NCBI GenBank assembly: GCA_049598495.1
Contig: JBMYNR010000002.1
Location: 1 to 64,000, forward strand
Direction of reading: 5' to 3'
Source of the DNA: Opitutales bacterium
GTDB lineage: Bacteria > Verrucomicrobiota > Verrucomicrobiia > Opitutales > Coraliomargaritaceae
DNA length: 64,000 bases
Each line of letters begins with the position of its first letter. Position 1 is the first letter of the stretch. The position numbers were made by a program, and so were the translations under genes. Of this stretch, positions 1 to 64,000 are shown one piece after another. The notes under the pieces are model-generated. The model made no database searches. It saw only the letters and a program-made list of their open reading frames with translations, and was not told where the DNA came from.

Positions 1-489
1 AGAAGAAGTTGGGACTACTGGCGACACGGGACTCTAAACCTGTTCGCAGCACTGAACGTGCAAACCGGCGAAGTGCTGGGGAAATGTTACTCCAGGCATC
101 GCAGCAGCGAGTTCCTCGCTTTCCTGCGGGAAGTCGAGAAGTCACTTCCGGAGCGCTCCGACGAGGATCCCTATGAAGTGCATCTTGTGATGGACAACTA
201 CGTGACACACAAAGCCGCCAAGGTAAATGCATGGCTGGCGAAGCGTCCGCACTGGCATATCCACTTCACCCCCACTTACAGTTCATGGCTCAATCAAGTT
301 GAGCGCTTCTTCGGAATTATCACCGACAAACAGATACGTAGATCCTCGTTCAATAGTCTCCAATCACTCAGGGATGCGATCTACAGCTTTATCGAAAAAT
401 ATAACCAAGACCCAAAGCCGTTTAACTGGACGGCGGATGCAGACCTAATACTCGGTAAAGTCGAAAGAATATGTAGCGAACTTCGCTGA
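1..489 (+). CDS. IS630-family transposase, C-terminal DDE part (5' end outside window)
   Basis: Motifs HLVMDNYVTHK and HFTPTYSSWLNQVERFF are typical of IS630 DDE domains. Confidence 0.92.
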   Translation, partial: RRSWDYWRHGTLNLFAALNVQTGEVLGKCYSRHRSSEFLAFLREVEKSLPERSDEDPYEVHLVMDNYVTHKAAKVNAWLAKRPHWHIHFTPTYSSWLNQVERFFGIITDKQIRRSSFNSLQSLRDAIYSFIEKYNQDPKPFNWTADADLILGKVERICSELR

Positions 490-499
490 CACCACACTA
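1..499 (+). mobile_element. Right end of IS630-family IS
   Basis: Transposase stop at 489 is followed by ...CACCACAC-TA(G), consistent with an IS630 end at a TA target. Confidence 0.75.
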
Positions 500-709
500 G
501 GGCACATTGCATTTAGTTAGAACTTCTGATGAGGCCTTGTTCGAGAGGTCAGGGCCTTGAATCGATCGATAGGCGGGGCTGGGGGGATGTTTGCTTCCAG
601 CTGGGTTGGTCGCAGCGATACGGGTCTCGACCCGCACCCGCTGCACCCGTCTTACTGGCAACAAAAATGACACCCAGCCAGTTATTCTACCCAAGTGCAG
701 TCGGCTCTA
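498..709. mobile_element. MITE family A, copy 1
   Basis: Imperfect ~25-bp terminal IRs (TAGGGCACATTGCATTTAGTTAGAA ... TTCTACCCAAGTGCAGTCGGCTCTA), TA ends, highly similar to 1138-1330. Confidence 0.85.
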
Positions 710-777
710 GGGACGGATAAAAGTAAGACTCAAATTTCGTGCTTTACATGTTATGATATAATTATAGCTTTTTGAGT

Positions 778-1140
778 ATGGAATCCGATGAGCCCCGTTG
801 GAACTTTTTCACAAATCATGCGCATGTGCTGTTTTATTTGAAGGCGCATCCGGACGAGCCTCTGCGCAAAGTGGCCCTCGCAATCGGGATCACCGAGCGG
901 GCGGTGCAGCGGATCGTGGCCGAACTCGAGGAGGGTGGCTGCCTGACTCGGACTCGGGTTGGTCGGAAGAACCACTACGAGATTAATGGCTCCGTGCCGC
1001 TCCGGCACAGCCTGGAGTCACGTCAGACGGTGCAGGACCTGCTAGATTTTGTGGCGGCGAGGGAATCGGAGTCTGATATACTGGATGAATACAAGGCATT
1101 GGAGAATTGGACGGTGGGAGAGAAGGGCTCAATTACTTAA
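778..1140 (+). CDS. Winged-helix transcriptional regulator (MarR/AsnC-like HTH)
   Basis: WNFFTNHAHVL...LRKVALAIGITERAVQRIVAELEEGG HTH pattern; ATG at 778 preferred over TTG at 772. Confidence 0.85.
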   Translation: MESDEPRWNFFTNHAHVLFYLKAHPDEPLRKVALAIGITERAVQRIVAELEEGGCLTRTRVGRKNHYEINGSVPLRHSLESRQTVQDLLDFVAARESESDILDEYKALENWTVGEKGSIT

Positions 1141-1330
1141 AGCCGATTGCATTTCGTTAGAACTTCTGGTGAGGCCTTGAATCGATGGAAAGGCGGGACT
1201 GGGGGGATGTTTGCTGCCAGCTGCGTTGGTCGCAGCGATACGGGTCTCGACCCGCACCCGCTGCACCCGTCTGGCTGGCAACAAAAATAACACCCAGCCG
1301 GTTATTCTACCTAAATACGCAGTTGCTCTA
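1138..1330. mobile_element. MITE family A, copy 2
   Basis: Direct-orientation near-copy of 498-709 with the same terminal IRs; its first bases form the TAA stop of the HTH gene. Confidence 0.85.
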
Positions 1331-1360
1331 GGGCGGGCATGTCTCCGATTGTGACATTTA

Positions 1361-1386
1361 AACATATCATTTTATCCTGATATGTT
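1361..1386. promoter_or_regulatory. Palindromic operator upstream of metK (SahR-like)
   Basis: AACATATCA-N8-TGATATGTT perfect inverted repeat ~50 bp before the metK ATG. Confidence 0.6.
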
Positions 1387-1435
1387 GATATAATACTTGC
1401 AGTTTCATACGGCTCGGCATTAGTTCGCAGTCGTC

Positions 1436-2599
1436 ATGAGTAAGCATTTCATTTTTTCCTCCGAATCAGTTGGTGAAGGCCATCCCGATAAAGTTTCCGA
1501 CTATATTTCTGACAGCGTGCTCGACGCTTGCCTGGAGCAAGATCCCAAGAGCCGTGTTGCCTGCGAGACGCTCGTCAAGAGCAACTGCGTGGTGCTGGCC
1601 GGTGAGATCACGACGAATGCCGCACTCAATTATGAGAGCATCGTTCGCGATGCCATTCGAGATATTGGCTACGTGAATGACGACGATGTCTTCCACGCGG
1701 ACAAGGTTTTCATATCCAATATTTTGACTGCCCAGTCTTCGGATATTGCTCAAGGTGTGGATGCTGCGGGTGCTATTGGCAAGGGTACGGAAGAGCAAGG
1801 GGCCGGCGACCAGGGTATTATGTTCGGCTACGCCTGTAACCAAACTGCGGAACTGATGCCGGCTCCGATTATGTTTGCCCACCGTCTGCTCCGCGAGATG
1901 GCCCACCAGCGCAAGGATGTGAGAGTGCCTTGGCTCCGACCGGATGTGAAGAGTCAGGTTGCCCTTGAGTATGTCGACGGCAAGCCGGTTGCGATCAAGA
2001 ATGTGGTGATTTCGACCCAACACGCGGCCGATGTGAAGCATGCAGAGATCAAGGAGTTTTGTATCGAAGAGGTCATTCGTAAGGTGCTTCCTGCGGAGCT
2101 GCTTAAGGAGGATACCGAGTATTTGATCAACCCAACGGGTAATTTTGTCATCGGTGGCCCGCAAGGCGACGCCGGTCTAACTGGCCGAAAGATCATCGTC
2201 GACACCTACGGCGGCTGGGCCCGTCACGGTGGGGGGGCTTTCTCCGGGAAAGACCCGTCCAAGGTCGACCGATCGGCCGCTTACTTTACCCGATGGGTCG
2301 CCAAGAACATTGTGGCCGCCGGTCTCGCCGACGAGTGCGAGCTTGAAGTTGCTTATGCGATCGGCCATCCGTATCCGACGAGTATCCATGTGGACACTTT
2401 CGGCACGGGTAAGGAGAGCGACGACAAGATTGCCGAAGCCGCACAGAAAGTCTTCAGCTTCAAGCCGGCCGACATCGTCAGCCAGCTTGATCTGCTGCGT
2501 CCTATCTACCGGGAGTCGACGCACTACGGCCACTACGCCAAGGATAACCTTCCTTGGGAATCAACCGAAAAGGCCGACGAACTGAAGGCCGCGCTGTAG
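1436..2599 (+). CDS. metK: S-adenosylmethionine synthetase
   Basis: [16 protein letters not shown] and GGGAFSGKD signatures. Confidence 0.99.
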
Positions 2600-2605
2600 T
2601 TTTCT

Positions 2606-2633
2606 GCCCGCGAAGTTACGCGAAGGAACGCGA
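2606..2633. repeat. Left inverted-repeat flank of GxxExxY gene
   Basis: GCCCGCGAAGTTACGCGAAGGAACGCGA is an imperfect reverse complement of 3038-3067. Confidence 0.75.
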
Positions 2634-2642
2634 TGGAATGGT

Positions 2643-3041
2643 ATGAGTGAAGAGACTGATCTAATTTATAAGGAAGCGTGCTTTGCCATTATCGGTTCCT
2701 GTATGCGTGTGCACTCTGACAAGGGAAACGGTTTTCTTGAAGCCGTTTATCAGGAATGCTTGGAAATCGATTTTGAGCTAGAGCAAATCCAATTTGAAGC
2801 CCAAGCACCTCTTCGGTTGGAATACCGTGGTCGTGAGCTCAAGCAGCGTTACAAGCCGGATTTCTGTGTATTCGATCAAATCGTTTTGGAAATTAAGGCA
2901 GTTAAAGCACTCACTGACGAACACCGTTCACAGGTGCTAAACTATCTCACTGCAACCGGATATCCTCTCGGGATTCTCGTCAACTTTGGCGCTTATGGTC
3001 GTCTCGAATGGGAACGAATCGTGAATACCGAGCAATCTTAG
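2643..3041 (+). CDS. GxxExxY protein (PD-(D/E)XK nuclease-like)
   Basis: GFLEAVY motif, YKPDF...IVLEIKAV, QVLNYL...GILVNFG. Confidence 0.93.
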   Translation: MSEETDLIYKEACFAIIGSCMRVHSDKGNGFLEAVYQECLEIDFELEQIQFEAQAPLRLEYRGRELKQRYKPDFCVFDQIVLEIKAVKALTDEHRSQVLNYLTATGYPLGILVNFGAYGRLEWERIVNTEQS

Positions 3042-3067
3042 CGTCTTCTTCGCGCCCCTTCGCGGGC
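3038..3067. repeat. Right inverted-repeat flank of GxxExxY gene
   Basis: TTAGCGTCTTCTTCGCGCCCCTTCGCGGGC, complementary to 2606-2633. Confidence 0.75.
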
Positions 3068-3097
3068 CAAAAAATTTAAACCAAGAATCAAAACATT

Positions 3098-4543
3098 ATG
3101 GCCACAGACACCCTCACCAAGACCTCGACCGACTACAAGGTCAAAGACATCAACCTCGCTGATTTCGGACAGAAGGAGATCGAAATTGCCCAACACGAAA
3201 TGCCGGGCCTCATGGCGACCCGCGAAAAGTATAAGGGTGAGCAGCCACTTAAGGGCGTGCGCATTATGGGTTCGCTGCACATGACGGTGCAGACTGCGGT
3301 TCTGATCGAGACGTTGAAGGAACTCGGCGCCGACGTTCGCTGGTGCTCCTGTAATATTTTCTCCACTCAAGACCATGCGGCTGCCTACGTGGCCAAGAAT
3401 CTCGGCGTGCCGGTCTTCGCTTGGAAGGGCGAGACACTCGAAGAATACTGGTGGTGCACCGAGCAGGCGCTCACTTGGCCGGACGGCTCAGGTCCCCAGT
3501 TGATCGTCGACGATGGTGGTGATGCCACACTGCTGATCCACAAGGGCTACGAGCTTGAGGGCGGTAGCGACTGGGTTGAGACCGAGTCGGGCAGCCTCGA
3601 AGAGCAGGTCATCAAAGACCTCCTCAAGAAGATCCACAGTGAGAAGCCGGACCACTGGCACAACGTCGTGAAGGAATGGAAGGGTGTTTCCGAGGAAACG
3701 ACCACCGGTGTGCACCGCCTCTATGAGATGCACAACGCCGGCAAGTTGCTCGTTCCTGCGATTAACGTGAACGACTCCGTGACCAAGTCGAAGTTCGATA
3801 ACCTCTACGGCTGCCGCGAGTCCCTCCTTGACGGGATCAAGCGCGCGACCGATGTGATGGTTGCCGGCAAGGTCGGTGTGGTTTGTGGTTACGGTGATGT
3901 TGGTAAGGGTTGTGCCTTCGCGCTTAAGGGCATGGGTGCGCAGGTCGTTGTGACTGAAGTGGATCCAATTTGCGCACTGCAAGCGGCCATGGAGGGCTTT
4001 CGTGTGCTGACGGTTGAAGACACACTCGGCTGGGGCGACATCTATGTGACCACCACCGGCAACTACGGCATCATTACGGCGGACCACATGTCCAAGATGA
4101 AGGATCAGGCCATCGTCTGTAACATCGGCCACTTCGACAACGAGATCGAAGTGGATAAGCTCAACGACATGCCGGGGGTCGACCTCGAAGAGATTAAGCC
4201 TGACCACGAGGGCGCGGTCGACAAGTATACCTTCCCAACGGGTAACAGCATTTACCTCTTGGCCAAGGGGCGTCTCGTCAACCTTGGCTGTGCTACGGGT
4301 CACCCATCTTTTGTGATGTCCAACAGTTTCACGAATCAGGCGCTCGCTCAGATCGAGCTTTGGAAGCAAGTCGAAAAGTATACGCCGGGTGTCTACATTT
4401 TACCGAAACACATTGACGAGGAAGTGGCCCGCCTGCACCTCGAGAAGATCGGCTGCAAGCTGACCAAGCTGAGCAATGAGCAGGCGGCCTACATCGGTGT
4501 AAAGCCGGGAGGCCCCTACAAGTCGGAGCACTACCGCTACTAG
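3098..4543 (+). CDS. ahcY: Adenosylhomocysteinase
   Basis: [47 protein letters not shown]. Confidence 0.99.
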
Positions 4544-4563
4544 ACGACTGGGAATCCCATTTC

Positions 4564-4591
4564 AAAAGCGCGTCCGGGAGGGCGCGCTTTT
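4564..4591. terminator. Bidirectional intrinsic terminator
   Basis: AAAAGCGCG...CGCGCTTTT hairpin between convergent genes. Confidence 0.8.
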
Positions 4592-4638
4592 AATTTTATA
4601 GGAACTTGTTTTTATAGCAGCGCAGCCTGAAGTGGCGC

Positions 4639-5221
4639 TTACATTTTCCGACGGTTGGCTATGTATGCCAGTGCAAACAGACTGACCAGAAGTGAGTAGG
4701 CACTTGGTTCTGGGACGACTGTAAGTGTGCCGGTTGTGGACAAATCATTTAGCCATAGGAGGCCTTCGGCGAGATCCGGCAAGTTGACCGTGTCAAACCA
4801 GCCGGTAACCGTGCCCTGAAAGTCGAATAAGACGAATGTGTCGCCTTCTGCTGGCTCAAACAAACCGGATCCCAGATCGATGAGTATTACATCCAGCGTG
4901 CCTGCCAGTTCGGTATCACCAGTTACAATGAGTTGGTCGTAGCCAGCAGCACCTGCTGTGGTGCCTCCGATCTCCATCTCTAGAGTGGCGCTCCCATCCT
5001 GTATGTAAGACCCAAAAGTCGAGATGGCCGGCGATGATCCGGGGGCGACGATGCCTCCATTGTTGGTCACCGTGCCACTCACAGAGATAGCTTCAAGGGT
5101 GCCGCCATTTAGCGTCGCAGATCCGTTGAGGTTTTGGATACCGACGAAGCCTGCGCTCTGAATTACATTTCCGGTTACCGTATGTGCATTTAGTGTGCCG
5201 TCGGTGAGGTTCACATCTCCT
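4639..5221 (-). pseudogene. 5'-truncated PEP-CTERM surface protein (beta-helix/autotransporter-like tail)
   Basis: GGIVAPGSSP, YDQLIVTG and C-terminal VPEPSAYSLL...NRRKM; no start or signal peptide, coding sequence begins at the 59-bp repeat. Confidence 0.75.
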
Positions 5222-5280
5222 ACTGATAGGAATTTGCTTTTCGGCGGCGTCAGCCCTTCGACTGACTCAGGACAGGACGC
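5222..5280. repeat. 59-bp direct repeat, copy 1
   Basis: 52/59 identical to 6997-7055 by manual alignment. Confidence 0.9.
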
Positions 5281-5393
5281 CGGGGTGAGGGTTGAACTTC
5301 TCCGAAGGATCAAGGGCTTTCCTCTTCGACAGGAAATACGGCGTCGCCGGCTCCAAATTCTCGACTGCTCCGGTTGCCGTCCGGGGGGCCGAC

Positions 5394-6991
5394 TCAAGGT
5401 TCGATAGAGATCGGAGGTTCAGCCTCCGTCCCAAAGATGTTCTCGAACTCCTCGCGGAAGCGGGACGAAATTGAGTAGGTCATCCGGTCGAGCCGATGGG
5501 GGTTGGACGTGATTCCGATCGGGGTGCTCACTTCGCTTATCTTTTTCCCGTTTCGATTGATTACGAGTTTCAAGGGGCCGTCCGATTCGGGTCGGGGTAG
5601 GTCCGTGATTTGCAGGCCTTCCGAAACCGCTCCTTGATCCAGGCCGTTGAGAACGAGTCGAGCGGGTTCGGTAAGAATTGTGACGGCTTGAATGACATCC
5701 TCCGCCGCCGGTTGGTCGCGCGAGCTCTTTACGTCAATGGTGATCGAGTTTTCGGGCGCGATATCGTGGGGATGCTTCTTGAAGAAGAGCATCGCGAGGT
5801 CCGCAAAAGGTTCCGGTTGCCCCAGCCATTTCGCCTTAAAGTGCCGTAGGAGGATTGACGGTGCGAAGTTGTGGTTGACCTCGGGGGCGAGGTGGTGGCC
5901 CTCCGGCCAGTCGTTCCAAGTCACGTAGTTGATCATCGCGGCATCGCGGTCGATTGCGTCTTGCAACATCGCGGCCTGGCCCCGCGCGAGGTCGGTCTGT
6001 CGATAATGCCGCTCCAGGTCCTCAGCTCCAGTCTTGAGGGCCCTGTCCTTCAGATAGATTTCGTAGCGGTGATCGTCGCGCGCGTAAACTTTGGACGTGT
6101 AGTATGTTGGGTAAACAGTCTGCGTGTAGGTGATCCCGCGTTGAGCGCATAGCCCCGCGAGATAGTCCCAGAACTCAGGCTCTTCATCGACCTGAACCCA
6201 GCCCCAGACTGCCGGGAAATGGGCGAAGATCGCGTCGAAATATGGGCCATCAACAACCTTTCTTCGGACATGAAAGACTCAGTCGATTGGCTCGCCGGCA
6301 CGATCCGCAAGCCTGTCGAAGGCTGCCGCTATCAGGTGGATGTGCTCGTGGGCCGGGCAAGGTGAGGTACTCCGTCGGCCATCTTGTCGGTTACCCAATG
6401 AAAGAAAAGAAGTTTGCCGTCACTTGTGCGAAGCCAGGATTCCAGAGTCGAGGTTTCCTCGAGCAGCGCCTTTAGGCCGCCCCCCCAGAACTCGATGCGC
6501 TCCGCTTCGGAAATATCTCGGTCCCGGCCGCCGACACAGAGACAGAGCGAGAGTTTGAAGCCGGGGTATTCCGCGGCGGCGGTTTCAACGAACGTCCTGA
6601 TAATCCGGTTGTAGTCTTGGATCGCGCGCTCGTGTTGAAAGTAGGGGTAGTAAAACTGGAAGCCGTCGATGCCCAAGCTGATTGCTGTCTCGATTTCGAA
6701 ACGGATGGCATCCTCGAAAGGCATGTTCCAGTTCAGGACTGCCCACATTGGCTGAACATGATGCAGGCCACCAAGCGTTGCGGTGCTTCCATGCGGATCG
6801 TAGCTGTCGGGATCGACCCAATAGCGCTCTCCCGTAGGACCGGGTATCATCTTCGTCATGTAGTGCGCGAGAACGAGTCGACCTTCCGGAATGAGCGGTT
6901 CGGCGACCGCCATTTGTGGTGAGCCGCATGAAGCGAGGAGAAGAACCGGCAGCAATACGTGAAGTCGAAAAAGCAAGTTGCGTGCGGGCAT
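5394..6991 (-). pseudogene. Glycoside hydrolase family 71/99-like lipoprotein, disrupted
   Basis: Lipobox LASC, VLAHYM, EIETAISLGIDGF and later TWNDWPEGHH; continuity requires a frameshift near 6350, an in-frame TGA near 6280 and another frameshift near 6260. Confidence 0.75.
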
Positions 6992-6996
6992 TTTCA

Positions 6997-7055
6997 ACTG
7001 ATGGGAATTTGCTTTTTGGCGGCGACAGCTCTTCGACTGGCTCCGGGCAGGACGC
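6997..7055. repeat. 59-bp direct repeat, copy 2
   Basis: See 5222-5280. Confidence 0.9.
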
Positions 7056-7070
7056 TCGGGCAGAGGCTTG

Positions 7071-7142
7071 GCCCACGAATGACACGAATTAGCACGAATG
7101 TTATATGGATGGGGTTCGCGGGGATTGGTGAGATTCGTGGGC
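7071..7142. repeat. Palindromic element with reiterated CACGAAT units
   Basis: GCCCACGAATGACACGAATTAGCACGAAT ... ATTGGTGAGATTCGTGGGC. Confidence 0.7.
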
Positions 7143-7146
7143 TTTA

Positions 7147-8019
7147 TTATTTCAATAAGCTGCCGATCATACTTTCTGCCTGCGAGGCGTAGCCACCGCC
7201 GAAGAGGTTGGCATGGTTGAGCACGTGATAGATATTATAGAGCGTTTTACGCTGCTCGTAGCCGCTGGGGAGAGGGTAGACGCTTTCGTAGGCTGCGTAG
7301 AATGCTCCGGGAAATCCGCCGAAGAATTCACTGAAGGCGAGGTCGGTCTCGCGGTCGCCGTAGTAGCTGGCGGGGTCGTAGATGACCGGGCTGCCATCCG
7401 ATAGGAAGCCGGCGTTGCCTGACCAGAGATCCCCGTGGCAGAGGGCGGGCACGGGGTCATGTGGACCAAGGAGTTGCCGCGCCGTATCCAACAGCGCCCC
7501 TGTGGATCGGAAACGGAATCCATTGCCCGCCGCCATCTTGAGTTGTGGCCCGAGGCGCTGCTCGCAGAAGAAGTCGGCCCAGGTTGTCGTCCGGGTATTC
7601 GATTGGGGACTTTCTCCGATATAGTTGTCGCGGTGCCAGCCAAACTGGTCGCCGTGGACGCGGTGTAGAGCGGCAAGCTGTCGACCCATCTCGCTCCATC
7701 CATCGGGCCCGGGGTTGCCAAATTCCAGTGCCTCCATAATCAATGCGCTGTGTCCGGCGATGTGTGCCTCGGCGATGGGCGCCGGACAGGCGATGAGGCC
7801 CGCCCTTCGGATTGCCCGGAGACTGTCTGCCTCGGCCGCTAAGACATCTGCCTTGGAAGCTTCGTTGATCTTCACGAAATAGCGACCGGAGTCGCCGATC
7901 AGCAGGTAGCTTTTGTGGATGCAACCGCCGCCCGCCTGCCGGGTCGACTTGGTTGTAAACGGCGTCTCGGTCGCCTCGGAGATAAGTCGATCCAGTTCCG
8001 ACTTTATAGCCGTATTCAT
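7147..8019 (-). CDS. Fructosamine kinase family protein
   Basis: GGGCI, YFVKIN, FGWHRDNYIG, LCHGDLWSGN, YDPASYYGDRETDLA. Confidence 0.95.
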   Translation of the reverse strand: MNTAIKSELDRLISEATETPFTTKSTRQAGGGCIHKSYLLIGDSGRYFVKINEASKADVLAAEADSLRAIRRAGLIACPAPIAEAHIAGHSALIMEALEFGNPGPDGWSEMGRQLAALHRVHGDQFGWHRDNYIGESPQSNTRTTTWADFFCEQRLGPQLKMAAGNGFRFRSTGALLDTARQLLGPHDPVPALCHGDLWSGNAGFLSDGSPVIYDPASYYGDRETDLAFSEFFGGFPGAFYAAYESVYPLPSGYEQRKTLYNIYHVLNHANLFGGGYASQAESMIGSLLK

Positions 8020-8123
8020 GGTGTTCGAGACTCGCCGATGAGCTTTCAGGCTGCAAACCTTTGTTCCTCTCCATGACGGATTGCATTTGCGGTTGGCCGA
8101 GCGAATGCTTTTGATTCAGCAAT

Positions 8124-8864
8124 ATGTCAGATACTGTTGTGCATCCAAAGATTGAAACCCGTGGCTTGATTAAGGAATACGGCAAGCGTCGTGTGGTGAA
8201 CGGCGTTGATGTCAATGTAAACGCGGGTGAGATAGTCGGCCTTCTGGGACCAAACGGTGCCGGTAAGACCACGACTTTCTACATGGTGGTGGGTTTGGTT
8301 CCGGCCACGGAGGGACGTGTCTTTCTGAACAACGATGAGCTGACCGATTTGCCGATGCATCGCCGAGCCCGCTGCGGTATTGGATATCTTCCGCAGGAGG
8401 CGTCGATCTTTCGCAAGATGACCGTGGAGCAGAACATTCGGGCGATCGCCGAGACCATGCCGTTCAGTAAGGCCCAACGTGAAGCGTCAATAAAGGAACA
8501 CCTCGAGGAACTCGGGCTCACCCATCTGGCGAAGCAAAAAGCCTTTACCTTGAGTGGTGGTGAGCGTCGCCGTCTGGAAATCTCTCGTGCTCTCGTGACC
8601 AAGCCGAAGTTTCTGCTCATGGATGAACCCTTTAGTGGGGTTGACCCAATCAGTGTGAGTGAAGTGCAGAAAATTATCGTTCAACTCAAGGAACGGGGTA
8701 TCGGTGTGTTGATCACGGACCATAATGTGCGTGAGACACTCGCTATTGTCGACCGTGCCTACCTCTTGCACGAGGGCTCGATCCTAAGTGAGGGGAGCAG
8801 TGAGTTTCTGATCAATGATCCGAAGAGCCGGGAATTCTATCTCGGTGATGATTTCAATATGTAA
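8124..8864 (+). CDS. lptB: LPS export ABC transporter ATP-binding protein
   Basis: [44 protein letters not shown]. Confidence 0.96.
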
Positions 8865-8878
8865 AGAAGGAGTTTTCA

Positions 8879-9847
8879 ATGGCCGTTATCCAGCGCAACA
8901 ATACCAAATTCGTCGAAGCTGTTTCCGTTCGTGATTTCTACGAATCGTTTAAGGAGCCGCTGGAGATGGAGCTCGTCGCGGGTGAATCCGGGCTGGATAA
9001 CATGATCAAGGAGCGGAGCCTGAATCGGCCCGCACTCGCCATGGTCGGCTTCTTCAAGGCCTTTGCGGCTAAGCGGATCCAGCTACTCGGGGCCGGGGAG
9101 ATGGCCTTCCTTCGGGAGAAATCCCAGCAGGAACAAAGCGCGATCATGGGAGAGATTTTGAAACGGAAGGTTCCATGTCTCGTCATTTCCAGGAATTTGG
9201 CTCCGTCAAAGAGCTTCTGTGCGCTCGCTGAAAAATCCAAAACTCCGATCATTCGCTCACCGCTCAAATCGAAGACCTTCACGACCGAGGCGACGCTTCT
9301 GCTGGAAGATAAGTTCGCACCTCGTACGCATATGCATGGAACGCTTTTGGATATCCAGGGCATCGGTGCCTTGATCTGTGGTGAGAGTGGTGTGGGGAAG
9401 AGTGAATGTGCCCTCGCGCTGATTGAGCGGGGCCACAGTCTAGTGGCCGACGATTTGACTTATATCAAACGAGTGAGTGAGCGTGAACTGATCGGTTCTT
9501 CTTCCGAACTGAGTCGCGGCTATATGGAGTGTCGAGGTCTCGGGATCATTAATATTGCCGAGCTTTTCGGCGTTCGCTCTGTACGGTTGGAGAAACGCGT
9601 GGATCTTGTCATCAATTTTATGAACTGGTCCCACGGAATGCATGAAGAGCGGACTGGTTTGGAGGGGCAGAATCTAGAAATTCTCGGATTAAAGGTGCCC
9701 TTGATGGAAATTCCCGTGCGCCCCGGTCGGGACATGGCACGACTCGTTGAAGTCGCGGCCATGGTCCAGGCACAGATGAAAATTGGCCACGATTCAGCGG
9801 CTGAATTCAATAACCGCTTGATCGCACACATGTCGAAATCGGGCTGA
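8879..9847 (+). CDS. hprK: HPr kinase/phosphorylase
   Basis: [40 protein letters not shown]. Confidence 0.97.
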
Positions 9848-10040
9848 GGCTATTTTTTTGAACACAAATGAATTTTTTTGCATGCCGATTTTTTAGCAGG
9901 CGATGAAGTAACGCTTAAAAGAAGCCTGATATTCATCGGGGCACGGATGCCGAAATACCGATTTTTCAGTGAGTAACAGAACTGAGGTATGCGCGAGACA
10001 TGGAGGGCGAACAGAGAAAAAAAGAGCATGGGGAATAGAC

Positions 10041-10352
10041 TGTGAATAACTTGTGCAGAACTTGGCCTTGCCAAGGGCATTTGAGCGGTCGATTCTATCG
10101 ATACGGTGAACCTTTCATCATAATGCCGACATTCTTAGCCCCTAATCCTCAAGGATTTACAACTTTCCCGATAAAACCTAAAAATACAAAAAAGTTTCCT
10201 AAAACACTGATATACAAGTATTAATAAGCTTAATAAACTTTTTACACTTCTGCCCCAACACTGCATCGGCAGCGAAACGACAGGATTACCAGCACTTTCA
10301 TCGCAGCTTCTCGCGGGAATGTGACATTTCGACACCGTCTCGCTGTGAACAA
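10041..10352. promoter_or_regulatory. dnaA upstream region with DnaA-box-like sites and AT-rich tract
   Basis: TGTGAATAA (10041-10049, matches TTWTNCACA on the minus strand), degenerate TGTGCAGAA (10052) and TGTGAACAA (10344); AT-rich ~10150-10245. Confidence 0.55.
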
Positions 10353-10381
10353 TTCACATTTCTTTACTTTTTTCGCGCTCC

Positions 10382-11776
10382 ATGTCTTCTCCGAACACTG
10401 TAGATTCTCTCTGGCACAATACGAATACTGAACTAAAGAACCTCTTTCCTGCGGAGGTTTATGATATGTGGTTTCGTGACCTGGTTTGTACCGAGGAGAC
10501 GGATTCGAGTTTGAGATTGACTGCCAGCAGCGAGTTCAACGCGATTTGGATTGAAAACAATTTTCTGGATATCATCACCCAGCAGGTTCGTAGTTTCGCA
10601 GGTTCCTCGATGGAGGTGTCGATCGAGGTGAAGTGTCAGGAGGGTGATCGATCCGGGGATGGTCGGCTTGCTTCAGACCGTGTGGTGGAGAGTCAGTCGG
10701 AGATTCGCAATAACCGTTCGCCTAAACCGACGGAGCCGACACATCGCACGCTGATTAACCCAACGAACACGTTTGAAAATTTCGTAGTTGGCTCGGGTTC
10801 TCAACTCGCACACGCGGCCTCAATCGCGGTGGCCAATGCCCCGGGGCGTGCCTACAACCCGCTTTTTGTCTATGGTGATACGGGCTTGGGCAAGACCCAC
10901 TTGATGCATGCCGTCGCCCACCAGATGTTGGCCAACAACCCGAATGCGCGGATTGCCTATGTCTCGACCGAGAAATTTACGAACGAGTTCATCCATGCGA
11001 TCCGCGAAAATAAGTTGGCCAAGTTCCGCAAATACTACCGCAACGTCGACGCGCTTCTCGTCGACGATATCCATTTCCTGTCAGGAAAGGAAAGCACGCA
11101 GGAGGAATTCTTTCATACATTCAACGATCTCTTTGAGTCCGGTCGCCAGATATTTCTGGCCAGTGATCGCCCGGTCAACGAGATTGAACGTCTTGAGAAC
11201 CGCTTAATTTCCCGTTTCCAATGGGGGCTCGTCACGGATATTCAGGCGCCTGATTTTGAAACTCGTGTGGCCATCCTTAAGAACAAGGCCTGTGCGATGA
11301 AGATCGAGCTGGATGATGAGATTATGGACTTTTTGGCGGAGCGTGTGTCCCGCAATGTGCGTCGGATGGAAGGCGCGCTGACTCGGATCGCGGGCTATGA
11401 CAATTTGATCGACCGTAAGCTGGACCTCAACGCGGTGGAACGTCTGTTGAGTGACCTGCTCCACGAGGAGGCGGCCAGTAAGGTGACGGTAGACCAGATC
11501 CAGCGCCGTGTCGCGGACTACTACAAGATCCGTTTCAGCGAGTTGGTCGGCCGTCGTCGGACCAGTGAAATCGTTTTTCCCCGCCAAGTGGCCATGTATA
11601 TCTGTCGGACCTTGACCGGCGACCCTCTAAAGTCGATCGGAGATGCTTTCGGCGGACGGGATCACGGAACTGTCATCCATGCCTGCAAGCAGGTTGAACA
11701 CATTATGGAGCAGGACGGCAGCGTGAAGCGTGGTGTCGACTACCTGATCAAGCAGCTATCGAAGGGCAGGTGTTAG
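10382..11776 (+). CDS. dnaA: Chromosomal replication initiator
   Basis: [52 protein letters not shown]. Confidence 0.98.
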
Positions 11777-11880
11777 GGAGCCTCTCTATCTCAGAGGTCA
11801 GCATCCCCCCTTTGCCTGTCGCCCGTTCGCGCATGGTATGCGGCATGACGGGGGCCATGCCCTCCAGTTTTTGAACTGCA

Positions 11881-12489
11881 CTAGCCATCCCGTTCCTCGA
11901 TGGCCTTGCGGTAGATTTCCCGGCTGATCCAGGCATCGGTTGCTGCATATCGGATCTGTTTGCGATCGAGCTCGGCACGAGCCCAGTTGGAAACTTGTGC
12001 TGCCTTGCTGATCCTTCCATCGAGTAGGAGTGCGGCGAGTGCCCGCAGCCCTCGGTTTTCATAACCTAGCTTGACTGTGATCTCGGCAATCTCGAGAAAT
12101 CCGGCGGGAGTGAAGTTCTCCATCGCCCGGAGTTCCTTGACGTCCTCTTTGATTGCGACGCCGGTTTTCAGGATCTCGGGCGATTCCAGAATGGGAAGCA
12201 GGGGAGCAAATGTCTTGGTCTTGCTAATTCTGAAGAGGTAGACGCAGGACTCCGTCGCGAGCTGGATAAGTGCGGGCGGATAATATTGGCCCTTCTTGAA
12301 GCAAGGCCGCGTTTCCGTATCGAAACCGAGATGCGATTCCCCCTTGAGGGCAGTCACAGCGGTCTCCATCGCCTCGATGCTCTCAAGGATCTGAACCTCA
12401 CCCTCCCATGCAATCATGGGAAGTTCGTTGATTTCGGCCTTGGAGATGCGGCGGATTTCGGGTTGGGCGCTATCAGGTAGTTTAGTCAT
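11881..12489 (-). CDS. 3'-5' exonuclease (DEDDy, RNase D/WRN-like)
   Basis: LGFDTET, ALIQLAT, SNWA...QIRYAATDAW. Confidence 0.92.
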   Translation of the reverse strand: MTKLPDSAQPEIRRISKAEINELPMIAWEGEVQILESIEAMETAVTALKGESHLGFDTETRPCFKKGQYYPPALIQLATESCVYLFRISKTKTFAPLLPILESPEILKTGVAIKEDVKELRAMENFTPAGFLEIAEITVKLGYENRGLRALAALLLDGRISKAAQVSNWARAELDRKQIRYAATDAWISREIYRKAIEERDG

Positions 12490-12690
12490 GGGCGATACAT
12501 GGAGGCAATGAGAAGACCATTTCGGCTAGATTGATATGCTGGGAGAAATTCTGTTCGAAGGTATCCCGCGTGGTTTTCCATATCTTGGGCTGCGGGTAGG
12601 CCGCCGAAGACCCTCGGAGGCGATGTGAGCCGCAGGTGCGCCGAATAGTGGCCTTCGTTGAGTTAAGAGAGGCGGAGGCAGGAGGGGGGC

Positions 12691-13473
12691 TTATTTCCCG
12701 AAGAGACCTTTGAGCCCTTCGCTTGCCTTGTCGACGGCATTGCCGACGGTGCTGTCCAGAGCCTTGGTAGCGCTCTTCGTGGCTCCTTCCAGTGCTGCCT
12801 GTCTACCTTCTCTCAAAAGCTCGCCCGCATTGGTAATGCTTGGTCCGATGGATTGAACAAGCTTCGTCAGAACGAGACTGATCACCTCAGCCGTCGACAT
12901 TTGATCCCCCTCATGGCCGATATTCTCCATCTCAATGGTCGGCAGCGACAGGGTTTGCCCGATCCCAAGGGCGCCTAGGTAGATGGTGCCGCCCTCAATA
13001 AGGAGCTCGCGGATCACGACGTGCTTCTTAGCGCCCGTATCGTCTTCCGAAGTCGGATCGTTTTGATCCTTCGGCTCTGAGAATTCCTCGATGTATTTGA
13101 GTAGCTCCTTAAGATTGCTGCCTGTGAGAGACTTTTCGTAGCTGATCTCAGGTTTTCGGATGATGATATGATCGATAATAATCACCTTGCTAAAAACGGT
13201 GCTCATATCGACCTTCAGGTCGATTTCTCCGACTGCGAAGATGTCCTCGCTCTTATAGCCGTCAGGGTTGCCGACATTCAGGCCTTTGAGTGTGCCACTG
13301 CCCGTTAAAATTGAGATATTGGCGGAGTCGAGTGTGACCTTCGTTTGAGTGACGCGGGGTCCGAAAATTTCCACGCCTGACCTGATTCCCTTGTTCAGGA
13401 TACTGGAACCAACAAAGTAAATCGAAGCGAATGCGATGACTGCTAGAAGGCTGAGGGATAGTTTCTTAATCAT
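12691..13473 (-). CDS. AsmA-family/DUF748-like membrane-anchored protein
   Basis: N-terminal TM segment, then GTLKGLNVGNPDGY and IIIRKPEISYE; ATG at 13473 preferred. Confidence 0.7.
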   Translation of the reverse strand: MIKKLSLSLLAVIAFASIYFVGSSILNKGIRSGVEIFGPRVTQTKVTLDSANISILTGSGTLKGLNVGNPDGYKSEDIFAVGEIDLKVDMSTVFSKVIIIDHIIIRKPEISYEKSLTGSNLKELLKYIEEFSEPKDQNDPTSEDDTGAKKHVVIRELLIEGGTIYLGALGIGQTLSLPTIEMENIGHEGDQMSTAEVISLVLTKLVQSIGPSITNAGELLREGRQAALEGATKSATKALDSTVGNAVDKASEGLKGLFGK

Positions 13474-13608
13474 GATCGGCGCCTTGTTATAAAGTGAACA
13501 CACCATTATATTGTATACACCATGTAGCCATGGCGAGTTTGAAAAGCAGTGCAGAAGACGTCGGCGATGTGGGCTGCTTTTTTTTGTGGCCCGCGTTGTT
13601 ACACCTCT

Positions 13609-13658
13609 TAGAGCCGATTGCATTTCGTTAGAACTTCTGGAGAGAGCCGTTTCGAGAG
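13609..13658. mobile_element. MITE family A left-end fragment (copy 3)
   Basis: TAGAGCCGATTGCATTTCGTTAGAACTTCTGG nearly identical to the start of copy 2. Confidence 0.8.
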
Positions 13659-13714
13659 CCGCTCAAGGCGTCCAGCCAGGCATGCACCGAGGTGCCTAAT
13701 ACCGCTTTGAATAA

Positions 13715-14278
13715 GGGCGTGTCGGACTTAGGAAGTCCTCCCCGCAGTTGAGTGTTTGCTAGTTGTTGAGTTGTCAGTTGTGTTTTTCTCGAGAGGACTG
13801 GCTCGAAGGCGAGTTTATGGCCCGGCCAGCTCCAGAACCTGAACAAACACCGCCTCCAGCAATGCTTTGTTGCGACGCCTGAACTTTGCAATCGTATCGT
13901 GATCGGGATGGTGGTTCCCGCAGATGTAGCGCACCGAGACTGAGTCATAAGTCGCGCGCTCGATGCGGCGAGAACTGAACACCCCGGTCGCATAGCAGTA
14001 GATCAGAAGAGCCAGCATCATACTTGGTGGATACTCCGCGCTTCCTGTGCCACGGTGATTGACACGGGCTCCCCTTAAATCCGTCGCATCCACCGCCTCC
14101 AATACAAAACCAGCCAGATCGTTGTCTTTAACCCAGTCGCGCAGGTCGCAGGCTAACAACATCGGCGTATCACGATCCACGTTCACAAAATTTGCGCTCA
14201 TGCAAAGACACACAACTGCCTAACTGATAACTGACAACAGATTAACTGGCTGGAGGGCAACTTAAGTCCGACACGCCC
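13715..14278 (-). mobile_element. Internally deleted IS1182-family element (564 bp)
   Basis: Perfect 16-bp IR GGGCGTGTCGGACTTA / TAAGTCCGACACGCCC with subterminal heptamer repeats, enclosing a transposase fragment. Confidence 0.85.
13815..14201 (-). pseudogene. IS1182-family transposase N-terminal (DUF772-like) fragment
   Basis: YPPSMMLALLIYCYATGVFSSRRIE...PDHDTIAKFRRRN; DDE domain missing. Confidence 0.85.
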
Positions 14279-14489
14279 CGAAAGGTATGTCTCGCGCGAG
14301 ACTGTGCGGGTTGCTCCCAGGCGCCCTGAAGGGCGCATTCCAACACTTGGAATGCGCGAAACAGGAAATCGTCCAAGATGCTTGCATGATGCCCGGACGC
14401 TTGAGCGCAAGCGTCTCGCGCGGACACAGCTTTTTTAAATGGGCAAAATATCGCCTTATATGCAAAGCGGTATCAAATGATCAACGGAG

Positions 14490-17400
14490 CTACTTCTGTA
14501 TGAGTTCCCAGCCTTCGTTTCGAATCATCGGTTCGGCTTTCTTGAACTTGAGGGTCTTCTCCTCCGGCCCCTTACGGATGGTCACACTGTCGTTGCGCCC
14601 GACCTTAGGCAGTTCGCGGCGGATCGGCTCGACCTTAGGAAGCTCCACCTGCTTCCCTCCCGCGGAGCCGTGCGCTTGACCTGCTGCAGCGGCGGCACCG
14701 GCAAGGGCGCCGGCAGCACGGTTTTGCCCCGTCCCCGGACCGGCAACGTGAGCCACCTGAGAGAGGCGAGCGAGCATATTATTAAAGGCCTCGGCACTGG
14801 TTGCGCTACGAAAGACGGCGTTGCAGATCTCCGTTCGCACATTGGCCATCAACTCCTGAAAGAACTTGTAGGCCTCACTCTTATATTCATTCAAGGGGTC
14901 CTTTTGGCCATAACCTCGCAGGTTGACCGCACGACGGAGTTCCTCCATCTCGGTCAAGTGGTCCTGCCAGCGGCGATCCAGAGAGCGAATGACCAGGTAA
15001 CGCTCAAGCCCTAAGAGGGCTTCCTTATCTTCAAACGCCTCACGCTGGTCGTAGGCCTCGTTGATTTTCGCGAGAATAAAATCGTGCTGCGCCTGCGGCT
15101 CCAATTGCTCAATCTCTTGGGCTTTTAAGGCAATCGGGAAATAGGCATTGAGCCAACCTAGAAAACGATCTGTCGCCACAGCGTCATTGGATTTGGTCGC
15201 ATCGAGCTCATTGAGACGCTCTTCCAACTCCTCTTCGATCATCTCAAATACGATTTCGCGCGGTTTGTCGCTCTGAATCGCATCATTCCGGAGGCCATAA
15301 ATGACCTCCCGCTGTGTGTTGAGCACGTCGTCAAACTGGAGCAGGCGTTTACGTATCGAAAAATTCTGCTGCTCCACCTTCTTCTGTGCGTTCTCAATGG
15401 ACCAGTTAAGAGCCGGGTGTTCCAACTCCTCACCCTCCGACATCGACTTCTCCAGAATACGGGAGATGGGGCCGGCATTGGCAAAGAGACGCATGAGGTC
15501 ATCTTCCAAAGAGACAAAAAACTTTGAAACTCCGGGATCTCCCTGACGGGCACAACGACCACGAAGTTGGCGATCAATCCGGCGGGATTCGTGACGTTCC
15601 GTACCGATTACGAAGAGACCGCCGAGTTCAGGCACTCCGGGACCAAGCTTAATGTCCGTGCCACGGCCCGCCATATTTGTGGCGATAGTGACCGCCCCCT
15701 TTTGGCCGGCGCGCGTAACAATCTCCGCTTCCTGCTCGTGGAACTTCGCGTTGAGCACGCTGTGAACGATGTTGCTGCGTTTGAGCATGCGGGACAGTAA
15801 CTCGGAGGCCTCCACCGACGCGGTGCCGACGAGAACGGGTTGCCCCTCCTTGTGGGCCCCCTCGATCTGCTTGATGACCGCATTGAACTTTTCGCGACGA
15901 GTCTTGAACACCACATCGTTAAAATCCTTCCGTATATTCGGCCTGTTTGTCGGGATGACCATCACGGAGAGTCCATAGATTTCATTGAACTCGGAAGCTT
16001 CCGTTTCCGCAGTGCCCGTCATGCCCGCGAGCTTTTCATACATTCGGAAGTAGTTCTGAATCGTGACCGAGGCATAGGTCTTGGTCTCTTTTTCAATGGT
16101 GCAGTTTTCCTTGGCCTCGACGGCCTGATGCAGCCCATCGGACCAACGGCGGCCGGGCATCACCCGACCTGTGTTCTGATCAACTATGTTTACTTTTCCA
16201 TTTTGCACAACGTATTCCTTGTCCCGTTCGTAGAGACTGTAGGCACGAAGCAGTTGGCTGATGCAGTGGATTCGCTCACTTGTATTTTGGAAGAAAGTCT
16301 CCGCCTCCAGCTTGGCCTTTTGCTTTTCCTCCGCGGACAGATCTGCTTGCTTATCGATCTCCATGAACTGAGTCGGTAGATCGGGTAACATGAAGGCATC
16401 GGGATCGTCCGGACTCATGAGTGCACGCCCCTTCTCTGTCAGGTCCGCCTGTTGTTGTTTTTCATCAATGATATAATACAACTCCTCCTTCAACGCATAG
16501 CGCTGCGTTTTGTTAAAGTCGCTATTCATCTCGAGATCGAACTTATCGACTTCACGGCGGATGGCAGGCACCTCATTAAGACGGTGGAACTGCTTATTCT
16601 TGGGCATGCCCAGTTTTACTTTATAAAGCTTGCTGATGGCATCATTGCGCGCATCGCTATCCGCCCCCTCGTCCTCAAGCACCTTTTTCGCATCGCTCAC
16701 AAGCCCGTTACAATAGGACTGTTGTTTCGAGAATAGCTTCTGGATGCTTGGCTTTACCTCATGAAATGGAAGCGGATTATCCTCCTGCACAGGGCCGGAA
16801 ATGATCAGCGGCGTACGCGCCTCGTCCACGAGAATCGAGTCCACTTCGTCGATAATACAGTAGTAGTGATCCCGCTGAACTTGATCCTCCTTGCGACTGG
16901 TCATGCCGTTGTCACGCAGATAGTCAAAACCGAATTCGGACGCCGTGCCATAAGTGATGTTGCAGCCATACATCTCTCGGCGCGTCTGTGGGTCCATCCC
17001 GTTCTGGATACAACCAACGGTGAGCCCGAGGAAACGAAAGAGGTGCCCCATCCACTCCGAGTCACGGCGGGCAAGGTAATCGTTAACCGTGACGAGCTGA
17101 CAGTTGCGCCCAGTAAGTGCGTTCAGATACAGCGGGCATGTCGAAACCAGTGTCTTACCCTCCCCTGTGGCCATTTCCGAGATGCGATTTTCATGGAGCG
17201 AAATACCGCCAATAAACTGGACATCGTAATGGACCATGGCCCAGGGGAGCATATGGTCGCAGACTTCATACTCCTTGCCGCACATCCGGCGGGCAGCACT
17301 CTTCACAGCGGCAAAGGCCTCAGGAAGCAGCTCATCAAGACTCTCGCCGCCCTTTTGGTGTCGCTGCATGAACTCGGCGGTCTTTGCACGAAGGGCCTCG

Positions 17401-17519
17401 TCGGAGAGCGATTGATATTCGACCTCCAGCGCATTGATGCGCTCGATAATCGGCTGACACTTTTTGAGATACTTCCCGTAGTGACGTCCGGAAAACTTCT
17501 TGAGGATGGATGAGATCAT
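14490..17519 (-). CDS. secA: Preprotein translocase ATPase
   Basis: [50 protein letters not shown]. Confidence 0.99.
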
Positions 17520-17697
17520 AAGACCTTATAAAAAATGGATAGCGTAAAACGACTTCAGGAATCGGGCCCAAAGGGACAGCCGACGCACAGAAAAAGTAAT
17601 AAAAATGGTCAAAGAGCACTGCACTGGCAAGTGTCTTATGCCGGCTAAGCGTCACTACGGGGTTGACTCAGAGGTGGATTCTCGCGGTTTAGGATGC

Positions 17698-18297
17698 ATG
17701 AATATTACTTGTCTCGATTTGGAAGGGGTTCTCATCCCCGAGATTTGGATCGCCTTCGCCGAGAAGACAGGGATCGAGGCTCTCAAGCGCACGACTCGGG
17801 ACGAACCGGACTACGACGTCCTCATGCGCTACCGCCTGAATATCCTCGACAAGGAGGGCTTTAAGCTCGCCGACATCGAGGACGTCATCGGCACGCTCGA
17901 TCCCCTGCCGGGCGCGAGCGAGTTTGTCGAATGGGTCACCTCGAAAACTCGTTTGGTGATTCTCTCTGACACCTTTCGCCAATTTGCGGGCCCGTTGATG
18001 GCGAAGCTCGGGCACCCCACGCTCTTCTGCCACGACCTGGTCATTGACGAAGCGGGGCGTATTGCCGACTACCAGTTACGCCTGAAAGACCATAAGCGCA
18101 AGGCTGTCGAAGCCTTCAAGGCACTCAAATTCGATACCTTCGCCGCCGGCGACTCCTACAATGACCTTACCATGATTGACGCAGCTGACAACCGCGCCCT
18201 CTATTGCCCCCCCGAGCGCCTGATCTCCGAGCGACCCGAGTTGCCCGTGGCCCGTGACCACGGCGAACTGCGCCAAATCATTGAGGGCATTCTTTAA
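17698..18297 (+). CDS. thrH: Phosphoserine phosphatase/homoserine phosphotransferase (HAD)
   Basis: CLDLEGVLIPEIWI, TTRDEPDYDVLM, AAGDSYND. Confidence 0.92.
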   Translation: MNITCLDLEGVLIPEIWIAFAEKTGIEALKRTTRDEPDYDVLMRYRLNILDKEGFKLADIEDVIGTLDPLPGASEFVEWVTSKTRLVILSDTFRQFAGPLMAKLGHPTLFCHDLVIDEAGRIADYQLRLKDHKRKAVEAFKALKFDTFAAGDSYNDLTMIDAADNRALYCPPERLISERPELPVARDHGELRQIIEGIL

Positions 18298-18317
18298 ACC
18301 AAAAATCCGATCCTCCT

Positions 18318-18617
18318 ATGCTCGTGCACAATGTATTTTTCTGGCTCCGTGAGGATCTGGACCAGACGGCCATCGAGGAATTCCGGATGGGTCTTGAAAG
18401 CCTCAAGGATATAGAACACGCAGAGGCCATTTACATCGGGATCCCCGCTGACGTATCCAAGCGTCCTGTTCTCGATACGAGCTACCATTTTTGCCTAACT
18501 GTAATTCTATCAGATGTTGCGGCGCATGATGCCTATCAGGCACACGAAATACATCAATCTTTCCTCGCTAAGCATAAGGAGAAATTTAAGCGAGTGAAAG
18601 TCTACGACGCGGACTAG
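18318..18617 (+). CDS. Dabb (stress-responsive A/B barrel) protein
   Basis: HNVFFWL...HDAYQAHEIH pattern. Confidence 0.85.
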   Translation: MLVHNVFFWLREDLDQTAIEEFRMGLESLKDIEHAEAIYIGIPADVSKRPVLDTSYHFCLTVILSDVAAHDAYQAHEIHQSFLAKHKEKFKRVKVYDAD

Positions 18618-18631
18618 CCTCCGTCGATCCG

Positions 18632-19228
18632 ATGGATACCCTCCTAAACCAACTGGGTGCAATCAGCCCCATTGACTGGCTTGCCATGGCCACAGGTATC
18701 ACCGGAGTCTACCTGAGTATTAAGGAGAAGCTATTTGCCTGGCCGCTCTTCATCCTCTGCTACGGATGTTATGTCTATATCAGCTTCCGCGGCAACTACT
18801 TCGCATTCGGTGGCATGAATATCCTGTTTGTCGCGATCGCTTCTTACGGATGGTTCAAGTGGGCCAATGCAAAGCGCGGGGCCGACGAGAGAATTAAGGT
18901 CTCGCACCTAAACCCGAGGTATCGTTGGGCCGTCGCCGCTTTCGTATGCCTTGGCACATTCGGTCTTGGCTGGCTACTTTCACGGACCGGAGAGGCCCGC
19001 CTCCCTTACTACGATGCCTTTGCCACATGCTGCGCGCTATCCGCCCAGTGGATGCTTAGCCGTAAACATATCGAAAACTGGTATCTCTGGATCATCGCTG
19101 ACAGCGTTTGGCTCATCTTTTTTATAAATGACAGAATCTGGCCGAGCGTGTTCCTCTTTGCGGTATTTATTGGTCTCGCCATCAAAGGCTCACTTGAGTG
19201 GAAAATGCGCCTCAAAAACGTCGCTTAG
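18632..19228 (+). CDS. pnuC: PnuC-family nicotinamide riboside/vitamin transporter
   Basis: Multi-TM protein with YGWFKW, PYYDAF, AQWMLSRKHIENWYLWI. Confidence 0.9.
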   Translation: MDTLLNQLGAISPIDWLAMATGITGVYLSIKEKLFAWPLFILCYGCYVYISFRGNYFAFGGMNILFVAIASYGWFKWANAKRGADERIKVSHLNPRYRWAVAAFVCLGTFGLGWLLSRTGEARLPYYDAFATCCALSAQWMLSRKHIENWYLWIIADSVWLIFFINDRIWPSVFLFAVFIGLAIKGSLEWKMRLKNVA

Positions 19229-19344
19229 ATGAGAATTTTCTCTTGGACTACCTCCCCATCAAGACCCTGCACATTCGCCCGGCGCTTCGATTTGGTGACT
19301 GACTTCTGTCTTCTGTTCTCTGGCTTCTGATTTCTGCACTCAAA

Positions 19345-19860
19345 ATGAAACGTATTGTGATAACCGGTGCCGAATGCACGGGGAAGAGTACCCTCGCTCA
19401 GGCACTCTCGGGTTACTACGGCGAACCGTGGACCGGGGAGTATGTGCGGCACTACGTCGAAGAGCTAAACCGCCAACTCATCGACGACGACCTCGATTTA
19501 ATCTTTCGTGGCCAGATGGCGATTGAGGATGCCTCGCTCGAGAAGGCCACGCGCTTCATTCTTCACGACACCAACCTCCTCTCATCGATCATCTACGCCA
19601 ACCACTACTTCGGCAAGGTCGTCGACTGGGCCAACGAAGCCTTTCTGCAGCGCAAATACAGCCTCTACCTTCTCTGCTCACCGGAAGGGATTGACTGGAT
19701 AGCAGATCCCGGCCAACGCGACAGCCCGCAAGCGCGCGCAGAGCTACAGGACAAGTTCAAGCAGAGTCTCGATCGCCTCGGCCTGCCCTACGCCGAGCTA
19801 AGCGGCGACGAAACCATCCGCTTCGGCGAAGCGATCCAGGCGATCGACGAGGTATTGTAG
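19345..19860 (+). CDS. NadR-like AAA ATPase (nicotinamide riboside kinase domain)
   Basis: IVITGAECTGKSTLAQAL, EYVR, DTN, WIADPGQRD; adjacent to pnuC. Confidence 0.85.
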   Translation: MKRIVITGAECTGKSTLAQALSGYYGEPWTGEYVRHYVEELNRQLIDDDLDLIFRGQMAIEDASLEKATRFILHDTNLLSSIIYANHYFGKVVDWANEAFLQRKYSLYLLCSPEGIDWIADPGQRDSPQARAELQDKFKQSLDRLGLPYAELSGDETIRFGEAIQAIDEVL

Positions 19861-19936
19861 GTAGGGACGCCTGCCCCCAGGCGTCCGAGATACTTTGATA
19901 ACGCAGCGTACGCCTGAGAGGGCAGGCGTCCCTACC
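19860..19936. repeat. GTAG-type REP pair
   Basis: GGTAGGGACGCCTGCCC ... GGGCAGGCGTCCCTACC. Confidence 0.8.
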
Positions 19937-19942
19937 AAAATC

Positions 19943-21154
19943 TTACTCAGCCACTTTAACGGCTTTCTTTTTCGCCGCCTTTTTCGCGGCTTTCTTTTTC
20001 GCGGCTTTTTTCGCGGGCGCCTGCTTCTTAGCAGCTTTCTTTGCAGGGGCCTTCTTCGCAGCTTTCTTCACCGCTTTCCTGGGCTTCTCTTCAACCGGCA
20101 CCTCCGGCGCCGGCTTGGCCACTCCCTTCTTTTCAGGCTTCGAATTGTCCTTCTTCGCGTCGGGCTTCGGCACCTCCGCATCCTCTGCTTTTTGCTCGCG
20201 ACTCTTGCCACGACCTCCGCGGCGGCGACCGCGGCGGCGCTTGCTCTTACCCAAAGACTCCGAGTCCTGCTGCTGGCGGGGCTCCGGCCTGGATTCAAAA
20301 TCCTCAATTGCGGCTGCAATGCGTGCCTCCATCTCTTCATCAGAATAAGGGATGGTTCGCTCGACCTCGATTTTCTCCTGAGTCGGTATCTTCGGTTGTT
20401 CCGGAGGACAATAGGCCTGCGGCGGGAGGATCACTTCACCGTAAGGATCCAGTGGGAGAGCCACCTCAGGAAGCGCTTGCACCGAAGCCGCGCTGCAGCG
20501 GGGGAAGAGTAACAGTTCCGCAGGCACATTGACGAAATTAGGATCGATCAGATGCTCCAAGGCACGCGCCACATCCTCGAGATCGATGCGGGTCTGCTCC
20601 CCGCTTTGCACACCTAGCCCATCAGGCTCCGGGTTCTGACGAAGGATGAGATTCGTTACCCGCAACCCGGCGTCACGAGCCTGATCGAAGATCGCACGGT
20701 TCATCTCGCGCAGGCCACCCTCTAGCAGAGCATTGACGGCACTTGCCGGATGCCCCGCTTTGTTCCCCGGAATCACATTGATTAATTGGCCACGAAAACG
20801 GAGAAGATTCGGTAGTGCCAAGCGCGTCATCATGACCGGACCGAGCAAGCCGACCTTGAGAATCGCCTCCAGGTTGCCGACCGGCAAATTCTCAAATGCC
20901 GCACCGGGCGTCACATCAATTGCGTGGATCAATAGGTCGAGTGATCTCTCCGCTTCGAGAATATCGCTCAAAGTCGCCGCAACAGCACTCAAGTCACTCA
21001 GGTCGACTGCGTGCGCCCTCAATTGCTCGTCCGCGAGCGTAACCTTGGAGAAATTATTCCCGATGCCGTGCACCCGAAACCCTTGGCGTAAGAGGCGCTC
21101 AATTAGATGAAGCCCGAGCGGGGTCTCCGCTCCGGTGACAATTGCAATGTCCAT
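19943..21154 (-). CDS. SDR-fold protein with long basic low-complexity tail
   Basis: IAIVTGA Rossmann start and SDR-like core; C-terminal KRRRGRRRGGRGK and AAKK repeats. Confidence 0.75.
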   Translation of the reverse strand: MDIAIVTGAETPLGLHLIERLLRQGFRVHGIGNNFSKVTLADEQLRAHAVDLSDLSAVAATLSDILEAERSLDLLIHAIDVTPGAAFENLPVGNLEAILKVGLLGPVMMTRLALPNLLRFRGQLINVIPGNKAGHPASAVNALLEGGLREMNRAIFDQARDAGLRVTNLILRQNPEPDGLGVQSGEQTRIDLEDVARALEHLIDPNFVNVPAELLLFPRCSAASVQALPEVALPLDPYGEVILPPQAYCPPEQPKIPTQEKIEVERTIPYSDEEMEARIAAAIEDFESRPEPRQQQDSESLGKSKRRRGRRRGGRGKSREQKAEDAEVPKPDAKKDNSKPEKKGVAKPAPEVPVEEKPRKAVKKAAKKAPAKKAAKKQAPAKKAAKKKAAKKAAKKKAVKVAE

Positions 21155-21283
21155 AAACTGTGAAAATGTTCTTTCGCCGACGGAGAACTCTCCGGTCGAG
21201 GTTCGTCAAAAACGCCAGCTAAGTGAGCCCACAGGCAACTGCCTGAACATCACCTTGCAATGAAAAACTTGCCGAGGTTAAGG

Positions 21284-22309
21284 CTAGCCGATGCGCCCGA
21301 GTTGAGCGCGAACCAGTGCCGCAATTTTCTGCATCGACTCAACCGGGGGCAGGTCGACGAAGGGCGCAACCACTTCCGTGGCTTTAGCCAATTCGCCCTC
21401 AAAACTCGCGACCACCTCCTCGAAGATCGGGAAGTCTTGCAGGCGCTTGATAAAATCATCTCCCACAGTCGCATCGCCTGCCCGAAAACGCTTCAACAAA
21501 TCATCGCGTTCCTCCTCGGGGAGCCTCTCTAACAAGAGCAGGAGCGGCAATGTGAATTTCCCCTTATCGAGATCCGTGCCGAGCGTCTTACCAATCATCG
21601 ATTCATCCGCATAGAGGTCAACGAGATCGTCAAATATCTGGTAGGCGATACCAAGATGGCAACCAAAGCGTCCCGCCGCCTCGCTAAATTCCACGGGATA
21701 GCCCGCCACCTTTGCCCCGAGACGACAGGCAACCTCAAAGAGCTCGGCTGTCTTCAGTTGAATCACCCGAAAGTAAAACTCACGGCTGTAGTTCACTTCG
21801 CCGCGCTGGTAGGTCTGGGCGATCTCCCCCGCACAAACACGCGCAGTCGCTTGGGCAACAAGACGGCAGACTTCCGTCGTCTCAAACTCGGCTGCCAACT
21901 TGAGCGCGTGAGAGAAGAGGACATCACCGATGAGAACCGCCGCAGCCGGTCCGAATTTCTTCGCTGCAGTCTCCTGTCGGTGCCGGGTATCGGCCTCATC
22001 GAGAATATCGTCATGGACGAGTGTCGCGAGGTGCACAAGCTCGATCACCGAGCCGAGTTTGACAAGCGCCTCTTTGCGATCCGCACCAAGGCCTGCCCAG
22101 CCGCTATAGGCGACCAACATCGGCCGCAACCGCTTACCGCTATGCCCGAATACGTAGCGAACATGCTCCTGTATCTCGGGCTCCAGTTCCATGACTTGCG
22201 ACTGAAGGAACCGGTCCAGATCATCCAGGTATGGCTTCACCGGTTCATAAACCTCGGCGAAGCCGGCAGCGGCTACTTTGTCGGCCTCAGATTTGGAACG
22301 TGTTGTCAT
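21284..22309 (-). CDS. Polyprenyl diphosphate synthase
   Basis: GKRLRP, LVHDDILD and FDDLVD aspartate-rich motifs. Confidence 0.95.
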   Translation of the reverse strand: MTTRSKSEADKVAAAGFAEVYEPVKPYLDDLDRFLQSQVMELEPEIQEHVRYVFGHSGKRLRPMLVAYSGWAGLGADRKEALVKLGSVIELVHLATLVHDDILDEADTRHRQETAAKKFGPAAAVLIGDVLFSHALKLAAEFETTEVCRLVAQATARVCAGEIAQTYQRGEVNYSREFYFRVIQLKTAELFEVACRLGAKVAGYPVEFSEAAGRFGCHLGIAYQIFDDLVDLYADESMIGKTLGTDLDKGKFTLPLLLLLERLPEEERDDLLKRFRAGDATVGDDFIKRLQDFPIFEEVVASFEGELAKATEVVAPFVDLPPVESMQKIAALVRAQLGRIG

Positions 22310-22363
22310 CGCAGGGTTATCAAAGCGGGAAGCCGCCCCGGTGCAAAGGGAAACGCGAGAAAA

Positions 22364-23140
22364 CTAGAGCCACTCGTCCAACACCTCAAGGAAGCCGCGC
22401 CGATTTTCCACGTGGACGTTGTGCCCCGCGCCGACCACGGTCTCCTGATGAAGCAGAGGGAACCATTGCTGCATCTCTTCGGCATCCCCGTCATCAATAA
22501 AATCCGAGTTGGCTCCTCGCACGAGAAGTGCCGGCTTGTCGAAGCGGTCCGAGTCGAGCAGCGAATTTTGCCGAATATGCGGCAGGCTGGCATGGAGTAC
22601 CTCCAAATTGATCTGCCACTTGAAGGCTCCGCTCGCCTCGTCCCGCACCAAGTTAGTCAAGAGAAACTGCCGCATGGCCCACTCCGGAACCATCGACTCC
22701 AGCAACTCCTCAGCCTCCCTGCGACTCGTCAATTCTCCTGCGGGAATCCGTTTCATCGCACGAAACTCGAGGTCGTGATACGGTGGATAGGCCTTGGCTG
22801 CGATATCCACGATCACGAGCTTCTCAACGACCGCCTCGTTCTGGCAGGCGTAGCGCATCGCGATCTTCCCACCGAGACTGTGTCCCATAAGATGGATCGT
22901 GCTCAGCCCCTGCTCATCCAAATAATCCTGCAAATCCGCACAGAGCTCGGCCCAACGCATTGTTTCGGCATGCGGTGAGCTACCATGGTTGCGCAGGTCC
23001 ACTGCGTGCACGTCGAAGCGCTCCCGCAAGGCACGCCCAATCGTCATCCAGTTGCGCGACGCACCCAAGAGCCCGTGCAGAATCACCAGCGCAGGTGCGT
23101 TGGTGTTCTCATAACGAAGCGCTTGTAACTTCACGGTCAT
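22364..23140 (-). CDS. Alpha/beta hydrolase (YbfF-like esterase)
   Basis: LHGLLG, DLRNHG, GHSLGGK, AGHNVH. Confidence 0.92.
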   Translation of the reverse strand: MTVKLQALRYENTNAPALVILHGLLGASRNWMTIGRALRERFDVHAVDLRNHGSSPHAETMRWAELCADLQDYLDEQGLSTIHLMGHSLGGKIAMRYACQNEAVVEKLVIVDIAAKAYPPYHDLEFRAMKRIPAGELTSRREAEELLESMVPEWAMRQFLLTNLVRDEASGAFKWQINLEVLHASLPHIRQNSLLDSDRFDKPALLVRGANSDFIDDGDAEEMQQWFPLLHQETVVGAGHNVHVENRRGFLEVLDEWL

Positions 23141-23224
23141 CGCCTCTGTTTCTGATCCAGATAGGCATAATTTGTCACGAACAATGCACTTGATTCTGAA
23201 ATCCGTATAAATATATATTTATGC

Positions 23225-23467
23225 ATGAGAACCACCATTGATATGCCTGATTCTCTAATGAAGCGGGTCAAATTAGCGGCTGCTCGTCGAAACACGACCT
23301 TTCGTGCCCTTGTCGTTCACGCTCTTGAACGCACTCTAGACGACATGCCGGATAGCTTCGAACTGGAGGATGCGTCCACTGGGCACTCCGACGGGAATGA
23401 TCCGGTAAACAGTGAAACGATCAACCAGGCGATCGACCGCCAACGGGAACGCTCTTTCACACAATGA
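23225..23467 (+). CDS. VapB-type antitoxin (RHH)
   Basis: MRTTIDMPDSL, overlapping the downstream PIN gene. Confidence 0.8.
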   Translation: MRTTIDMPDSLMKRVKLAAARRNTTFRALVVHALERTLDDMPDSFELEDASTGHSDGNDPVNSETINQAIDRQRERSFTQ

Positions 23468-23898
23468 TCGCGCTGGACACAAATATACTGATCCACGCGC
23501 ACCGCCGGGATGCAAGTCTACACGCAAGCGCAGCCGAAGCGGTCAAGGAACTCGCCGAATCCATGCGCCCGTGGTCTGTTTGCTATCACAGCCTCATTGA
23601 GTTCTATGGTGTCGCGACACGCTCCCATATCTGGCGCAATGCCTCCACGCCCGAACAAGCCTTTAAACAGATCAAGGCATGGAAAGCCTCGCCAAGCCTT
23701 CGAATCCTTGGTGATTCCGACGTCAGCCTAGAAACCCTTGAATCACTCGCGCTTCAGGCAAGTGTTCAAGGTCCGCTCATACACGACGCCCGGATCGCAG
23801 CCTGCTGCCTGGCAAATGGCGTCACTGAACTGTGGACGGTGGATCGCGATTTCAGCCGTTTTTCGGCGCTCAAGACAAGAAACCCCTTGAACTCATAG
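23464..23898 (+). CDS. vapC: VapC PIN-domain toxin
   Basis: IALDTNILI, IHDARIAA, TVDRDFSRF. Confidence 0.9.
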   Translation: MIALDTNILIHAHRRDASLHASAAEAVKELAESMRPWSVCYHSLIEFYGVATRSHIWRNASTPEQAFKQIKAWKASPSLRILGDSDVSLETLESLALQASVQGPLIHDARIAACCLANGVTELWTVDRDFSRFSALKTRNPLNS

Positions 23899-23925
23899 GG
23901 AAGGGCGACAGTCCTAAGGCAGAGT

Positions 23926-26490
23926 ATGGCTCAAAAGAAACTCACCCCAATGATGCAGCAGTGGCACGAAATCCGTGCCAAACTGGGCGACGATACGCTG
24001 CTCATGTTTCGGCTGGGGGATTTCTACGAGATCTTCCAGCAGGATGCTGAATGGGGAGCCAAACTACTTGGCATTACTCTGACGCACCGCCACGGCATGC
24101 CCATGGCAGGCATCCCCTTTCACGCAGCCGACGGCTACATTCAGAAACTACTGGACCAAGGAGTGAAAATCGCGATCTGCGACCAGGTCGAGACACCCCA
24201 GCCCGGCAAGCTGGTCAAGCGGCAGCTCACTCGTATCATTACTCCGGGCACCCGGCTCGCCGACACCCAGATTGACGCCCAGCGCAACCACTTCCTCCTC
24301 TCGCTCACACTCGGTAAAAAGGCCCTCAACGCCGCCTGGCTCGACCTGACCACAGGCGAGTTTTTCATCGCATCGGAGCAGCAACCGGAAAATCTCTTCG
24401 CCGCCTTTGAAAGCCTGGACCCGCGCGAGATCCTAGTCCCTGAAAATGCGTCGGAGCAATGGAGCCTCCCGCATAGGGAACAACGCTTCCGCGAACTCTA
24501 CACCCACCTTGGCGATGGCCGCGCCATCAGCCCGATTGCCGATTATCATTTCGACGAGGCCGCGGGTGCCCAATCCGTGATGGAAGCTCTCGGCGTAATG
24601 AACCTCGAAGGCTTCGGCATCGACAAAGATCATCCCGCCATGGGGGCCGCAGGTGCCCTCATCCATTACGCCACCGAGACGCTCTGTGCGAAGCCCGAAA
24701 ACCTTCGCAAAATCCGCGAATACTCCAGTGAGCGAACGCTCCTTCTCGACCCCGCGACCCTTCGCAATCTGGAGATCTTCAAATCCGCCGCCAACACTCG
24801 GCAAGGTTCACTGCTCGCAGCCATGGATGGCACCGTGACGCCACCCGGCGCTCGTCTACTGGAGCGCTGGCTCTGCGCACCCGAGCTCGATCTCGCTGAA
24901 ATTCAACGTCGTCAAAACTGCGTGGGCGAATTCGTCAGCGCACCCGGGCTAGCGACTGAACTACAGATCCTCCTAAAGGGTATTCGCGATATCGAGCGCA
25001 TCCTCAGCCGCCTGCAAAACCGCATGCGCAACCCTCGTGAATTGGGCGGTGTGCGCGACACGCTCAACGCGCTGCCCTCCATCGCAAATACTCTCCTGGA
25101 ATTTCCCGACACACCGGTCGCAACCATTGCCGAGCGTATCCATAACTTCGACACACTGACCGAGACACTTGCCCGCGCTTTGGCCGACGAACTACCCGGA
25201 AATATTGCCGATGGCGGCACCATTCGTGACGGCTACGATGAGGCCCTCGACCACACCCGCAGCCTCACCCGCGACAGCCAGAAGTGGCTGACAGAATTTG
25301 AGCAATCCGAACAGGCGCGCACCGGTATCAAGAACCTGCGCATCCGCTACAACGGTGCCTTTGGCTACTTTATCGAAGTGACCAAAAGCAATATCGCCCT
25401 CGTGCCCGAAGAATATGTGCGCAAGCAGACGATGAAAAATGCCGAGCGCTACACCACGGACGTACTGAAGGAGCGTGAGCGAGAGATTCTGCATGCCGAA
25501 GAGAAAGCCATCTCGCAGGAAGACGCGCTTTTTAACGGTCTGATTGAAGCCATTCTTAAGCATGCCGACGCGCTCAAAGAGACCGCGGCCGCGCTGGCCG
25601 AAATCGACGTCTTTGTCGGCTGGAGCACACTCGCTCGCGAGTGGGACTACTGCAAACCACAGCTCGACCACTCGGACAAACTACTGATCGACCAGGGGCG
25701 ACACCCCGTCGTCGAGCAGATGATGCGAAATGAGCGCCTCGGCCTTGCCGGCACCCACGCCTTCGTCCCAAACGACTGCCGCCTCTCTAGCTCTGCCAAA
25801 ACCGAGGACGCACCACAAATCGCGCTGATCACCGGCCCCAATATGGCCGGTAAATCAACCTACATCCGCCAAGTCGCCCTTATGGTACTGATGGCGCAAT
25901 CCGGCGCATGGGTCCCCGCACGAGCCTGCCAACTCGGTGTGGTCGATCGCATTTTCTCCCGTGTCGGCGCCAGCGATGAACTGGCCCGCGGAAACTCCAC
26001 CTTTATGGTCGAGATGAACGAGACGGCCAACATTCTCAACAACGCAACCGAACGCAGTCTCGTCATCCTCGACGAGATTGGGCGGGGCACCTCGACCTAC
26101 GACGGTCTCTCCATCGCCTGGGCCGTCATCGAGCACCTCCACCCTTCCGACGAGCCCGGCGCCCGCACCCTTTTTGCGACCCACTATCACGAGCTGACCC
26201 AGCTGGCCAAGACGCTGGACCGACTGGAGAACTATTCCGTCGCGGTCAAGGAGTGGAACGACGATATCGTCTTCGTGCGCCAAGTCATCAAGGGCGCCGC
26301 CGACCGGTCCTACGGGATTCAAGTCGCCCGCCTCGCCGGGCTGCCGGACACCGTCATCGACCGCGCCAAGACCATCCTCGAACGCCTCGAAGCCGACGAT
26401 TCCAGCCACAACCTCCTGCGCAAGCGTATGCAAAAGGAAAAATCGGGTGGCAGTACTCAGGACGAAGACGACCAGCTGGCTCTTTTCTAA
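23926..26490 (+). CDS. mutS: DNA mismatch repair protein
   Basis: TPMMQQW, FRLGDFYE, TGPNMAGKSTY, DEIGRGTST, ATHYHEL, SYGIQVARLAG. Confidence 0.99.
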   Translation: MAQKKLTPMMQQWHEIRAKLGDDTLLMFRLGDFYEIFQQDAEWGAKLLGITLTHRHGMPMAGIPFHAADGYIQKLLDQGVKIAICDQVETPQPGKLVKRQLTRIITPGTRLADTQIDAQRNHFLLSLTLGKKALNAAWLDLTTGEFFIASEQQPENLFAAFESLDPREILVPENASEQWSLPHREQRFRELYTHLGDGRAISPIADYHFDEAAGAQSVMEALGVMNLEGFGIDKDHPAMGAAGALIHYATETLCAKPENLRKIREYSSERTLLLDPATLRNLEIFKSAANTRQGSLLAAMDGTVTPPGARLLERWLCAPELDLAEIQRRQNCVGEFVSAPGLATELQILLKGIRDIERILSRLQNRMRNPRELGGVRDTLNALPSIANTLLEFPDTPVATIAERIHNFDTLTETLARALADELPGNIADGGTIRDGYDEALDHTRSLTRDSQKWLTEFEQSEQARTGIKNLRIRYNGAFGYFIEVTKSNIALVPEEYVRKQTMKNAERYTTDVLKEREREILHAEEKAISQEDALFNGLIEAILKHADALKETAAALAEIDVFVGWSTLAREWDYCKPQLDHSDKLLIDQGRHPVVEQMMRNERLGLAGTHAFVPNDCRLSSSAKTEDAPQIALITGPNMAGKSTYIRQVALMVLMAQSGAWVPARACQLGVVDRIFSRVGASDELARGNSTFMVEMNETANILNNATERSLVILDEIGRGTSTYDGLSIAWAVIEHLHPSDEPGARTLFATHYHELTQLAKTLDRLENYSVAVKEWNDDIVFVRQVIKGAADRSYGIQVARLAGLPDTVIDRAKTILERLEADDSSHNLLRKRMQKEKSGGSTQDEDDQLALF

Positions 26491-26915
26491 TTATGGCTCT
26501 GCTGACTGCAGCAGATCGCGCAGCACTCCTTGAACCAAAGTCCTGAAAAGAAGTGCGCCGGATGCGGAGCCCAAATACGGTCGAGCAAACACCTGAAGGT
26601 CGTGAGCCATACTGCCGTTGGGCCACCCACTGTTTGCAAACTTTTTAAAGACTCGAAGCCCGTCCGTTTTGCGCCACGAATTGGAAGCTATAGGCTCTAA
26701 ATGACACGGGAATAAGCGATACCCCTACGTAAACCACAAAATGCTTCCTTAATTTGTCCATATCCCCGCAGCTAGAACAGACCCTGCCCGCTAAACCCTC
26801 TGGGTTTCCCTGCCCCTTGAACATTGGGATGCGATATCGTTCATACTGCCAAAATGTATACATTTGTTCACTATTTTATTTGCAAGAGACATAATCTAGA
26901 GCCCAAAGTGGAGCC

Positions 26916-28154
26916 ATGGCCCTCCGCTATCTCTTCATCGACTTTGACAGCTTTTTCGCTTCCGTTGAGCAGCAGTTCCACCCAGAGCTGCGGGGTCGTC
27001 CCGTGGGCATTGTCCCTTCCCTGGGAGTCGAAACCACCTGCTGTATTGCAGCGAGTTATGAAGCTAAAGCTTTCGGCGTTAAGACGGGCACCGGCGTGCG
27101 CGAGGCTCGCGGGCTTTGCCCGGGAATCATCTTCGTAGAGGCGAGCCACTCCAAATATGTCCGGATCCACAAGCAGATCAAAGAGCGAATCCACGAGATC
27201 ATCTATATCGACGCCGTTCTCTCAATCGACGAAATGTATAGCCGTTTGCCTCGTCATTGGCAGCTCCCGGAGGTCGCTCGGGCCAAAGCGATGGAGATCA
27301 AGCGTGCTCTGGCCGAGGCCATCGGCCCGCATATCAGCGCCTCAATCGGCCTCGCCCCCAATCGCTTCCTCGCCAAGCTGGCCAGCAAACTGGAGAAACC
27401 AAATGGCCTGACCCTGATCGACTTTGAGGACCTCCCCGAAAAGCTCTACTCCTTTAAACTGAGCGACATTACCGGGATCGGCCGACGCATTGAGCACCGC
27501 CTCCATACCGCACGTATCATGGACATGGAAGCACTCTGCGCAGCGAGCCGCCAAAAACTCCACCACATCTGGGGCTCGATCGACGGTGATCGCATGTGGT
27601 ATGCCTTACGCGGGATCGAGGTGCCCCCGATCGAAACACATCGCAGCACCATCGGACACTCACATGTGCTGCCACCCCGTCTGCGCAGCTTTCACGGTGC
27701 CCACGCCACCCTCCACCGCATGCTACAAAAAGCCTGCCGGCGGCTGCGTGCCATGCACTACTTTACCGGGCATCTGGCAATCGGCGTGAAGTTTGGCTTC
27801 GAGCTACGCTGGGGCGCGGAGACTCGCTACTTTCCCACTCAGGACAGTGTGCGGCTCGGACAGTTGCTCAACACACTCTGGGCCCGGCATCCAGCCGATG
27901 CCCCCGAGCCCACCAAGGTCAGTGTGACTCTGTCCCGCCTCCAACACAAAGATTGCCACACACCCTCCCTCTTCGCCGAAGACAACCAACCACGCCGCAT
28001 GCAACTCCAGCATGCGATGGACCGCGTCAACAAACGCTTCGGCGGCCGCACGCTCTACTACGCCGACGCCATGGAGGCCCAGCGCTCGAGCGAAGCCGCG
28101 CCCATGCGCATCGCTTTTACGCACATTCCAGACCTCGAACTGGAAGGAGAATAA
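26916..28154 (+). CDS. Y-family (DinB/UmuC-like) translesion DNA polymerase
   Basis: FIDFDSFFASVEQ, IAASYEAK, SIDE, LAKLAS, KPNG. Confidence 0.92.
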   Translation: MALRYLFIDFDSFFASVEQQFHPELRGRPVGIVPSLGVETTCCIAASYEAKAFGVKTGTGVREARGLCPGIIFVEASHSKYVRIHKQIKERIHEIIYIDAVLSIDEMYSRLPRHWQLPEVARAKAMEIKRALAEAIGPHISASIGLAPNRFLAKLASKLEKPNGLTLIDFEDLPEKLYSFKLSDITGIGRRIEHRLHTARIMDMEALCAASRQKLHHIWGSIDGDRMWYALRGIEVPPIETHRSTIGHSHVLPPRLRSFHGAHATLHRMLQKACRRLRAMHYFTGHLAIGVKFGFELRWGAETRYFPTQDSVRLGQLLNTLWARHPADAPEPTKVSVTLSRLQHKDCHTPSLFAEDNQPRRMQLQHAMDRVNKRFGGRTLYYADAMEAQRSSEAAPMRIAFTHIPDLELEGE

Positions 28155-28243
28155 ACCTCGCTCAGGCAGTGCCTAGGCTGAGGGCAAATCGGGGAGTTCG
28201 GCTTCGACCTCTTCCACAACCGCTTCAACCTGAGCAGCCTCGT

Positions 28244-28363
28244 CATCCTCGAGCGCCTCGAAGCGGATGATATTCCTCCCACAATCTCCTGCGCAAGCGC
28301 ATGCGGAAGGATGAGTCCGGCGACAGCACTCGGGACGAAGACGACCTACTGGCCCGATTCTAG
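28244..28363 (+). repeat. Diverged duplicate of the mutS 3' end (26373-26490)
   Basis: Encodes ILERLEADD/SSHNLLRKRMRKDESGDSTRDEDDLLARF* (2-nt insertion) versus MutS ILERLEADDSSHNLLRKRMQKEKSGGSTQDEDDQLALF*. Confidence 0.92.
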
Positions 28364-28423
28364 CGGCGCGCGCCCCACAGACAGTTTGTTAGGGATTCCG
28401 GATTAAACAGCCCGAATCCACCC

Positions 28424-28462
28424 GTTACACGTATGTAACATTGCCGACACATAAGCTTAACA
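28424..28462 (+). promoter_or_regulatory. Pho-box-like array upstream of the TonB operon
   Basis: GTTACA/GTAACA/GACACA/TTAACA at 28424, 28435, 28446 and 28457, an exact 11-bp period. Confidence 0.7.
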
Positions 28463-28513
28463 ATCGCACACTTTCTTTTGAAATGGCTTTCTGCTATCGA
28501 GTCCCGCTCGCTT

Positions 28514-29275
28514 ATGAATACACGAATTTTAATCGCATTGGCCGTCGCCTTAAGCCTCGTGCCTCTCTCGCTCACCGCTCAGAATCAGGTCTCTGAGACT
28601 CGCAGCATTCTGGAAGAATGGGTGGAAACGCGTCAGATTGTTTCCAAGGAACGCGCAGACTGGGTCATCGAGAAATCGATTCTAGGTGACACTGTCGCGC
28701 TGCTCACGAAGGAACTCGAGCGGCTCAACAAGGCGTTGGAGGATCTAGAAGCCTCCGCAACAGCGGCGGACGAGGATCGGACGAAGCTCGCCGCCGAAAA
28801 AGAGAGGCTGACCGCAGCCTCTGCCGTCGTAGAGGGAAACATTGGCGCGCTCGAGACGCAACTAAAGCGCATCATCAAGTCACTCCCGGAGCCACTTGTT
28901 GAGAAGATTAAGCCCCTCATTCGCCGCCTCCCCGACAACCCGGAGGAGACCGGCCTCTCCCTCGGAGAGCGTGTCCAGAACATCGTCGGCATTCTCAGCC
29001 AAGCCGACAAGTTCAACACCACGATCACCCAAACCAGCGACTCGCGCGAGCTTGAGAGCGGTAAAACTGTCGAGGTGCGCACACTCTACTGGGGTCTCGC
29101 CATGGCTTACTATGTCGATGCCTCCGGAAGCTACGCGGGAATCGGATTCCCCGGAGCCGAGGGATGGGAATGGCCGCAAGTCGAAGGCAAAGGTGCGGAG
29201 ATCAAACGACTGATCGACGTCTACGAAGGAGTCGAGGATATCCAGTTCGTAGAAGTGCCTGCCCAAATCAACTAG
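28514..29275 (+). CDS. DUF3450-like periplasmic coiled-coil protein of TonB system
   Basis: Signal peptide and coiled coil; first gene of exbB-exbB-exbD-tonB-TPR cluster. Confidence 0.75.
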
Positions 29276-29297
29276 AACTTTCTAACAAGCTTCGATC

Positions 29298-30713
29298 ATG
29301 CACAGAAATGCTAAATCTCTCCTAGCTGCGATCGCACTCCTCGCGGTTCCCTTTGCTACGGCCAGTGCCCAGTCATTCAACCCGGTCAGCGCCGGAGCCG
29401 AAAAGGACCTCGAATCTGCGCTCGCAGAACTGACGAAGACCCGCTCTGATATCGCGGCCGAGAAAATCCCACTCATCCGGGAAGTCTCCGCTCTTGAGGA
29501 CGATGTTCGCCAGAAGTCCAGTCAATTGGATCGTCTCCGTCGTCTCCGTGACAATAGCGATCTGGGCCTGAACCGCCTTCGCGAACAAGTCGAAGCCATC
29601 ACCACTCAGAATGAATACGCAGCGGGGCTGCTCGACGAATTCGTCCGCACCTTCGAGACGCGCGTCGATTTCAGTGAGACTCAGCTCTACTCAGCTTCCG
29701 CGGAGGAGGCTCGCCTCGCGATCGATGACCCGGATCTCACACAAGCCGATCTTTTCAACAAACAGATCGAAGTCATCGGCATTGCGCTTGACCGCCTCGA
29801 ACAATTAACGGGTGGCTATACCTTCGAAGGCAAAGCACTGGCCCCTACAGGCGAGATCGAAACAGGGAGCTTCGCCGTTTTCGGCCCATCGGTTTACTTC
29901 GCATCGAGCGAGTCCGATCTGGCAGGCACCACTTTCAATAAACTCAATGCTGCTGAAGCAGCGATCGCAGTGCCTGGTGTCGAATTTGCCGCCGGTATCC
30001 GCGAGTTGGTGACGGGCGGGGATGGCGCCATCCCAGCTGACGCTACATTAGGCAAGGCTCTGAAAATCGCCGAGGGTGACGACAGTCTTCTCGAGCATAT
30101 GGCCAAGGGCGGCAGTGTCGGTTATGTCATTATAGGTCTCGGTGTCGTCTGCTTACTACTGGGCCTCTTCAAGGTCCAGGAAGTGACCTCTTTCAAGACA
30201 CCCGCACCCGAAGACGTGCAATCAATTATAACCCACTTGGAGAATCAGGATCTTCAGAGCGCCCGCTCCAAGGCGGCGTCCGTCCCCGGCCAAGGCGGTG
30301 CTCTCCTCGTAAAGGGCGTCCAATTTGCCGATGAGAAACGCGGCACGCTCGAGGAGATCCTCTATGAGAAAATCCTCGCGGTTCGACCCAAGCTCGAGCG
30401 TTTTCTGCCCTTCATTGCTCTTACGGCTGCAGCTGCGCCCCTTCTTGGACTGCTCGGAACGGTGACGGGTATGATTCAGACCTTCAACTTGATCACCATT
30501 TTCGGAACGGGCGACGCAAAAAGCCTCTCCTCCGGCATCTCTCAGGCACTCGTCACCACCGAACTCGGCCTCATCGTGGCGATTCCTGCGTTGATCCTCC
30601 ACGGACTGCTGGCTCGTATGGCACGCCAGAAGATCGGCGACCTTGAACAGACAGCCGTTGGTTTCATCAACGGAGCCCTCGGTGCCCGCAACAGCCAAAA
30701 GGACGAGGCCTAA
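29298..30713 (+). CDS. Long MotA/TolQ/ExbB protein (TtpC-like)
   Basis: Signal peptide and large periplasmic domain, then [17 protein letters not shown]...[13 protein letters not shown]. Confidence 0.9.
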
Positions 30714-30742
30714 GTCACGGCCATTCAAAAAAACATTTCGGG

Positions 30743-31327
30743 ATGTTCGAGAAAATCGTAGATATCTGGCTGAGCGGCGGATGGGTCATGATCCCGCTGG
30801 CCGCGTTAGCTGTCTTGATCTACTCGAACGGCATTCAATTGCTGCTTTTCCTGCGCAAGGGCAACATCCAGCTCGGGCACGAGTCAGAGTGGATGACCTG
30901 GATCTACAATCCGAGCCAAGCAACAGGACGGGCAGGCGAGATCATCCGCTATACCCAGGAGAACGTCACCGCGGCCAAGCACGTTCGCAACCGTTTCGTG
31001 GAGGTGCGCCAGACCATGCTCCACAATATCGAGCGTCGACTCATCTTCCTGAATACACTGGTCGCCGCTGCACCGCTCATGGGCCTGCTGGGCACCGTGA
31101 TCGGGATGCTCGGCACCTTCTCCGCAATCTCAGCTGGCGGCGGAGCCGAAACCGCCGCGATGGTCGCAGCTGGAATTTCCGAAGCGCTCATCACCACTCA
31201 GACGGGCCTCTTTGTGGCACTTCCGGGCATCTTTCTCGTTTTGATCATCCGTCGCCGCAAGCACGCTGTCGAAGCCGCCCTCGCGCGCATCGAATCCCTC
31301 AGCCTAACCAAGCTCCAACTGGATTAG
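30743..31327 (+). CDS. exbB: ExbB/TolQ proton channel
   Basis: [26 protein letters not shown]. Confidence 0.9.
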
Positions 31328-31352
31328 TCAATCCGCCATCATTCATTCAATA

Positions 31353-31751
<399 letters not shown>

Positions 31752-31796
31752 AGCCTTCCAGCGTTTCCATCTTTCAGGTTTTCAGCATTTCAAGAG

Positions 31797-32453
31797 ATGT
31801 CTAAGATCTACAATCCACCCCAGCACCGCAAAGGCATGATGGCCACGGGCACCGTGCTCGGCATCGCTGTGAGTGGATTACTCTTTCTTGCGATTCCCTT
31901 GACGCAGATCTTCATGAGCTATCAGAAATCTCCTGAGGAAATCGAGGCGATCGACATTGCGCCACCTCCGCCTCCACCTCCACCAGAGGATCCACCACCG
32001 CCGCCAGAGCCGGAACAGGAGGAACCTCCACCAGAACTGAATACCCCTCCCCCACCGATCACACTGGAACAACTCGATATGGCCCTAAACCCGGGAACGG
32101 GTGCCTCGCTTGCGGGCGACTTTGCCCTGCCGACCCTCGACATCAGTGGCAGCGATCTGGGTGGTTTGGAAATTTTTGATTTGGGCGATGTCGACTCGCC
32201 ACCCAAGCCACGCACACGCATTGAGTTTAGCTATCCTTCCGCCGCTAAGCGCAAGGGCATCACCGGTGTGGTTAAAGTCGAATACGTGGTCAACGAACGT
32301 GGCCGCGTCGAGCAGATCAATATCGTCGAATCCCCTGACAAGATTCTATCCAAGGGCACCGAGGAAGTCCTCGAGCGTGCCCGGTTCGAGCCCGCCCAAA
32401 AAGGTGGCCGTGAAGTTAAAGTCCGCATGCGCGCCGCGATTCCTTACCGGTAA
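31797..32453 (+). CDS. tonB: Energy transducer TonB
   Basis: N-terminal TM, poly-Pro linker, [25 protein letters not shown]-domain. Confidence 0.92.
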
Positions 32454-32539
32454 CATTTAAGAAATTCGAATTAAGAAAGAAGGCCGCTCACATTCTCCTC
32501 ATCCCATATCACAGATCACGTATCTCAAATCCCTTTCTC

Positions 32540-33895
32540 ATGAACAAGTTCATCGCACTCCTCCTTGCCGCCACGGTGGCGACCCACGCATCCATCGCGC
32601 AGTCTAATATCAATAGCCAGCTCTGGAGCGACCCGACCTTCGTCAACGAGTTTCTCGGCAGCTATGGTTTCCTCGCAGGCGCAGAGCCGCCCCTCTCCGA
32701 GGAAGAGAAAGAAGGTCTGCGAAACTTGATCGACCTGATCAAGGCAAGTCCTGCGGCGGCTATTCAGGCGCTGGAACCGCAGATTACAAAGAGCAGCAGC
32801 GCCGCGTTCGACTTCATTCTGGCGAACCTGTATTTCCAGGAGGCCAATCTCGCCAAGGCAGAAACCTACTACACAAACGCAGTCGTCAAACATCCCGACT
32901 TCCGCCGTGCATACAAAAACCTTGGTCTCGTACAAGTCCAGCAGGGCAATTTTGACAAGGCCATTAAAACCATCTCCAAAGCTATGGAGCTCGGTGAAGT
33001 CGACGGCCGTTCCTACGGCCTTCTTGGTTACGGTTATCTCACACAAGAGAAATACTACCCCGCCGAAGCGGCCTACCGGCAAGCGATCCTGATGCAGCCC
33101 GACGTCACCGACTGGAAGATCGGCCTCGCCCGCTGCCTCCTTGAAACCGAGCGCTATGCCGATGCGATCGCGATCTTTGAAACCCTGCTGATCGAAGAAC
33201 CGACCAACGCGGACTACTGGCTTCTTCAAGCCAACGCCTACCTCGGTAACGACCAACCGCTTGTCGCCGCCAAGAACCTCGACGTGGTTCGCCGTCTCGG
33301 CAAGGCCGAGCTCAGCACCCTCACCCTTCTCGGCGACATCTACATGAACGCCGACGCTGCAGAACTGGCTCTTGAGTCCTACCTCGCCGCAAGCGAACTG
33401 GCCACGCCTAGCGACAGCTCGGCTCTCATTCGCGCCGCTCAGCTTCTCAACCAGACGGGGAATGAAGACGAGGCTGAGACGATGATCACAAAAATCCGCA
33501 GCCAGATCGGCGAGGGGCTCTCGGAGGACGATGAGCTCACTCTCCTCAATATGGAGGCCAAGATCGCTCGCGCCCAGGGTGACGCGGAGGCCGCTGCCGA
33601 TCTGCTCACGCAGATCATCGAGCGGGACGCACTCAACGGCGAAGCCATTATCGAATTAGCAAATTTCTACGCAGATCAGGGAGAAATGGCTAAGGCGATC
33701 AACCGCTATGAACAGGCCCAGAAGATCGAAGCTTACGAGCGCAAGGCCTTGGTCGCCCACGCGCAGGCCCGTGTGCGCAACGAAGAATACGTAGAAGCTC
33801 TGCCACTTCTTCGCCGCGCCCTCCAGCTTGAGTCCGACAGCAACCTCGAAGATTACGCCAAACGCGTCGAACGAGCCGCCCGCGCCCAGGGTTAG
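32540..33895 (+). CDS. Periplasmic TPR protein
   Basis: Signal peptide and multiple TPR-like repeats. Confidence 0.88.
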
Positions 33896-34149
33896 AGAGG
33901 ACGCCCCGCTTCTGCAGGCATCGGATCGTAGTGACATCCGCTTGCGGATGTCTCCGACTATCCCGGCATAGACACCGCCAACACACGAGCCCCGAACGGA
34001 TAAAGATACGCACGATAATGCACTCTTACCTCAGGCCGCGCCGTGCAATCGGCACCCATAGGCCAAACCCGGACAAGACAAGTCGGCGGACTCCGTCGGG
34101 TCGCGTTCCCGGGATCGCCAGACTCCCGTCTGGCTCAGGGCTGGAGCCA

Positions 34150-34539
34150 TCAGTAACCCAGCACCTCCAACCCCTCCACACGCGAGAACTCCCGCGCATT
34201 ACGTGTCACCACCGCCGCATCATTCGCCAGCGCCGTTGCTGCGATCCAGAGATCATTGGCACCGATCATCTTTCCATCCCGCTGCAGTTGTCGGTAGGCC
34301 TGCCCAAATCTCCATGCGACTTCCGGTGTGTATTCATACAACCGAAACGGTTTGATAAAACGCTCCCACTTCGCACGATCGATCCCCAGCGATCGCCCAG
34401 CGGCCAACTCGCCGGCAATGGTAAACGTTATTGCAAACGCGGTGTTTTCGTGCGCTGCCAAAAAGGCGACCGCTCCATCCAGCAAGCCCCGTTTCCGATC
34501 CCTTTCGAAATCCACCAGAAACGTTGAATCCAAAATCAT
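34150..34539 (-). CDS. vapC: VapC PIN-domain toxin
   Basis: MILDSTFLVD, IGANDLWIAATAL, VTRNAREFSRV. Confidence 0.92.
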   Translation of the reverse strand: MILDSTFLVDFERDRKRGLLDGAVAFLAAHENTAFAITFTIAGELAAGRSLGIDRAKWERFIKPFRLYEYTPEVAWRFGQAYRQLQRDGKMIGANDLWIAATALANDAAVVTRNAREFSRVEGLEVLGY

Positions 34540-34760
34540 GGGATATCCGGAGGGGCATCATTCACATTGAGGGCATCAATCGCATCAAAATCCCCATCAT
34601 CCAAAAAGACCTCCCTCGCGAGCAATTCGCGTCCACATATACCCGCAACCGGAACCTGCACACGCCGCACCACCTCTGAGAACGACTCTCGCGGAAAGCG
34701 CTTGGCAGACTTCAGCTTTTCATAAGCATCCAGCTCTAAACTGATCGTTTTGGTTGGCAT
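34536..34760 (-). CDS. VapB-type antitoxin
   Basis: MPTKTISLELDAYEKLKSAK...ESFSEVVRR; overlaps vapC; palindrome ATTCATGCAT-N4-ATGCATGAAT just upstream. Confidence 0.82.
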   Translation of the reverse strand: MPTKTISLELDAYEKLKSAKRFPRESFSEVVRRVQVPVAGICGRELLAREVFLDDGDFDAIDALNVNDAPPDIP

Positions 34761-34791
34761 ACAACTATTCATGCATGAGTATGCATGAATG

Positions 34792-35220
34792 TCAATCCAG
34801 CGGATGCCGCCACATCAAGGGCGCGTATCTCGCAAAACCACGATCCAGACTGGCCCACTCGTACCCATACTCGATCGCAAGCGCCGCGTGGTAGGCATCC
34901 GGAATTCGATTGCCCGTCGCCTCAAATGTAGAGAGCAATTTAACGAAGATGCTCCAGTGCTCCGAACCGGGAACCGCAATACGCACGGATCCGCGCGCCC
35001 GGAAATCCTCCACAAACTCTATGGCTTCGGCTAGGGGTGTCGGCTCCCGAAACACCCTCGGATGCGTCACAACGCGCAGGAACCCGCTGAGAACCAACTC
35101 TGAAACACCGACCCCGGAGTAGCTTTTCATCTCTGCAGCCAGCCAGTCGCGAATCGCGCCATGATGGGGCGCATCCTCACGATGCGCTTCGACCAAAATG
35201 TTGACGTCCAGTAGCTTCAC
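34792..35220 (-). CDS. vapC: VapC PIN-domain toxin
   Basis: LLDVNILV, FLRVVTHPRVF, PDAYHAALAIE, DRGFARY. Confidence 0.92.
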   Translation of the reverse strand: MKLLDVNILVEAHREDAPHHGAIRDWLAAEMKSYSGVGVSELVLSGFLRVVTHPRVFREPTPLAEAIEFVEDFRARGSVRIAVPGSEHWSIFVKLLSTFEATGNRIPDAYHAALAIEYGYEWASLDRGFARYAPLMWRHPLD

Positions 35221-35223
35221 CGC

Positions 35224-35469
35224 TCAATCGGTCCCGTCCATCAAGTCGCCGAGCGCGGCGTTATCGCTCAACGGCACACCAGGACGGAGGCCACCACCCT
35301 TGTAGGTTTTCAAAGGCCTGCCTTCCTCCGCCCCGACCAACGGCGCCTTCTCAATGAGACGGTAGCGCAGCGCATCGTTGACGATGTCGCTCAACGTGCA
35401 CTTCTCCCGAATCGCCTGCTCTTTTGCCCGCTCCAGTAAGCTGTCCTGTATACCCACGGTCGTTCTCAT
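35224..35469 (-). CDS. VapB-type antitoxin (RHH)
   Basis: MRTTVGIQDSLLERAK; upstream of PIN gene. Confidence 0.8.
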   Translation of the reverse strand: MRTTVGIQDSLLERAKEQAIREKCTLSDIVNDALRYRLIEKAPLVGAEEGRPLKTYKGGGLRPGVPLSDNAALGDLMDGTD

Positions 35470-35645
35470 TACATGATGATGTATTAGCTATGCATCATGA
35501 TGCAAACTAAAATATTCCTCCGAAGCATAACCGCCCCCCTTCGTTCACCAATCCTCAACCATTCTGTAACTCGAAACAGAAGCTTCACCAACGTCACCTG
35601 AACGTCGGTAGCCCTCGGGCCCGCGCTGCGATATAATTGTGCGTG

Positions 35646-36419
35646 ATGATCACACGTTTTCCTATTCTTCTCGTAGCCTCCGTGCTGCTCGCCGTCGCGG
35701 CGCACGCCAACACTCACGACCCGCAACTTCAGAAAGTCCTGCACAAGCACCTCGATGCCATGGGCGGCCTCGCCAACTGGAACCGGGTCGAGAGCATCCA
35801 GCTCAACGGCACGATCGAGCGCGACGGACAGTTCGTCGACCTCGTTATCGTCAAAAAGCGCCCCAACCAGATCCGAGCGACCGTCACCATTCCGGTGCCT
35901 GGCAAAGAGGACGAGTTTTTCCAGATCATCCGCGCCCACGACGGCAAGACCGCCTGGACCGCAACGCGCCTCGCCGGCCAGCTCGACATGACCCGAGAAG
36001 TACTCCCCGAAGAAGCTGCCGCCAAACTCCTAGCCGACGCCGGTGTCCTCCCCCCGCTTATCAAACTCTGGCGCGGAGACGCCGACTTGAAACTCCTTGT
36101 TTCTGAGGTTATAGACAGCCAGAATTATCACACCATCCGCGTGACGGGTGAGGATTTTCCCAGCGAATACACCTTCTACCTCGACGCCGAGACTTACTTC
36201 GTCACACAGTACGAAACCGTCCACCCGACTCATGGCGTTACCCGCACATCACTGGGCGATTACACGAAAACGCACAACGTTCTCCTCCCGAAGCGTAACG
36301 AGATTCAGGCAGATCAGACCGGCCAATCCATCATGACTACGGATTCAATCAAAGTCGGGGTCGGCATCTACCGGGAGTATTTCGAGGCAGACAACCTGCC
36401 GAATACTGCCAAGCTATAA
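35646..36419 (+). CDS. Exported protein, LolA-like/lipoprotein-sorting fold
   Basis: Signal peptide, KHLDAMGG..W..V.SI...G and beta-rich body. Confidence 0.65.
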   Translation: MITRFPILLVASVLLAVAAHANTHDPQLQKVLHKHLDAMGGLANWNRVESIQLNGTIERDGQFVDLVIVKKRPNQIRATVTIPVPGKEDEFFQIIRAHDGKTAWTATRLAGQLDMTREVLPEEAAAKLLADAGVLPPLIKLWRGDADLKLLVSEVIDSQNYHTIRVTGEDFPSEYTFYLDAETYFVTQYETVHPTHGVTRTSLGDYTKTHNVLLPKRNEIQADQTGQSIMTTDSIKVGVGIYREYFEADNLPNTAKL

Positions 36420-36425
36420 TTGAAC

Positions 36426-37481
36426 TCAATTCAGCAATGGGCGCTCAACCGGATCAACCTGCAGGTTCCGGAAACTCCGCATCCCGCCCCATTCGGCGCA
36501 GCGCATAGGGTAGGCATTACACTTCCGAACTAGGCCGTATCGGCTCTTCCACTGCCCACCCAAATCCGACAGAAAATGTTCTGAACCGATCGCTGTGCCC
36601 GCAGTGAAATAACGGACTCGAGTGCGTAGCACATCCGACAGCGGCAGCTTTCCCCCATCCGCGATGATTCTGTCCGCACGTCCCGGATCAACTCGGCCAC
36701 GGTCTTTGACTAAGGTCCCCTTACTCGTCATGCCTTTGCCGTAGAGAATCACCCGATAATCCGGCAATAGTTCGCTCCACATCGCACTACCGCAAAATAC
36801 ACCCTGGTAGCCCATGCGAGCTGCCCGACGCCCCCGCATAGCTGCGCCATAGCTGCTGAACGCATAATCCTCAGGGTCATCGACTAATCCTGCGCGCACC
36901 GGGTTCAGATCGATGTAGGCTGCAACGGTGGTCAGCGCTTCCCTGGAAGACTCCACCACCACACTCGTGAAGCGTTTCGCCCAAATCGTTCCTTTATTCT
37001 GGTGTCGATGATTGTACCAAATCCCGAACCGCTGTTTCAATTCCCGCATAAAGACTGAAAGGTCGTGCATCCGCGCAAGGATTCGCACCCGCAAGGCCTG
37101 CCCCTCCTCCTCATTCCGTTCCAGCAGTCCGGCCAAGACATCGGGAGCCGCCGAAGATGCCGGACAGTGCTTCGAATCATAAAGTAAGCGGTAGCGGCGC
37201 AGTAGCTCCGCATCGGTGATCGCCACATCCTCCGGCACCGCCACCAGCAGGTGGAAGTGGTTTCCCATCACGCAATAGGCCAGCACATCCACTCCACAGA
37301 AACCCGCCTGCCTACGCAACATTTCGACGAACACCCGTTTTGCTTCATCGTCGAAAAGATACTGCCCGCACGAAGTCCGGCTCATCACATGATAACCCCC
37401 CCGCTGCCCCTCGACCAACAAACGCCCCCGATACCCCGCACGCCTCAGATAACTCGCTTCCATAACTTCACACTCACCCAT
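36426..37481 (-). CDS. Y1 HUH transposase (RAYT/IS200-like)
   Basis: YHVMSR, AYCVMGNHFHLLV (HUH), YIDLNPVRAGLV...YAFSSY. Confidence 0.92.
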   Translation of the reverse strand: MGECEVMEASYLRRAGYRGRLLVEGQRGGYHVMSRTSCGQYLFDDEAKRVFVEMLRRQAGFCGVDVLAYCVMGNHFHLLVAVPEDVAITDAELLRRYRLLYDSKHCPASSAAPDVLAGLLERNEEEGQALRVRILARMHDLSVFMRELKQRFGIWYNHRHQNKGTIWAKRFTSVVVESSREALTTVAAYIDLNPVRAGLVDDPEDYAFSSYGAAMRGRRAARMGYQGVFCGSAMWSELLPDYRVILYGKGMTSKGTLVKDRGRVDPGRADRIIADGGKLPLSDVLRTRVRYFTAGTAIGSEHFLSDLGGQWKSRYGLVRKCNAYPMRCAEWGGMRSFRNLQVDPVERPLLN

Positions 37482-37517
37482 CCAGCCAAATTGAGCAAGC
37501 TCATTCTTAATAAATAG

Positions 37518-37586
37518 CCTGTGTATTTTAAGATCCTGTGTATTTTAAGATCCTGTATTTTAAGATCCTGTGTATTTTAAGATCCT
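37518..37586. repeat. Tandem repeat CCTGTGTATTTTAAGAT x4 (17, 17, 15, 17 bp)
   Basis: Read directly from the sequence, just upstream of the Y1 transposase. Confidence 0.95.
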
Positions 37587-37926
37587 CGAAGGAACTGATA
37601 TAGCACTTTCAGATGTAAGTGATTTCAACGGAGAACCCGCGTATATCCTCGAAGTTCACCAAGCATTTGCACTGACGCATTTTTATATTTCTACCGACAG
37701 CTACCGAATGCTGGGCTCTGAAAAAATATCCGCTGAAGGCCGCACCGCTACGACATACGAAGCATATCAATTGAATAATGGCGTCTACATCCCAACCGTA
37801 TCAGTAATCGAATCTGAAGGCACTGGTCATTCAATCATTACAACTGAATCAATCGAGATCGGAGTAGGTATCTACGAAGAGTATTTCGAATATACACCAT
37901 CTCATCAAACCGCGCACACGCGATGA
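37573..37926 (+). pseudogene. 5'-truncated paralogue of 35646-36419
   Basis: TGHSIITTESIEIGVGIYEEYF versus TGQSIMTTDSIKVGVGIYREYF; no signal peptide or N-terminal half. Confidence 0.8.
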
Positions 37927-38037
37927 GGACGACCCCCATGAAACCACATGTTGTTTGAAGGCCTACGGCGGGGGCATGTAACATTAAATTCACACAAGTA
38001 ATATTGAACGATTCTCTAATCGCTAAAATATTGCGAC

Positions 38038-38715
38038 ATGCTAAATCCACTAAAAGCATGGCAGAGAAGATTATGCAAAGGCACTTTGCTTATTTTGGTG
38101 TGTCTGTTTGCGAGACATGCAAGTGGTGAATCTGACTACTATAAGCTCCGAGGTGTATTGCATTTAGATAGAGAATGGCTTTTTAGCCTAAGTACGGAAA
38201 ACGCCTCAAATGCTTTGTGGGCAAAGATTGGGCAGAACCCATACGGGATCTTCGTAATCGGCTTCGACGAATCGACCCAGAGGCTCCGGCTCAGTATTCA
38301 CGGGCAAGAAACGGAACTGCAGCTAGAGAATAAACTCGAAATTCCTGTCGAACTCATTGTAAGCGAGGCCACATCATTGCATTCTCGGAACGAAAGATAC
38401 CGAGAGGCCGTCCGAATAGCAGCGACTTTCCTCATTCAGACGCCGAGAGCAGACATACTTGATGCACCGATCGACGAGACCTACAGAAGAGTGCTTGAGG
38501 AATCCCGTAATGAGATTGCTGCGCGCACATCCAGCCCGATCGGGCCGACAGACAATACGGAGACCCGTGTAGACCCCAATCAACTCGATCTATTTAATAC
38601 TTTTCAGTGGGATGTACAATTAGAGTTAAGGCACCAAATTCAGCTTAAAATCGCAGAAGCCAATCCGACAGTAATCCCAGTAGTGGAGCAGGCCTGGGAA
38701 AACGGTCAACGTTGA
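38038..38715 (+). CDS. Exported hypothetical protein, possible GspC/PilP-like domain
   Basis: Hydrophobic N-terminus, then KLRGVL...FSL...W...G...GFD...LRL...G...LQL pattern. Confidence 0.5.
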   Translation: MLNPLKAWQRRLCKGTLLILVCLFARHASGESDYYKLRGVLHLDREWLFSLSTENASNALWAKIGQNPYGIFVIGFDESTQRLRLSIHGQETELQLENKLEIPVELIVSEATSLHSRNERYREAVRIAATFLIQTPRADILDAPIDETYRRVLEESRNEIAARTSSPIGPTDNTETRVDPNQLDLFNTFQWDVQLELRHQIQLKIAEANPTVIPVVEQAWENGQR

Positions 38716-39500
38716 ATGGACTGCTGAAGAGCTGACTCGTTCTCCACTTGCAATTGAATCTCTTCAATCAGCTCACTTAGATCTGATTCGTTGAGAAGTC
38801 TACCGTTGCTATCAATGAGCGCAGAATATCCATGGCTCTGGCGCTGGTGGGCGAACATCTTGAGATAGGATGGAGTGATCCATCCATACATGACTGGATA
38901 ATGCCAACCGATTTGAAAAACATTCTCGAGCAAATCATCATCGTCGATATCCAGAGCTAGAGCCACTGGTAAAACACCGAGTTCTTGGAGCAATTCGGAG
39001 TGCTCTTGCAAGGCAAGCAATTCTCCTGAGGATGATTCGATTTTAAAGTCCACGTAACAGACAAGTAGATAGTTCACATCCTCAAAATCGTACAGCTGCG
39101 TGGAGCGAAATTCCCTGTCCTCCTCGAGCACAAAAAACTTGTTATACAAGCGTGTGATATAGAGGTCATTTCGGAAATCTTCTCGATCACTTGCTTTTTC
39201 CACCAGCTGTTCGGCCGAATCCAGAATATCGGTCTGGTCGATTCTGACCTGGCGCACGCCATCGCGTCCAAAATCGATTAGAACCATCTCCCCTTCTACA
39301 CGGGAAAGTATGCCACTCCAACCCTCTGGAATCGTCAGAGCGTCATCTTCAGACGAGAAAATTACTTCTTCGGTAAGGGTTACTCGAGAAGGCCAATATT
39401 TAGAAAGGATGTGAAGATTGCTCTCATCGACATTGGAATGAAGCAGTAATGGCGTGGTGAAGAGTGAAATAGTGGTAACAAGGAGATTTACAGTCTTCAT
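38706..39500 (-). CDS. Exported hypothetical protein, possible thioredoxin-like C-domain without CxxC
   Basis: 264-aa ORF with signal-like N-terminus; ALIDSNGRLL near the C-terminus. Confidence 0.55.
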   Translation of the reverse strand: MKTVNLLVTTISLFTTPLLLHSNVDESNLHILSKYWPSRVTLTEEVIFSSEDDALTIPEGWSGILSRVEGEMVLIDFGRDGVRQVRIDQTDILDSAEQLVEKASDREDFRNDLYITRLYNKFFVLEEDREFRSTQLYDFEDVNYLLVCYVDFKIESSSGELLALQEHSELLQELGVLPVALALDIDDDDLLENVFQIGWHYPVMYGWITPSYLKMFAHQRQSHGYSALIDSNGRLLNESDLSELIEEIQLQVENESALQQSIQR

Positions 39501-39520
39501 AGATGATCGATTGATATAGA

Positions 39521-39550
39521 AAAGGCGTAGGGCATTTGCCCTACGCCTTT
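39521..39550 (-). terminator. Intrinsic terminator after PEP-CTERM gene
   Basis: AAAGGCGTAGGGC-ATTT-GCCCTACGCCTTT. Confidence 0.8.
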
Positions 39551-39568
39551 AAAATGAAACAAGTAGTA

Positions 39569-40318
39569 TTACTTGCGACGACGGATAGCAACAAAACCAA
39601 GCGCGATAACACCAGCAAGAGCGGCGAACGCACTGGGCTCAGGAACAACAGTACCGTAAACAGCAACGTTGTCGAGGAGGACAAACTCGTCGCCGAAGGC
39701 ATTTGCATCGTTCAGGCCTGTGAATGAGAGGCGGAAGAAAATTTCGCTGGATGCTGTTGCGTCAGCAAAACCAAAGAAAGAACCTCCTTCATCACCACCA
39801 GCAACTGCGTCAGAACCAAGGTTCAGATAGTTTGAGCCATCGAAGCTGTACTCCCAATCAAGAGTAACACCATCAGCGACACTACCACCGATACCTGCAG
39901 CGTAGCTGAGGCCCCAAGTGTTGAAAGCAGAGCCAGCATTAACAGCGATCACTACGTTTCCGGGGAAACCAGCAGTGTAACCATCAAGCAGCAAAGAGTT
40001 ACTACCGGAGAAATCCTCAGATGGAAGAGGACGAGTTGTGATGTCAGCGTTACTTGCAAGACCTGCTGGGTTGTTCGAATAAACAACATTAGAACCACCA
40101 GTTGAGTCTGTGGAGCCAAACTGACCATCGAAATGCACAGCACCGAAGTTGCCAGCATTCACGTCAGGCGCAAGGTCTGTAGTCTCGGCAGAGATGAAAG
40201 GGAGGCCGCCTGAATAATCAGTCACATCCGTAAAATCCCAACCTGCAATAAGGCTTTGAGCATTGGCGGCTGCAACTGACAAAAGAGATGCAGCAGCGAT
40301 GTATGTATATTTTTTCAT
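39569..40318 (-). CDS. PEP-CTERM surface protein
   Basis: Signal peptide; C-terminal VPEPSAFAALAGVIALGFVAIRRRK. Confidence 0.93.
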   Translation of the reverse strand: MKKYTYIAAASLLSVAAANAQSLIAGWDFTDVTDYSGGLPFISAETTDLAPDVNAGNFGAVHFDGQFGSTDSTGGSNVVYSNNPAGLASNADITTRPLPSEDFSGSNSLLLDGYTAGFPGNVVIAVNAGSAFNTWGLSYAAGIGGSVADGVTLDWEYSFDGSNYLNLGSDAVAGGDEGGSFFGFADATASSEIFFRLSFTGLNDANAFGDEFVLLDNVAVYGTVVPEPSAFAALAGVIALGFVAIRRRK

Positions 40319-40381
40319 TTTTAACTTAGTCGGATTAAATACTTCCCTACCCCAATACGAGGCAGGGAAGTAGATTAAATC

Positions 40382-41953
40382 TTAGAGACGGTCAACGATG
40401 ATTCCAGCAGTATTGAGAGCTGTCCAACCTGTTGTCCAGAGCTCAAGAGAAGCATTCGGTTGGAATGCACCACGGTATGACTGGGCGTCGAAGAAGTTGC
40501 TGCCCAGATCGACTGTGCTGCCCCATGCTGCGGAACTATCAGGATTAGGAACTGGATTGAATGTACCACCAGTCAGATCAGAAAGATCGATGCCACCTTG
40601 GTCGACAGCGAAGAAACCTGTACCAACTTGGCCGAAACCTGGGTCAGCGCTAGCAATATTTGCTTCGGATTCACCTTCAGTGTTGTTGATGATACCTTCT
40701 TCGAAAGCAGAGTTCGCGATAGTGGCAGCTGTGCCAGAACCAACATTGAAGAAAGTAAGACCAGCGATGTTGAATGTGCCGGCTGTTACACGATTTTGAG
40801 ACTTAACACTTGGGTAGCCGAACAGAACAGGGAGATCAGTGCCCGCAAAAAGAACACCACCAGTGTTGTCAACGCGAAGACCCTTGGTGGATGGGAAACC
40901 AGCGATCAGGCTATTCTTGAAGCTGCCACCGAAACCACGACGGAAGCGTGTAGCAGTATCATCAGAGCCGAGCATACCGATAACTGTGAAGTTAGCAAGG
41001 TGCGCGGAAGCAAATGGACGACCGTCAGCAGAGATGTTGTCTTCGTCACCATTACCTGGAGTGCCGTCGAAATCATCTGTGTCATCCCCATCAAGCTCAA
41101 TAGCGTGGTCAGCTGTGATTGTGTTACCATTTACGATCAAAACGTTCTGAGCGAAACCGTTCCAGCCGTGGTCACCGTCGAAGCCATCGTCATCGTGGCC
41201 GAAAAGAACGAGATTCTTAACACCAACTGTGCCACCGAAGATTTCGATACCGTCATCACCGGAACCGAAGACTTCAACGAACTGAACCTTAGTGCCAAAA
41301 CCTACACCACCGAGTGTGAGGCCTTGAATCTCTTGACCATCAACAATAACGTCACCGGAGTAACGGATTGAGATGTATTCAAGAACACCAGAGTTGTCAT
41401 TCGCATCGAAGCCACCGTAGAGGCTACGGGCATCCTCTGTGATACCTTCAATGTAAGCTTCACCAGGAGAACCAGTGTCAACAGTACCTACATTACAAGG
41501 AGCATTACCAAGAACAACCAAAGCGCCCCAGAGATTAGCAGCTACAGCGATTGGAGATGTTTTTGGAGCTGCATCCAAGAATGTATCACCAGATGTCCAG
41601 CGACCATTGGAGTCGTCAGCAGCAGTTGTGAAAATGATAGGATTACTTTGTGTGCCTGAAGCATTAATCTTACCATCACGAGTGATGACAAGAAGGCCAG
41701 GCTCACCACCCACGTCAGGTTGACCACGAACGATCACACCTTCTTGGATTGTAAGAGTCGCGTCGTTTTGAACGAAGAGAGGACCCTCAAGAATGAACTC
41801 ACCGTTAGCAGGAAGAGTTAGGTCGCCAGTCAGGTTAAAGGAACCGTCACCCACATCAGTGATCTGAGAGAAGTTCGCGTTTACAAGAGATGTCTGTGCG
41901 AAAGCAGATGTGGCCATCGCAGCAGCAGCAATTGTTAGTGTAAGTTTTTTCAT
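40382..41953 (-). CDS. Secreted acidic beta-helix-repeat protein associated with the TBDR
   Basis: Signal peptide; DNSGVLEYISIRY, GLTLGGVG, DDGIEIFGG, DDDGFDGDHGW repeats; YRGAF...WTTGWT end. Confidence 0.8.
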   Translation of the reverse strand: MKKLTLTIAAAAMATSAFAQTSLVNANFSQITDVGDGSFNLTGDLTLPANGEFILEGPLFVQNDATLTIQEGVIVRGQPDVGGEPGLLVITRDGKINASGTQSNPIIFTTAADDSNGRWTSGDTFLDAAPKTSPIAVAANLWGALVVLGNAPCNVGTVDTGSPGEAYIEGITEDARSLYGGFDANDNSGVLEYISIRYSGDVIVDGQEIQGLTLGGVGFGTKVQFVEVFGSGDDGIEIFGGTVGVKNLVLFGHDDDGFDGDHGWNGFAQNVLIVNGNTITADHAIELDGDDTDDFDGTPGNGDEDNISADGRPFASAHLANFTVIGMLGSDDTATRFRRGFGGSFKNSLIAGFPSTKGLRVDNTGGVLFAGTDLPVLFGYPSVKSQNRVTAGTFNIAGLTFFNVGSGTAATIANSAFEEGIINNTEGESEANIASADPGFGQVGTGFFAVDQGGIDLSDLTGGTFNPVPNPDSSAAWGSTVDLGSNFFDAQSYRGAFQPNASLELWTTGWTALNTAGIIVDRL

Positions 41954-42057
41954 AGTAGAATTTAAGTTATGATGAAGCCTGAGAAGTCAGGCGTATAGAG
42001 TGTAGTTCAGAATAGTCACAGTCTTGCGGTACAAATGTTACGATTTTGTAAACTAGA

Positions 42058-45000
42058 CTAAAAAGTATAACTTCCTGAGATAGAGAAGGAGCGCCCTTTA
42101 CGGTAGGAATACTTTTCATCATCGACAATATCGGGATCGTAGATAACCCTGCGCACACTATCTGTTAAATTGTTGACACGCAGGCTGATAGAAAAGTTGT
42201 CCGATATCTTCTGTTTGATATTTAAACCTAATTCAAAGTAGGAGTCAGTATACTCGTCGAGTAAAGAAAGCGCATTGTTTTCAGCACGGCCTGAACCCAC
42301 GGCAGTAAGTACTTGGCTCTGGCCGTAGAGATAAAGCGTCGCCGTCGTTTCTGTTGGGAACTCGACAGTCACATCTGCATTCAGGATCCATTCTGGCTGA
42401 TCGTAGAGACCGCGAGCACCCGGCAAGTCAAGCTGACCATTCTCGTCAAGGAAAGGTGAGATGAAGTAAAAATCGCCACTCCCGTCGTTCAGCGGAACCG
42501 CAGACGTATAAGTGCTCACGATGTTACGAGGGCGATCAATCTCTGAATCAATCAAGGTAGCATTGAAGCCAACGCTGACATTGCTGAAGATTTCATCAGA
42601 GCCCAGCCACGAGTCGACAAAATCGAGTCCGGACCGACCTTCAATTTCGATTCCCTGGAGAGTTCCCTTGTTTTCATTATTGATATACGAAGTGAATTCG
42701 TAACGAAAACCACCCAACAGTTTAATTTTTTCGATCGAGTTTTCGATCTCCTTCGAGAATATACTAAATGAGATATACCCGTTATTAGGCAAAGTATAGT
42801 CAACACGCAGGTCATAACTCGTTACCTCAGATTGAGTTAGGTTGGGATTACCTAAAATAATCTCACCCGCACTAGCTTCATAGTCGAAATACGGAGAGAA
42901 CTCACGAAAGGAGGGATATGCCTCTGTCTTCGTGTAACCGGCTCTGAGCGTAAGATCGTCCGTAATGTCCACTTGAAGAACAATCGATGGCAGGGCGACA
43001 TCTCTCTCCAGTAAGCCACTGGCATCTCCAGTTGGAATTTCCGGATAGCCGAGTATCTCAGCGTTGGACAGCGGCCCATCAACAGTAGGATATGTTCCAC
43101 TAAGAAGGTCTCCTAAGCTAAATCCGTCCTGTCCGTTACTTCCGGCAAGCTCGGCATTACCGCTAGCCTCAAGCTCCATATTTACAAATCGGCTGCCCAA
43201 AGTGAGCTGAATTTTATCACTGATAGGAACCGAGGTCTGTAGATAAACAGATTCAACTTCACGAGACACGCTCGCCCCGGATTCATATATCTCTCCATTG
43301 AGGAGAAAGGTATCATCATTGGTAACAGGGGTTCCTCCACCAGTCTGAGGCAGATTGCTTATATTCTGAGCTAGCGCGCCCGGATTGGAGCCAACCTGAT
43401 TTGGGCCATCCAAAGCAGTGATCACCTCCGCATTCTTCCCAGAAACTTCACGCTCAATTGTCTCGGTAAAGTATCCTCCGGTGAAAGCGACATCCCTGTC
43501 TACCCAGAAGGCTGGCATCTTGTGCTCAAAATCTACACGCTTCGCGTCACTCTCGTGCTCAATACTCTGAGATGACATCAATAGGTAAGCAGGGTTTCCC
43601 TGCGCGTTTGCACTATCGACATAAAAGTCTCCCGCCCCAAGCACTCGACCGCTATCGACAGTATCCACGAGAGCTTGATAGTAATCAAACTCTGTTCTCA
43701 AAGGGATGACACTTGTAACTTCAGAATCAGATAGACCCCAAGAAAGCCATGTCTCATACCCTGTAAGCTCACTTAGATCATGATTACCAAAGATTTGATT
43801 GGCCTCAAGGGTGCGCTCTTCGTATTCAACGGTATCCTCACCTGCTACATAGGACGGAGGTAATATAGTTCCACTATTGCGGAACTCAGCTAAACGAGCT
43901 TGCGAATCTTCTCTGAAGAGTGAGCCATCAGTCGACGGATCGCCGATGATAGAAAAAGGATTTGTGTCCCCATCAATACGCACGTGACCGTCAGAAAAAC
44001 GGTTCACTCGGTCAACACGACTTTCACTAAACAGACGAACAAGTGAGATCTTGTGCTCCTCTTCAGGGCCGAAGCCAAATTGACCTCCTAACAAGTAGCC
44101 GAATAGGGAATTAGATTCCGATTGCTGGTAATCATACTCGACCGCTTTGATTGTATCACCGTTAGTGGGATCATAAAGACTACCAGGCCTATATTCAGAA
44201 GATAGATCCTCAGGAGAAATGCCAGGAAGATTGGGTTCCGATCCAGGAGGGAAGTTTCCCGCGAAACCAAATGGCGGCACGAAGCGCGGGCTAGCCTGCG
44301 GATTACTGGAAACCGATCTTTCCGCATACGTGCCTCCGCTTTTATTACTCGAATTGGAATCATAAGTTGTGGAAACTACAAAACGAAAATTTGAAAGGAA
44401 ATTACTACCTGTTTCGTAACGATCACCAAAACTCACTTGAAGGCTTCCAGCCGGCATAGGGTCGCGCTCTTCAGCACCTCCCAACACGATGGGCGATGTC
44501 ACTTCATTAAAGCCTGAATCCGGTTCAGTCAGATTATCTGGACGACCTGGTGATGCGAACGGATTGACATGATCACTCTCAGAGTAAGGAGACCTCAGGA
44601 AGCCGTCCCAGTTGTCATTATAACGAAGCCCGACTTTGGCCTCAGCGAAGAACTCGTCGGGAAAAGCACGCGTCGAAAGCTCAAAAACACCACCGCCTGA
44701 ATTGCCGGGAAATTCTGCCAAGAAAATCTTATTAGTTACGATATTATCAATAATCGAAGATGGGAACAGGTCCAACTGAACTCCTTGACGCAGGGGGTCG
44801 GGGCTGGGGACTGGCAACCCGTTCACGAGTGTGCTGTTGTAACGATCACTAAGCCCGCGAACAACAGCAAACTTACCTTCAACAACAGTCACGCCAGTGA
44901 TCTTTTTAACTAGATCAGACAGATCCGAACCTCCAAACTTTGAGAAATCTTCCGCCGACAGGAAATCGACCGCACCAACTGATAATTGCTTCAAATCAAT

Positions 45001-45654
45001 CAAAGCCATCATCTCGTTAGCTTCCTCGGCAGTGACCGTGAAATCCTGAAGCTCGTATACCTCATCCGACATGTCAGCTGGACGAGGCGGGAGCGCAAAC
45101 GGGAAGACACTTACCTGTCCCCCGGCAACCGTGTAGTCGGTAACATTGGCCTCGATGTAACCTGTCTTAATAAAACTAATCGTATATAGACCCGCCGGAA
45201 TTGGCCCCAGCGAGTAACGACCATCCTCCGCTGTGACCGTTGCAATCTCCGTACCTTCGATGATGATCGCGGCGCCAGCAAGGGGTTCTCCTGTATCTTG
45301 GTCTAAAATTTGGCCGGAAACAATGCCCTCATCTGCAGCTAGCGTGCCTTCAAACTCAGCAGCGGTTTCTTGAGCTTCTACGACAGACTGAACAACAAAT
45401 TCATCCGCTCCTTCTACAAGGGGCGTTTCTGCTGAGGCAGCATCAGTAGAAGCAATGTCAATGGCGCCCTCTTCGGAGCTTTCTGTGACTCCTTGTAGCT
45501 CACGCTCGCGCTGCTCGCGCTCGGCTTCTTTGATCGCCTCGACCTGATCTTTGTATTGATCAGGCACCACGATTTCGATCGCGCTCAATGAGGCGAAGCA
45601 AAATAGAGAGGATACGGCAGCAAGCAGTGCCTTGTTGAGAGATTTCGTTTTCAT
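42058..45654 (-). CDS. TonB-dependent receptor with N-terminal carboxypeptidase-regulatory-like domain
   Basis: Signal peptide from ATG 45654, G.ILDQDTGEPLAGA, plug VVRGLSDRYNSTLVNG, GNPNL, NNLTD, terminal SGSYTF. Confidence 0.93.
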   Translation of the reverse strand: MKTKSLNKALLAAVSSLFCFASLSAIEIVVPDQYKDQVEAIKEAEREQRERELQGVTESSEEGAIDIASTDAASAETPLVEGADEFVVQSVVEAQETAAEFEGTLAADEGIVSGQILDQDTGEPLAGAAIIIEGTEIATVTAEDGRYSLGPIPAGLYTISFIKTGYIEANVTDYTVAGGQVSVFPFALPPRPADMSDEVYELQDFTVTAEEANEMMALIDLKQLSVGAVDFLSAEDFSKFGGSDLSDLVKKITGVTVVEGKFAVVRGLSDRYNSTLVNGLPVPSPDPLRQGVQLDLFPSSIIDNIVTNKIFLAEFPGNSGGGVFELSTRAFPDEFFAEAKVGLRYNDNWDGFLRSPYSESDHVNPFASPGRPDNLTEPDSGFNEVTSPIVLGGAEERDPMPAGSLQVSFGDRYETGSNFLSNFRFVVSTTYDSNSSNKSGGTYAERSVSSNPQASPRFVPPFGFAGNFPPGSEPNLPGISPEDLSSEYRPGSLYDPTNGDTIKAVEYDYQQSESNSLFGYLLGGQFGFGPEEEHKISLVRLFSESRVDRVNRFSDGHVRIDGDTNPFSIIGDPSTDGSLFREDSQARLAEFRNSGTILPPSYVAGEDTVEYEERTLEANQIFGNHDLSELTGYETWLSWGLSDSEVTSVIPLRTEFDYYQALVDTVDSGRVLGAGDFYVDSANAQGNPAYLLMSSQSIEHESDAKRVDFEHKMPAFWVDRDVAFTGGYFTETIEREVSGKNAEVITALDGPNQVGSNPGALAQNISNLPQTGGGTPVTNDDTFLLNGEIYESGASVSREVESVYLQTSVPISDKIQLTLGSRFVNMELEASGNAELAGSNGQDGFSLGDLLSGTYPTVDGPLSNAEILGYPEIPTGDASGLLERDVALPSIVLQVDITDDLTLRAGYTKTEAYPSFREFSPYFDYEASAGEIILGNPNLTQSEVTSYDLRVDYTLPNNGYISFSIFSKEIENSIEKIKLLGGFRYEFTSYINNENKGTLQGIEIEGRSGLDFVDSWLGSDEIFSNVSVGFNATLIDSEIDRPRNIVSTYTSAVPLNDGSGDFYFISPFLDENGQLDLPGARGLYDQPEWILNADVTVEFPTETTATLYLYGQSQVLTAVGSGRAENNALSLLDEYTDSYFELGLNIKQKISDNFSISLRVNNLTDSVRRVIYDPDIVDDEKYSYRKGRSFSISGSYTF

Positions 45655-45765
45655 GTGTCGCTTGTTAAGAGATAACCCGCCACATGTGTATGTAGGCGGG
45701 GTAACGCGCACCGTAATGCGACCACGAAACAACGGCTCAATTCCAAAGTTACATGAGGCCAGAAA

Positions 45766-45811
45766 TATTACGCCTCTGTAACTTTTGTAACATTTGTGAC
45801 ACAATTGTGTC
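45766..45811 (-). promoter_or_regulatory. Pho-box-like hexamers upstream of the TBDR
   Basis: Minus-strand pairs GACACA-N5-GTCACA and GTTACA-N5-GTAATA. Confidence 0.6.
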
Positions 45812-45908
45812 TCAAAACGCGATATTCGGGCCCCAGAATGGAGGGACAGCGTCCCCGCTGTCCGCATTTGGACCTAGGGCTAGGGCATCCTGCGTTTAGC
45901 TTGAAGTA

Positions 45909-45975
45909 TGTAGCCGCCTCACTCTGTTGAGGCGTTTCTACAGGCTGACACGGCAACGGAGTGCCGTGGCTACAC
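45909..45975. repeat. GTAG-type REP pair
   Basis: TGTAGCCGCCTCACTCTGTTGAGGCG ... CACGGCAACGGAGTGCCGTGGCTACA. Confidence 0.65.
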
Positions 45976-45991
45976 CACCTTTCTCCAATGG

Positions 45992-47179
45992 CTATTGCTG
46001 GTTACTGTCTTCAAGCGATTCAACGACCTCCTCAACCGCGACATCGTCCACTTCTTCCACCACAGTGGTCGTCTGGTCCGCTTCCGTGATGGCTTGATTT
46101 ACAGGCTTGATCAGGAGCGGAAGGAAAAGCGCCAGCAAAACCGCAATCGCAGAACCGAAGAATGCTTTGCCTGCATCTCGGAAGATGAGGTTTGAAACTT
46201 TCTTCTTGGTGCGGTGGCGCAAGCGAAGCGCGATACCGACTTCACGACCCGCAAGAAGGCCGAGGAACACCCACGTTGTACTCATTGGCATCTTTTCGGG
46301 CCAAGGCACTTCCATGTTCATGGCCACAAAGAGCTTTGGAATGTAGTCTACCTTGAAAAAGAGCAGAACGAGACCGTAGAGCAAATCGATGAATGTCGCG
46401 GACCTGACATCCAGCGTGTTGGTCTTATTCGTGACCACATGTTGAATCTTGCCTCCCTTCTCCTTGAATAGGTAGCCCTGCAGGAGAACCATACCGCCGA
46501 GCGAGAGCGCTAGCCCCCACCATGAGAGCTCGCGGGGAAGATAGACAAAGATGTTGGCCAGATCTTGGACCAGCCACATGGACCAGAGGAAGCCAGTGGA
46601 AAGCCACTGGAAGACCATCCAGTTGGGGTGAAGGGCATTGGCCCCTTCTTCATCTTCCTCGAGCTCTTTCGAAACCTTGCGCTCGAGGATGTAGATCACC
46701 GCGAAAAATAGAATCAACCCGAGCAGAAAGGCGATAGCGTAGCCGACCAGAGACTTCTCCATCATCGACTTGAAAAGGTCCACGGCTGCTTTTGGCGTGC
46801 TCCCCATCTGCGCGGCGACAAGGCCCTTGAATGCGGTCAACACGAGCAGCGACGTACTCACGGGGATGCCCATCCGGGTCAGAATGACTAAGCAGAGAGG
46901 CGGCAGAACGAAAAGCCAAGTAATGAGGCCCCCGATATCGTGGGGGTGCGGAATGTTTTTGCCGTCGGCAGCCAAGCGGCCGAAAGCGGGGTCACCACCG
47001 TTGGCGATCCAACCCCAAGTCACCGTCACCACCATGATACCGGAGATCCAGATCCAGAGCACCCACCACGGCCGCTTGGCGTTGGAGGCGAGGAATGTCC
47101 CCAAGGTCTGGATCGAGTCGTTCGCAACGATGGCGTAAGCAGCCATCGCAAATCCGAGGATCATAAAAATTTCGGCCAT
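45992..47179 (-). CDS. PiT-related putative phosphate permease
   Basis: About 10 TM segments; ANDSIQTLGTF, GIPVSTS, QDLANI and MPMSTTW echo PiT GANDxAN/PVSxT repeats; divergent from pstS. Confidence 0.65.
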   Translation of the reverse strand: MAEIFMILGFAMAAYAIVANDSIQTLGTFLASNAKRPWWVLWIWISGIMVVTVTWGWIANGGDPAFGRLAADGKNIPHPHDIGGLITWLFVLPPLCLVILTRMGIPVSTSLLVLTAFKGLVAAQMGSTPKAAVDLFKSMMEKSLVGYAIAFLLGLILFFAVIYILERKVSKELEEDEEGANALHPNWMVFQWLSTGFLWSMWLVQDLANIFVYLPRELSWWGLALSLGGMVLLQGYLFKEKGGKIQHVVTNKTNTLDVRSATFIDLLYGLVLLFFKVDYIPKLFVAMNMEVPWPEKMPMSTTWVFLGLLAGREVGIALRLRHRTKKKVSNLIFRDAGKAFFGSAIAVLLALFLPLLIKPVNQAITEADQTTTVVEEVDDVAVEEVVESLEDSNQQ

Positions 47180-47243
47180 AAAAATTTCGATCTAGGATAG
47201 GTAGAGAGAAATATTTGCTAAGTCCAAGCAAAAGCCCACCGGT

Positions 47244-47354
47244 GTCACGCAATTGTTACAAGCGGCGGGCAGTTTCGATTTTTCAAAAACGGAATATTTT
47301 GTTTTCATATGAGGTTCGGGCATGCAAATCCTTTTTCGCCATACAATTGTTACA
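47244..47354 (+). promoter_or_regulatory. Pho-box-like sites at the pstS promoter
   Basis: GTCACG-CAATT-GTTACA (47244-47260) and GCCATA-CAATT-GTTACA (47338-47354). Confidence 0.7.
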
Positions 47355-48155
47355 TTTTTATCCAGCACCTTTCTGGCTGGGGCAGTCTGTGCAGGTACGG
47401 TGATCATTAAGGGCTCGGACACATTGGGGGCAAAACTGATCCCTCAGCTTGTCGAAACATACCGCGCCACTCTGGATGACGGTGGCGAAAACCTCGCTTT
47501 TGAGATCGCGGCCGAGGGCTCGACGACCGGCGTAGCTGCGATTCTTGAAGGCAGTGCCGACATTGGGATGCTTTCTCGAGGATTGGACGCTAAAGAGTAC
47601 CGCCGTGCAGAAATTCGCGGGCTCGAGCTCGAGATTCTTAAAGTGGCACGGGACGGTCTTGCAGTGATCGTCAACGAGAATAATCCACTGACGGAACTAA
47701 GCTCCCAAGAAGTGGAAGCCATATTCACAGGCGACATTCAAAACTGGGCCGCGCTCTCCTTGTTCGCAGGCGACATATCGATTTATACCCGCAGCACTGC
47801 CTCCGGAAGCTTTGGCGCATTCCAAAGCCTAGCGCTCAACAATCGTGACTACAGCTTGAACTCTCAAAAGATGACGGGTAATGAACAGATTGCGTCAGAG
47901 GTCGCTTCGAACCCTTACGGCATCGGTTATGTCGGCCTGGCCTACACGAGAACTCCCGGAGTGAAAGCACTCCCCATTGATGGACTGATGCCTGACGAGT
48001 CCGGATATACTTACGAGCGAGAGCTGTATTTCCTCATCGACAAGAATCGCGAAATGAGCGCGGAGGCTCGAGACTTTATAGACTTTTGCCTAAACGCCCG
48101 CGGCCAGCGGATCGTTACACGCATCAACTTTCTGCCATCGGCAAACACACAATAG
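47322..48155 (+). CDS. pstS: Phosphate ABC transporter substrate-binding protein
   Basis: IKGSDT, EGSTTG, DIGMLSR, YTRSTASGS, IGYVGL. Confidence 0.92.
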   Translation: MQILFRHTIVTFLSSTFLAGAVCAGTVIIKGSDTLGAKLIPQLVETYRATLDDGGENLAFEIAAEGSTTGVAAILEGSADIGMLSRGLDAKEYRRAEIRGLELEILKVARDGLAVIVNENNPLTELSSQEVEAIFTGDIQNWAALSLFAGDISIYTRSTASGSFGAFQSLALNNRDYSLNSQKMTGNEQIASEVASNPYGIGYVGLAYTRTPGVKALPIDGLMPDESGYTYERELYFLIDKNREMSAEARDFIDFCLNARGQRIVTRINFLPSANTQ

Positions 48156-48157
48156 CG

Positions 48158-49696
48158 ATGGAGCCGAGCCAAGATCATAGCCATTCCGAATCGGGGATGG
48201 CCCTAAAAGCTGGAATGTCCACGTCGGCAAACCGCCGCTTTGAGAAAACGTTCAAGAACCTGTTTCAATCGACCGCTTTTGTCACAATCTGTATACTTGG
48301 TCTGATCATCCTCTTTTTGCTTAAAGAGGGCCTTGGATTTGTTGGCAGCTATACCGAGAGTCTCAGAGAATATCGGAGCTCCGGCTTGGAGTATGTCGAC
48401 CTCATGGAGAACAAATATCGCGACTCCATCGAACTACAGAACGAACTAACCCAAATCCGAGCGGACTGGATCAAACGCTTACAGGACGATCGACAAGACC
48501 AACGGGTCATTCAGCAAACGATTGGAGACTCCGAGTTCAGTGCGCTATTTGCCGAGCTTCGGGAAACGACACTTCCACTCGGGGCCTATCTGAAGGAAAA
48601 GCGCGACTATGTCATGCACGCCAGAAACGATTCGGAGGAGGCCATTTTCGATCAAGCCTACCTTGAGGGCCTTCAATCCGACCGTGAGCGCTACGACAGT
48701 ATCATTTCCCAACTCGCGGAGGCACAGATCGCGTTGACCCGCGAGCTCGCAGTATTTCAGACAGGCCAGAAAGGCCTAGACCGAAGGCTGCAGAAGGCGG
48801 AGGCAACGGCTCTTGCTTACAGCGGAGGAGTTATTCATCACCTTGAGAGCCTTAGCGCGTGGAAAGCGGACGCCTCGATTTCAGAGTTCCGTGCGCTCAT
48901 TTCGTTTTTTACCGGCCGGCATTGGATCACTGCGAGTGACCAACAAGATTGGTATGGCCTTCTTCCGCTTCTAACGGGTTCTATCCTCATAAGCGCGATC
49001 GCGATGACGATTGCGATCCCGACCGCAATTGGTGCCGCAATCTACATCAACCAGTTCGCCAGTAAGGCCGAACGCACTCTAGTAAAGCCCTACATCGAAT
49101 TTATCTCCGCGCTCCCATCTGTGGTCATTGGTTTTTTTGGAGTCATGCTCTTTGGCGAATGGATGCGCACTTTCTCGAACATGGACGCATTTGCCTGGCT
49201 GCCATTTTTCCCGATCGAAGAACGGCTGAACGCTTTCACTGCGGGCGCCCTCCTCGCCCTCATGGCGATACCAACGATCTTCACTCTGACTGAAGACGCA
49301 CTCGAAAACGTTTCAAACTCCCTCAAGGAAGCATCACACGCAGTCGGAGCGACAAAGCTTCAAACCACCTTTCGCATCATTCTCCCAACTGCAATCAGCG
49401 GGGTGATCTCCGCAGTCATGCTCGGATTTGGACGAGTCATTGGCGAAACGATGGTCGTTCTACTTTGTGCGGGCAATCGAATCAAGATTCCCGAAATCGA
49501 TCTGGGAGGCGAGTTTCTCTTCGAGCCCGTGCATAGCATGACGGGTATCATCGCCCAGGAGATGGGAGAAGTTGTTTACGGGGGCCTCCACTATCGAGCC
49601 CTCTTTATGGTCGGGATCGTCCTGTTCCTAGTCTCACTTGCGGTGAACTACGGCGCTCAGGTCTTCGCGAAGAAATTCACCCCAAAGATGAGGTAA
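48158..49696 (+). CDS. pstC: Phosphate ABC permease PstC with long helical insertion
   Basis: KPYIEFISALPSVVIGFFG, LGFGRVIGETMVV. Confidence 0.93.
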   Translation: MEPSQDHSHSESGMALKAGMSTSANRRFEKTFKNLFQSTAFVTICILGLIILFLLKEGLGFVGSYTESLREYRSSGLEYVDLMENKYRDSIELQNELTQIRADWIKRLQDDRQDQRVIQQTIGDSEFSALFAELRETTLPLGAYLKEKRDYVMHARNDSEEAIFDQAYLEGLQSDRERYDSIISQLAEAQIALTRELAVFQTGQKGLDRRLQKAEATALAYSGGVIHHLESLSAWKADASISEFRALISFFTGRHWITASDQQDWYGLLPLLTGSILISAIAMTIAIPTAIGAAIYINQFASKAERTLVKPYIEFISALPSVVIGFFGVMLFGEWMRTFSNMDAFAWLPFFPIEERLNAFTAGALLALMAIPTIFTLTEDALENVSNSLKEASHAVGATKLQTTFRIILPTAISGVISAVMLGFGRVIGETMVVLLCAGNRIKIPEIDLGGEFLFEPVHSMTGIIAQEMGEVVYGGLHYRALFMVGIVLFLVSLAVNYGAQVFAKKFTPKMR

Positions 49697-49704
49697 CTGG
49701 TAAC

Positions 49705-50910
49705 ATGAATGGTCCAAGCTTTGCCTCCGGGGGATCCACCCAGTCTAGGCGCTCGAAAGTAAAACAGCGAGTGATGGTCGTGCTTCTGTTCATCGCCACC
49801 TACTCCATAGTAGCGAGTGTCGGCGTCATCTTCGCCACAATCACTTACCAAGGCTCCAAGGTCGTCTTCCAGCCACAGTACCCATTCATCAACACGGCAT
49901 TTCTTACACAGACTCCCGAAACGCTTCATGTTTACAAACCTCGCGCAACCGAGAACCGCTTACTGGAAAAGCAACGAACTCGGATCCAATACGAGCAACA
50001 ACTCAGCCCCTACGCGGGTAATACACTCGAGCAACAGACAGAGATTCTCGCTCAACTTGAGATCTTAAACGCCGAAATTGAGGAGCTCGAAAAGCAGTCT
50101 CAAATCGGCGAGATACGATTGAGTGAAGCCGAATTTCGTGCGCTCACCGATAAACCCTCACTCGAACAATTTACCTACGAAAACTTCGCCTATAGCGCGG
50201 GCGGGATTGGTCCGGCGATAGCCGGCACGGCAATATTGGTCGTCGGCTCCATCGCGATTGCTCTAACCCTTGGTATTCTCTGCGCGATCTATTTGAATGA
50301 GTACAGCCCACATGGACGCTTTTCTAGATGGGTGCGGCTATCCGTCCTAAACCTAGCCGGCGTACCTTCCATAGTCTTCGGCCTATTTGGATTCGGAATC
50401 TTCGTACTCTTTCTTGGCTGGGGCGTGTCTGTTCTTGCGGGATGGTTCACTCTTTCTGTCATGGTCCTGCCCATCGTGATTGCATCCAGCCAAGAGGCCA
50501 TACGCGCTGTGCCTAACTCATTCAGAGAAGGCTCGCTTGCACTCGGAGCATCTAAATGGACAACGATTCGAACCAATGTCCTGCCCCACGCCCTCCCAGG
50601 TATGTTGACCTCGTCAATCCTGAGTATCGCTCGGGTCGCGGGAGAAACTGCCCCGATCATGTTCACCGCAGCCTTCGCTCTGCGTGACCAGCTGCCGTGG
50701 GAAGGTCTCTCCAAATGGAGCGATTTCTTTTTTCAGGGCGTGATGGCCTTGCCCTATCACATATATGTGGTCAGTTCAAAGATACCCCAAAATGAGTATA
50801 CCCTACGAATGCAATACGGCGCGACATTCGTATTCCTCGTTCTCATCGGCGTTTTTGCATTAACCAGCATCCTACTACGGATCAGAATACGGCAGAAACA
50901 ACGCTGGTAA
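49705..50910 (+). CDS. pstA: Phosphate ABC permease PstA
   Basis: [33 protein letters not shown]. Confidence 0.93.
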
Positions 50911-50930
50911 TCGAAAGACTTTATAGACAG

Positions 50931-51725
50931 ATGGCCCAAGAAAGCTCCAAGACCACTCAAGAAGAGAAACCACCCATCATCCGGGTGAAGAACTTCGACT
51001 TCACATACGGTGAGGCCCAGGCACTCTTCGATATCAGTATGGATGTCCGCGAGAAAGAGGTCACCGCATTCATCGGACCGTCCGGCTGCGGCAAGTCGAC
51101 CTTTCTCCGCTGTTTCAACCGGATGAACGACCTGATCGACATCGCCCGAATCAAGGGAGGCTCAGTTGAGATTAATGGAGTCGATATCTATGAAAAGGAC
51201 GTCGATGTGATCGAACTCCGCAAACACGTGGGGATGGTGTTTCAGAAGTCGAACCCCTTTCCCAAATCGATTTACGAGAACATCGCCTACGGGCTCCGCA
51301 TTCAGGGCATCAAGAAGAAATCCATCCTCGACGATGTTGTGGAAGACTGCCTTCGGGGTGCCGCGCTTTGGGACGAGGTCAAGGACCGCCTCAACGAGAG
51401 CGCCCTCGGGATGTCTGGCGGGCAGCAGCAGCGCCTTTGCATTGCCCGCGCACTCGCCGTCAAGCCGGAGATCCTCCTGATGGACGAGCCCTGCTCCGCG
51501 CTCGATCCGATCGCCACCGCCAAGGTTGAAGAGCTTATCCACGAGTTAAAGAAGGACTACACCATCGTGATCGTGACACACAATATGCAGCAGGCTGCGC
51601 GAGTGTCCGACCGAACCGCGTTCTTCTACCTTGGAAAGCTGATCGAATACGATGTAACGGACACCATTTTCATGAACCCGAATAACGAACAGACTGAGGC
51701 CTACGTTTCAGGCCGCTTCGGCTAA
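50931..51725 (+). CDS. pstB: Phosphate ABC ATPase
   Basis: [47 protein letters not shown]. Confidence 0.98.
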
Positions 51726-51830
51726 TATGTTGGTTTACCTAAAGGCGGCTTGGGCGAGGATAACCGCCTAAAGGCGGGACTCCAACACCACTCAACCACT
51801 TAACTATTTGACCACTTAACCACGACTACC

Positions 51831-52469
51831 ATGCAACGCTATTTCCACAAAGAACTCGAAGTGATTCGAAGTAAACTGATCCTCATCGGCGAAAAGGCCA
51901 ATGAAGCCGGGCGGCTCGCCGTCGAGGGCTTCATCCAAAGTGATCTCGAAAAGACCCAAGCAGCCGTGAAGATGGACGACGAGATCGACGATCTCGAAAT
52001 CGAGATCGACCGCGATGCGGTCCGCTATATCACCCTGCGCTCGCCCGTCTCCGCAGATGTGCGGCTCATCTTCGTTGCGATCAAGGCCAGTCACGACCTG
52101 GAAAGAGCCGGCGACGAGGCGCACAGTATCGCCAAACGTACCCGGAGCATTCTGACTCGCGACGGCAAGGTAACGAACCCGGTTAAAATCCAGGAAATGA
52201 GCGTGCTCGCATTTGCCATGATGCGCGATGCCATCACCGCCTTCCTTGATGAAAATCTCGAAATGGCCGAGGGGATCATTGAGCGCGACAGAGAGGTCGA
52301 CCGCCTCAACAAGGATAACTACAAGGCGCTTTCGAAGGGAGTAAAAGAAGACAGCGGTGAAGCCTCCACCAGCATCGAGACCATCCTCATCTCAAAGTCG
52401 ATCGAGCGGATTGCCGATCACGCCAAGAATCTAGCCGAAGAGGTCATTTACCTGTTAACGGGGGAATAG
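51831..52469 (+). CDS. phoU: Phosphate signalling protein
   Basis: [27 protein letters not shown]. Confidence 0.95.
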
Positions 52470-52533
52470 ATTGTAGAACGCTGACGACGGAGCACGGCAG
52501 CACCCGGATGACGGGGCTTACATGAACACAGTT

Positions 52534-52625
52534 GCGGGTTCCTCACAATGGCTTTCGCCATCGTGCTACAGGAGCGGAAGCGGGTACCTCACAATGGCTT
52601 TCGCCATCGTGCTACAGGAACGGAA
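52534..52625. repeat. Tandem 46-bp GTAG-type REP duplication
   Basis: GCGGGT(T/A)CCTCACAATGGCTTTCGCCATCGTGCTACAGGA(G/A)CGGAA twice. Confidence 0.85.
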
Positions 52626-52772
52626 ATTCAACCGTACATTTATTGATAAGCCTATTTTCTCCTATTAATTTGGCGCTCTTCCTGCTAGTCTACATAGGCT
52701 GATGTGATCGCCCAGAGAGACCTGAGGCGCTGTCGGCAACAACCACTCATCGAAATCCGAAATTCAGTCATT

Positions 52773-53228
52773 ATGGCTAAGAAAACTACAGTCAAGAAGG
52801 CCACGAAGAAGGCCCCCGCAAAAAAAGCTGCTAAAAAAGTAGCCGCCAAAAAGGCCCCCGTAAAGAAGGCCGCTAAAAAGATCCCGGCCAAGAAAGCAGC
52901 CAAAAAGGTCGCCGCTAAGAAAGCGCCCGCCAAGAAGGCCGCGAAAAAGGCTGCCCCTAAGAAGGTCATCAAGACCTCCGTCATTGCTCGCGTTGATGTC
53001 GGCTTTGGTAACAGCCTCTACATACGCGGCGAAGGTGCCGGCCTCTCGTGGGACAAGGGCGTTCAGCTCGACAATGTCAGCCCATACGAGTGGTCGTTCT
53101 CCAGCACCAATGCAAAGGGCGCTGTCACCTTCAAGTTCCTCATCAACGATGAGATCTGGGCAGAAGGTGACGACATCACGGTTGCAAAGGGCGATACATC
53201 GATCAGCTCACCGGTCTTCACCTGGTAG
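52773..53228 (+). CDS. Histone H1-like AKK-repeat region fused to a CBM20-like beta domain
   Basis: About 65 aa of KKAPAKKAAKK, then DVGFGNSLYIRGEGAGLSWDKG...FKFLIND..W..G. Confidence 0.75.
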   Translation: MAKKTTVKKATKKAPAKKAAKKVAAKKAPVKKAAKKIPAKKAAKKVAAKKAPAKKAAKKAAPKKVIKTSVIARVDVGFGNSLYIRGEGAGLSWDKGVQLDNVSPYEWSFSSTNAKGAVTFKFLINDEIWAEGDDITVAKGDTSISSPVFTW

Positions 53229-53250
53229 TCGATCCAAGATTCCATTCTTC

Positions 53251-53280
53251 AAAGCCCGTCGGATTTCCGGCGGGCTTTTT
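53251..53280. terminator. Bidirectional intrinsic terminator
   Basis: AAAGCCCGTCGG-ATTT-CCGGCGGGCTTTT. Confidence 0.82.
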
Positions 53281-53284
53281 CATA

Positions 53285-55795
53285 TCACATGGAATCGAGA
53301 TCGACCATGATCTCCCGTGGGCTCGAACCATTTTCGGGGCCGACGATCCCGCGATCTTCGAGCTCCTCCATAAGGCGGGCCGCCCGGTTGTAGCCGATAC
53401 GAAGCCGTCGCTGCAGCATCGAGGTCGACGCACGCTTGGTTGAGCGGAGCACATCAATCGCCTGAGGCAGCATCTCGTCGCCATCGGTCGGGCCGCCGTC
53501 ATCGCCCAGTGGGTCTTCCCCGCCCGCATCGATTTGTTTCTGAACCTCTTCAGCAAACTGAGGCGGCTCGTTCTTTTCCTTCAGGAATTCGACGATCGCG
53601 TTGATTTCTTCATCGGCCACGAAGGCGCCCTGCGCTCGCACAAGATTGGATGTGCCCGGGGGGATAAAGAGCATGTCTCCCTTGCCGATGAGCGCCTCCG
53701 CGCCGCCGCCATCAAGAATCGTTCGGCTGTCGATCTTTGAGGCCACCTTGAATGAAATACGGCTCGGCAAGTTAGCCTTGATCACGCCCGTGATCACGTT
53801 GACCGAGGGGCGCTGCGTCGCGAGGATCAAGTGAATGCCTGCGGCCCGGGCAAGCTGGGCGATACGTGCAATGCAGGTCTCAATATCGGCCGGTGCCACC
53901 ATCATCAAATCAGCGAGCTCATCAATGACGCAAACAATATAGGGCAACTTCTTTTTAGGCACCTCAAAGGCATCATCATCCCGAGGGACTTCCATTTGCT
54001 GAAGCGCAGCCCGCTCTTCCGGGCTCATTTCCGCATCCATGGCCTTCGCCTGCTCCTCCTTGTCCTTCGCTATCTTCGCATTGAAGCCGGCAATGTTGCG
54101 CACGTTGCTCTTGGCGAAAATCTGATAGCGGTGATCCATTTCGGCAATCAGCCACTTGAGTGCACCAGGCACCTTCTTTGGCTCAGTCACAACTGGAATC
54201 AGCATGTGGGGCAGCGAATTATACATCTGCATTTCGACCACCTTGGGGTCGACCATGATAAAGCGGAGATCCTCTGGGCCGGAGTGGTAGAGCAGCGATG
54301 CGATGATCGCATTAATACAGACGGTCTTACCGGAACCCGTGGAACCTGCGATCAGAACGTGCGGCATCTTCGTCAAATCAGTGACCATAGGCTTACCGGT
54401 GACGTCTTTCCCGAGCACGATGGGGATCTCCGCGTTGGCCTCAGCCCAAGCCTTGGACTCGACAATATCGCGCATGCAAACTGCCTGTGCGATTTTGTTC
54501 GGCACCTCAATTCCAACAGTCCCTTTGCCGGGAACCGGAGCAAGTATACGGACCGACATGGCCTTGAGCCCGAGGGCGATATTCTTGTCGAGGTTCACAA
54601 TCTTCTCAACGCGCACGCCCGGCGCCGGCGTCACTTCGTAGCGAGTAATCACAGGCCCGGTGTGAATCTCGCCGGGGATGACTTTGACCCCAAACTCCTC
54701 TAAGGTACGCACGAGTGCCTGCATGGTGCCCGCGTGGTCCTCTGGCGACTGATTGCCGACATCCGGAGCCTCCGAAAGTAGATTAAGAGGGGGAAAAACG
54801 TAGTCGCCCCGACGCTCGGGGATGCGCGCGGCGGCCTTTTCCGTCTTCTCTCCGGAAATGATCTTAATTGTGGCAGGGTCCAGCGCGGGCTTTTTGGGCT
54901 CCGGTTCAGGAGACTCGGACGAGGGCTTCTTCTTGAGCATCGAAGCAGTTTTGGTCACCGCCGGCGGCGGAGTGGGTGCGCCACTCAGGAGAGACGGCTT
55001 ACGGCCATCGTCCTCCAACTCCGCTTCATCTTCGGGATCTTCCACGCATATATTGTTTTTCTCGGCCTTAATCGCCGCACGATTCGCCTTGGCCTGAACT
55101 TTGGCCAGCGCCGCTTCTTCTTTGGCCATGCGCTTGGCTTCCGCCAATGCAGCTTTTCGCGCCTTTCGCTCTTCCTTCGACTCGGCCCAGCCTGCGAGAA
55201 AATTACGGTAGGCATTTTGGATGTAATCGAGGAAACGCCTTAGATTATCGGTAAAAATCAGAAACGAGCCAATCATCAGCCCCATCAAGAGAATCAGAAA
55301 GGTGCCGAATGCGCCGACATAGGGCTCCATTAACACCGGGCCCAGCCTTTCGCCGATCCAACCGCCAAACCCGTTTGAAAGTTGCTCCTCAAAGACACTC
55401 CCCTCAACGGCTGCCGCCGGTCGCATCATGGCGATTAGGCTGGATGCGCAAGCAAGTGTGATCGGGGACACGATCCCCACGAGCAGACGTTTCCCGGGGT
55501 CCTGTTGAATCAATAAGCGAACACCAAACCAGAGAAGCAGCAGCGGCAAGAGGAAGATCCCGACCCCGAATAGATGAAAGCCAAAGAAGCCAATATGGCT
55601 GCCGAAATATCCGACAAGGTTAGGATCGCTTGGATCCGTCGCATTGTATTGCTCTGTATTGTAGTCGAAGAGCGAAACCGCGACGAGCGCGGCCAGGGTA
55701 AAAAAGAGGAGCGCCCAGATGGGCCTCGACCTTGCTTTGCGAGGCTGGGAAACCACCTTCTTATTGACGACTTTCTTCTTTGCTTTGCGTGCCAT
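53285..55795 (-). CDS. ftsK: DNA translocase FtsK
   Basis: N-terminal TM domain, MPHVLIAGSTGSGK, DELADLMM, ATQRPS, gamma domain STSMLQRRLRIGYNRAARL. Confidence 0.98.
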   Translation of the reverse strand: MARKAKKKVVNKKVVSQPRKARSRPIWALLFFTLAALVAVSLFDYNTEQYNATDPSDPNLVGYFGSHIGFFGFHLFGVGIFLLPLLLLWFGVRLLIQQDPGKRLLVGIVSPITLACASSLIAMMRPAAAVEGSVFEEQLSNGFGGWIGERLGPVLMEPYVGAFGTFLILLMGLMIGSFLIFTDNLRRFLDYIQNAYRNFLAGWAESKEERKARKAALAEAKRMAKEEAALAKVQAKANRAAIKAEKNNICVEDPEDEAELEDDGRKPSLLSGAPTPPPAVTKTASMLKKKPSSESPEPEPKKPALDPATIKIISGEKTEKAAARIPERRGDYVFPPLNLLSEAPDVGNQSPEDHAGTMQALVRTLEEFGVKVIPGEIHTGPVITRYEVTPAPGVRVEKIVNLDKNIALGLKAMSVRILAPVPGKGTVGIEVPNKIAQAVCMRDIVESKAWAEANAEIPIVLGKDVTGKPMVTDLTKMPHVLIAGSTGSGKTVCINAIIASLLYHSGPEDLRFIMVDPKVVEMQMYNSLPHMLIPVVTEPKKVPGALKWLIAEMDHRYQIFAKSNVRNIAGFNAKIAKDKEEQAKAMDAEMSPEERAALQQMEVPRDDDAFEVPKKKLPYIVCVIDELADLMMVAPADIETCIARIAQLARAAGIHLILATQRPSVNVITGVIKANLPSRISFKVASKIDSRTILDGGGAEALIGKGDMLFIPPGTSNLVRAQGAFVADEEINAIVEFLKEKNEPPQFAEEVQKQIDAGGEDPLGDDGGPTDGDEMLPQAIDVLRSTKRASTSMLQRRLRIGYNRAARLMEELEDRGIVGPENGSSPREIMVDLDSM

Positions 55796-55931
55796 AGACA
55801 AACTCTATAGTTAGTTGCCCCTGCTCGAATAACAAGATTCGATTGAACCCTTCGTTTACGCGGACATTACAAGGAAAAAGACTCCGCCAACCGGAGCTGA
55901 CGGAGCCAAAATAAGCGAGCGAAGCGACTCT

Positions 55932-56456
55932 TTAATGAGAGCAACCGCAGCCAGCCTCATCTCCACCGCCGCCGCAGCAACCGCCACCTTGATGGATATG
56001 GCCGTGGGCAATCTCCTCTTCTGTAGCCGAACGGACCTCCTGAACGGTCACATTGAAGTTCAAATGCTTGCCCGCAAGCGGGTGGTTGCCGTCGACGGTG
56101 ACGTCGTCGTCCTCAACCTTGATGACACGGACGGAAACAGGGCCCTGATCTGTGTTGGCCTGAAACTGCATTCCGACCTCTAGTTGATCAATTCCCTGGA
56201 AACGGTCGCGCGGCACCACTTGCTCGAGACTCGGATTGGCTTGGCCATAACCATCCTCGGGAGCCACTCTCACGTCCACCGTGTCGCCGGCGGATTTGCC
56301 TTCCAAAGCGGCCTCAAGGCCGGGAATGATATTCTTATGCCCGTGCAGATAGGCCAGAGGCTGCCCCGGTTGGGATTGGTCCAAAAGTGTTCCTTCGTCA
56401 TCTTTCAAGGCATAGTCCATTGAGACGACGGTTCCATCTGCTATTTGCATAGTCAT
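55932..56456 (-). CDS. slyD: FKBP-type PPIase SlyD
   Basis: YLHGHKNIIPGLE, VDGNHPLAGK, His/Cys-rich tail. Confidence 0.96.
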   Translation of the reverse strand: MTMQIADGTVVSMDYALKDDEGTLLDQSQPGQPLAYLHGHKNIIPGLEAALEGKSAGDTVDVRVAPEDGYGQANPSLEQVVPRDRFQGIDQLEVGMQFQANTDQGPVSVRVIKVEDDDVTVDGNHPLAGKHLNFNVTVQEVRSATEEEIAHGHIHQGGGCCGGGGDEAGCGCSH

Positions 56457-56622
56457 TTTCGAGTTAGTTTTAAAATGCGAGTCTCCGAGAAATAGGGCAA
56501 AGCCCCATCAGGTCAAAAACGAAAGCGATATAATTTCTCCCCCTTGGCATGGTCCGGGTAAACTCACTTGACGGTGAGGGGAAAAAGAGGGTTCTCTTGA
56601 AACCAGTATTCCATTCCGGTTC

Positions 56623-59412
56623 ATGCCTATTCAAGACAGTCCTCATTTCCGCAGGCTTCACCAACATGCCCAGAAGCGCCTAATCTTCGATCCGGGTGTT
56701 TCCAGGAGCAAGCAGCTTCCGGCCTACAAGCGCTACATGGAGCTGGAGAATGCCATGCTGGAGAAGCAACACCGCGAAGGGGGCTCCGGGATGGAGGTCT
56801 GTCAGGCGCGGGCGGCCATGATCGATGTCGTGATCGAGAACCTGTTCCTCGCCGCCCTCGATCTGTATACGACCGAGCACGGCCCGCTGCCGTGCAAAAT
56901 GGCGGTGCTGGCAACGGGGGGCTATGGTCGACGGGAGCTCAACCCTCACAGCGATATCGATATTATGTTCCTCTATCCGCTCAAAACAGGAGGGAAGGCA
57001 TTCGAGCAGTTTCAAGCCGTGCTCGCAGAGGAGATCCTTTACCCGCTCTGGGATCTGGGGCTGAAAGTCGGGCATGCCTCGCGGAACGCAAAAGAGGTTA
57101 TTGAGGAATGCCGCAAGGAAATCCAATCGAAGAACGCGATTCTCGAATCGCGGATTATTTGCGGATCCGAGCCGCTTTACAAAAGTATGCGGAGCCGCTT
57201 CGACGATTTCTGCAAGAAGGAGAACTCCAAGGCCTACATTCTCCAACGATTGGAAGATGAAGCGGAGCGCCACGCCAAATCAGGCAATACGATCTATCTC
57301 CAGGAGCCCGACATTAAGAATGGCGTCGGAGGGCTTCGGGACTACCAAAACATTCTCTGGATGGCCCATATAAAATTTGGCTACCGTTCCTTCGCCGATC
57401 TCGTGAAGGCGAAGCTGCTCCGGGAAGATGAGCGGGAAGCCATGCTAGCCGCCTACGACCTACTTCTTCGCACTCGGACAGAACTACACCTGCAAAACCG
57501 TCGGCCCACCGACAAACTGGACCTCGAACAACAACCGCTCATTGCGGAGCACCTCCACTACCCTCAGGACAATATCTTTGAGCGCGTCGAAGCCTTCATG
57601 AAGGACTACTACATGGCGGCCCGAACCATCTACCATACGAGTGAGATCCTGAAAGAGAGGATGTCCCTGCAGGCAGAGCCTGAGAACAAGACCCGCATCA
57701 CCTTCCGCGAAGCCCTCAGGGCCCACCAGCACCTCCCAATCAAGCGAATCGATGGATTCAATCTCTACAACAAGATACTCTCGGCGGATCATCCCGGGGT
57801 CTTCGAAGAAGATCCTGTCCGGCTCATTCGCGTCTTCCGCGAGGCCCAGCAGTTCGGGGCCAAGCTCGATCCCGATCTGCGTTATCTGATCACACGCTCG
57901 ATCCCCCTGATCGATCAGTCCATCATCCAAAACACCTCGGCCGCCAAGAGTTTCTGCGCCATCCTGCGCAGCCCCGGCGAGGTTTACCCCACCCTGATCC
58001 AGATGCACGAACTCGGGGTCCTCGGACGCTACTTGCCCGAGTTTGGCGCGCTAACATGTATGGTTCAGCACGAATACTACCACCGGTACACTGCCGATGC
58101 CCATGTGCTGCGCACCATCCGCCACTTGGATCGTGTATTTATAAAACACGACCGGGAATACGCACATTACGAGAGGGAATTACGAAAAAACGATGACCCT
58201 TTACTGCTCTATTTAATACTTCTTCTGCATGACATCGGGAAGGCAGAAGGCGTGAAGGGACACGATGTAAGCGGTGTTCGTATCGCCAAACCCGTCCTGG
58301 ATCGCTTTAGGGTCGGCAAGGAACAACAGGAACAAATTTTATTTATTATTCGCAGCCATCTGGAAATGGCACGATTCTGGCAACGGTTTGATTTAGACGA
58401 TCCTCAAACTGCGGTTTCCTTCGCTAAATTCATCGAAGATCCGCAGAAACTCAGTTTTCTTTACGTGCACACCTATTGCGATGCCCGCGGAACTGCTCCA
58501 AGCCTCTGGAATAGCTACAAAGACAGCATGCATCGCACCCTGTATGTTCGAACACTTGAGCAATTTGAGGACGACGCAGTCATCGAACAAAAGCGGAAAG
58601 AACAAGTTAGCATGTTGCACCAAGACATACTCGAGCAAAAGATTGTAGGGATCTCCGAGGAAGAAATCGAGGCTCACTTCAACCTGCTCCCGGAGCGCTA
58701 CTTCATCAATACGGAGCGTGCCGACATAGAGCTACACTTGCGTATGGTCAGCCAATTGCTGGCCCAGATCCATGCAGCAGAATCCATGGGCACACTTGCG
58801 CCCATCGTGAACTGGCACAATGACATCGACCTCGGCATGACCGTGGTCAACGTCGTCACCTGGGATCGCGCCGGGCTTTTCTACAAACTCGCAGGAGCAC
58901 TCACCTTGGCCGGGGTCAGCATCATAAGCACAAAGGCAATTTCCCGAAAGGACCACATTACGATCGACACATTCTACGTGATCGATCCGAGCGGGGGAGT
59001 CGTTACCGACAAGAAGGCACAGGAAACCTTCCAAGTTCGACTCGAGGAGGCACTTATTGAAGGGAAAGAGCTCCTACCTGCAATCAACGAGCGAGAAGCC
59101 AAAGTTAAGGCGAGGAATCCATCGAAGGATATGCTTCCGGCCCCCTTCCCTCCGAGTGTCGATGTCTATCACGAGCTGTCGCTCAAGCAGACGATTATCG
59201 AAGTGCAAGCCAACGATCGCATCGGCCTCCTTTACCAAATATCTCGGCTCATCACCTTCAAGGGCTTCGACATCAGCTTCGCGCGCATTGCAACGGAGCG
59301 CGGTGTCGCCATGGACACTTTCTATATCAAGAACGTAAACGACTCCGAAGAGTCGAATACAACGGCCCTACTTGAATTGCGTGAAGAACTTGATTCGATT
59401 GTAAAGGATTAG
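56623..59412 (+). CDS. glnD: [Protein-PII] uridylyltransferase
   Basis: ATGGYGRRELNPHSDID, EPDIKNGVGGLRD, HD motif LLHDIGK, two ACT domains. Confidence 0.97.
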   Translation: MPIQDSPHFRRLHQHAQKRLIFDPGVSRSKQLPAYKRYMELENAMLEKQHREGGSGMEVCQARAAMIDVVIENLFLAALDLYTTEHGPLPCKMAVLATGGYGRRELNPHSDIDIMFLYPLKTGGKAFEQFQAVLAEEILYPLWDLGLKVGHASRNAKEVIEECRKEIQSKNAILESRIICGSEPLYKSMRSRFDDFCKKENSKAYILQRLEDEAERHAKSGNTIYLQEPDIKNGVGGLRDYQNILWMAHIKFGYRSFADLVKAKLLREDEREAMLAAYDLLLRTRTELHLQNRRPTDKLDLEQQPLIAEHLHYPQDNIFERVEAFMKDYYMAARTIYHTSEILKERMSLQAEPENKTRITFREALRAHQHLPIKRIDGFNLYNKILSADHPGVFEEDPVRLIRVFREAQQFGAKLDPDLRYLITRSIPLIDQSIIQNTSAAKSFCAILRSPGEVYPTLIQMHELGVLGRYLPEFGALTCMVQHEYYHRYTADAHVLRTIRHLDRVFIKHDREYAHYERELRKNDDPLLLYLILLLHDIGKAEGVKGHDVSGVRIAKPVLDRFRVGKEQQEQILFIIRSHLEMARFWQRFDLDDPQTAVSFAKFIEDPQKLSFLYVHTYCDARGTAPSLWNSYKDSMHRTLYVRTLEQFEDDAVIEQKRKEQVSMLHQDILEQKIVGISEEEIEAHFNLLPERYFINTERADIELHLRMVSQLLAQIHAAESMGTLAPIVNWHNDIDLGMTVVNVVTWDRAGLFYKLAGALTLAGVSIISTKAISRKDHITIDTFYVIDPSGGVVTDKKAQETFQVRLEEALIEGKELLPAINEREAKVKARNPSKDMLPAPFPPSVDVYHELSLKQTIIEVQANDRIGLLYQISRLITFKGFDISFARIATERGVAMDTFYIKNVNDSEESNTTALLELREELDSIVKD

Positions 59413-59482
59413 TCGGAACAACGGTTCACCGCAGGGAAATTCTAGTTGGACCTCGGCTTGAGTTAATGGATACTCGCCCCAA

Positions 59483-61177
59483 ATGCAGGACCATGATAAT
59501 GAGCACAGCGCGATCGATTCGCTCTACAGGATTAGCAGTCTTGTTTCGAATACCGACGAACCCAAGGTCGCTCTACAACTCATTCTTGATGAGATTGTTC
59601 GCGTCCTGCGCCCCAGCAGTGCTTCCATTGCGCTAATTAACCCAGATACCAAACGGCTCGCGCTGGAAGCCTCCTTCGGCCTGCCGGAGGACTGGCAGGA
59701 TATGGAGTTGGCGCTGGGGCAAGGGGTCACCGGTTGGGCCGCGCTTCAAGGCCGCGCAGTCATTGCCAATGATGTGCGCAATGAGCCACGTTACATCTCG
59801 GTAAGGCCAAATATACAATCAGAGATGGCCGTCCCGATGGAAGATGAAGGAATGGTGATCGGAGTCGTCAACGTCGATAGCGAAGAGCCCGATGCCTACG
59901 GGAACGCCTCACTGAAGATTCTCAGCCTTTTGACAAACGAGGCCACCCGAGTCGTCTCACGGCTCTGGTTGTTTAAACAGTTGCGAACGAAGGCAAACCA
60001 CCTGGAATCGCTCGTCGCCATGAGTCAGCGACTGGCCGGCGAGGCGGACAGCGATATTCTGATGCGCTCGCTGGCCCAGCAGGCGCAACAACTGTTGGGC
60101 TGCGATGGGAGTGCTCTCTTTGTTCTCGAGCCGCATAAAAAGGTGCTGCATCTCCACAGCCTGGCGACGGATTCGGGGCCACTCTCTGAAAAAATCGCGC
60201 TTCCGCTCGATCAGAGTGCTCTGGGCGCCGTTATTCATCGCTTAAAGCAGGTAGAAGTCTACGATCTGAACTTCACGGAAGAAAACGATTTCCTGCCGAT
60301 CCTCCAGCGGCAGGGCTTCAGCTCTATGCTGGCGTCACCGATCGCATTCGGCGATGAAGCGATCGGGGTTCTTATCGCATTCACTCGCCGCTCTCGCCGC
60401 TTCAACAATGAGGAGAAGAAAGTTTTCAATGCTCTCGCAGAGATGGGCGCAATCGCCATTCAGAATGCCCGCCTGTACGACCGGATCTTCGCCAGCGAAG
60501 AATCGCTCCGCCGGAACGAAAAGCTAACCACACTCGGGATGCTGGCCGCCGAGATCGCCCACGAGATTCGCAACCCCCTCACTGTTATCAAGCTACTTTT
60601 CGAATCACTCGACCTACGGTTCCCCGATAGCGATCCACGTAAGACCGACCAAGAGGTCATCACAGAGAAACTGGATCAGCTGGAGGAAATTGTTGAGCGC
60701 GTGCTCAGCTTCGGTCGTAACAGAGAGGGGATGCACACGCGGCAAGACCTCAATACCCTCGTTGAAGATACGCTCAAACTCGTACGCTTAAAACTCCAGC
60801 AGCAAAAAATCGAACTGGATTTCGAACCACATCCGATACCCATAGTCGCCGAGGTCAATAAGGGGCAGATACTGCAGGTTCTTTTGAATCTGGTCCTAAA
60901 CGCCACGCAGGCAATGGAAGGTGGCGGCCGGATACACATTCAAACACATCTCAAAGGCCACACCGCATCACTCATGATCTCCGACAACGGAGGCGGAATC
61001 CCTGAGTCCATTCAGGGTGATATCTTCGACTCCTTCCTAACGGCTCGCCCGGACGGCACGGGACTGGGGCTCTCGATCAGCAAACGAATCCTTCGTGGCC
61101 ACCGGGGCGACATAGAACTCGTACGTTCCTCTCCCGAAGGCAGCCAATTCCGCTTCTGGCTACCCCTATCCGAATAA
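59483..61177 (+). CDS. Double-GAF sensor histidine kinase
   Basis: Two GAF domains, AHEIRNPL H-box, NLVLNA, GTGLGL. Confidence 0.93.
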   Translation: MQDHDNEHSAIDSLYRISSLVSNTDEPKVALQLILDEIVRVLRPSSASIALINPDTKRLALEASFGLPEDWQDMELALGQGVTGWAALQGRAVIANDVRNEPRYISVRPNIQSEMAVPMEDEGMVIGVVNVDSEEPDAYGNASLKILSLLTNEATRVVSRLWLFKQLRTKANHLESLVAMSQRLAGEADSDILMRSLAQQAQQLLGCDGSALFVLEPHKKVLHLHSLATDSGPLSEKIALPLDQSALGAVIHRLKQVEVYDLNFTEENDFLPILQRQGFSSMLASPIAFGDEAIGVLIAFTRRSRRFNNEEKKVFNALAEMGAIAIQNARLYDRIFASEESLRRNEKLTTLGMLAAEIAHEIRNPLTVIKLLFESLDLRFPDSDPRKTDQEVITEKLDQLEEIVERVLSFGRNREGMHTRQDLNTLVEDTLKLVRLKLQQQKIELDFEPHPIPIVAEVNKGQILQVLLNLVLNATQAMEGGGRIHIQTHLKGHTASLMISDNGGGIPESIQGDIFDSFLTARPDGTGLGLSISKRILRGHRGDIELVRSSPEGSQFRFWLPLSE

Positions 61178-61207
61178 TACTAGAGCACAAAAAAGTTTGA
61201 ACCGGTT

Positions 61208-61242
61208 GCAGAGGCAGGGAGGGCGGCCCTCCCTGCCTCTGC
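61208..61242. repeat. Long near-perfect palindrome
   Basis: GCAGAGGCAGGGAGGGC-G-GCCCTCCCTGCCTCTGC. Confidence 0.8.
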
Positions 61243-61310
61243 GCCAAACCTTTTGCGAAGAGATATAAGGCACCAAAAGGGCGCCCGCTAAAAGCGGCGC
61301 CCGAAAAGAC

Positions 61311-61559
61311 TTAACCCGCTTATTGCATGAGATCCAGAATTGGCTTTGGCAAGGCGCGAGCCGTGTTCCACGCAGGAGCGCACTGAAGTGCGTGACTAAG
61401 TGGGTTACGCGCTCGGAACACAGCCAGGGACGCTTCTGGACTCAAAGTTTGTTGCTGTCACTTTTGTGACACGACGAGTTTTTGAAGAAAACTCGCAAGT
61501 AGCCATCCCGTAACAAGATAAAGAACGACAGCAACAAACTGGTGCAATATTCGGGTTAA
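61311..61559. mobile_element. MITE family C with ERIC-like core
   Basis: IR TTAACCCGCTTATTGCA ... TGCAATATTCGGGTTAA; two long internal hairpins. Confidence 0.75.
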
Positions 61560-61577
61560 AGATTCGAGAAGGAAGAT

Positions 61578-61922
61578 TTAAAATTCGATCGATATCGTCC
61601 CCGGAGCACCGCCAGTCGCTTCAATGCTCGTGCCTTGAATAATCATCGCCGGATAACTCTCGCCAGCAACAGGGTTGAGTTGCTTGACATACTTTCCATC
61701 GCCTACCAGATCCGCACGACTGACCCGGATGACATCGTGCTCGGTGAAATATTTTTCTGCACCGCTTGCGAGTGCCCGTAGATTATTGGTGATCGCCTTG
61801 GTTTGTGCTGTTTCACGCACCTTTTGAACGGCCGGGATAGCCATCACCGCGAGAAGTATGATGATAACCACCACGATCATGATTTCAACGAGGGTAAAAC
61901 CCTTTTTGCTTTTAGTATTCAT
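61578..61922 (-). CDS. Type IV pilin-like/pseudopilin
   Basis: KKG|FTLVEIMIVVVII prepilin cleavage/methylation motif. Confidence 0.93.
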   Translation of the reverse strand: MNTKSKKGFTLVEIMIVVVIIILLAVMAIPAVQKVRETAQTKAITNNLRALASGAEKYFTEHDVIRVSRADLVGDGKYVKQLNPVAGESYPAMIIQGTSIEATGGAPGTISIEF

Positions 61923-62170
61923 GATAATCTTTGATTCGTCTTATTACGCTATGAATCCACGGGAAAGAATATATTAGCGTAATCAGGTAAACACACTTGT
62001 AAGAAAAACCAAAGCATAAAGCCCTGATTATTCTAGGTTTCGCATAATTTTCAAAGCCCCTGAATTATAGGCATTCCCACCCGAAGTAGCTCCCATCTAT
62101 AGCGCCAAAAGACTGATGAACCAAAAACTAGCCGATGGACGAGGGATCGTTTAAGCACACACGCTTCGTC

Positions 62171-62392
62171 CTAGAAGCAGAATCCTCCCCTTAGCCAGAC
62201 GAGAATAATTGGAACAAGAATCAGAACTGCCATGACAATTCGGATCGTGAGTATTGTCCGAAGCGCCGGCTCTGGCAGCTCAAGGTGCTCCGGGCACTTC
62301 GTATGCTTTTCAGAAGTCTCCATACTCCAGAAATGAGGATTCTGTCCAGATTGAGCAATGAGAACTTTTTCGCTTAAAACGAATTTTCTCAT
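62171..62392 (-). CDS. Small hypothetical membrane protein
   Basis: Short ORF with C-terminal hydrophobic helix; start uncertain. Confidence 0.35.
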   Translation of the reverse strand: MRKFVLSEKVLIAQSGQNPHFWSMETSEKHTKCPEHLELPEPALRTILTIRIVMAVLILVPIILVWLRGGFCF

Positions 62393-62460
62393 CTTTAGCT
62401 GGGGCTGAAATATGTCTGAAAATCCGGCGAGGTGGGGGATTTAAACGTATCGCCCATTGC

Positions 62461-64000
62461 CTAGTCCGTCTTCACGACAACCCGGAATCCAGTCAGGCGA
62501 TTGCGCCCTCCCCGCGGCGCGTCCCGAATCGGGACAGTGAAGATGGCCTCCAGCCTGTCTTGAGCGTGACCTCCAATTTGCTTCGCCCCCTCTGATTCAT
62601 AGCGGTCGACCGACTCGAGCCACTCGCTTACATTGCCAAGCAAATCGAAAAATCCACTGGCGAAGGGCTCCTTGGAGCCGACGGGTTGCGGCACCCCCTT
62701 CGAATTGGATGCACTCCAGACGTGGTTCTCCAGCACAACATAACGAAGCCGGCCAAGCGCTAGACGAAATTCATTCTCGGTCGGCAATCGCACCGGCTTG
62801 CCCAATATCCACGAAAGACGCTGACAGAACTTTTTCGCGTCCATCCAGCTGACGGAGTCAACCGGACGGAGGTCCCCTTGGTTGCGGCTCGGGTTTATTC
62901 CCATGATTAGTGAGTAGAGCGCCTGCGACACTTCCATTCGCAACATGCGCCAGCCATCTGTTTCGGGCACGGGTATAAGCGCATCGTAAATACGGTCTTG
63001 AATGAACCCGAGATCATTCTGAAGGAGATTCAGATAGCGCACTTTCGACTCCAAGTCCTGGTCATTGAGCAAGCTCCGCGGAAACGCCTCCTGCATTTGC
63101 TTCATATCGCTGCGGAGTGTCGCAATCACTTCGACTGCTTCGTAGGTCTGCCGCTCCGCGAGAAGCTTCTGCATAAGATCGTGATTGTTTTCCATTTGGA
63201 TGCCCAAATCGAAACTCTCCGCGGTCTGGCTCTTACGTTGATACTCAATCAGGCGCTCCGATGAAGCATAGGGGCTATCCTTATAGTCTTCATTCAACTG
63301 CCGCTGCAATCGGGCGGCCTCTTGGTATAAGGCGGCAGCCTCCAAGTGCTCATTATTGATAAGTTTTTGATCTGCCAACTTCGCAACACGCTGCACTTCG
63401 AGGCGACTCTGCCGGGAACGAATCTCAACAAGCTTGCGCTCCAGGCGCTTAAGCCGGGGCACGCTGGTTTGATTTGCGCCACGATACTGGCGGTTCAGAT
63501 TATCTTGAATCTGGATTGCCTCCCGCAAGTGCTCCTTCGCCTGCTCCCAGTCCTGCGCATGGATAAAATCATCCGCTTCATTCTCGAGAGCCAGGCTTCG
63601 CCGGAGCAATGGCTCTGCTGCCAAATAGCGCACCTGTCGGTCGAGACGTGCGGCACGCCCTACGCTGTAAGAGCGACTCAATGGATAATCTTCATTGATC
63701 TGATTCTGCCTGGCGTAGGCATCGCGATACTTCCCCCGGGCGGCTTCAAAGTTTTCCGCAGCGGCCAGGGCCTCACCCTGTAATTCCAACTCCAGGCTTT
63801 CGTTTTCGAGGATTTGGGCCGCCAAATCCTGATATCTTTGCTCCAGATGCACCTGCCGATTATGGCCTTGTGAGTCCACACCGGCGAAGGCATCCAAATA
63901 AGCCTTCTGCTTGTCCAATGCCTGCTTGAGCAAAATGATATCCTCGGAGCGCGCCTCACGGATCGCCAGGATCTCCTCGAACTGTGCCTCCAGTTCGATG
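62461..64000 (-). CDS. Helical-repeat protein with C-terminal FGE-sulfatase (SUMF1) domain, 5' end outside window
   Basis: PVDSVSWMDAKKFC, RLPTENE, DLLGNVSEW, GFRVV. Confidence 0.88.
   Translation of the reverse strand, partial: IELEAQFEEILAIREARSEDIILLKQALDKQKAYLDAFAGVDSQGHNRQVHLEQRYQDLAAQILENESLELELQGEALAAAENFEAARGKYRDAYARQNQINEDYPLSRSYSVGRAARLDRQVRYLAAEPLLRRSLALENEADDFIHAQDWEQAKEHLREAIQIQDNLNRQYRGANQTSVPRLKRLERKLVEIRSRQSRLEVQRVAKLADQKLINNEHLEAAALYQEAARLQRQLNEDYKDSPYASSERLIEYQRKSQTAESFDLGIQMENNHDLMQKLLAERQTYEAVEVIATLRSDMKQMQEAFPRSLLNDQDLESKVRYLNLLQNDLGFIQDRIYDALIPVPETDGWRMLRMEVSQALYSLIMGINPSRNQGDLRPVDSVSWMDAKKFCQRLSWILGKPVRLPTENEFRLALGRLRYVVLENHVWSASNSKGVPQPVGSKEPFASGFFDLLGNVSEWLESVDRYESEGAKQIGGHAQDRLEAIFTVPIRDAPRGGRNRLTGFRVVVKTD

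Follow-up and report, generated by a model that had tools for sequence, protein, structure and literature searches.

A decayed second copy of the mutS 3' end beside a Y-family polymerase gene: probable scar of host recombination at a recurrent insertion point in marine Verrucomicrobia

A displaced copy of the mutS 3' end, here called the orphan tail, was identified downstream of a Y-family DNA polymerase gene in an Opitutales bacterium and is probably a scar left by host recombination, with no integrase involved, at a site that has been used repeatedly for insertion. The window analyzed is a stretch of 64,000 nucleotides (assembly GCA_049598495.1, contig JBMYNR010000002.1), and the host belongs to a family of marine Verrucomicrobia that appears in record titles as Coraliomargaritaceae/Puniceicoccaceae.

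An intact mutS gene encoding 854 aa is located at 23926..26490 on the plus strand (Pfam MutS_I-V; NCBIfam MutS equivalog with 983 bits, cut-off 480). Its resident tail, t1, was delimited by alignment and repeat comparison and covers the last 39 codons (26373..26490, plus strand), ending in DEDDQLALF before the stop codon. As noticed in the first-pass annotation, the last ~118 bp reappear in a diverged and frameshifted form at 28244..28363 on the plus strand. This orphan tail, t2, showed ~80% identity to t1 by MAFFT and a gap-free repeat search, and the aligned span (26373-26489 versus 28244-28362) contains a single 2-nt insertion near 28270 in the copy. With the insertion removed for comparison, t2 translates to ILERLEADDSSHNLLRKRMRKDESGDSTRDEDDLLARF followed by a stop, while the resident gene ends in QKEKSGGSTQDEDDQLALF followed by a stop. 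The C-terminal QLALF of MutS, which we take to be a putative beta-clamp-binding motif, is broken to LLARF in the orphan tail, which was classified as a pseudogene fragment from alignment, genome search and tree. It is the sole further match to the mutS tail in the whole 1.75-Mb assembly (E 2e-23), and one mutS gene and one Y-family polymerase gene were found in the genome by tblastn.

That the repeat results from chance similarity or from mis-assembly of a metagenome-assembled genome has a negligible probability. The genome is an assembly of 73 contigs, but the E value within the genome is low and contigs from runs of three other studies bridge the same layout of polymerase, minus-strand remnant, orphan tail and start of the DUF3450 gene with 0-13 differences, so the layout is not an assembly artefact. 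Contig X4 spans 26362-29500 with 3 differences, X6 spans 26458-29500 with 13 differences and 1 gap, and X7 spans 27915-28591 with 0 differences. No joint of an excised circle or of a tail-to-tail deletion was observed among the contigs over the region, which is uninformative either way since contigs drop rare variants.

In a FastTree phylogeny, t1 and t2 were paired with a support of 0.83 and branch lengths of 0.089 and 0.180, respectively. They share five states that are each present in at most 6 of the 43 other unique tails, and the identity of t2 is 80.5% with t1 and no higher than 78.8% with any other tail. From these comparisons of sequence it is concluded that the orphan tail is the sister of the same genome's own mutS tail. 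The ratio of synonymous to nonsynonymous differences for the pair (11:7) discriminates no model.

Between the two copies (26491-28243), the only ORF of at least 110 aa is the polymerase gene (26916..28154, plus strand, 412 aa), which bears out the earlier statements that it is the sole intact gene there and that no integrase is present. IMS, IMS_C and HhH domains were assigned to its product, with Pfam matches to PF00817 at 3e-34 and PF11799 at 5e-9 (catalytic core and little-finger domain). The acidic catalytic motifs, described before as intact, could indeed be aligned, DFDSFFASVEQ and SIDEMY corresponding to DMDAFFASIEQ and SIDEAY of a solved DNA polymerase IV (7yll_A, E 1e-33). The NCBIfam Pol IV equivalog/subfamily cut-off was missed (best 191.5 bits vs 381), and judged by its domains the protein is a DinB-like member of the Y-family and not a curated Pol IV equivalog. 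An operator-like box, GTATAC-ATTT-GTTCAC, precedes the gene at 26856..26871. Relatives carry it, in one orientation or the other, as GTGAAC-N4-TTATAC, and it is present in 14/14 of the polymerase upstream regions that were compared. In the same genome, an SSB-like ORF is preceded at 120 nt by a fuller palindrome, AATAGTAAAC-N4-GTTCACTATT. The box is presumably a LexA box.

The first-pass annotation had explained this arrangement as what remains of an integrative, site-specific element that entered the C-terminus of mutS, carried the polymerase and lost its integrase. The direct repeats of the target's 3' end (118 nt, 80%) bracketing a single gene would fit such a relic, as would homology that stops exactly at the stop codon, which is seen with elements carrying a replacement gene end, and the cargo variants at the same site in relatives. 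However, the polymerase is a syntenic orthologue that lies beside mutS across genera and is 82-86% identical to its syntenic orthologues within the genus. Among the 13 relatives in which both genes were located, 9, including two other genera, carry mutS and the polymerase gene on one contig, on the same strand and 0.24-6.5 kb apart. The synteny was also found in G096, of a third genus, and in 20 of 54 polymerase-selected contigs; in G096, the mutS copy at the old locus is decayed and an intact mutS lies elsewhere. Gene order thus indicates that mutS followed by the polymerase is a conserved synteny in several genera and that the polymerase is an ancestral mutS neighbour, not cargo. Also speaking against a relic are the sister relation of t1 and t2, the derivation of the supposed element border from memX, the gene that natively adjoins the polymerase (see below), and the failure to find an integrase domain either here or in the cargo of the five different loci bracketed by tails that were inspected in relatives. 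An empty site, with mutS directly followed by the DUF3450 gene, had been named as a point to check in relatives; it was found in 0 of the 42 loci holding the mutS 3' end. The integrative relic is therefore very improbable, being largely refuted already by the synteny, and the proposed mobile element linking mismatch repair to a mutagenic polymerase gives way to a linkage by old vertical synteny. The same proposal was to count as refuted if relatives shared the mutS-polymerase adjacency free of duplications and island variants; the adjacency is shared, but duplications and cargo variants also exist. The closest relative available has about 86% polymerase identity, and a metagenome scan for closer ones gave none above 85%, so that intermediates were not encountered.

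The end of a lost gene on the minus strand, which was also reported before, is indeed present upstream of the orphan tail. In relatives, a gene for a membrane protein of ~400 aa, here named memX, is convergent to the polymerase gene, and its 3' remnant was identified in the window by local protein alignment at 28173..28262 on the minus strand. The 90 nt of this remnant comprise the last ~29 codons and the stop and read EALEDDEAAQVEAVVEEVEAELPDLPSA followed by the stop. The best local alignments were obtained with the memX C-termini of relatives (score 22), and the own genome's memX gave 14. The latter is an intact, diverged copy of 395 aa beside pstSCAB (45992..47179, minus strand), whereas memX of relatives adjoins the polymerase instead. 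An origin of 28207-28252 from the Walker-B region of mutS (18/19 match; E 0.003 to four relatives) was considered and rejected for the memX remnant, because position, strand, stop codon and protein similarity all fit memX.

The left edge of the orphan tail abuts this remnant, in the order memX remnant, CATCCTCGA, mutS tail. The 9-nt microhomology CATCCTCGA (28244..28252) is common to mutS position -118 and the memX antisense strand, and it sits inside a patch of 13/16 similarity between the two. The 425-nt spacer between mutS and the polymerase gene (26491..26915) gave no blastn match in the whole genome or in any fetched locus, and a DUF2490 remnant sought in it was not found. The 59 nt that separate the orphan tail from the conserved region upstream of DUF3450 (28364..28422) likewise matched nothing in the whole genome or any fetched locus. 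Homology with the upstream region of relatives restarts at ~28423, ahead of the DUF3450 gene itself (28478..29275, plus strand), which by domain annotation is the first of a DUF3450-ExbB-ExbB-ExbD-TonB cluster. Identity profiles of the window versus G011, G007, G018, G010 and G013 showed no clear breakpoint at the orphan tail; the identity of G011 falls from closest to 69-71% in the DUF3450-ExbB region, the differences being small.

These junction sequences demonstrate an illegitimate microhomology join of a point ~90 nt inside the memX 3' end to mutS -118, by which a 1.87-kb segment consisting of mutS tail, spacer, polymerase and memX 3' end is duplicated. The best reading of the locus, and a probable one, is a microhomology-mediated duplication or re-insertion of this tail-polymerase segment combined with a deletion. 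Direct-orientation joins of downstream to upstream sequence are characteristic of tandem duplications and excised circles; the join would have originated either as a tandem duplication or from a circularised copy that re-integrated when one homologous crossover took place in the tail. The absence of the remainder of the second copy (spacer, polymerase, memX and further genes) would be due to a deletion. This deletion may have followed the duplication, or may have occurred earlier, in an ancestor lacking the polymerase that later reacquired the segment from a conspecific, and we lean slightly towards the latter. The orphan tail would have decayed since. In relatives, events of this kind at this position have trapped foreign genes.

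Weighing against this reading, at least two events are required, in either order. That the homology stops on its right side precisely with the stop codon would be a coincidence of ~1% under purely local duplication followed by deletion. The postulated polymerase-less adjacency of mutS and DUF3450 corresponds to the arrangement seen in none of the 42 loci.

As in a scar of homology-facilitated illegitimate recombination (HFIR) or Campbell-type recombination, the anchor end is duplicated on both sides of the insert and microhomology is present at the illegitimate joint. According to PMC3240628, HFIR joints use 3-10 bp of microhomology, and in E. coli single crossovers of circularised fragments duplicated 109-950 bp of the anchor in 56/60 clones by PCR; the 118-nt tail duplication lies within this experimental range. 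HFIR or circularised-fragment single crossover, as described there for Acinetobacter, pneumococcus and E. coli, resembles the present case in its one homologous anchor, its joint at 3-10 bp of microhomology, the absence of a recombinase and an anchor duplication of ~100-950 bp. Unlike in the experiments of PMC3240628, the scar here is inferred from natural genomes, the 'insert' is a native neighbour and a further deletion is needed.

A one-step deletion of memX and downstream genes by template-switch repair (MMBIR-like) is an unlikely alternative to the duplication and deletion preferred above. Here, a broken end would prime on the mutS tail 1.87 kb upstream, copy 118 nt and switch to the DUF3450 upstream region, so that the orphan tail would be 'filler' DNA. 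The microhomology at the left junction and the sister relation of t1 and t2 would be explained by these steps, and the absence of memX from its native place, with a diverged intact copy elsewhere, also fits; because of that copy, memX would be dispensable at its native place. Moreover, G013-type relatives independently lost memX at the same place. Against it, the second switch would have to hit the stop codon exactly by chance, the 59 nt after the orphan tail match nothing, and no bacterial precedent was found in the literature searched.

Extra matches to the mutS tail were also detected in G010, G005/G018, G095 and G054, the last with an array of two copies. Six independent orphan-tail junctions were recognized in the family. 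The stop codon is the end point in all six, and the starts of five lie in one 14-nt stretch (-118 to -105) that holds two CCTCGAA repeats. The tails bracket phage-defence candidates and other genes, as single genes or gene pairs, several of which match the candidates PDC-S01, PDC-S73 and PDC-M03B. The G010 junction shares TCCTCGAAC with mutS and coincides with the natural 3' terminus of its cargo gene, which reads FLEQL before the stop, compared with YLELL in G095. Between G018 and G005, whose flanks are 98% identical, the sequence is replaced from the mutS tail to inside a DUF3800 gene, and mutS itself is mosaic among G005, G018 and G007. A search for larger integrase-bearing elements at the site had been recommended; none of the cases examined has an integrase domain between its tail copies, and no recombinase domain was found in the cargo ORFs of G010, G005, G018, G095, G054, L050 and L028. 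Comparison across the family supports the mutS C-terminus as a recurrent insertion point marked by displaced tail copies. The part of the earlier claim that concerned insertion at this place thus stands, but the polymerase would not have been borne by an element, as argued by its native synteny, the memX-fragment edge and the sister tails.

The clustering of five of six junctions in one 14-nt stretch is tighter than expected from random microhomology and hints at something more site-specific. It is nevertheless doubtful that the last ~105-118 nt of mutS form a dedicated docking site at which integrase-less single-gene cassettes, many of them phage-defence candidates, are captured successively and each leave an orphan tail, with the CCTCGAA repeats as preferred crossover and the copy in the window as an old product. 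A trans-acting recombinase recognizing these repeats within a cassette-capture system is improbable. The start of the junctions at one of the two repeats, the nature of the cargo and the two-tail array of G054 would agree with such a system, but no conserved arms flank the sites beyond 6-9 nt, the shared bases in G000 and G010 belong to ordinary genes, the polymerase gene's own 3' end shows the same pattern of tail duplication (G018, L050) and no candidate recombinase is linked. Capture might be favoured in mismatch-repair-deficient, hyper-recombinogenic episodes that end on re-import of a working mutS end.

Integrative elements that use gene ends are well known: in E. coli, e14 and phage 21 integrate into icd, and in Streptococcus pyogenes SpyCI is found at mutL. 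Each of these elements has an integrase of its own and brings an element-specific replacement for the gene end. As in these cases, a housekeeping or repair gene has its 3' end in two copies, of which one belongs to the functional gene and the other, dead, lies downstream, but here no integrase and no element-specific arm are found and the bracketed gene is ancestral. In enteric bacteria, mosaic mutS alleles and a polymorphic mutS-rpoS region were reportedly described by Denamur et al. (2000, Cell). Similarly, mutS and its 3' flank are a hot spot of recombination and gene-content change in the present family (mosaic of G005/G018/G007; G096), although the host is of a different phylum, and to our knowledge orphan tail copies are not a reported signature of the enteric region. 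In P. aeruginosa, cDHS1/2 are fixed sites beside conserved genes that hold varied defence systems, often without a mobile-element gene, and exchange via recombination in the conserved flanks is suggested in the available text of PMC10250203. The fixed chromosomal site next to conserved genes and the varied defence genes are common to both cases; unlike here, the flanking genes of cDHS1/2 are not mutS, a name with 0 occurrences in that text, which also describes no tail duplications.

The attractive story of a mobile islet that ties mismatch repair to a mutagenic polymerase is wrong, the linkage being old and vertical. For the annotation of genomic islands this calls for caution, since duplication of a target end alone does not imply an integrase-borne element. 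The loci of this family are natural examples of the 3' end of a conserved repair gene serving as a homology handle by which host recombination alone inserts foreign DNA. Orphan tails are datable scars of such insertion, and the foreign genes trapped via the mutS tail include phage-defence candidates.

In the window, mutS (23926-26490, plus strand) is followed by a spacer of 425 nt, the gene of a 412-aa Y-family polymerase (26916-28154, plus strand), a spacer of 323 nt and a DUF3450-ExbB-ExbB-ExbD-TonB cluster. Alignment within the window identified a second copy of the final 118 nt of mutS at 28244-28363, with ~80% identity. This dead copy (the orphan tail, as opposed to the resident tail of the intact gene) contains a 2-nt insertion near 28270, and the terminal QLALF has become LLARF. 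When the mutS tail was searched against the whole 1.75-Mb assembly, the orphan copy was the sole other match (E 2e-23); mutS and a polymerase of this type each occur once in the genome. The stretch from the polymerase end across the mutS copy to the DUF3450 start is spanned, with 0-13 differences, by contigs from runs of other studies. Therefore, the layout is real in nature and a mis-assembly is excluded, which confirms the duplicated mutS 3' end reported in the first-pass annotation. Every run that contains the locus is a seawater, marine or aquatic metagenome. For the 425-nt spacer and the 59 nt behind the mutS copy, no match was found in the genome or the fetched loci. Immediately 5' of mutS lies a PIN-domain gene with a small ORF ahead of it (23225-23898), possibly a VapBC-type pair. 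Another PIN gene, encoded by the minus strand, is found at 34.8 kb (34792-35220), and a minus-strand ORF of 351 aa (36426-37481) has an IS200-like Y1 transposase domain (PF01797, 2.7e-11).

The polymerase had been described as an error-prone islet left by an element that inserted in the mutS C-terminus. Both genes were located in 13 relatives. In nine of these (G001, G008, G010, G011, G013, G015, G017, G021 and G022, the last two from two other genera), mutS and the polymerase share a contig and a strand at a distance of 0.24-6.5 kb; in the remaining four (G004, G005, G007 and G018) they lie apart. In G096, from a further genus, the polymerase is located 3' of a decayed mutS. A mutS 3' end was found 0.24-2.9 kb upstream in 20 of 54 contigs chosen by the polymerase alone, the upstream sequence being too short in many of the others. 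An empty site in relatives, with mutS directly followed by the DUF3450 gene, was present in none of the 42 loci containing a mutS 3' end. This linkage and the missing empty site do not support an islet, and on the basis of these sequence comparisons the polymerase is not cargo. It is 82-86% identical to its orthologues in the genus, the nearest being that of G011, likewise for mutS. The protein contains IMS and IMS_C domains and its DFD and SIDE motifs align with those of a solved Pol IV, so that it looks catalytically intact; its score is below the NCBIfam Pol IV cut-offs. The decayed mutS of G096, at the ancestral locus (L041, G096:C29, 447-3004), is spread over three reading frames with two in-frame stops, and an intact mutS of 857 aa is present on another contig (L040, G096:C27, 428-3001). 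With an assembly that is 82% complete with 2% contamination, this pair represents either mutS loss and replacement or a mixed assembly.

An operator-like box was observed 45-100 nt 5' of the polymerase start codon in 14/14 upstream regions compared (26856-26871 in the window). It reads GTGAAC-N4-TTATAC or the inverse, the inverse form being that of the window, and it is inverted in place in the window's genome (G000), G007 and G005. The box is of the GTGAAC-N4-GTTCAC type with one good and one weak half-site. A fuller palindrome, AATAGTAAAC-AAGT-GTTCACTATT, is present near 41836 on contig C5 of G000, 120 nt 5' of an SSB-like ORF. The box may be the SOS (LexA) box of the family.

In G010, G011, G015 and many metagenome contigs, the polymerase is followed on the opposite strand by a gene, here named memX, for a ~400-aa membrane protein without a Pfam family. 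In the window its last ~29 codons and stop are left (28173-28262, minus strand), reading EALEDDEAAQVEAVVEEVEAELPDLPSA, with counterparts in relatives such as ARLDAEAAAQVETVE...LPAELPAE. A diverged intact memX is located 18 kb away (45992-47179), flanked by a TonB-dependent receptor gene and by pstSCAB (47322-51725), a position in which no memX was found in relatives. The remnant aligned with a score of 14 to the C-terminus of this intact memX and of 22 to those of relatives; the intact copy is therefore not its recent twin. In relatives, as seen in G011, memX has a second PstS-like gene in linkage, which together with the pstS neighbourhood in the window suggests a phosphate-related role for the memX family. 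The remnant overlaps the mutS copy by CATCCTCGA, inside a 13/16 patch; the antisense of the memX 'ERLE' codons resembles the mutS 'ILERLE' codons by chance. The join, in direct orientation from a downstream memX point to the upstream mutS position -118, is of the kind that arises when the 1.87 kb in between are duplicated in tandem or excised as a circle.

Among 45 tails compared, the two tails of the window are mutually closest (80.5% identity, compared to at most 78.8% to any other) and have five states in common that are rare in other tails. FastTree placed them as sisters (support 0.83), with the orphan branch twice as long. Therefore, the event is placed within the lineage of the window's genome, the orphan having since decayed. 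The codon differences between them (11 synonymous, 7 non-synonymous) agree with this, and could also derive from two conspecific alleles. A contig of run X7, from another study, covers window positions 25828-26693: 39/317 letters differ from mutS up to 26144, 45 letters replace 12 between 26144 and 26157, and 16/537 differ from there up to 26693, which hints at a mosaic mutS allele in the population of the species.

A mutS-tail search over 101 family genomes and inspection of the loci identified further orphan tails. The gene order is mutS, DUF4143/AAA_14 ATPase (PADLOC PDC-S01), orphan tail, DUF2490 and polymerase in G010 (also in L044-46 and L082); mutS, DUF3800, orphan tail and Rrf2 in G005; mutS, Mrr-nSTAND3 / PDC-S73, orphan tail and Rrf2 in G018, which has the same junction as G005; and mutS, a 700-aa DUF4962-like gene, orphan tail and DUF4143 ATPase in G095. 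G054 has an array of two orphan tails on a single 4-kb contig (L036, G054:C58, 1202-3110), where a HIRAN protein gene (PADLOC PDC-M03B), an orphan tail, an Xre/RES toxin-antitoxin pair and a shorter orphan tail follow each other. The proposal that the mutS C-terminus serves as an insertion site is supported at the family level. Orphan and resident tail are not sisters in G010 or in G095 and differ mostly synonymously (12:4 and 8:1 synonymous to non-synonymous codons, respectively), which indicates that both were formerly real mutS ends of different lineages and, therefore, that a tail was imported along with the cargo. In G018 a segment that begins in the mutS tail and ends within the DUF3800 gene has been replaced, while either flank is 98% identical to G005; mosaic mutS genes were found among G005, G018 and G007. 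The polymerase 3' end is likewise duplicated, 1.4-1.5 kb downstream (L028, G018:C99, 1597-4480; L050, 4001-6878), with a gene of 409-411 aa without Pfam or PADLOC match in between. No recombinase domain was found in the cargoes of these mutS-tail and polymerase-tail loci.

All orphan copies in relatives end at the stop codon. Counted backwards from its end, the starts of the six independent junctions are at about -118 (window), -116, -114, -106, -105 and -66; five of them lie within a 14-nt stretch with two CCTCGAA repeats. This clustering is tighter than chance microhomology would lead to expect and leaves some room for a more site-specific mechanism at the mutS tail, which is considered improbable. 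The G010 junction falls on the natural end of the cargo gene (FLEQL*, versus YLELL* in G095), and TCCTCGAAC is common to the cargo end and mutS. A lone mutS fragment of 26 codons (aa 800-825), covering the junction hot spot, was observed in G074 (L038, G074:C28, 510-587), next to a gene for a 1411-aa RCC1/FG-GAP repeat protein and away from the mutS of that genome.

Host recombination, with a conserved gene end as homology handle, would account most simply for all these cases. A fragment with a gene end and neighbouring DNA would be closed or joined through microhomology and then integrated via a single homologous crossover, which would duplicate exactly the homology stretch carried; the duplicated stretch would stop at the stop codon because likeness between genomes ceases there. 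In E. coli experiments (PMC3240628), such duplications measured 109-950 bp and were detected by PCR in 56/60 clones, and joints of homology-facilitated illegitimate recombination had 3-10 bp of microhomology. Short repeats may preferentially survive, since long ones would recombine the insert back out. Since the join in the window duplicated native DNA, a second spacer-polymerase-memX copy must also have been deleted. Either this deletion would have followed a tandem duplication, or it would have come first, in an ancestor that thereby lacked the polymerase and later reacquired the segment from a conspecific; the deletion-first order is slightly favoured, since the boundary falls exactly at the stop codon. 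The second mutS tail of the window is probably an orphan gene tail from recombination.
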